32,000 nt of DNA from Candidatus Saccharimonadota bacterium (GCA_963718585.1 OY970357.1:660001-692000), one strand, 5' to 3'; counted from the first letter of the stretch, positions 1 to 32,000 are shown. Made by a program: numbers and translations. The notes: generated from the letters alone by a model not told the origin.

Positions 1-351
1 ATCCCAGCCGTCTTCGCGAGCCAATCGCACGAAAAATCCTGTTGCCGCCCCAACATCAAGCAAGGTCCCGCGACCGGGTCGCACGGAGGTCATGAGATCC
101 AAATATCGGCGAAAGACCGGGATCATGGACGCTTTGTCCGCGTCATAATCTACGTACCCGAAACCTCCCTGTGCGCCATGAAAATAGTCCGCCGTATAAA
201 TGGCAGAAAGATCAGACGGCGTCGGATGCACGAAGGTGAATGCGCAGGAATGACACCGGAAAAGCTGATAGCCATTCACCGTCGCCCACGCTCCGGTCTC
301 TGCACCGCAGAGCGGACACCTCACGGTTTGCGCGTATGCCTGATCTTCCAT
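1..351 (-). CDS. Class I SAM-dependent methyltransferase with N-terminal CxxC..CxxC zinc ribbon (3' end runs off the window)
   Basis: Own translation from ATG at 351-349 on the minus strand: MEDQAYAQTVRCPLCGAETGAWATVNGYQLFRCHSCAFTFVHP...GTLLDVGAATGFFVRLAREDGWD. LDVGxxxG is SAM-binding motif I. The frame stays open to base 1. Absent from the ORF track because it is open-ended. Confidence 0.65.
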   Translation of the reverse strand, partial: MEDQAYAQTVRCPLCGAETGAWATVNGYQLFRCHSCAFTFVHPTPSDLSAIYTADYFHGAQGGFGYVDYDADKASMIPVFRRYLDLMTSVRPGRGTLLDVGAATGFFVRLAREDGWD

Positions 352-1031
352 GGCGTGATCAATGCCTCACGAATGATGTGATGCGTGAGCTTCGACTCTC
401 CTTCTAACCGATTCCGAAAGACGATGGGCGTCTCCACGAATGTCGCTCCGCTCTCGACGAGCTTGTATTTTAGGACGAACTGAAAGGCATACCCGCGCGC
501 TTCGTCCGGCGAAAGGAGGATCTTTCGGAGAGCCTCCGCGCGGATGCCGTTGAATCCACCGGTGATGTCCTTGATCCGGATGCCGCTGACGGCCCGGAGA
601 TACTCGTTCCCTCCTCCGCTCAAGAACCGCCGCCACCATTCCCATCCGACGAGGCCGCCGCCGGCGATGTACCGTGATCCGATCACGAGATCCGCACGGC
701 GCAAAAGGTCACGAAATGTGGGAAGGTACACCGGATCATGCGACAGGTCCGCATCCATCATGATGATGGAATCGATGTCTGATTCGCGTTCCAATAACAT
801 CCGAAACGCATCGATATATGCGCGCGCAAAACCAGCCTTTTGATTATGCGCATACAATTCCAAACGCGGATGACTCTCCATGAGGCGTCGGACCTCATCC
901 GCCGTTCCATCCGGGGAATCATCATCAACGACGACGACCGAAGCATCCGGAGCGATCGCAAAGACCTTCGGGATCAAGACGGCGATATTTCCGCGTTCGT
1001 TATAGGTCGGAATGACAATGAAATCTTTCAT
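321..1031 (-). CDS. GT2 polyprenol-phosphate mannosyltransferase-like (Dpm1/Ppm1 type), soluble 236 aa
   Basis: MKDFIVIPTYNERGNI...VVVVDDDSPDGT...IIMMDADLSHDP is the classic GT2 DxD/DAD architecture, with a length typical of dolichol/polyprenol-P-mannose synthases. ATGA overlap with the upstream gene at 1028-1031. Confidence 0.85.
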   Translation of the reverse strand: MKDFIVIPTYNERGNIAVLIPKVFAIAPDASVVVVDDDSPDGTADEVRRLMESHPRLELYAHNQKAGFARAYIDAFRMLLERESDIDSIIMMDADLSHDPVYLPTFRDLLRRADLVIGSRYIAGGGLVGWEWWRRFLSGGGNEYLRAVSGIRIKDITGGFNGIRAEALRKILLSPDEARGYAFQFVLKYKLVESGATFVETPIVFRNRLEGESKLTHHIIREALITPWKIRHTRKP

Positions 1032-2023
1032 GTGGATGTCGCTGCCTTTATGCCAAAACCGCGCCAGCTATTCGCATAGCGAGGGGTCACGACCACGTCC
1101 CGCATATGGGCGGCGTCGAACCATTCACGAAAATCATCACCTCGGATATAGAAGGCGATCTCGGGCAAAAGATGATCAAAGACGATCGAGTAGTTCTCAC
1201 GAAACGAATAGCCGGAGATCGAACACAGGTAGGACGAATACGGCAGGATGTGCTGAAGCCACCCAAAATGAGGGCGCGTTGCAGGACGATACAAGCAGAT
1301 CAGCAGAGTCTGGAGCACGACCGAAAGGCAAAAGGCGATCGCCTTCGTGACGGGCAATGGGAGCTTTGAGGTCACACGGCGGATCGGATTGAGCACATGA
1401 ATGATCCATCCATTCCCCTCTCGTCCGTAGACCCATGCAGACACCGATCCGCCGGGGCGGACCTTCTCGACCATCTTCAAAAATGCGCGACGCGGATCCG
1501 GCGTATGATGCAACACACCGATCGAATACGCATAGTCAAAACGCGGCTTCAACGGGAGATGAAAGACATCCGCCTGGATGATGTGGACCCCCTCCATGCG
1601 TCCGACGTTCGCAAAGGCGACGTCCACGGCTTTGGAGAGATCAATCCCAACGACCTGTGCCGCGCCGAACTTCTTTGCCTGCAAAACATGACGTCCTTTG
1701 CCGCAGCCCACATCCAACACCGTTTTGCCGACAAAATGATCACGCGTGACAGGCTTGATCCAGCTGAGAAACTGCGCCTCGTACTCGGGCGTGATCATGT
1801 CGAATTGTTTCCACTCTTCGCCGAACCGTTCCGCGGTCGTCAGATTGGTCGTATCGACCGCGTCTGAGCGAAGACGCGGGACTCCACGCACGATCGGATG
1901 CGGACCGCATGCGCACGTCAGCGCTCCCTCCATGACCTCATTCCCCTCTCGCGCATCGACGCGGCAGGCGTAGGGCCCGCCACATGCGGGACACTGCAGG
2001 AGATCGAGCAACGATTCTTTCAT
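1028..2023 (-). CDS. SAM-dependent methyltransferase with N-terminal Trm112-like zinc ribbon
   Basis: N-terminus LLQCPACGG...LTCACG (zinc ribbon), then VLDVGCGKGRH (motif I) and a Methyltransf_11-like core. Hydrophobic C-terminal segment. ATGA overlap at 2020-2023. Confidence 0.8.
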   Translation of the reverse strand: MKESLLDLLQCPACGGPYACRVDAREGNEVMEGALTCACGPHPIVRGVPRLRSDAVDTTNLTTAERFGEEWKQFDMITPEYEAQFLSWIKPVTRDHFVGKTVLDVGCGKGRHVLQAKKFGAAQVVGIDLSKAVDVAFANVGRMEGVHIIQADVFHLPLKPRFDYAYSIGVLHHTPDPRRAFLKMVEKVRPGGSVSAWVYGREGNGWIIHVLNPIRRVTSKLPLPVTKAIAFCLSVVLQTLLICLYRPATRPHFGWLQHILPYSSYLCSISGYSFRENYSIVFDHLLPEIAFYIRGDDFREWFDAAHMRDVVVTPRYANSWRGFGIKAATST

Positions 2024-2994
2024 ACAGACGCGGGAAGGTTCAACGTCTCACGGATCGAATAAGCGGTGGTGCCGCGGGATTCATAATAGGTCCGCATCTG
2101 GACCTCTGCCATGAGTCCGAAAAGGATGAATTGCACACCAACGATGATGAACATCGCTCCCACGATCGGGAGCGGCGTCTCGACCAGATGCAATCCGAGG
2201 AATCGCAGGACGACGGCGGCGACCTCGGCCATGCCGCCCAAAAGCAACGATGCAAAACCGATCGCGCCGAAGAAATGCATCGGCCGATTGAAATATTTGG
2301 TGAGGAACTTCACGACGATCAGATCGAGCAGCACCTTGAAGACGCGCGACATCCCATACTTGGAGACCCCGGAGACACGCGGCCGATGATGCACGACGAC
2401 CTCGCAGACGCGTCCGCCGGACCATGCCGCATACGCCGGGATGAATCGATGCATCTCGCCGTACAGGTCGATCCCTTGGATCAGATCGCGGGAATACGCT
2501 TTCATACTGCACCCGTAATCATGGAGCTTCACGCCGGTCATCCATGAGATGAGCGCATTCGCCATCCATGACGGGAGCTTCCGTGCGACGAGCTTGTCTT
2601 TCCGCTCTTTCCGCCATCCAGAGACGCAGGAATATCCCTCGTCGATCTTCGCAAGGAACACCGGGATGTCCGCGGGATCATTCTGCAGATCTGCATCCAT
2701 CGGAATGATGATATCCCCGGTCGCAAGACGCATGCCGCACGACATCGCAGCGGTCTGCCCGAAATTCCGCCGGAAGAACACGACCTTCACCCGCGGATCC
2801 GCGGCCGCCAGAGAGCGCAGGATCTCCGGACTCCGATCCTTGGACCCGTCATCGACAAAGATGAATTCAAAAGAGAGGTCCGGGCGTTTCCCGGCCTCTG
2901 CCGCGAGTTCATCGCGGAGGCGCGCCACGTTCCCCTCTTCGTTATAGACCGGAACGACGACCGTGACGGACCGATAGGACGCTCCCTCGCTCAT
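2020..2994 (-). CDS. GT2 polyisoprenyl-phosphate glycosyltransferase (GtrB/ArnC-like) with two C-terminal TM helices
   Basis: VTVVVPVYNEEGNV...FIFVDDGSKDRS...IIPMDADLQNDP, then the hydrophobic C-terminus HFFGAIGFASLLLGG...PIVGAMFIIVGVQFILFGL. Start re-called to ATG 2994 (MSEGAS...), which gives an ATGA overlap with the stop at 2991. The track start at 3009 is a GTG. Confidence 0.85.
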   Translation of the reverse strand: MSEGASYRSVTVVVPVYNEEGNVARLRDELAAEAGKRPDLSFEFIFVDDGSKDRSPEILRSLAAADPRVKVVFFRRNFGQTAAMSCGMRLATGDIIIPMDADLQNDPADIPVFLAKIDEGYSCVSGWRKERKDKLVARKLPSWMANALISWMTGVKLHDYGCSMKAYSRDLIQGIDLYGEMHRFIPAYAAWSGGRVCEVVVHHRPRVSGVSKYGMSRVFKVLLDLIVVKFLTKYFNRPMHFFGAIGFASLLLGGMAEVAAVVLRFLGLHLVETPLPIVGAMFIIVGVQFILFGLMAEVQMRTYYESRGTTAYSIRETLNLPASV

Positions 2995-4872
2995 ACCTTT
3001 AAAGCCCACCTACGGTACCACAATTGAAAGCTCAGTAAAGCCCACAATTCCTTCCGCCGATCGATCCGACCGGACCCCTGCTCCTGAAGCAGGCGATGGA
3101 CGAGATCCGGCGAAAAAAGCCCCTGTTCACGCAAAAAAGCCTCTGACGTCACATCCCGCAAACGCTCTGCCAACGGCCCCTTGAGCCATGCGGCCACCGG
3201 TATGGCGAATCCGTGTTTTGGGCGGTCAAGAACCTGATCCGGGATCCGTCCGCGCAGCAACTCCTTGAAAAGTCGCTTCTTCCTCCAAGCGCCGAACGTG
3301 TACGTGGGCGGAAGCCGCAACAGATAGGCCACTACCTCCGCATCAAGCAACGGCGCGCGCGCTTCCAATCCGTACCACATGGTCGCCCGGTCGACCTTGA
3401 CCATCACATCATCCATCAGATACGTGCGAAGATACGCCCAAGACCACGCCTTCCAGACCGAGGCGTCTGCACCTGCTTCGGCGGCGCGCATCGACAACAT
3501 CCGCTCAGCCGTATCGGCGGGGATCTGCCGACGGATCGCTTCAACGAACAATCGGGAAGCGGTCGGAGCGTCGAATGCGCCGCGCCACGCGACATCGCGC
3601 GCCCACACGTTCCCTTCGACGAGACCACGCGCGAACCGCTGCGCTTTGAACCCAGGACTGAAATAGCCCTCGCCCGCCGGGACGCGACGCAGGACCGCAG
3701 CAGATACTTTGCGGAGAGACGACGGAAGCGCCCCAATGCGCTCCATAAGGACGTGCGCTTGAATATGAGGATACCCACGCAGCAACTCGTCGCCGCCATC
3801 ACCGGACAAAGCCACGGTCAACCGAGAGCGCGTGAACCGCGACAGATGGAGCTGCGGAAGGACGGATGGATCCGCAAGGGGTTCATCGAACGCTTCGACT
3901 GCCTCATCAAGAAGCTCAAGGGCGGCATTCGGCGTCAGGACATCTTCATGATGGATCAATCCCAGAGCTTGGGCGACGTCCCGCGCTGCGGATCGCTCAT
4001 CATGCGACCGGTCTTCAAAACCGATCGTAAAAGCCTCAAGCGGTCGACCTGCCTGACGCGCGGCGCTTTCCGCAACGACCGCGGAATCGACGCCGCCTGA
4101 AAGAAAAAGTCCGAGTGGGACATCGGCGATGAGACGATCACGGACAGCGCGATCTACGCGCGACGCGGAGCCCGGCGACGGCGGATGACGGATCCACCGC
4201 CGTCTCGCCGGACGGACATTCCCAAAAGCGCCACGTACGCTCGATGCGCGCGTCGGCGAATGCCATTGCGCTCGCCGGTTCGAGCTTGTGAACGCCTTGA
4301 AAGATCGTCCGCGGCGTCGGGACCGCATCGGTCCGAAGGAAGGCGCTCAATGACGCGGGATCGATCTTCCGTTCGACGACGCCGGCCGCGAGCAAGCCCT
4401 TCAGCTCCGATGCGAACCACAACGTCCCGCCTTGCACGGTCCAATACAGCGGTTTCTTCCCCAATCGATCGCGGGCAAGGATGAGTCGGGAGCGATGTGC
4501 ATCCCAGATCGCGATCGCGAACATGCCCTGCAGATGCTCGAAGCATGCATCGCCCCACTCTTCATATGCATGGACGATCGTTTCCGTATCCGTCCCTGTC
4601 GAGAATCGGTGGCCAAGCGACACAAGCGCATCCCGCAACTCCCGAAACCCGTAGATCTCACCGTTCAACATGGCCCACACCGTCCCATCTTCGTTGCATA
4701 ATGGCTGATGACCCCCGGCGACGTCGATGATCGATAGACGCCGAAAGGCGAATCCAACGCCTGATGATTCATGAAACCCCTCATCATCCGGTCCGCGACG
4801 ACGGATCGCTCTGCTCATCCGTTCAAGAGCCGCCCGATCGCCGGTACCGGCATATCCTGCGATGCCACACAT
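2991..4872 (-). pseudogene. Asparagine synthase (glutamine-hydrolysing) family amidotransferase, split by one frameshift
   Basis: ORF 4138-4872 is the N-terminal class-II glutamine amidotransferase (GATase) domain (MCGIAGYAG...). ORF 2991-4328 carries the synthetase domain (DVPLGLFLSGGVDSAVV...) in a frame offset by 1. The two frames meet at about 4150-4180. Joined length is about 627 aa, matching the intact paralogue at 13858-15765. Confidence 0.7.
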
Positions 4873-4873
4873 A

Positions 4874-6031
4874 TCAAGAATGATGGCTCACGAACGCGGC
4901 GATCCCCTTCCCCCGTTCCTGCCAGGTGTACCGCTGCGCACGCTCACGTGCATGTATCCGCATCACGGAACGCAGATCTTCAGAGCGATCACGGAGTGCG
5001 CTCATAGCGCGGAGGAACGCCCCTCCGTCATCCGGCGTGAAAAAGATCGCGATCGTCTCATCCAGGATCTCATGCGACGATGGAACGTCGCTCGCAATGA
5101 CCGGAAGCCCGGCGGCGAGATATTCAAAGAGCTTCAACGGCGAGGTATACAGACGCCCGATCTCGTATTTCGCCGAGGTCGGCAGGAGTGCGGCGTCCGC
5201 CGCCGCGAGCCAGCGATGCGCCTCAGCGCGCGGGACATGGCCCGTGAAGCGTACGCGCGTCGTTTCCGTAGGAAGCAGTTTCTTGATCCGCGCAATATCG
5301 TCCGGATTCCCGCCGACGATCACCAATTCGCACTCGTCCGGAATGTCGCCGAATGACGGCGCAAGCGCATCGATCCCCTTCCACGGGAACAAGTGGCCGG
5401 TATACACGATCAAGAAGACGTTCTGATCGACACCGAGTGCTGTCCGTGCGGTTTCGCGGTTCGGGAGACCGGTGAACTCTTCCGGGTCATATGCATCCGG
5501 CGCCACGAGGATCCGCTCTTCGGCGATCCCCTCTTTCATCAGGAGATCCTTCAACGCGGTGCTGATGACCACGAATCCCGCGACCTTCGGCGCGACCCGT
5601 CGCCACCGCACAACATTCGCGCGCGGGTCCTCGTGCAATTCAAGTAAGATCGGTCGTTGTTCCGGCAATGTCCGCAACGTATCAACCACAGCGGGATCAC
5701 GCGTATACCACGCATCCGCTTCTGCGAAAGCCGCAGCGTTCCGGACGACGCTCCGCAGGAATGACCAGCGCAAAAACCAATACGCTGGTCCATAGAGGAA
5801 CGGCGGCGCGCGGTGGAGCACATCGAACACTGGCAATGCCGTCACGGAAAATCGCGGTTCTACATCGTAGTGCGTGAACGGTTCCGCGCCGTGGAACGCG
5901 TTAGTGCGGTCGGCGTAATACAGCCGGACCTCCGCGCCGGACAACGCCAGCGCCTCGCAGGTCTTCATGATCTGATATCCGTGCGCCTTCTCGGTCGGCA
6001 AACGGACGTTTTCGATATAGGCGATCTTCAT
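4874..6031 (-). CDS. GT4-family glycosyltransferase (GT-B fold)
   Basis: MKIAYIENVRLPTEKAHGYQIMKTCEAL... with a C-terminal Glycos_transf_1-like region (YTSPLKLFEYLAAGLPVIASD). Start re-called to ATG 6031, giving an ATGA overlap with the stop at 6028. Confidence 0.8.
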   Translation of the reverse strand: MKIAYIENVRLPTEKAHGYQIMKTCEALALSGAEVRLYYADRTNAFHGAEPFTHYDVEPRFSVTALPVFDVLHRAPPFLYGPAYWFLRWSFLRSVVRNAAAFAEADAWYTRDPAVVDTLRTLPEQRPILLELHEDPRANVVRWRRVAPKVAGFVVISTALKDLLMKEGIAEERILVAPDAYDPEEFTGLPNRETARTALGVDQNVFLIVYTGHLFPWKGIDALAPSFGDIPDECELVIVGGNPDDIARIKKLLPTETTRVRFTGHVPRAEAHRWLAAADAALLPTSAKYEIGRLYTSPLKLFEYLAAGLPVIASDVPSSHEILDETIAIFFTPDDGGAFLRAMSALRDRSEDLRSVMRIHARERAQRYTWQERGKGIAAFVSHHS

Positions 6032-6672
6032 GCTGAAACGTGGGCTGAAACGAGCCAAAAGCACGTCACAGATGGACGGCGTATCCGTGATCTTGTCATT
6101 TTCTCCCACGCGAGGATGAACGGAAGGACGATAAGGCGGATCAGCTTGGAACCGCGCCCCGGCATGAGCGCAAAGGCGAAGGCGATCGCCGGACCTCCGC
6201 AGGCCGTGACCGTGATCTGCTCATACCCACACTGTCGCAACAACTTCTCGACACCTTCCGCAGTCCAGCGGTGATAGTCATGCGGCTCCGGCGTCTCCGG
6301 AAAAAAGAACGGAAACGATGCCAGAAAACGACCGCCCGGCTTCAAAACACGCCGGATCTCCGCAAGCGTCTTCGCGGGATCTTCCAGGATATACAGCATG
6401 TTCAGCGCCAGCGCACCGTCGAATGACGCATCAGGAAAAGGAAAGACATCGTTCGCATCCATCCGTAGCGCGCCATCCGTGTCACGGACATCTGTCGCGA
6501 TACGTTCGGAGCTTTCAGGAAGATACGCCGCATAACTCGGCGACGCACCGCCTCCGATATCAAGGATACGTCCTTGAAACGACGCCAACTCGGACGAGAG
6601 GTGTCGGTTCATGATGGCGCGCCCATAACTTTTGCCGCGCAGGAGTTCATGGAAAAGGGTCGGCGGTTTCAT
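6028..6672 (-). CDS. Class I SAM-dependent methyltransferase (Methyltransf_11-like)
   Basis: RILDIGGGASP (motif I)...FDGALALNMLYILEDP...LKPGGRFL. Start re-called to ATG 6672 (MKPPTLFHELL), giving an ATGA overlap with the stop at 6669. The longer track N-terminus is Arg/Pro-rich and looks non-coding. Confidence 0.75.
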   Translation of the reverse strand: MKPPTLFHELLRGKSYGRAIMNRHLSSELASFQGRILDIGGGASPSYAAYLPESSERIATDVRDTDGALRMDANDVFPFPDASFDGALALNMLYILEDPAKTLAEIRRVLKPGGRFLASFPFFFPETPEPHDYHRWTAEGVEKLLRQCGYEQITVTACGGPAIAFAFALMPGRGSKLIRLIVLPFILAWEKMTRSRIRRPSVTCFWLVSAHVSA

Positions 6673-7274
6673 AGGACGTTCCGTTTTCGGAGACGATAGA
6701 AATGATGATAGGGCATCCAGGGAGAAAGTCCCTCCCGTTCGACCGTAAAGACCTCTTCGATCTTCGAACGGACGGCTTGGGGCGCGTACCCCTTCTTCCC
6801 GATCTCCCAAAAATGTTCTCCTCCCGGGGGATGCGCAACGGAGATCGGGAGCTTCCATGCCTTTGCGATACGGGGAACGCCCGGGAGATCGATGATGCAC
6901 CGAACCGTATAGCCCCAGTGCGGTAAGGAGATGACGGCCCCCTTCCGGGCAACGCGGGAGATCTCACGTAAACATCGATCGAATGATTCGAACGGAAGAT
7001 GCTCGAGTACTTCCGCGCACAACACGACGTCGACGGATGCATCCGGCAAAGGGATCTGTTCAACGCTTCCAATGATGTCCGGGTGCAGAGCGGGATCTAG
7101 ATCAAGCGTCGTGACCGTGACCCCCTGCCCGCGCAACGCAGCCGTCACGATCCCGTTTCCGACCCCGATCTCCAGACACTCTGCAGGTTCGAACGTCAAA
7201 ACCTCGTCGATCTGGGTGAAGTAGCTCGCCCAGCGCTCTGCGGATTCGTATTTTTGCCAAGATTGGAAAGACAT
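6669..7274 (-). CDS. Class I SAM-dependent methyltransferase
   Basis: CLEIGVGNGIV (motif I)...VDVVLCAEVLEHLP...ARKGAVISL. Start re-called to ATG 7274 (MSFQSWQKYE), 2 nt after the upstream stop at 7277. Confidence 0.75.
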   Translation of the reverse strand: MSFQSWQKYESAERWASYFTQIDEVLTFEPAECLEIGVGNGIVTAALRGQGVTVTTLDLDPALHPDIIGSVEQIPLPDASVDVVLCAEVLEHLPFESFDRCLREISRVARKGAVISLPHWGYTVRCIIDLPGVPRIAKAWKLPISVAHPPGGEHFWEIGKKGYAPQAVRSKIEEVFTVEREGLSPWMPYHHFYRLRKRNVL

Positions 7275-7276
7275 AC

Positions 7277-10066
7277 TCAAAAGACGCGGATCGCCCGCAG
7301 CACATCGCGAGACGACATCCACCACAAAATGGGAATACGCGGGATATTGAAGCGATCGGAATCCGCAGTCCATCGCCCGGGCATGACCCCGAATGCGGCA
7401 ACGAATCCGGCGTCTGCGGTGAGTGCACGGATGCGTGCATCCGACTTTCCACTTGGATAAGCAAAAACCTTCGGTGCTTCCGGTGGATTCAAACGCTGAA
7501 TGAAGGATGCTGACGCGCGGATCTCCTCCTCCGCATCCGTTGGTGAAAGCGTTGTCAGTTTCGTATGCGAGACCCCATGTCCGCCGATAGTGAACTGGGC
7601 ATCCACAAGCGAGGGAAGTTCATCTTCACCAAGGACCGGACGGATCATGCCGTCTGAACTCTCATGCGTTCGGATACCGCTCGGAGCGAAGACGACGGCG
7701 CCGAGCCCTGCCGACCGCAAAACAGGAAGGACCGTCGCGATATCGGACGTCGCGTCGTCAAAGGTGAGCAATATGTTCTCTGGACCCTGCGCCATCGGAC
7801 CGGATTCAAATACCGCAGGGAGGCTCTTTACGCGGAGACCGAACGCGGAAAGGCGGTCCATTAAAGCCGAAAAACGATCCACGTCCCATCCGGCCGCGCC
7901 TTTTCCATCCATCGCGTGGTACATGAGCACCGCGATCCCGCCCCGTTTCGAAGGGATGAAACGCCAAAGCAGACGCCGGATCCGCTGCTTCAACCGAGGT
8001 CGTGGCGCGCGTTCAAAAAGGAATGCGGCGATCCGACGGACGTTTCCGGTCAGCGAGTGGGAGGCGAGGGCCCACGTCCGGACGCGGTCACGAAGGTGCG
8101 CACGCTCGCTTGGTGACATTCGCAAGAGACGCTCGAGCGCATCCGTCATCCCCTGTGCATCGGATACACACAACCAGTCAAGATCAGACGGCAGACCCCG
8201 CAGATATCCACGGGTCATGGCGATCGGGATGCATCCCGTGGCCGCCGCCTCAATGATCGTCTTGTCCATGGAACCAGGCGTCGCATTAATGAGTACGTCC
8301 GCCTGGCGGTACAGATCAGGGGCAGAGGCATGAGGAACATTGCGCTCTTCCCACGTCGCGCCCTGCGGCATCGCCGACCGGAGCTCTGCTGCCTCCTTCT
8401 GATCCGTCGTCGGGCCGACGACGTTCAGCACGACCCGTCCCGTCTCATGAAGCGACGCAAGCGACCGGGCGATCCACGGAACCCGCTTGACCGGGGACAC
8501 CCGACCGAAGACAAGCACGCGCATCGGTCCTTCCTGCACCTCGCGCACATCAGGGGTGAAGAGCTGCGTGTCGATGTGATGACCGACGGGGATCGCGGAC
8601 CGCAAGGGATTCGATTCTGGAACGGCGGTCACGACCTCGTTCGCCCACGGGACCGCCAACCAGAACCACGGCCCCTTGACCGTATAGTGCGTATACCAAA
8701 AGACGACCCGCTTGCCGAGAAGTCGCCAGAGCCAGCCGAGGCAGGCGACATATTGCGCGTCGCCGCGCACGAAGACGGATCGATATCGGAATCGTTCCTT
8801 CCACGAGATCCGGGCGATCGTCAAAAGGACGATCCACCGCGAGGAGGAATCCGCGGGCCGCGAGCGGACGACCTCGATCCCCTCTCCAAGATCCGGAGGC
8901 GGATCGCTCACGCGGAGCGCACAGACGATCGCGCGGCCGCGTTCTGCGAATGCGCGGAGCCAGCCGACGAAGAAGCCGAACAGGGCGTCATCTTCATCAA
9001 CGGCCTGCGCGCAGATGAGCGCACGTGGCTTTTCTTCAATGATGCCCTGCCACGCTTCTATCTGCAGGCGTACAGAAGCATCCGGAGTGAGTGCGTCAGA
9101 GATGCGTACCTCCCCGCTCCCGAGACGCGCCGCAAGTGCCGCAGCGATCGCTTCCGGATCCGGTGCGACGACGGTCGCGGCGCCGCGCTCTGCGAGCCAC
9201 GAAGCACAACCCGTATCGGTCATCACGACCGGCACGCCCGCCTCGGCCGCCTCGACGGCAGCGACGCCCCAACCCTCATGCGCGGAAACGAGCGCGAACA
9301 CGTCGGCACGAGCGAGCCAAGGTGACGGATCACCGGCACCGGCGAACGTGACCACATCCGTCATTCCGCGCGCTGACACAAGCTGCTCCAACCGTGCGCG
9401 CTCCGGCCCGTCACCAACGATGGCGAGCCTGACGAATGAATGTGCCTGACGTAGCGTTTCGACTGCGCGGATCAACAGATCGAATCGTTTGACCGGGATC
9501 AGACGACCGACGGAAACGATCAAGCCATTCTCCGGCGCGCGGGCGATCCCCGCGAACCGATCATCAGCGGCGATCGGGAGCAGATAGGTCTTCTCTTTCA
9601 TCCAACTGGCACCGATCAGATCGAAACTCTTCGGACTCACGGTACGGATCCGTGATGCACGGCGTACCAACCACTGGGCGAGATGTTTCCGGATCACCCA
9701 CAACGGTTCATCCGCCGTTCCCCCATCGAAGAATCCGCCATGATCCTGGATCTCAAACGGCTTTTCGTACATCCGTGCCGCGCGCCATGCCGCCCATCCG
9801 AGCTCGAACGGATCCTGCGCCGTGACCAGGTCACAGATCAACAACCCTTTTCGCGCTTCCCGCACAAGTCGTCTCAGACGCACAAAGGGGTTTGATCCCC
9901 CGGTCCCGTGTACGCGAAGTCCTTTTTCTTCCCAGTGCGCATCAGACGGAGCCGCGATCACGATATCCAATTCCGCACCGTACGCGACAAGCCGCCGCCA
10001 CCGTTGGGAAACAGCGGATCCAGGGTCGAGACCGGCACGGTCTCTACTCAGCATCAAAACGCGCAT
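7277..10066 (-). CDS. 929-aa tri-domain enzyme: GT4 glycosyltransferase + second GT-B glycosyltransferase-like domain + C-terminal polysaccharide deacetylase (NodB/CE4)
   Basis: Residues 1 to about 345: GT4 (VSVGRLIPVKRFDLLI...EGWGVAAVEAAEAGVPVV). Residues about 350-700: a second Rossmann-type GT-B region (VFGRVSPVKRVPW...DKTIIEAAATGCIPIA). Residues about 720-929: CE4 motifs LLTFDDATSD and GGHGVSHTKL. Confidence 0.8.
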   Translation of the reverse strand: MRVLMLSRDRAGLDPGSAVSQRWRRLVAYGAELDIVIAAPSDAHWEEKGLRVHGTGGSNPFVRLRRLVREARKGLLICDLVTAQDPFELGWAAWRAARMYEKPFEIQDHGGFFDGGTADEPLWVIRKHLAQWLVRRASRIRTVSPKSFDLIGASWMKEKTYLLPIAADDRFAGIARAPENGLIVSVGRLIPVKRFDLLIRAVETLRQAHSFVRLAIVGDGPERARLEQLVSARGMTDVVTFAGAGDPSPWLARADVFALVSAHEGWGVAAVEAAEAGVPVVMTDTGCASWLAERGAATVVAPDPEAIAAALAARLGSGEVRISDALTPDASVRLQIEAWQGIIEEKPRALICAQAVDEDDALFGFFVGWLRAFAERGRAIVCALRVSDPPPDLGEGIEVVRSRPADSSSRWIVLLTIARISWKERFRYRSVFVRGDAQYVACLGWLWRLLGKRVVFWYTHYTVKGPWFWLAVPWANEVVTAVPESNPLRSAIPVGHHIDTQLFTPDVREVQEGPMRVLVFGRVSPVKRVPWIARSLASLHETGRVVLNVVGPTTDQKEAAELRSAMPQGATWEERNVPHASAPDLYRQADVLINATPGSMDKTIIEAAATGCIPIAMTRGYLRGLPSDLDWLCVSDAQGMTDALERLLRMSPSERAHLRDRVRTWALASHSLTGNVRRIAAFLFERAPRPRLKQRIRRLLWRFIPSKRGGIAVLMYHAMDGKGAAGWDVDRFSALMDRLSAFGLRVKSLPAVFESGPMAQGPENILLTFDDATSDIATVLPVLRSAGLGAVVFAPSGIRTHESSDGMIRPVLGEDELPSLVDAQFTIGGHGVSHTKLTTLSPTDAEEEIRASASFIQRLNPPEAPKVFAYPSGKSDARIRALTADAGFVAAFGVMPGRWTADSDRFNIPRIPILWWMSSRDVLRAIRVF

Positions 10067-10070
10067 GGGA

Positions 10071-10676
10071 TCATTTCTTCACGAGCACGGAATAGAAGGG
10101 CGTCGTGGTCTTACGCTCGGTCTTGAAGACCGTATCGAAAACGTGGCTCACAGGTCGCAAGAACCACTGCCACCGCGCCTGCCCCGGCAAGAAGAAGCTC
10201 ATCGCCGCGAACCAGCCGCCGTGTTTTTGGATGGTGATAGAAGAAAAATCCTTGAACATCAAGCGCAAGGAATCCTCAAAGAACCGCCAATAATCCGGAT
10301 ACGCGCCGAACCCCTTTCGGGCATGATAGGGATAGATCGATGGGACCTGGATGAACCCGAGCCCGCCGGGACGAAGGATCCGATACATTTCACGGACGGC
10401 ATCCGCGGGCCGCTCAACGTGCTCGAGCACCGACCGGCACATCACGCCATCGACGGACGCATCCGCGAGCGGGATCGCGTGGATGTCACCGATGAGATCG
10501 GGATGATAATCCGCGGACACATCGAGCGTCTGATACTGGACGTTGGTGAACAACGGTTCGAATTTCTTCATCCCTTTCATGAACCGCGTGCCGCCTCCGA
10601 CATCAAGGATCCGATGACACTCGGCTGCCATCTGGCGCATGCAGGCATCTTCAAACCGTTCAAACGGTCGTTGCAT
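10071..10676 (-). CDS. Class I SAM-dependent methyltransferase (Methyltransf_11-like)
   Basis: RILDVGGGTRF (motif I)...VDGVMCRSVLEHVERP...LRPGGLGFIQVP. Confidence 0.75.
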   Translation of the reverse strand: MQRPFERFEDACMRQMAAECHRILDVGGGTRFMKGMKKFEPLFTNVQYQTLDVSADYHPDLIGDIHAIPLADASVDGVMCRSVLEHVERPADAVREMYRILRPGGLGFIQVPSIYPYHARKGFGAYPDYWRFFEDSLRLMFKDFSSITIQKHGGWFAAMSFFLPGQARWQWFLRPVSHVFDTVFKTERKTTTPFYSVLVKK

Positions 10677-11787
10677 AGGAATGAAGGAGATCGACCGTTT
10701 CGGAGATCATCCGATCATGGTCATGAGTGAGATCGATCGGTGAACATCGCGCGACAGGCGTACGCAACGCAGCAGCCCACGCGGCGACATCACGATACGG
10801 CGAAATACGGACGTGGTCCGGGAACAATTCTGCGGTCTCCGGATTTCCACCCTGGTCGCTCACGACACACGGCAATCCCACAGAGACCGCCTCGACCACG
10901 ACGTGCGGGAATCCTTCGTACCCGGACGCTAAAGCAAAGACATCTGCAGCCGCGTACCACGTGGCGAGCGTCTCTCGATCCACGCGACCGAGGAATCGTA
11001 CGCGATCCGTAATGCCCTGATCACGCGCCTCTTTTTTCCACGCTCCAAGAGACGGTCCGTCTCCCGCGACAACGAGGAGATGAGACGGTGAAAGATCCTT
11101 CAAGACCGACAGAAGGAAATCCACCCCTTTCCAGGGCACAGCACGGACGGCCGTCAGGATGACGACGTTTTCCCCAACGCCCAAAGTGGAACGCAATGCA
11201 TCGCGCGGGTCCACGGAAGGCAATGAGGAAATACTATTATAGACCACTGTGATCCGATCTTCCGAAACGCCCCATGCGGCGACGACTCCTTTGAGATACC
11301 GGCTTGGAACGATCACCCGACGGGCATGCCGCGCAGTCCATCGTTCGATCTGTTCTAAAAGGCCGACGCTCCCGCCATGGCGCTGTTTCAAGAATGCATC
11401 CAAAAGGACCGGCTCCGAGACGTGCTGTTGATACTGCTCCCAAGCGTAGTCACCAACCATCTTCATGATGGTCTTCGTGCCGGCAAGCATCGCCCCGATC
11501 GTTCCCGGAAAACCCTCTGAGACCGGTCCTTGGAGATACACGAGATCCGCCGAGCGCGCACATAGAAAGACGCGCCAGGCATATCGCAGATATCGAATGA
11601 TCGCCCCACCGGTGCGAGACACCACATCGACATTCCACCCGTCTCCTTTTTCCGTCCGCGCATCGCCGTACGTCACCACGGAGACAGTATCGCCGCGCGC
11701 AACGAGCGCCCGCGCGATCTCACGGACGTATGTCGCCGGTCCACCGATCTCCGGCGGATAGATGCCCGTAGCGATGATGATCTTCAT
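10660..11787 (-). CDS. GT4-family glycosyltransferase
   Basis: MKIIIATGIYPPEIGGPATYV...EGFPHVVVEAVSVGLPCVVSDQGGNPE. Start re-called to ATG 11787, giving an ATGA overlap with the stop at 11784. Confidence 0.8.
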   Translation of the reverse strand: MKIIIATGIYPPEIGGPATYVREIARALVARGDTVSVVTYGDARTEKGDGWNVDVVSRTGGAIIRYLRYAWRVFLCARSADLVYLQGPVSEGFPGTIGAMLAGTKTIMKMVGDYAWEQYQQHVSEPVLLDAFLKQRHGGSVGLLEQIERWTARHARRVIVPSRYLKGVVAAWGVSEDRITVVYNSISSLPSVDPRDALRSTLGVGENVVILTAVRAVPWKGVDFLLSVLKDLSPSHLLVVAGDGPSLGAWKKEARDQGITDRVRFLGRVDRETLATWYAAADVFALASGYEGFPHVVVEAVSVGLPCVVSDQGGNPETAELFPDHVRISPYRDVAAWAAALRTPVARCSPIDLTHDHDRMISETVDLLHSYATTV

Positions 11788-12933
11788 GAAAGCGTGGTCA
11801 ACAAGGCGTCCATGCGCCGCGCGATCCCGTTCCAATCGAACCGTTCACGCACGAGCGTCTCGCCATTCCGGATCAGACGATCGCGCAGACCCGGTTCGGT
11901 CTGGATCCGTTCGACCGCCGCGGCGATCGAGGCAGGGTCGCGCGGCTGGCAAAAGACGCCGGTCTCCCCGTCCGTCAAAAAATCCGGGATGCCGCCGACC
12001 GGAGTCCCGATGATCGGCAATCCGGCGGCCATGGCTTCGAGGAACGAGATACCCAATCCTTCGGACAACGACGGGCGGCAGAAGATGTCCGACGCATGCA
12101 GAAGCGCGGGAAGTTCGTCATGCGACTTCTTCCCCAAGAACGTCACGCGGTCCGTGAGCCCCTTTTGCCCGGTCAAGACGCGGAGCTTGTCCGCATCCTC
12201 TCCGACGCCGACGATGAGGGCCTTGGTGCGATCCGAAAGCGCGGTCAGCGACCGGATCAGGTCATCGACACCGTTTTTCAGGGACAGACGGGATGTCGTG
12301 ATGATCACGACGTCATGCTCGTCGTACCCGAGCGACGCCCGCAGCTCACGACGCGCCTCCGGGGCGAGCGGCTTCGTGAACGCCTCGATGGCCACGCCGT
12401 TCGGAACGACCTCCGGCGTCCCCTCGAATCCCATCTTCGTCGCCCACGCCGCCAAAAAAGTGACTGATCGCCTGGATCACGTTCGCCCGTGCAAAGATCT
12501 TGCGATGCAGGAAGGTCAGCATCCCCGTCCGCTTTGCGTAATGTTCGAGCGGATCTCCTTCTTGCAAGGTCAGGAGCATCTTTGACCGTGGCTGGAGCCA
12601 CGTATAGACAAGGGCCGCGAATCCGCCATAACTCGCCATGAGCGACCACACGACCGGGAGCGGGTCTTCTGTGGTCTTCGGCGGAGGAGCGCACGGATCG
12701 GTCCGAGGATGGAAAGCAGGTACTTATCGATCGGATGACCGATGCCGCATCGATGGACCATCACGTTCCCGATGCGCTCATCCCAGGCGAGTTCCGGCTG
12801 GATCTTCGCGCAGAACAGATCGAACTGCCATTCCGGCAATCGATCCGTGACCTCTTTCATCGCGACCTCTGCCCCGCCGACAAGCGGGAAATAGGTCGTC
12901 GCAAAGATGAATGGCGCGTTTCGCCATACTCAT
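11784..12933 (-). pseudogene. GT4-family glycosyltransferase fragmented across four reading frames
   Basis: GT4-like sequence runs through successive frames. Frame a: ATG 12933 (MSMAKRA..), with an ATGA overlap with the uxs stop. Frame b: FIFATTYFPLVGGAEVAMKEVTDRL...GHPIDKYLLSILGP. Frame c: VVWSLMASYGGFAALV...LTLQEGDPLEHY...VIQAISHF. Frame d: LAAWATKMGFEGTPEVVPNGV...EGLGISFLEAMAAGLPIIGTPVGG. The c-to-d shift lies in an A6/T6 run at 12454-12459. Confidence 0.6.
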
Positions 12934-13868
12934 TCTGCGACTTTTCGGAAATAGACGATGGTCTTTTCCAGACCGTCACGCAATTCGATCTTCGGCTCCC
13001 AGCTCAGCTCCGCTTTTGCGAGCGAGATGTCGGCTTTGCGCTGTTTCGGGTCATGTTCCACGGCCGGAAGATACGAGATCTCCGAGGCGGAACCCGTTAA
13101 CTCACGCACAAGGTCCGCGAGTTGCGCGATGGTGAATTCCCCCGGATTGCCGATGTTCACCGGCCCGGTGAAACCCTCCTTTTCCATCATCCGTACCATG
13201 CCTTCGATGAGATCATCGATGTACTGGAACGATCGCGTGTAGGATCCGTCACCGTAGATCGTGATGGGCTCACCACGCAATGCTTGAAGGATGAAATTCG
13301 AGACGACGCGTCCATCATCCTTGGCCATGCGCGGACCATAGGTATTGAAGATACGGATGACGCGGATATCAACGCCGTATTCACGGTGATAATCGAAACA
13401 GAGCGTCTCGGCGCAGCGCTTACCCTCGTCGTAACAGGCGCGACGGGAGATCGGGTTCACATTCCCCCAATACGATTCGGTCTGCGGATGGACGACCGGA
13501 TCACCGTAGACCTCAGATGTCGACGCCTGAAGGATCCGTGCACCGTTGCTCCGTGCGAGATCGAGCATGTTGATCATGCCGAGCACGTTCGTCCGCACGG
13601 TTTCGACCGGATCATGCTGATAGTGCTTTGGTGACGCCGGACACGCGAGATTGAAGATCCAGTCGACCTTCGCCTCGTACGGACGTTGGACGTCATGCTC
13701 GACGAACGTGAAACGCGGATCCGATTCCAAGTGCGCGATATTCGCACGAGAACCCGTGAATAGATTATCCAGGCAGATGACCGTATGGCCATCCGCGATC
13801 AACCGATCACAGAGATGCGAGCCGACGAAGCCGGCGCCGCCGGTGACAAGAATGGTTTTAGGAGACAT
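12930..13868 (-). CDS. uxs: UDP-glucuronate decarboxylase (UDP-xylose synthase), SDR family
   Basis: [23 protein letters not shown]...[11 protein letters not shown]...STSEVYGDP...[11 protein letters not shown]...[10 protein letters not shown] is a near-textbook UXS signature (GxxGxxG, YxxxK). Start re-called to ATG 13868. Confidence 0.9.
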
Positions 13869-15765
13869 GGGAGGTAAGCCAAGTGGAAAGCGCAAAAAGC
13901 ATCCAAAGCCGATTGCCGTGATCCGCACCGTGCGCGTTCTCCGTGATCAAGCGCTCGACCGCCTCATGACGGACGTAGCCGGCGAGCGGTCCGGACGGGT
14001 CAAGCACCCGATCCTTCAACTCTCCGGCCAAGGGACCGCGGAACCACTCGGCCAATGGAACCTGGAATCCGCGCTTTGTTGCGCTAAGGATCGGAGACGG
14101 GAGGATGTCCCGAAGCGCCCGACGCAATGCGACCTTGGTCATACCACGTTCCACCTTTTGATTCAACGGAAGCGACAACGCCAAAGCGATGACCTCTTGG
14201 TCCAAAAAGGGGGCGCGCGCCTCCAACCCCCACCGCATCGTAGCGCGATCCATCTTCACATTGAGATCGTCCGCCAGATACGACGTCAGATCGAACCGCA
14301 TCGCTGCATCCAGCGACGCATCGCCATGCATCTGCGCGGCGACGTACGCGACCCCGTCTTCTGCGTCCGTGTGCGCAAGAAACCCGGGATCGAACGTCTC
14401 ATGCAAACGTGCGGTCGAAAAATACGATCCGCAGAACAGCTCCCCGTATGCGCGTCCGGGATCCGCGCGGAGCATCTTCATCGTATCCGCCATCCGTAAC
14501 CACTTCGGATCGCTGATGATGGATCCAAACGCCTCGACACCGATCGTCGTAAAAAAAGAACGTGACAACATCCGGGCACGCTGATACGCGACATACCGAC
14601 GGTATCCGCCGAACAACTCATCGCCGCCGTCACCGGTCAGGACGACCTTGATCTCATTCGCGGTCTTCTGTGCAAGGAGCCACAGCGGCAACGCAGAGGA
14701 ATCTGCGAAGGGCGCATCATAGTGTCGGATGAGCTCGTCGCTTGTATCAAGCAGATCCGACGGCGTCGCGACGAACGCGTGATGTTCGGTCTTGAAGGTG
14801 TCTGCGATCAACCGCGCTTCCGTCCGCTCATCCATGTGTGGCACATCGAATCCCATGGTGAAGGTCCGCAATGGCTGCGAGACGTGGCGGGATGCAAAAG
14901 CGACCACGGCCGCGGAATCGATCCCCCCGGAAAGGAACGCCCCGACCGGAACGTCCGCAGCCAGTTGGCGGATCTTCACCGCGTCCTCAAGCTTCGACCG
15001 GATCTCTTCATCGATATCCGTAGTTTGGTGCTTGGCGTTCGGTGCTCGGGTTCCGGCATTTCCCGAGCTTTGAGCTTCGAGCTTCGCGCTTCGCGGATCC
15101 CACTCATGGTATCTCCGGATACGCCATCCATCCGTGTCCCACACACCGGATTCACCCGGTCGAAGTTGCATGATCTCGTGGAATCCGGTGCGCGGAGACG
15201 GAACATATTGCAGTCCAAGGAAAAGCCGGATCGCATCCTGATCCGGCTTCATGTCCAAAACCGCGGCAAGCGCTTTCAACTCCGACGCGAAGACGAGATC
15301 GCGCGATGGAGTGAATCCATAGAAGAACGGTTTCTTCCCCGTCTTGTCGCGCGCGACGAGCATGCGTTTTTTCGGCGCGTCCCAGAGAGCGAACGCGAAC
15401 ATGCCCCTAAGCCGCGGCAACACATCGTCCCCCCACACGCGATATCCCTCGAGGATCACCTCTGTGTCGGAAGAGGATGCGAAATGCGCACCGGATCGTT
15501 CAAGTTCCGTCCGGAGCTCGCGATAATTGTAGATCTCCCCGTTATACGTGATGGTCAGCTCTCCACGCACATCATGCATCGGTTGAGCGCCCGTCTGTGC
15601 AAGGTCGATGATCGCGAGACGCCGATGGGCAAATCCGACGCCCGGAACCAACCAAAGACCCTCTCCATCCGGACCCCGATGTGCGATCGCGGAGGACATA
15701 CGCCGAAGCGCCCCTTCGTCTGGAAGAGTCCCGTTTCGCGTCACGATGCCGGCGATTCCGCACAT
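13858..15765 (-). CDS. asnB: Asparagine synthase (glutamine-hydrolysing) family amidotransferase, intact 635 aa
   Basis: MCGIAGIV (N-terminal nucleophile Cys2), GATase-2 domain, then [17 protein letters not shown] (PP-loop SGGxDS). First gene of the long minus-strand operon. Confidence 0.85.
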
Positions 15766-15767
15766 AA

Positions 15768-15796
15768 TTGTCTTTTTCGTGTGATTTGGCTATGTT
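15768..15796 (+). promoter_or_regulatory. Candidate sigma-70-type promoter for the divergent GT4 gene
   Basis: TTGTCT (15768-15773), 17-nt spacer, TATGTT (15791-15796), then 10 nt to ATG 15807. This implies a very short leader. By eye only. Confidence 0.3.
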
Positions 15797-15806
15797 AGCC
15801 GTAAAT

Positions 15807-16976
15807 ATGGATACCGCCAAGCGAGCTGAACGGATCCTCCTGCTGGTCACGCAGGCGGACTGGGGCGGCGTTCAGTCATTCCTCATCCGCTTTGCGACCG
15901 AGCTGATGAAAGAGGGACGAACGGTCCTCCTCGCCGCAGGGGGCGACGGAGAGCTCTGGGACGCGGCCCAGCGGCACGGGATCCCGACGCGAAGACTCGA
16001 ACACGTCCGACGGGAGATCGATCTTCTTGAAGATGCACGCGCGGTCACAGAGATCGAAGCTCTGATACGCGAATTCCATCCGGACGCGATCCACCTGAAC
16101 AGCTCCAAGATGGGCGTACTTGGCGCCATCGCCGCAGACCGTCTTCCGCAAGCGGATCGTCCGCGTGTGGTGTACCGGATCGGCGGATGGGCGTTCCTCG
16201 AACCCCTCCCCGCCTGGAAACGATGGGTGTATCGGACCGCAGAGCGCTGGTCAGCTTCCAAAAAAGACGTGATCATCACGGTCCATCCGGGAGATGAGAC
16301 GATCGCACGCGATCTGAAGATCCGACCACGTGAAAAGGTCATGACCGTCGCGAACGGCCTCGACCTCCCGGAATTCACTTCCCGTCTGGCGACGCACGCC
16401 GTCGCGCGCGAGACGCTGAACCTCCCAGAACACGCGTTCGTGTACGGGACCATTGCCAACGCCTATGCGACCAAGGGACTCCTCCCCTATCTCGCGACAC
16501 TGCACAAGGTCCTTCAGGAAGACCAAAATGCCTATGCGGTCATCATCGGCGACGGTCCCCAATTCGCACAATTGAAAGCGCTTCGTGCCAAGCTCGACCT
16601 CACGGACCGCGTCCTCCTCGCAGGGCATGTGGATCACGCAGGAACCCTCCTTCCGGGATTCGACGTCTTCGTCCTCCCGTCACGCAAAGAAGGCATGCCG
16701 TGGACACTCCTCGAGGCCATGGGTGCCGGGATCCCAAGCATTGCCACGAACGTCGGAGCTTGCGCATGGATGATCACGCATCCTGACTTTCCGCATGCGG
16801 GACTGATCGTGCCCAAGGACGACTCCGTAGCACTACAAGAGGCCATGCATCAGCTGCGTGTGAACGATGCCGAACGGCATGCACTCGCAAATGGCGCCCG
16901 GACGAACGTCCAACAAAGATTCACATGGACCGAGACCTTACGTGGGAATCGAGACGCCTTGGATGGACGAGCCTAA
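15807..16976 (+). CDS. GT4-family glycosyltransferase
   Basis: MDTAKRAERILLLVTQADWGGVQSF...SRKEGMPWTLLEAMGAGIPSIATNVGA. The track start at 15768 is a TTG. ATG 15807 (or 15792) is preferred. Confidence 0.8.
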   Translation: MDTAKRAERILLLVTQADWGGVQSFLIRFATELMKEGRTVLLAAGGDGELWDAAQRHGIPTRRLEHVRREIDLLEDARAVTEIEALIREFHPDAIHLNSSKMGVLGAIAADRLPQADRPRVVYRIGGWAFLEPLPAWKRWVYRTAERWSASKKDVIITVHPGDETIARDLKIRPREKVMTVANGLDLPEFTSRLATHAVARETLNLPEHAFVYGTIANAYATKGLLPYLATLHKVLQEDQNAYAVIIGDGPQFAQLKALRAKLDLTDRVLLAGHVDHAGTLLPGFDVFVLPSRKEGMPWTLLEAMGAGIPSIATNVGACAWMITHPDFPHAGLIVPKDDSVALQEAMHQLRVNDAERHALANGARTNVQQRFTWTETLRGNRDALDGRA

Positions 16977-16977
16977 C

Positions 16978-17010
16978 AAAAAAAGACCGGGTTCACCCGG
17001 TCTTTTTTTG
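16978..17010. terminator. Bidirectional Rho-independent terminator between convergent genes
   Basis: AAAAAAAGACCGGG-TTCA-CCCGGTCTTTTTTT: a perfect 8-bp GC-rich stem with a 4-nt loop, an A-run upstream and a T-run downstream. It sits between stop 16974-16976 (+) and stop 17012-17014 (-). Confidence 0.85.
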
Positions 17011-17011
17011 A

Positions 17012-19384
17012 TCACTTCAGCCGCGGTCCGGATTCAACGGATCCCCCCGAAGTTGTCGCCACGACCGTCGGCGTCGGTGACGTCACAGATGCCGGCGCTT
17101 GCGATGTCGTCGTGGGAGCGGCTGGCGGGGTGGTCATGTTGAAACTCTCTTGGATCGATGTCGCCGTCCCATCTTCCAGAGGCTTCAATCGCGGAACGAT
17201 CGTTGGATCGATCTTCGCGATCGCGCCGAGGAGGAGATTCCGCTGATCATTCAACCCCATCTGTTCGGCCAAACGCGCGATATCCATGTACATCTGCGTG
17301 GTCCCACCGCTCAAATTAGGCAAGCGTTGAATGACGGACTTGAATCCATCTGCATCACCAAGGATCGAATAGGCATAGGACAAAACACCGGCTTCCTGCA
17401 CGTTCTTGAGGTCATACGGGATCTTCGCATCCATTGCGGCTTTCAATTCCTTCGCCCCCTCCTCTTTATTCCCCATGTCATACATGTCTGAAAGCCCGAC
17501 GTACCAATGACTCTCTCCGACGTTCGGATCGAAATCCAGCGCTTTCTTAAAATCAGCGTATCCCTCCTGCTTCTTCCCGACTTGGATCTCAAACCGACCG
17601 AGGCTGTAGTACAACTGCTGCCGTTTCGGACTCGTCTGGATCGCTTGCTGGTATCGATCCAAAGCCTTCTGCGCGTCCTCGGGGACGTATTGCGCCATAG
17701 AATCCAGGAAGCGCGCATAGATGAAGATCGGGTTCGTATCGCGTGGATGTTCTGAGAGATATTTGTCTGATACTTCGACGATCAGGTCGTGCCACGCCTT
17801 CCAATCCGAGAACTTTTGGAGCGATCCATTCCCCGCAAGCGCCATCAGATTCCGAGACTGGAGATACGCCTGCTCATTGATATACGGTGTCGGGATCGAT
17901 GCCGCTTTTTTCGCATCTGCGAAGGACTGCGGCAACAATCCGGCGGAAAACTCATTGTTTGACCGGATCGAATCCACAGAGGCATTCCACGGAAGGATCG
18001 AATACCGCCACACGACAAGCAGGAACACGACCTGGATGATCCCGAACGCGGTCCATGGGATCGCACGACCAGCCTTCGCATCCTTCGCTTCAACAGCCTC
18101 TCCGGCGAAGACCGCCGTCGTCGTACTTGCGATGAGGGCGTACATGAAAAAACTCATGGTGAACCCGGCAGGTTGATCGAAGACGAACAGGTTCTGAACG
18201 AAATACGCGCATGGCAACGCCACGTACACGCTCGCCATGGGGGCGTTGATCCACTTCTTCGTATACGCACGCCAGACGCTGAAAAAGAGCGCGCCAAAGA
18301 TCGCGAAGTAGGTCAGGAACCCGAAGAGCCCGGTCATGGCCAATGCATCCAAGACCGTGTTGTGTGCCCGGTCGAACCATGTTTCGTAATAGCTATATTC
18401 AAGCGACTTGGGCTGATAGTGATCGTTGAACAGGATGTGGAAGTTATCGAACCCCCACCCGGTCAACGGCCGTTCCAGGAACCCTTGCCAGGCGATCCCC
18501 CACGCGATGAAACGCGTTTCCGTCGCGACCTGGAAATTGGTCAATCGCCCGAAGACCGAATCTTTGATCAGCGTCGTGTTCCGCGCGGCGAAAAGCCCGC
18601 CATATCCCACCACCGCAAAGATCGCGAGCGCGATGATGGAGACCTTCGCCTTCTTGTTCTTTGAAAGGAAGACCATGGCCCCAGCGAAGACCGCGAGACC
18701 AACGAAGAGACCGAGCAACGCACCACGAGACTCCGCAGCGAAGAAAGATCCGATATCAAGGAGCGCAAAAGCGATCAGCCAGGCCTTCGTATACTTCGAC
18801 ACCCCCTTCAACCAAAGCAGGGCGATGAAGAACAGGTTGAAGATCTGATATCCGGCCATGTAGATCGGATTGTCTAACAGACCGCCGACGCGCGGGCCCG
18901 CCGGGAAGAGCAGCAGCTTTGGAAACGGGATCTGTAGCAACGCGACGGATGCCCCGATCCCGGAAAGGATGATCTCCGTCACCAGGATCGTCTTCCACTG
19001 TTTCCACGTCTTCAAGACCGATGACGTCATCAGGAACCACGCAAAGAAGTGCAGGACCGTGAACAAGCCGTTCATCCGCTCTTGATTCCCCCACCATGCA
19101 CGCAACGGGTCGACCGCGAAGATCACGGACAATGCGATGGCGATGAGATACGCGAGGATCGCCCAGGTCAGCGGGACCTTGCGCGGGCGATATTCCGGTT
19201 CAGCCCATGCGAGGATCAGATATGCCGGGAAGGTCAATCCGATCAGGACCTGGAAGAAGATCAGCTTCGAGAAGACGAACGGGAAGATGACGACCGGAAT
19301 GAAGACGAGCGGGACCAGAAGCCCGCCGTAAATACCAACATAGGTGATGGCCTTGAGCCATTTGACGCCGTCAGATTTGGACAT
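17012..19384 (-). CDS. O-antigen ligase / Wzy_C-family polytopic membrane protein with C-terminal TPR domain and Thr/Pro/Ser-rich tail
   Basis: More than 10 hydrophobic helices. Wzy_C-type motifs RFIAWGIAWQGFLERPLTGWGFDNF and FDRAHNTVLDALAMTGLFG. The C-terminal half has TPR-like repeats (YYSLGRFEIQVGKKQEGYADFKKALDFDPN...). Tail: TTPPAAPTTTSQAPASVTSPTPTVVATTSGGS. Confidence 0.8.
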   Translation of the reverse strand: MSKSDGVKWLKAITYVGIYGGLLVPLVFIPVVIFPFVFSKLIFFQVLIGLTFPAYLILAWAEPEYRPRKVPLTWAILAYLIAIALSVIFAVDPLRAWWGNQERMNGLFTVLHFFAWFLMTSSVLKTWKQWKTILVTEIILSGIGASVALLQIPFPKLLLFPAGPRVGGLLDNPIYMAGYQIFNLFFIALLWLKGVSKYTKAWLIAFALLDIGSFFAAESRGALLGLFVGLAVFAGAMVFLSKNKKAKVSIIALAIFAVVGYGGLFAARNTTLIKDSVFGRLTNFQVATETRFIAWGIAWQGFLERPLTGWGFDNFHILFNDHYQPKSLEYSYYETWFDRAHNTVLDALAMTGLFGFLTYFAIFGALFFSVWRAYTKKWINAPMASVYVALPCAYFVQNLFVFDQPAGFTMSFFMYALIASTTTAVFAGEAVEAKDAKAGRAIPWTAFGIIQVVFLLVVWRYSILPWNASVDSIRSNNEFSAGLLPQSFADAKKAASIPTPYINEQAYLQSRNLMALAGNGSLQKFSDWKAWHDLIVEVSDKYLSEHPRDTNPIFIYARFLDSMAQYVPEDAQKALDRYQQAIQTSPKRQQLYYSLGRFEIQVGKKQEGYADFKKALDFDPNVGESHWYVGLSDMYDMGNKEEGAKELKAAMDAKIPYDLKNVQEAGVLSYAYSILGDADGFKSVIQRLPNLSGGTTQMYMDIARLAEQMGLNDQRNLLLGAIAKIDPTIVPRLKPLEDGTATSIQESFNMTTPPAAPTTTSQAPASVTSPTPTVVATTSGGSVESGPRLK

Positions 19385-19524
19385 AGGAATTCGGCGGCCA
19401 GCATAACACCGAGGGCGAAAGGTGGAAAGGTCGCGTATTTTGTGATCTCAAATCCTCCAATGAGCTTAGAGCGGACTCCCCCGAAAGATTCAGATCAAAC
19501 TCCCCCGAAAGACCTTTAAAACGA

Positions 19525-19919
19525 ATGTCGTCTCGAGCGGAGCCGAGAGACCTTCCTCGTGAATTCAATTCGAAGATGTCTCGACAGGCTCGACATGACA
19601 TCTATTTTTACGTCGTTTCAGAGATAATCGTCGTCTCAAGAATGAATGTCGTCTCGAGCGGAGCCGAGAGACCTTCCTCGTGGATTCAATTCGAAGATGT
19701 CTCGACAGGCTCGACATGACATCTATTTTTACGTCGTTTCAGAGATAATCGTCGTCTCAAGAATGAATGTCGTCTCGAGCGGAGCCGAGAGACCTTCCTC
19801 GTGAATTCAATTCGAAGATGTCTCGACAGGCTCGACATGACATCTATTTTTACGTCGTTTCAGAGATAATCGTCGTCTCAAGAATGAATGTCGTCTCGAG
19901 CGGAGCCGAGAGACCTTCC
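19525..19919. repeat. Tandem repeat, 121-bp unit, 3 full copies plus a 32-bp partial copy
   Basis: Units start at 19525, 19646, 19767 and 19888. Copies 1 and 3 are identical; copy 2 differs by one base (gaattc to ggattc at 19683). Copy 4 stops after ...gagaccttcc, where the GIY-YIG cassette begins. Confidence 0.95.
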
Positions 19920-19956
19920 ACTTGACACTGATATGAATTCTTGGCAGCGGTGAAGT

Positions 19957-20247
19957 ATGGTTCGAACGTATTACGTCTACATACTGACGAACGATATTCG
20001 TAGCGTATTGTATATCGGCATGACGAACGATATCCATCGTCGTTTATACGAACACCGAACAAAAGCCGTCCCCGGATTCTCAAAAACCTACAACCTCAAC
20101 CGTTTGATGTATTTTGAGACCACAAGCGACGTTCACGAGGCGATCGGACGCGAAAAACAATTGAAACGTTGGTCCCGAAAGAAAAAAGAAGCGCTCATCT
20201 TGTGTTCTAACCCTCATTGGAACGATCTCTTTGAATCCGAGGTCTAA
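19957..20247 (+). CDS. Stand-alone GIY-YIG nuclease family protein (COG2827/UPF0213, YhbQ-like), 96 aa
   Basis: YYVYILTNDIRSVLYIGMTNDIHRRLYEH (GIY..YIG and the conserved Arg) and GREKQLKRWSRKKK (catalytic Glu region). No additional DNA-binding domain. Confidence 0.9.
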   Translation: MVRTYYVYILTNDIRSVLYIGMTNDIHRRLYEHRTKAVPGFSKTYNLNRLMYFETTSDVHEAIGREKQLKRWSRKKKEALILCSNPHWNDLFESEV

Positions 20248-20250
20248 ATG

Positions 20251-20366
20251 GAAGATGTCTCGACAGGCTCGACATGACATCTATTTTACGTCGTTTCAGA
20301 GATAAATGTCGTCTCAAGAATGAATGTCGTCTCGAGCGGAGCCGAGAGACCTTCCTCGTGAATTCA
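20251..20366. repeat. Continuation of the 121-bp repeat on the far side of the GIY-YIG gene (unit offset 47 to its end, plus the first ~43 bp of the next unit)
   Basis: gaagatgtctcgacaggctcgacatgacatctatttt-acgtcgtttcagagataaatgtcgtctcaagaatga + atgtcgtctcgagcggagccgagagaccttcctcgtgaattcaa. Differs from the upstream copies by one missing T and two substitutions. Confidence 0.9.
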
Positions 20367-20630
20367 AGCGGCCTTTCATCGGTCATGAGATACCAAAAGG
20401 CCAGACACAAGGTCCGGCCTTTGGTGCCATTCCATCGGACGAATCCGACAGGGGCGATTTTGTGACCGTCCACCCCGCCCCTCGAGAGGGGCAGGGCGGT
20501 CACGCAGTTGTGATCCGTGCGGCAAGCCGCAGTGGATTACAAGCTGACGGTCTGTGACTGCGAGAGATCCTGGACGTACACGTCGTTCGTCCAATCGCGC
20601 GACGTCTGACTTGCCGACGAATGCGGCACC

Positions 20631-23600
20631 TCAGAGTTGTCGGACCAGAGGAACGTCCCCGTGGCCGCCGCGGCACCACTCGGAGCTGCTGCCGTGTCCA
20701 AGTTGAAGACATTGGCGCTGCTCGCGAAGCCACCGAAGGCGGACGCTGTTGAGGAGGTAGCCCGTGACGACCGGGGCAGTCGGATCGCGGTAGAACGTGA
20801 AGGTCACGCTCGAACCCGCACCCGCGCCGGAGACCGTCGCGTGCATCGTGTAGACGTTACCAGAACCGGAGATGGACTCTTCCTGACCAGGCTGCATCGA
20901 GAAGATGACATACTGGTTGGAGGAGGAGGACATCGAGCCCGTCTTCAGGTCCGTACCATCACCTTCCGTGACGGCATAGGTATTCGTGTCGATATCGCTC
21001 GAATTGCGGCGCATGCGGAAGTTGCTCAGAGAGACATTGCATGAGGAGCAATTGTTGATCGAGACCTTGAACACGACCTGCTTGAGGGCGACCGAGCCTG
21101 CGCTGTCAGCCGCGACCTGGAACTTCAGGAGATCCTGGTCGATGTTGGCCAGCGTGGTGGACGAGAGCGACTGCTTCGTCACGACCGGCTGGGTCTTGCG
21201 GAGGATCTGGGCGTTGCCAAAGGCCGCGCCGTCCGCCGCGTACACGCGCTCACCGGAAGCCTGACCGGTCGCCCGGATGTTCAGCTTCCCAGAGTAGTTC
21301 GCGTTCCACTCACCCACCGTGGAGCTGCTGTTGAGACCCATCGCCGGCGCATTGCCGGAACGGGCGACACCAGTCGTCGCACCACTGACCGTGGAAGAGG
21401 CCTGGACCGAAGAGAGCTTGGCCCAGAGTTGGAATTGGACGGAACCGTCCTTCGGCACCATGACCGGGCTGGCCGAGAGGTCGATATCCTTCGTCCCGGT
21501 CGCGCCGGAAGAGAGGACACCCTGACCCAAGACCGCACCGTTCGAGGCGATGGCGATCGCAGAGAAGTCTGCATTGTCCGCCGTCAGACCAGCGGTCGCC
21601 GAGGCGAGCACTGCGATGCGGTCAAGCGAGATGTTCTCGTACTGAGCCGTGGCCTTGTACTGAGCGAACGGCACCCACGCGTCCTTGCCTGCCACGACGA
21701 TGTTGGTCGTCGGATGAGCGTCAGCCTGGACTGTGAGCGTACCGCTGTTGAGGATCGTCTGGACGACGACCGGGGACGTACCGGCATTCGAGACCACAGA
21801 GGCCGAGAGCGTCGGGGTCACCGTGTTGGCATCCTGATCCTGAGCCTGGATGTCAGCGGCGGCACCAACACCGACCGCGATCGTGTCCGGAGTCGTTGTC
21901 GACGCCGTGGACGAGAACGAGGCCTTGACCGTGAGGTTCTTTGTCGTGCCTGCCGGGACCACCAAGTTCATGTTCGAGATCTGCGCCTTGCCGGTCGTGG
22001 TGTCCGGAGCCTTGGCGAGACCGACCTGCGTGTCGCCATCATAGAGGGCGAGCGAGGTCACACGCTGTGAGAAGCTGGCAGCTGTGTAGCCGGCGCCCGC
22101 GATGTTCGCCATACCCGTGAGGGTAAGGTTCGTCACCGTGACGTCAGACTGTGCCGATGCCGCGAGCGTCAAGCCAGCGACTGCGACATTCTGCTGCTTC
22201 TTCACGATCGTGCCCGAGACAGGGGTCGAGGCAAGCTGGACGTCGAGGCCGGAAGCCTTCACCGTCTGCGCATTGCCCGTCACATTGCTGTTCGGGACGA
22301 TCTTGGACGTGTCGAGGAATTCACCCGTGTCAACGACGCGGACATCGCTCGAACCAAACGCCGTGAAGGTCGCGTGGTAGGAACAGTCCTGATTGCCGAA
22401 GAACTCACCCGTGGCGTCCTCCGTGTTGGAGAGATCGGACACGAGTGCGAGATTCATCGTCTGACCCGTCTGGATGTCGAACGTGTCGTTGAAGGTGAAG
22501 GTAGCTGTGTCTGCGCTGTTTGCCGTCGCAGACGGGATCTCCTGCGGGCCCATAAGGGTCTGACCGGAGTCCATGTCCTTGATCTTCACCGAGCGGAAGT
22601 AGTTGGTTCCGGAGGAACCCTTGATCGCGCAAAGCGCCGGCGAGCCCGAGTCCGTGGCGATGGTGAAGACCACCTTGCGGATCTCAAGCGTGTTGTCCGG
22701 AGACGTCAACGCGAATTTGTACAACGGGACCGCGAGCTGACCCTTCGCAATGTTCTGGGTCACCGGACCGTTGAACGAGTTCGTGAGCTGTCCACCCTGG
22801 GTGGTCACCTCAACGTAGTTCGAGCTGGTGCCATCGAAGGAGCCGTTGGTCGAGATATCGATCGCGGCACCTGCGTTGTACACCGTGTCGATCGCGGAGA
22901 CGTCCGTGGAGTACTCAACGTACGTCCGGATCGTGCGGCCCGCGCGGCCCGCCACGTCTGCGTGCAAGGAGAAGATCTTGGTCGTCCCATTGCCCACGAC
23001 ATAGTACGGGTTGAACTTCAAGACGATGTGACCATCAGAGTTGACGGTCGCGGCTGTCGCAACGAGCGTGGAGCCCTGATAGAGCTTGAGGTTCGACAGG
23101 TCAGAGTTCGTCACCGAACCCCCCTGATAGAGCGTGATCTGATGGAGCTCGATATCATCGGTGCCATTGGCAGTCAATTTGAAGTTCGAGATCTCCACAT
23201 CCTGTGCACCGATCGTCGGGTTGGCCGGCTGGGAGCCCTTCTGGACGTCCAGCTCGGAAGCCGCCGTGGTACCGACCGTGAAGACATTGCCGCGGACCGG
23301 GAACGAGCCCGAGATCGTGGAGTTGCCGCTCACGAGGATGGAAGCCGCATCCTGAAGTTCGAATGCGTGCTGACCACCTGTGTTCGTCGGGGACGAGAAG
23401 TCACCATACACGTACACCGCCATCGTCTGCCCAGCCGGCACCATGAGGTTCAAGTTGTTGAACTCAACGATGTTGGTCTGAGAGTTGATGGAGCGGCCCG
23501 TGGTCAGGCGGTTCCCGTTCATGTCGTACAGGTAGACGTTCGAGAAGTCCGACGTCGCACCGACGCCAACGCGATGGAAGTGCATCGCGGTGACCGTGGC

Positions 23601-24422
23601 ATCACCAGCACCGGCCGTCAGGTTGACCTTGACGAGCGGCACGGAGGACGCATTCTTCGGAACGTTCATGCCCGCCGGCGTGTCTGACGCGAGTGCCACC
23701 GTGAGGGCACCGCCGACAGCCTGCGCGCCACCCGGGAAGATGTCCGCGAGATCGGATTCATATCCGGTCACGTCAGCACCATTTCCGTAGGTGATGGTCG
23801 TCTCAACGGCCCACTTGGCATCGAGATGGTTGGCAGCCATGCCAGCATCCGTGACCATGCGCTTAACACCGTTCTGAACGACGTAAACTGCCGGGTCACC
23901 AGCGTAGGTGATCAACTGACCATCCGGGTGGACGGGAGTCGAAACCGACGAACCGATGGAGTAGTTCACGAAGAACCCGTCCGGAACGTCGATGATGCGC
24001 TGAGCCCAGTTATCACCGTAGAGCTGCTTCGCGAGCGCCTCGGATTCGATCCAATGGAGCACGCCGCCCTTGGTGACAGCATAGGTTTTGGGGTCCGTCG
24101 TGATCTTGACCAGGTTGGTACCCGGGCGGACCGTGACGTTTGCCCCGATCTGAATGGCAGCGAGTTCTGCGTCGGTGATCGTTTTCACCGTCGAGAAATC
24201 GTTATACCAGGTAAAATAGGTCTTTTCGTTCGGGAAAACATAGCGCTTCCCGTCCGCTGCGTAGTAATACACAGCCGGGCCCGAAGCCTTGATGAGATCA
24301 CCGGTGTTCAGCGTGGCAGCTGACGCAACGTTCGGAAGCGCCAATGTACCAATACCGACCGACCAGGCGATCGTCGTCAAAGAGACGAACGCGGTAAAGA
24401 CCTTCTTGAGGGAATTTTTCAT
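20631..24422 (-). CDS. Large secreted surface protein (S-layer/adhesin-like): signal peptide, 3 N-terminal ~55-aa repeats, then repeated Ig-like beta domains. The C-terminus appears frameshifted (see findings).
   Basis: MKNSLKKVFTAFVSLTTIAWSVGIGTLALPNVASA is a Sec signal. N-terminal repeats of the type GPAVYYYAADGKRYVFP / DPKTYAVTKGGVLHWI / DPAVYVVQNGVKRMV. Then recurring ~110-130-aa Thr/Ser/Val/Gly-rich modules (..LYDMNGNRL.., ..LKLYQGSTLVA.., ..LALYDGDTQVG..). Start re-called to ATG 24422. Confidence 0.75.
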   Translation of the reverse strand: MKNSLKKVFTAFVSLTTIAWSVGIGTLALPNVASAATLNTGDLIKASGPAVYYYAADGKRYVFPNEKTYFTWYNDFSTVKTITDAELAAIQIGANVTVRPGTNLVKITTDPKTYAVTKGGVLHWIESEALAKQLYGDNWAQRIIDVPDGFFVNYSIGSSVSTPVHPDGQLITYAGDPAVYVVQNGVKRMVTDAGMAANHLDAKWAVETTITYGNGADVTGYESDLADIFPGGAQAVGGALTVALASDTPAGMNVPKNASSVPLVKVNLTAGAGDATVTAMHFHRVGVGATSDFSNVYLYDMNGNRLTTGRSINSQTNIVEFNNLNLMVPAGQTMAVYVYGDFSSPTNTGGQHAFELQDAASILVSGNSTISGSFPVRGNVFTVGTTAASELDVQKGSQPANPTIGAQDVEISNFKLTANGTDDIELHQITLYQGGSVTNSDLSNLKLYQGSTLVATAATVNSDGHIVLKFNPYYVVGNGTTKIFSLHADVAGRAGRTIRTYVEYSTDVSAIDTVYNAGAAIDISTNGSFDGTSSNYVEVTTQGGQLTNSFNGPVTQNIAKGQLAVPLYKFALTSPDNTLEIRKVVFTIATDSGSPALCAIKGSSGTNYFRSVKIKDMDSGQTLMGPQEIPSATANSADTATFTFNDTFDIQTGQTMNLALVSDLSNTEDATGEFFGNQDCSYHATFTAFGSSDVRVVDTGEFLDTSKIVPNSNVTGNAQTVKASGLDVQLASTPVSGTIVKKQQNVAVAGLTLAASAQSDVTVTNLTLTGMANIAGAGYTAASFSQRVTSLALYDGDTQVGLAKAPDTTTGKAQISNMNLVVPAGTTKNLTVKASFSSTASTTTPDTIAVGVGAAADIQAQDQDANTVTPTLSASVVSNAGTSPVVVQTILNSGTLTVQADAHPTTNIVVAGKDAWVPFAQYKATAQYENISLDRIAVLASATAGLTADNADFSAIAIASNGAVLGQGVLSSGATGTKDIDLSASPVMVPKDGSVQFQLWAKLSSVQASSTVSGATTGVARSGNAPAMGLNSSSTVGEWNANYSGKLNIRATGQASGERVYAADGAAFGNAQILRKTQPVVTKQSLSSTTLANIDQDLLKFQVAADSAGSVALKQVVFKVSINNCSSCNVSLSNFRMRRNSSDIDTNTYAVTEGDGTDLKTGSMSSSSNQYVIFSMQPGQEESISGSGNVYTMHATVSGAGAGSSVTFTFYRDPTAPVVTGYLLNSVRLRWLREQRQCLQLGHGSSSEWCRGGHGDVPLVRQL

Positions 24423-24743
24423 AAACCCTGATGGGTCTTGCAATAGAGCGCTGTGGATCCGTGAGAATCCACGAGCACATTTGGTTGGTTTGATGAGTAA
24501 TTCGCCGTACCCTCCGAAACATCGGAGTCGACCTTTTGTTGGTACAGCGTATATGTGGAACGAGCGGACGTGCGGACTCTGAACAAGTCAGAGAGCACGA
24601 TGCACGAAGACATCGCACTGCCTGTTTCCGTCAGAACGCCCGAAGGCATACGAACGGTCCCAGGAACATCCCCCGCCCGGCAGGGCGACCGTCAGAGACA
24701 GGCACCCTGGGAGGCGAAGCACATGCTTCATCCCGTGATGCCG

Positions 24744-25898
24744 CTATGGCGGACCCGCATCGGATGATGACGTCGTCTGAACCGAAGGGGTCGTGGTTCC
24801 CTTTTGATCTGTGAGATCCGTGGTCGAAGACGCATTCATTGAGGTGGATGAAGCGCTCGTCGTCGAAGAAGACATCTCATCCATATTCAGATCGCCCGTC
24901 GAAGACGAAGATACCGCCGCTTGATCCAGCGTCTTTTGCATGGCGAACGCCTGTTGCGTCGCATCCTTCACCTGATTCACGAGGGCTGGGAGATCATTCA
25001 ATGTCGTCGTCGCAGAGGTCGACGACGCGATCTGGAGAAGGTCCGGCGTACTCGTCGTACTCTTCGTGCTCGTCGCGCCGGTCGACAACGTCGGGGTCGC
25101 GCCGGACGTCGCATCGGTCACGGCCTTGGCATGCTCTTCGATCGCATGCGTGACGTCCGAGGTCGGGACGGCGTTCTCATCTTGTGCATGTGTCGTTGCC
25201 AATACCTCGATCGCCGTGACGCTCGTATCCGCCGCAGCAGACTGCGCCTCCGTGACCTTTTCCTGCGAGGCTGGGGAAAGCTGCGCCTTCGTCTGCTGCA
25301 ACGATGTGATGACCTCCGCGGTCTTTTGATCCACGAGCTTCGCCGCCGCCGCGGTCTGATCCGCAGACGAATCGCTCGCCACATCTCCCAACTGCTGCTT
25401 CAAGGTATTGAGATCCTGCTTCAGGATCTCCGCCGCCTGCGTCACGCGGCCCGGATGCTGTGTATCGGTCGCGACCTTCTTCAGATCATCCACCCGACGC
25501 TTCGTGAATTCGGTCTTCAGGATCAATCGATCCGTCTTGACCGGCGTGAACGCCAAACGCGCCTGCTCGGTCGCAAGCTTCAATCCGTATAAGAGATCTC
25601 CGGGAAGCGCCTGCTCTGCCGCAGAGACGGAGAAGATGGAACCGCCGGACGCCACGAGCAGGATCGTCATGAACGCGATCACGGGTCGACGCACCCAAGC
25701 GCTGACCCGACGCGGAGCGAACATCCGGAAGGTCTGCGACACGCGCTCGCGGTGCGTGACCGACGCCGAAGAAGGCAAAGAGTTCTTCGCCTGCATGAGG
25801 AGCGTCTCGCGCGTTGCACGAACCCACGCCGGATCAGGAGTGATCCGGCGTTCCGCGTTCTTGAGATCGCGGAGCTGTTTAGCGAGGTCGGTGCTCAT
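24744..25898 (-). CDS. Putative anti-sigma factor: single-pass membrane protein with DUF5667-like extracytoplasmic domain and Ser/Thr-rich tail
   Basis: ATGA overlap with the sigma gene (25895-25898). TM segment PVIAFMTILLVASGGSIFSV. LPGDLLYGLKLATEQARLAF is the DUF5667 hallmark as I recall it. C-terminal ~130 aa are low-complexity S/T-rich. Confidence 0.65.
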   Translation of the reverse strand: MSTDLAKQLRDLKNAERRITPDPAWVRATRETLLMQAKNSLPSSASVTHRERVSQTFRMFAPRRVSAWVRRPVIAFMTILLVASGGSIFSVSAAEQALPGDLLYGLKLATEQARLAFTPVKTDRLILKTEFTKRRVDDLKKVATDTQHPGRVTQAAEILKQDLNTLKQQLGDVASDSSADQTAAAAKLVDQKTAEVITSLQQTKAQLSPASQEKVTEAQSAAADTSVTAIEVLATTHAQDENAVPTSDVTHAIEEHAKAVTDATSGATPTLSTGATSTKSTTSTPDLLQIASSTSATTTLNDLPALVNQVKDATQQAFAMQKTLDQAAVSSSSTGDLNMDEMSSSTTSASSTSMNASSTTDLTDQKGTTTPSVQTTSSSDAGPP

Positions 25899-26476
25899 GG
25901 GTTTGGTAGCGTCGTATCCAGGTCCTTGAGAGCTTTGAGGGCTCGATGGTAGATCACACGGGCATTCCCCGGTGTCTTCTCCAGTATCTCAGCGATGACC
26001 GTGAATGGCAGGTCGTCGACGAGACGGAGCGTGAGGACATCCCGATAGTCTTCTTTCAATCGTGCAAGCTTCGTGACAAGGACCGCAAGGTCCGCTCGGG
26101 CTTCGATGCGTGCTTTTTCACGCCCGGCGTCCCCTGCGATGGGTGTCATGTCAGTAGACGGATCCAGGGGGTCTTGTGTTACAGCATCCAGCGAAATGGT
26201 CCGATGTTCTGAGCGATATCGATCGACCACCAGGTTCCGCGCGATCCGGTAGACCAAGGCCCGAAAATTCGTCACATCCTTCCGATCGGAGATGTATTGC
26301 CATGCCCGCGTGAATGCTTCTGCCGTGACGTCCTGTGCATCATCCGCGCTTGGCAGCTTCAAAATGACAAATCGATAAATAGCCTCTACATAGCGGTCGT
26401 ACAGGCGTGCAAAGGCTTCTGGATCCTGCTTCGTCTTGATACGGAACAGGAGATAATGGTCGATCAGATTTGGCAT
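25895..26476 (-). CDS. RNA polymerase sigma-70 family, ECF-type sigma factor
   Basis: Region 2: DPEAFARLYDRYVEAIYRFVILKL...DAQDVTAEAFTRAWQ. Region 4: YRDVLTLRLVDDLPFTVIAEILEKTPGNARVIYHRALKALK. ATG 26476 (MPNLIDHY) is preferred. The track start at 26545 is a TTG and remains an alternative. Confidence 0.8.
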   Translation of the reverse strand: MPNLIDHYLLFRIKTKQDPEAFARLYDRYVEAIYRFVILKLPSADDAQDVTAEAFTRAWQYISDRKDVTNFRALVYRIARNLVVDRYRSEHRTISLDAVTQDPLDPSTDMTPIAGDAGREKARIEARADLAVLVTKLARLKEDYRDVLTLRLVDDLPFTVIAEILEKTPGNARVIYHRALKALKDLDTTLPNP

Positions 26477-26648
26477 TCGGATTGGGCGTTCACGGTTCGC
26501 CCAACGAACGTACTTTTGTTTGGACTCACGCTCTATGAGTGGCAATAAACGTACCGAAAAGAGAGCCGAAACACAAGAGGTTAACTTGCGGATAATCTCT
26601 TTTTTTCGACTGTTTTCGCTATTCGTATCTTATTTGTCTACACTAGCG

Positions 26649-26677
26649 TTGACAAAAGTAAGCTATTCCCCCAAACT
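26649..26677 (+). promoter_or_regulatory. Candidate promoter for the HTH gene
   Basis: TTGACA (26649-26654), 17-nt spacer, CAAACT (26672-26677), then 7 nt to ATG 26685. This geometry predicts a leaderless mRNA. The -10 is weak (3/6). Confidence 0.3.
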
Positions 26678-26684
26678 CTGATCC

Positions 26685-26984
26685 ATGACACGAAAAGGAA
26701 ACCCATCCGCTGAAGAGGAACCGATCCGCGTTTCCATCAACGAAGCCGCGCGCCTGTTCGGCATCCATGCACGGACCATCCGGCGCGCTCTCGCGAACAA
26801 CGAGATCCGATACATCATCGTTCGAGGACGGTACAAGCTTCACTTCGGCTCGCTCGTCACGTGGTCGCAGCGCACGACGACCGTCCGGAACAAGCGCGAT
26901 GCCAGAGGGATCGGACAGTGGGTCGATCAATGGAAGATCACGAATCCAAAATACTCCCCACGTCCGCCTGAAGAAAAAGGTTAG
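26685..26984 (+). CDS. Helix-turn-helix DNA-binding protein (excisionase/MerR-like HTH_17 type), 99 aa
   Basis: VSINEAARLFGIHARTIRRALANNEIRYIIVRGRYKL matches the HTH_17/excisionase-family pattern. Divergent from the ECF sigma gene. Confidence 0.7.
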   Translation: MTRKGNPSAEEEPIRVSINEAARLFGIHARTIRRALANNEIRYIIVRGRYKLHFGSLVTWSQRTTTVRNKRDARGIGQWVDQWKITNPKYSPRPPEEKG

Positions 26985-27025
26985 AAGCGAGAAGCGAGAA
27001 GCGAGAAGCGAGAAGCGAGAAGCGA
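26984..27025. repeat. Heptanucleotide microsatellite (GAAGCGA) x6
   Basis: Six perfect units counted directly, starting at the last base of the HTH gene stop codon. Confidence 0.95.
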
Positions 27026-27055
27026 GGGAAAGGATGTTCCCTAATTTGGCATCCA

Positions 27056-27087
27056 TTCTAGATTCTAGATTCTAGCTTCTAGATTCT
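27056..27087. repeat. Heptanucleotide microsatellite (TTCTAGA) x4.5, with one TTCTAGC variant
   Basis: ttctaga ttctaga ttctagc ttctaga ttct. Its reverse complement (AGAATCT)n is a diverged copy of the first array read as (AGAAGCG)n. Confidence 0.95.
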
Positions 27088-27094
27088 TTACCCC

Positions 27095-28774
27095 CTATCT
27101 CACCCGTCCGTCGCTCACCGCTTTGAGGTCATGCGTCAGCCGCGTGTCATCCCCGGCAGATGTTCCGATGACGGAGACACCTGTCTGCGCATCGATCGCG
27201 TCCGCGGTCGTGGTCGCCACCAGATCCAATACCTGACCGACATCGGAGACCTTCGGCGTGATCGCGACTTCGAAGGCGAATGTCTGCGCCTCATCTCCGG
27301 TGAGGACGAGTGATGGGATCGTCCACGTGACATGATCCGACTCTGAGCGGAACGTTGCCGGGACCTGCGAAGCGGTATTCCCCGTCGCGAGGACGTCTGG
27401 CGCGAGCGGCGTCGTCAACGTCACATCTTTCCATGATGCCGTTCCCGGTCCGATCGTCGTCGCGATCCAGTAGGTCGTCGTCGCGTTCGCCTGTGGAGGC
27501 GTTGGTCCGATCCCAAGTTGGTCCCCGGTCTTCGAGGTGTACCGCGCTTCGGTCGAGATCGGGAACGTTCCACGGATCGTGCCATAGACCATCGGGTAGA
27601 CCACGAGGGAGCCGCCTGATCTTGCCGACGGTAAAACACTCCAACGGATGCCAGAGGAGACACCAGGCTCCACCGGGATCTGCAACGTTCCCGTTCCTGG
27701 CTTTGACACGTCGACGCGATCCACAAGCTTCCCGTCTGCGAGACGCGGATGAAAGACGAAGAATTGACCTCCCCCGTCGATCGACAGATATGGCACGGTC
27801 GCCATATCACTCCGCGCGTCTGAGATGAGCGGTTCGATGATCGTAAGGGTCTGTGCCGTATCATTCCGCTGAAGCGTCTCCGTATCCGTCGCGATCACCT
27901 GCGGACCATCCAAAACCTTCCACGCAAAGGTCGTACTGGTCGCCGTCACGGGATCGGAAAATAGGATCCGTCGTTCGCCGGGTCGAAGCGCTCCGAGCAC
28001 GATGGATGACTGACCGTCGATCAGGACCGAGGAGTCATCTGCGACATGGACGACCGCGATCGGGATGGTAGAAGAACCGGTGTTCTCGACCAGGATCGGA
28101 AGCGAAGCTCCGGAGGCATAGGCCTGGAACGAGCCAAAGGGCTTCGTCACGAGCGCGTTCGCATCCACGATCCGTGTCTCACTCCCCGAAGCCAGCTGCG
28201 GAAAACCGAGGAATCCGTCTTGCCGTACGGTCACACCGAACGGCACATCCATACCTTTCGGCGCCCGGACACGCACCACGATCTTGGAGGTCGCCTCCAC
28301 ACCGGGCGTGACCCGACCGAAAAAGATCGAACGATCCGCCGCAAGGGGTGGTTCAGCACGGACGATCTCCACCCAATCGGGCAGGCGCCACGTCAGGCGG
28401 ACATCTTGATGCGCATCCCCGTCTGATGCCCGGACCGTCGCTGACACCAGGATCTGCTCCGATGATGTGATGGACGGCGCCGTGAATGCGACATCCAGTC
28501 CGGTCGGCTTGGCAAAGAACAGCTGCGTGATGAAAAAGAGGTCTGCCACGAACAGCACAGTGGCCATGCCGATCAGGAAGAGGTCAAAACCGAAGACCAT
28601 CCGGGAAAACCGGTACTTTCCATGGTAGCGGGCGTGATACATCCGGCGCGCATGCGAGGTCACCGAACGAGCCGGAGCAAGGGCTACTCGGCTCCCGTGC
28701 ATCGCAAGCCCCGTCAGCTCGGTATGGGAAGGCTTGGATGCGGAGCGCGTTGGTCGCGAAGGTCGACGTGGCAT
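27095..28774 (-). CDS. Membrane-anchored extracytoplasmic protein, beta-rich, with a DUF11-like C-terminal domain (function unknown)
   Basis: Basic N-terminus, then TM segment MVFGFDLFLIGMATVLFVADLFFITQLFF. The C-terminus (TTTYWIATTIGPGTASWKDVTLTTPLAPDV...TWTIPSLVLTGDEAQTFAFEVAITP) resembles DUF11 / conserved-repeat-domain topology. Starts 3 nt after the upstream stop. Confidence 0.55.
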   Translation of the reverse strand: MPRRPSRPTRSASKPSHTELTGLAMHGSRVALAPARSVTSHARRMYHARYHGKYRFSRMVFGFDLFLIGMATVLFVADLFFITQLFFAKPTGLDVAFTAPSITSSEQILVSATVRASDGDAHQDVRLTWRLPDWVEIVRAEPPLAADRSIFFGRVTPGVEATSKIVVRVRAPKGMDVPFGVTVRQDGFLGFPQLASGSETRIVDANALVTKPFGSFQAYASGASLPILVENTGSSTIPIAVVHVADDSSVLIDGQSSIVLGALRPGERRILFSDPVTATSTTFAWKVLDGPQVIATDTETLQRNDTAQTLTIIEPLISDARSDMATVPYLSIDGGGQFFVFHPRLADGKLVDRVDVSKPGTGTLQIPVEPGVSSGIRWSVLPSARSGGSLVVYPMVYGTIRGTFPISTEARYTSKTGDQLGIGPTPPQANATTTYWIATTIGPGTASWKDVTLTTPLAPDVLATGNTASQVPATFRSESDHVTWTIPSLVLTGDEAQTFAFEVAITPKVSDVGQVLDLVATTTADAIDAQTGVSVIGTSAGDDTRLTHDLKAVSDGRVR

Positions 28775-28777
28775 AGA

Positions 28778-30778
28778 TCAAAAGGCGGAGAGTCCTTCAA
28801 CAAGGATCTCGTCGACGCCGTCATGGTTCAAGTCTGCTGCGGATACCGTGATCCCGCCGGCGATCGGCGTCGAACCAAGGACGAATTCCTTCTTTAGCGT
28901 ACCGCGAAAATCAAAGACCCGCACGCGTGGAACATCCCCCTGTCCGGACCCGACGATGATCTCATCCTTTCCGTCATGATCCACATCACCGACCGCAACG
29001 CTCACCCCGCCCGAATCCGTCGGATCAAAAGCGAAGAAGCTCCCGCCCCAGACGCTGCCGTCCGTCTTCCAGATGCGGATATGCGGTCCACCGCCCGGAC
29101 CTGCGCCCGTCACGATCTCCCGCTTGCCATCGCCGTCCAGATCTCCGATCGCAACGCGGTCACCGCCGCGAAAGTCGGCTCGATACGCGTTCCATCGCGT
29201 GATCGTCGCGCCGCGCGACGTGAGGACACGGACCTCCGGCGGGGCACCTTCCCGACCCACGATCAACTCCAATGCGTTGGAATGATCCGTGTTTCCGACC
29301 GCGAGGAAGATCTTTCCGGTGTATGTATAACCGAACGGATGCGCCGTCGCGGTCTTTCCGTTCCCGTACTGCACGCTCACGACGCCTTTTTGAGCAGAGG
29401 CCACGTCCGTCTTCCCGTCCCCGTCGATGTCTGCGGTCACGATCGTTGCGCCATTGGGGACGCCGGCGCGATGCGCAAAGAAGCCATTCTGGATCTGTGT
29501 TCCGTTCCCATCGAACGCACGGATGAACGCCCCATTCGTGAATGCACCTTCCGTCACATCTGCGGCATTTGCCTGACGGAGCAGGACAAGCCCATCTTGC
29601 GCCGCGAGGTCCACCGCGGTCACGAGCGACCCGTCATTCACCTTGGGATCCTGTGATCCCCGGATCTTCTCGAAGACGCCAGGCAATTCCATATGGACGC
29701 TCTTCGCACCACCGTTCACGATCGCGAGACCGCGCGAATAGTCACGCTCCCAAACAGAACTATTCGCAGAAGACGCGGCGCCCGTATCCTGCGGATCACC
29801 GACCGGGGCGTCGTATTCGTCATACCACCACAACACGTCATGCCCCCAATCTCCTTGATCAAAGGAATACCACCCGCCGCCCACCAGCGTGCTCGCCAGA
29901 CCGAATCGCATCTTCTGATATGCATTCGGCTGCACCTGGTTATCCGTGTTGACGTTGAGTCCCGTGAAGTTTGGATCTCGGCTTTTGTCGACCGCCGTAA
30001 GATACTCCTTCCAATTCGGTCCCCAGCTGTAACTCGGAAAGTGTTCGAAGAATGCGCCGTTCAGGAGGTCCGCATAGGCGGAACCGCCGTTCCCGATGAC
30101 GATCGCATTCGGATCCAACTGATGGATGCGCGTCAGCATCTCCCGCATCCCCTTCTGCCACGCAACGTTGTCGTCTGCCGCGCTGTCCGCGCGGCCGTCA
30201 CGATTCAGATCCAAGGCAGATTTCGCAAATCCGGAGATACCGTCGAACGTGTTATCCAAAAAAACACCGTCCCACAGCCCACTCGAGAGGATCTCGTCAT
30301 GGATGAACCGCGGAAAATATTGGTTCCACCGGATCCCGGTCGGACCCGCGGGTCCCAGATCCGTCACATTCAGCAATGTCGAACCAGGCCAGAAGTATGC
30401 ATGCTGTCCCGAAGGATCGCGGAGATACCAATCATCCTGGATCTGCGATGCGAGTTTGGCGAACGGATAATCCGACGGTTCACTGAACCGCGCCTGGGCG
30501 ATCTCCTCGCTCGGGAGGTAGGCGAAGATCTTGATCTTCGGATTGAGCCTGCGAAGTTCGCGGACCCGGTCCGGATAGCGGGCCTGCTGATCCGCATCCA
30601 AAACGACGGCATCCCATTTGGCGAGCTTCGGGAGGTCCTCCGTGCGTAGCTGCCAATTGAGATACAGGTTGATGATCTTGGGAGATCCGGCGATGTTCTG
30701 CGCGGCTTCAAGCGGCGCCGGCAGGGCTGCCGACGCGATGAGGCCGATCAAGACGGCCAGCGGCGCGAGTCGCTGCAT
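28778..30778 (-). CDS. Secreted protein: N-terminal putative glycoside-hydrolase-like TIM-barrel domain (GHL15-like) + C-terminal FG-GAP/VCBS repeats
   Basis: Signal peptide MQRLAPLAVLIGLIASAALPAPLEA. The N-terminal ~330 aa (WDAVVLDADQ...IFAYLPSEE...WDGVFLDNTFD...) resemble hypothetical GH-like family proteins. C-terminal repeats: DIDGDGKTDVA, GDLDGDGKREIVTGAGPGGGPHIRIW, GDVDHDGKDEIIVGSGQG, ADLNHDGVDEILV. Confidence 0.65.
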   Translation of the reverse strand: MQRLAPLAVLIGLIASAALPAPLEAAQNIAGSPKIINLYLNWQLRTEDLPKLAKWDAVVLDADQQARYPDRVRELRRLNPKIKIFAYLPSEEIAQARFSEPSDYPFAKLASQIQDDWYLRDPSGQHAYFWPGSTLLNVTDLGPAGPTGIRWNQYFPRFIHDEILSSGLWDGVFLDNTFDGISGFAKSALDLNRDGRADSAADDNVAWQKGMREMLTRIHQLDPNAIVIGNGGSAYADLLNGAFFEHFPSYSWGPNWKEYLTAVDKSRDPNFTGLNVNTDNQVQPNAYQKMRFGLASTLVGGGWYSFDQGDWGHDVLWWYDEYDAPVGDPQDTGAASSANSSVWERDYSRGLAIVNGGAKSVHMELPGVFEKIRGSQDPKVNDGSLVTAVDLAAQDGLVLLRQANAADVTEGAFTNGAFIRAFDGNGTQIQNGFFAHRAGVPNGATIVTADIDGDGKTDVASAQKGVVSVQYGNGKTATAHPFGYTYTGKIFLAVGNTDHSNALELIVGREGAPPEVRVLTSRGATITRWNAYRADFRGGDRVAIGDLDGDGKREIVTGAGPGGGPHIRIWKTDGSVWGGSFFAFDPTDSGGVSVAVGDVDHDGKDEIIVGSGQGDVPRVRVFDFRGTLKKEFVLGSTPIAGGITVSAADLNHDGVDEILVEGLSAF

Positions 30779-30787
30779 GATCTCTCT

Positions 30788-30816
30788 TCAATATCGAAAA
30801 TAAGCCATTTTGTCAA
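30788..30816 (-). promoter_or_regulatory. Candidate sigma-70-type promoter for the 666-aa secreted-protein gene
   Basis: Minus strand: TTGACA (30816-30811), 17-nt spacer, TATTGA (30793-30788), then 9 nt to ATG 30778. The -35 overlaps the stop codon (30813-30815) of the upstream GT4 gene. Confidence 0.45.
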
Positions 30817-32000
30817 TGTTTTCGGGCCCGGGACTGCGCCGCGTCCGCATACGTTTCCATGATCGCGGAGAGGTGCCGATCCCATCCATATTGCTCGATC
30901 GCGGCCGCACGACTTTCCCCTGCCATCTGCGCCCGATCCGAGGCATTCAACCCATTGAATCGCCGCAGGGCCCGCACCAAAGCGTCCACATCACCCGGAT
31001 CGACCAACGATCCATTGACCCCTTCGCGGACAAGCTCCGGCAACCCGCCGATCCGTGAAGCGATGATCGGCAATCCGTCCGCCATGGCCTCAAGGACCGC
31101 GAGCGGCGCATTCTCGTACCAAACCGATGGAACGACAAGCGCTTCCGCATTCCGACGGAGGGCTGCGAGGTCGTCTTTCCGTTTGAAGCCGACGAAGGTG
31201 ATATGCGACGCTCCCGCGGTTTCGACGAGTTGCTTCAGGCGTGCTTCTTCTGGACCGATCCCCGCGATCTGCAATGAAAGTTCCGGGACCGCGGCTGCCG
31301 CGCGGACCAAGACATCGACCCCCTTTTCTTGCGACAATCGTCCGGCATAGAGCAGATACCCGCCGCCGCGAGGCGCCGACTCCTGCGGCGCTTCGACCGG
31401 ATTCGGAATGACACGGAATTTGGACGGCGGCTCGCCCCAGGCGACCATCTTATCCGCCATGAACTGCGATGGTGCGATGAACGTCTGCACCGTGCGTTCG
31501 TACGATCGCATCAACTTCGTCAAACCCATTTCCGCGGCCGCGAGCAGATTCCCCGCCATCGAGGGAAAGAGACAGTGGTGCGCGACCGCCTCAAGGTATC
31601 GTCCGCCCTTGCACCGCTCACAGACCGATCCCTCCGTGTACATCTTGTAATTGGGACAGGCGAGTTTGTAATCATGCAGGGTTTGCACGCAGGGGATCCG
31701 TCGTCGTCGGACCGGCTCGAGGACGGACGTGGAAAGATGGTGATAGACGTTGTGTAGATGCACGACGTCCGGTCGTAGATCATCGAGCAGAGACTCCATC
31801 GCGCGGCGGGCATCGCGATTCCAGAGGAACGCCGCCGCTTTCACGACATCGCGTCCAACACCCTCCTTCCGGGTGTAATCGAACCGTGGAACGAAATACG
31901 ATGCATCTTTTGTCGGAAGATTATCGGGGGCTCGGGTGGAGAACACATGGACTTCATGCCCATCCGCCTCCTGCTTTGCCATCAGTCGATGCATATATCC
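30813..32000 (-). CDS. GT4-family glycosyltransferase (5' end runs off the window)
   Basis: ...GHEVHVFS...YAGRLSQEKGVDVLV...VPSVWYENAPLAVLEAMADGLPIIASRIGGLPELV. The frame stays open through base 32000 (..GYMHRLMAKQ). Confidence 0.8.
   Translation of the reverse strand, partial: GYMHRLMAKQEADGHEVHVFSTRAPDNLPTKDASYFVPRFDYTRKEGVGRDVVKAAAFLWNRDARRAMESLLDDLRPDVVHLHNVYHHLSTSVLEPVRRRRIPCVQTLHDYKLACPNYKMYTEGSVCERCKGGRYLEAVAHHCLFPSMAGNLLAAAEMGLTKLMRSYERTVQTFIAPSQFMADKMVAWGEPPSKFRVIPNPVEAPQESAPRGGGYLLYAGRLSQEKGVDVLVRAAAAVPELSLQIAGIGPEEARLKQLVETAGASHITFVGFKRKDDLAALRRNAEALVVPSVWYENAPLAVLEAMADGLPIIASRIGGLPELVREGVNGSLVDPGDVDALVRALRRFNGLNASDRAQMAGESRAAAIEQYGWDRHLSAIMETYADAAQSRARKH

Follow-up and report, generated by a model that had tools for sequence, protein, structure and literature searches.

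A probable Ssn-family nuclease gene between inverted hairpin repeats in a clean 121-bp tandem array

The small nuclease gene and the tandem array around it very probably form an Ssn-family locus, that is, an ssnA homologue bracketed by its cognate hairpin repeats, which are known as Ssn-related motifs (SRMs), or NTS in Neisseria. We place the locus in this family with a divergent class of SRM because the protein is homologous to SsnA and keeps the Y/Y/E residues, and the hairpin arms carry the flanking GTC and C, while the published SRM pattern is unmatched. The Ssn/hairpin system is already known, and the locus is not a new kind of element. What is new is the hairpin class, which the published pattern misses, a probable host in Patescibacteria, and the unusually clean tandem amplification.

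The Ssn family consists of site-specific ssDNA endonucleases with hairpin recognition sites (Chenal et al., Nat Commun 2025;16:2388; PMC11893778). SsnA of N. meningitidis is a single-domain GIY-YIG protein of 94 aa (CDD cd10448) that binds the NTS hairpin CGTCATTCCCGCGMAVGCGGGAATCYRG; it acts on ssDNA only and on one strand only, cutting a few nucleotides upstream of the hairpin (PMC11893778). By mutagenesis, the three bases before the palindrome (GTC) are required for cutting and the C after it for binding, and the substitutions Y6A, Y17A, and E64A abolish cutting (PMC11893778). At least one SRM accompanies 71% of the homologues, and 42% have one on both sides; when ssnA is deleted, transformation by NTS-bearing DNA rises about five-fold (PMC11893778). 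The description of short GIY-YIG biology as poorly defined, given in the first-pass annotation of this DNA, is therefore outdated. Patescibacteria are not mentioned in the main text of the Ssn report (PMC11893778).

Anatomy of the array and its hairpin arms

In the window (the whole stretch of 32,000 nucleotides that was analysed), TRF reports one array, with a period of 121, 3.3 copies, 99% matches, and a score of 787 (Table 1). A register check agrees with it, placing units at 19525, 19646, and 19767 with 0, 1, and 0 mismatches, respectively, and thus the 121-bp array that had been proposed at first pass is confirmed in its position. The unit that begins at 19888 matches exactly over 32 bases (...GAGACCTTCC) and diverges beyond them. 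Alignment to the unit resumes from 20251, at offset 47, and continues into a fifth arm A and 12 nt of core before ending at 20367. This resumed stretch (20251-20367) differs from the unit by one 1-nt deletion and two substitutions, all within the linker.

Each 121-bp unit consists of an arm A, a 15-bp core, an arm A', and a 48-nt AT-rich linker, with GC contents of 67%, 33%, 54%, and 33%, respectively. In the fourth unit, the core TCGTGAATTCAATTC is exchanged for a 331-bp cassette (19920-20250), made up of a 37-nt leader and an ORF (19957-20247), and both arms are intact. Alignment and Pfam agree that a 96-aa GIY-YIG ORF stands in place of the core, as had been claimed, and the array does hold both "empty" units and one "occupied" unit. 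The 121-bp unit does not survive as the relevant module, however: the module is the inverted hairpin pair, A-spacer-A', and the 48-nt linker is local filler. The linker itself holds two decayed arm heads, GTCGTTTCAGAGA and GTCGTCTCAAGA. The sequence AATTG, present at both cassette junctions, was considered as a target-site duplication and rejected, as it consists of the palindromic centre of the junction and the stop codon and does not lie at the ends of the element.

The 30-nt arm A occurs five times in the window, compared with 0 occurrences in 100 shuffles. In total, the window contains five A and four A' arms, and the 32 kb outside 19527-20355 are free of them. The array (48% GC) and the ORF (44%) are both lower in GC than the window (58.7%). 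The surroundings are those of a cell-surface polysaccharide locus, with a Wzy-like ligase gene on one side of the array and, on the other, a 1270-aa ORF for a putative surface protein. This setting recalls the NTS clusters beside surface-protein genes, although it is a single anecdote.

Table 1. Features of the array, hairpin arms, and nuclease cassette (window coordinates)
Feature	Position	Strand	Basis
Tandem array	19523..19919	.	TRF; units 0-1 base apart
Arm A copy 1, GTCGTCTCGAGCGGAGCCGAGAGACCTTCC	19527..19556	+	Exact copy; local hairpin with DNA parameters; GTC...C signature
Arm A copy 2	19648..19677	+	Exact copy
Arm A copy 3	19769..19798	+	Exact copy
Arm A copy 4, directly 5' of nuclease cassette	19890..19919	+	Exact copy
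Arm A copy 5, with 12 nt of core after it (20356-20367) and no A' partner	20326..20355	+	
Arm A' copy 1	19572..19599	-	DNA fold z-score -3.3; 28-mer pattern
Arm A' copy 2	19693..19720	-	Signature match
Arm A' copy 3	19814..19841	-	Signature match
Arm A' copy 4, 3 nt past nuclease stop codon	20251..20278	-	Alignment to unit
15-bp core TCGTGAATTCAATTC, spacer of empty pairs	19557..19571, 19678-19692 (one A>G), 19799-19813	.	
48-nt AT-rich linker	19600..19647, 19721-19768, 19842-19889; 47-nt variant 20279-20325	.	
Nuclease leader	19920..19956	+	
ssnA-like gene, 96-aa single-domain GIY-YIG	19957..20247	+	Pfam; match to gonococcal SsnA orthologue

Arms A and A' are related hairpin modules that are inverted to each other, and between the arms of one pair lies the nuclease gene. 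On the + strand, arm A reads as GTC, a GTCTC/GAGAC stem around GAGCGGAGCCGA, and C, while arm A' is GAAGATGTCTCGACAGGCTCGACATGAC and reads on the - strand as GTCATGTCGAGCCTGTCGAGACATCTTC, i.e., GTCATGTCGAGCCTGTCGAGACATC(TTC). Both arms have 5-bp Watson-Crick stems around a purine-rich interior (GAGCGGAGCCGA and GAGCCTGTCGA), with GTC directly 5' and C directly 3' of the stem. The oligonucleotide d(GCGAAGC) is a stable hairpin, and we suspect that the purine-rich interior forms G.A pairs and a mini-loop in a similar way. With DNA parameters, an A-A' pair folds as two separate local hairpins rather than as one long A:A' stem. A single long A:A' inverted repeat, as obtained from an RNA fold, was dropped in view of the compensatory divergence of the arms and the two local hairpins of the DNA fold.

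The published SRM pattern, HGTCWYN(0-2)YYVSBRHN(0-5)WNVSBRGN(0-2)RNCYNB, matches neither strand of the window, and among 85 homologue loci, only 5 upstream and 9 downstream flanks match it. This pattern is a search aid drawn from 29 genomes rather than a functional definition. The 5-bp stem with its purine-rich interior, in place of the long perfect palindrome of the NTS, thus marks a divergent hairpin class. From their sequence, the window arms are predicted to be SRM-like and in cleavable orientation, A on the + strand and A' on the - strand.

The nuclease and its homologue loci

The 96-aa protein matches the GIY-YIG family PF01541 over residues 5-77 (E = 7.6e-15), and Pfam finds no second domain in it; the protein thus lacks a DNA-binding extension. 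Its AlphaFold2 model is compact (pLDDT 91). The top PDB sequence matches are the UPF0213 proteins BH0048 (1ZG2) and EF2693 (1YWL), at E = 1.5e-7, and structure comparison likewise ranks 1zg2 first, followed by the nuclease domain of Slx1, confirming a minimal GIY-YIG fold. NCBIfam has no specific model for the protein, whose matches to homing and intron endonucleases in PHROGs and NCBIfam are weak. PADLOC returns weak matches to candidate systems only.

The link to SsnA was made through the N. gonorrhoeae orthologue, whereas the protein assayed in the original study is meningococcal (PMC11893778). A tblastn search of 7.3 Gb recovered this orthologue at E = 1e-14, within the paper's cut-off of E < 1e-10. 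The two proteins are 42% identical over 86 aa in a gap-free alignment (BLASTP E = 4e-24). The gonococcal orthologue is a 94-aa ORF with Y6, Y17, and E64 and a consensus NTS on both sides, and it lies on a 2.17-Mb chromosome that PLSDB lists as a plasmid. Its three residues correspond to Y8, Y19, and E66 of the window protein, with the same spacings (11 and 47), and these are invariant across a 22-sequence alignment (A1).

Upstream of the ORF, the leader is laid out as TTGACA, 17 nt, CAGCGG, TGAAGT, and ATG. It is a putative promoter or ribosome-binding site, and a consensus scan made no call on it. The layout is kept in five loci (L001, L002, L010, L037, and the window), and L011 is close to it (TTGGACA). 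Rfam returned nothing at its gathering thresholds and noise alone at E < 10, with neither a group I intron nor another RNA family.

About 2000 homologues of the window protein can be detected. Those inspected first (L001, L002, and L009) are 64-69% identical to it and have the same arms at the same positions. A counterpart of arm A copy 4 occupies the equal position in L001, L002, L010, L011, and L037, and a stop codon also abuts the GAAGAT... junction in L009, L010, L011, L037, and L043. In L001 and L002, the ORF continues across A', which adds a C-terminal tail (for example, ...QFEDVSTSST).

For a broader view of gene-hairpin linkage, we took an unselected sample of 80 metagenome loci by protein similarity and added the earlier loci, giving 85 non-redundant loci. 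The signature sought consisted of GTC, a 5-nt stem, a loop of 3-60 nt, the complementary 5 nt, and C, at most 160 nt from the gene. It was found upstream in 59/85 loci, in mirrored form downstream in 65/85, and on both sides in 52/85. The background is 3% per flank in the rest of the same contigs and 0.5% in shuffled flanks. When the polarity of the nearest hairpins is considered, 45 of 83 loci are forward-gene-reverse and 4 are reverse-gene-forward, a minority arrangement that the Neisseria locus shares. Judged from this comparison, the gene-between-arms layout is the ancestral, family-wide state, and the Ssn study describes the same linkage (PMC11893778).

Across these loci, the stems vary widely, and what stays constant is the GTC that precedes them and the C that follows. 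The upstream and downstream stems of a locus differ in 35/57 cases, with each arm still self-complementary, which argues that selection acts on each hairpin and not on complementarity between the arms. Co-evolution of protein and hairpin type is weakly supported (Mantel r = 0.12, with 20/2000 permutations reaching the observed value) and is inseparable from shared ancestry. The hairpins of some homologues, GTCATTCCCGCGAAAGCGGGAATCC, recall the dRS3 repeat of Neisseria. At least three hairpins lie within 600 nt of the ssn gene in 41/74 loci, and tandem arrays are found at 6 other loci, with periods of 33-119 bp. Near-identical Clostridia contigs either carry or lack a 166-bp block of hairpin modules. 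Arrays beside ssn genes are thus both common and unstable.

The arms also occur apart from the gene. When the A' pattern GAAGRTNTYTCGACNRGCTCGANAYGAC was scanned against one genome per GTDB species, this 28-mer was found at 35 loci in Patescibacteria, Bacteroidota, Gammaproteobacteria, Clostridia, Rickettsiales, and Bdellovibrionales, compared with a chance expectation that we estimate at about 0.02. Its two variable positions covary (T..A, G..C, and C..G). A nuclease gene lies directly upstream of five of the 35 loci and nearby in two more, while most of the others are A-spacer-A' pairs that lack a gene and have 3-50 nt between the arms. In several genomes, 2-3 A' sites fall on separate contigs or a single contig carries more than one, and in one relative (JAZDIB01), dispersed copies are found at L011, L034, and L041. 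The central junction of the empty pairs in relatives is the palindrome CTTCCAATTGGAAG. In the relatives in which the hairpin modules and homologues were tested, flanked homologues and empty pairs therefore both occur, which is the opposite of the outcome that the first-pass annotation had named as counting against it, namely modules present nowhere else and homologues never flanked.

Proposed mechanism, alternative readings, and significance

By homology with the Neisseria and Wolbachia enzymes, the 96-aa protein would bind the hairpin only as ssDNA and only on the strand reading 5'-GTC-stem-loop-stem-C-3', and the predicted cut would fall a few nucleotides 5' of the GTC. With A cleavable on the + strand and A' on the - strand, each pair would offer one site per strand, with both predicted cuts just outside the pair. 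Wherever the region becomes single-stranded, in replication, in repair, or in incoming transforming DNA, the nuclease would then nick outside each pair. On an incoming strand, such a nick would separate one homology flank from the pair or the gene and reduce recombination there; lowered recombination at NTS-bearing incoming DNA is an effect shown for Neisseria (PMC11893778). By analogy, the likely cellular role is the cutting of hairpin-bearing ssDNA, such as transforming DNA, which would shape recombination around the locus.

The "empty" units are the same hairpin pair with a 15-bp spacer, and in one pair the spacer is occupied by the gene. For the array, the most likely origin is unequal recombination, or slippage during replication, between arms in direct repeat 121 bp apart; copy number in the NIME arrays of dRS3/NTS hairpins in Neisseria varies in a like manner. 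Because the full units are near-identical with the linker included, local unequal recombination fits better than repeated insertion.

The first-pass annotation had instead suggested a nuclease gene carried as cargo by a selfish element, or the 121-bp unit as the preferred insertion site of the nuclease, and neither proposal is borne out by a target-site duplication, a filled-versus-empty site, a phage copy, or any sign of transposition. In its fuller form, A-gene-A' would be an autonomous mobile element and the empty pairs its non-autonomous derivatives, with Ssn cutting, the host joining, and the array growing by repeated local insertion. We consider this unlikely. The architecture does resemble an insertion sequence or a RAYT gene flanked by REPs, and the authors of the Ssn study, who also suggest domestication, make the same comparison for NTS-ssnA-NTS (PMC11893778). 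The inferred cuts outside both arms, the lower GC of the gene and array relative to the window, and the dispersal of empty pairs are in keeping with mobility as well, and the near-identity of the A' 28-mer across distant phyla suggests horizontal spread.

On the other side, GIY-YIG enzymes hydrolyse DNA without a covalent intermediate, and strand transfer would therefore need other factors. No filled-versus-empty orthologous site was found, and about 20 elements were inspected without a consistent duplication at their outer ends. In two Patescibacteria (L009 and L011), the gene lies at a shared lexA-dinB position, which points to vertical inheritance. The A' pattern has 0 matches in viral contigs, and tblastn against phages gave no match; in the plasmid collection, 32/33 matches fall on records typed as non-mobilizable, several of them chromosome-sized. 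Insertion would also not predict full units that are near-identical in their linkers. Finally, the features that define an insertion sequence or MITE are lacking, as the sole gene encodes a hydrolytic nuclease and the arms often differ (35/57 loci). It is doubtful that the hairpin pair and ssnA make up an active ssDNA-based mobile element with a hydrolytic GIY-YIG enzyme, which would be a third independent solution beside IS200/IS605 and RAYT/REPIN. Were it so, the A' 28-mer in at least 6 lineages would be a record of horizontal spread, and the 121-bp array would be a site of ongoing Ssn-triggered amplification.

It is quite improbable that the copy number of the array, as distinct from its existence, is an artefact of assembly. 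Short reads make it difficult to count units that differ by 0-1 mismatch over 363 bp, and the source is a metagenome-type assembly, with the protein on a single contig of 1,084,458 bp, but similar arrays and hairpin clusters stand beside homologues in many independent assemblies, the megabase contig suggests good assembly, and the junctions at the occupied unit and the partial unit are unique. Homing in the manner of free-standing GIY-YIG homing endonuclease genes, in which the empty site would have been cleaved and repaired by recombination so that the leader and ORF entered the centre of one unit of an existing array, has very little probability: the precise exchange of the 15-bp core with both arms intact, the weak PHROGs and NCBIfam matches noted above, and the palindromic central junction of empty pairs in relatives are what it would lead one to expect, but the protein lacks the DNA-binding extension that homing GIY-YIG enzymes require (PMC11893778), its characterised Ssn relatives do not cut dsDNA at all (PMC11893778), the gene-between-arms layout is family-wide rather than a local invasion, and there is no phage or intron context (Rfam; tblastn against phages).

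As an Ssn-family locus, the array reveals no new mechanism, and its interest lies in range and specificity. Described as recently as 2025, the Ssn/SRM system is probably extended by this locus to a small-genome candidate-phyla bacterium; such bacteria (Patescibacteria) depend on DNA uptake. Since the hairpin class of the window is missed by the published pattern, current SRM censuses probably undercount the system. Packing five A sites and four A' sites into 850 bp, the array is also a compact natural substrate for probing a new Ssn specificity. This has practical value, since Ssn enzymes are under development as sequence-specific ssDNA cutters.

Comparison with known systems

The window locus shares with the Ssn/NTS-SRM system a GIY-YIG protein with one domain and a length of about 94 aa, the Y/Y/E spacing, inverted GTC...C hairpins, and extra copies nearby. 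It differs in its hairpin, which has a short 5-bp stem where the NTS has the palindrome ATTCCCGCG...CGCGGGAAT, and in the arrangement of its repeats in a near-perfect tandem array. The polarity differs too, being forward-gene-reverse in the window and reverse-gene-forward at the gonococcal locus, and cleavage by the window protein is a prediction.

Among other minimal GIY-YIG folds, the UPF0213 proteins are about 29% identical to the window protein, and the Slx1 nuclease domain is similar in fold. Slx1, however, carries an additional zinc-finger domain, works with Slx4 as its partner, and cuts branched dsDNA. The homing endonucleases (I-TevI and Seg type), which cleave dsDNA, differ in having a C-terminal DNA-binding domain and an intron or phage context, none of which the window protein shows.

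RAYT/REPIN and IS200/IS605 resemble the locus in combining a small nuclease gene, inverted hairpins recognised as ssDNA, and scattered gene-less doublets. Each also has a short tag beside the stem, which is GTAG/CGTC in these systems and GTC in the window. The resemblance is confined to architecture, as their enzymes are HUH Y1 transposases, whereas that of the window is a hydrolytic GIY-YIG nuclease.

For the array itself, the comparison is with the NIME arrays, in which dRS3 hairpins are separated by RS elements, an AT-richer filler of 19-214 bp, and copy number varies between strains (PMC1797815). The dRS3 consensus ATTCCCN8GGGAAT is absent in the window, and the window array repeats one unit rather than a mosaic of RS families. 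In both, however, GC-rich hairpins alternate with AT-richer filler to give a GC wave, and genes for surface structures adjoin. The NIME array is the closest described analogue of the window array.

Conservation of the hairpin arms and of the nuclease leader

Across L010-L044, a set of compared loci drawn from Patescibacteria, Bacteroidota, Gammaproteobacteria, Clostridia, Rickettsiales and Bdellovibrionales, the 28-nt arm A' is almost invariant (GAAGATyTCTCGACAAGCTCGArATGAC). Its partner, arm A, is variable and tolerates loop insertions, an asymmetry between the two arms. Within the 121-bp unit, the AT-rich linkers each hold two stretches resembling decayed arm A heads, GTCGTTTCAGAGA and GTCGTCTCAAGA; the linker filler may itself consist of eroded hairpin repeats.

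The leader of the nuclease gene has a conserved layout in this subfamily, common to the window and five other loci (L001, L002, L010, L011 and L037): TTGACA, exactly 17 nt, nAGCGG, a further 6-7 nt and the ATG, with L011 carrying TTGGACA in place of TTGACA. At the -10 position the hexamer does not resemble TATAAT, and therefore either the expression signals are unusual or TTGACA has another role.

Borders of the array and the rest of the window

Two short repeats lie close to the array (table below). The direct repeat directly to its left, CTCCCCCGAAAGA, shows no sequence relationship to the hairpin arms. The GC-rich inverted repeat to its right, GTGACCGTCCACCCCGCCCCTCGAGAGGGGCAGGGCGGTCAC, probably serves as terminator for the 1270-aa minus-strand ORF next to the array; it was not called in the consensus scan because it is without a T run. 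The ORF itself has no match in Pfam, and its TTG start is doubtful. The N-terminus looks like a signal peptide. The product may be a large protein of the cell surface, its family unknown.

The remainder of the window is a surface-polysaccharide locus rich in glycosyltransferase genes, in which two diverged asparagine-synthase paralogues account for several direct repeats of 70-80% reported by the repeat finder. A pair of heptamer microsatellites, with the short palindrome GGGAAAGGATGTTCCC between them, occupies the intergenic gap separating two minus-strand genes.

Coordinates of features in the window and in the compared loci
Locus	Feature	Position	Strand	Detail
Window	Asparagine-synthase paralogues	2991-4328; 13858-15765		~10.8 kb apart
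Window	Direct repeat CTCCCCCGAAAGA	19467-19515		two copies, 28 nt apart
Window	Linker with sequences like arm A heads	19600-19647		also in other linkers
Window	Nuclease leader	19920-19956		
Window	Inverted repeat GTGACCGTCCACCCCGCCCCTCGAGAGGGGCAGGGCGGTCAC	20462-20503		
Window	1270-aa ORF	20631-24443	-	
Window	Heptamer microsatellites	26983-27087		AGAAGCG x6.3 (100% matches); ATTCTAG x4.7
L003	ssn homologue	10001-10315		
L005	Region of the hairpin-block difference	about 5270-5960		block of 166 bp
L009	ssn homologue	10001-10291		
L009	Diversity-generating retroelement signature	15496-16890		bAvd and reverse transcriptase; 5 kb from ssn homologue

Neighbourhoods of ssn homologues

In two Patescibacteria loci, L009 and L011, the ssn homologue is bordered by lexA and dinB (Pol IV), and in a third, L003, it is bordered by uvrB and uvrA. 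This recurrent siting near DNA-damage genes could be meaningful or could be coincidence. L009 also carries the retroelement signature listed in the table. Downstream of their ssn homologue, the near-identical Clostridia contigs L005-L008 differ by 166 bp of hairpin modules of the GTCATACCGA... type, in flanks that otherwise hardly vary.

The gonococcal ssnA locus was represented by L125 (NZ_CP119140.1), a 2.17-Mb N. gonorrhoeae chromosome that is entered as a plasmid in PLSDB. Here, the NTS hairpin repeats around ssnA have the polarity reverse-gene-forward, which is a minority arrangement in the loci sampled.
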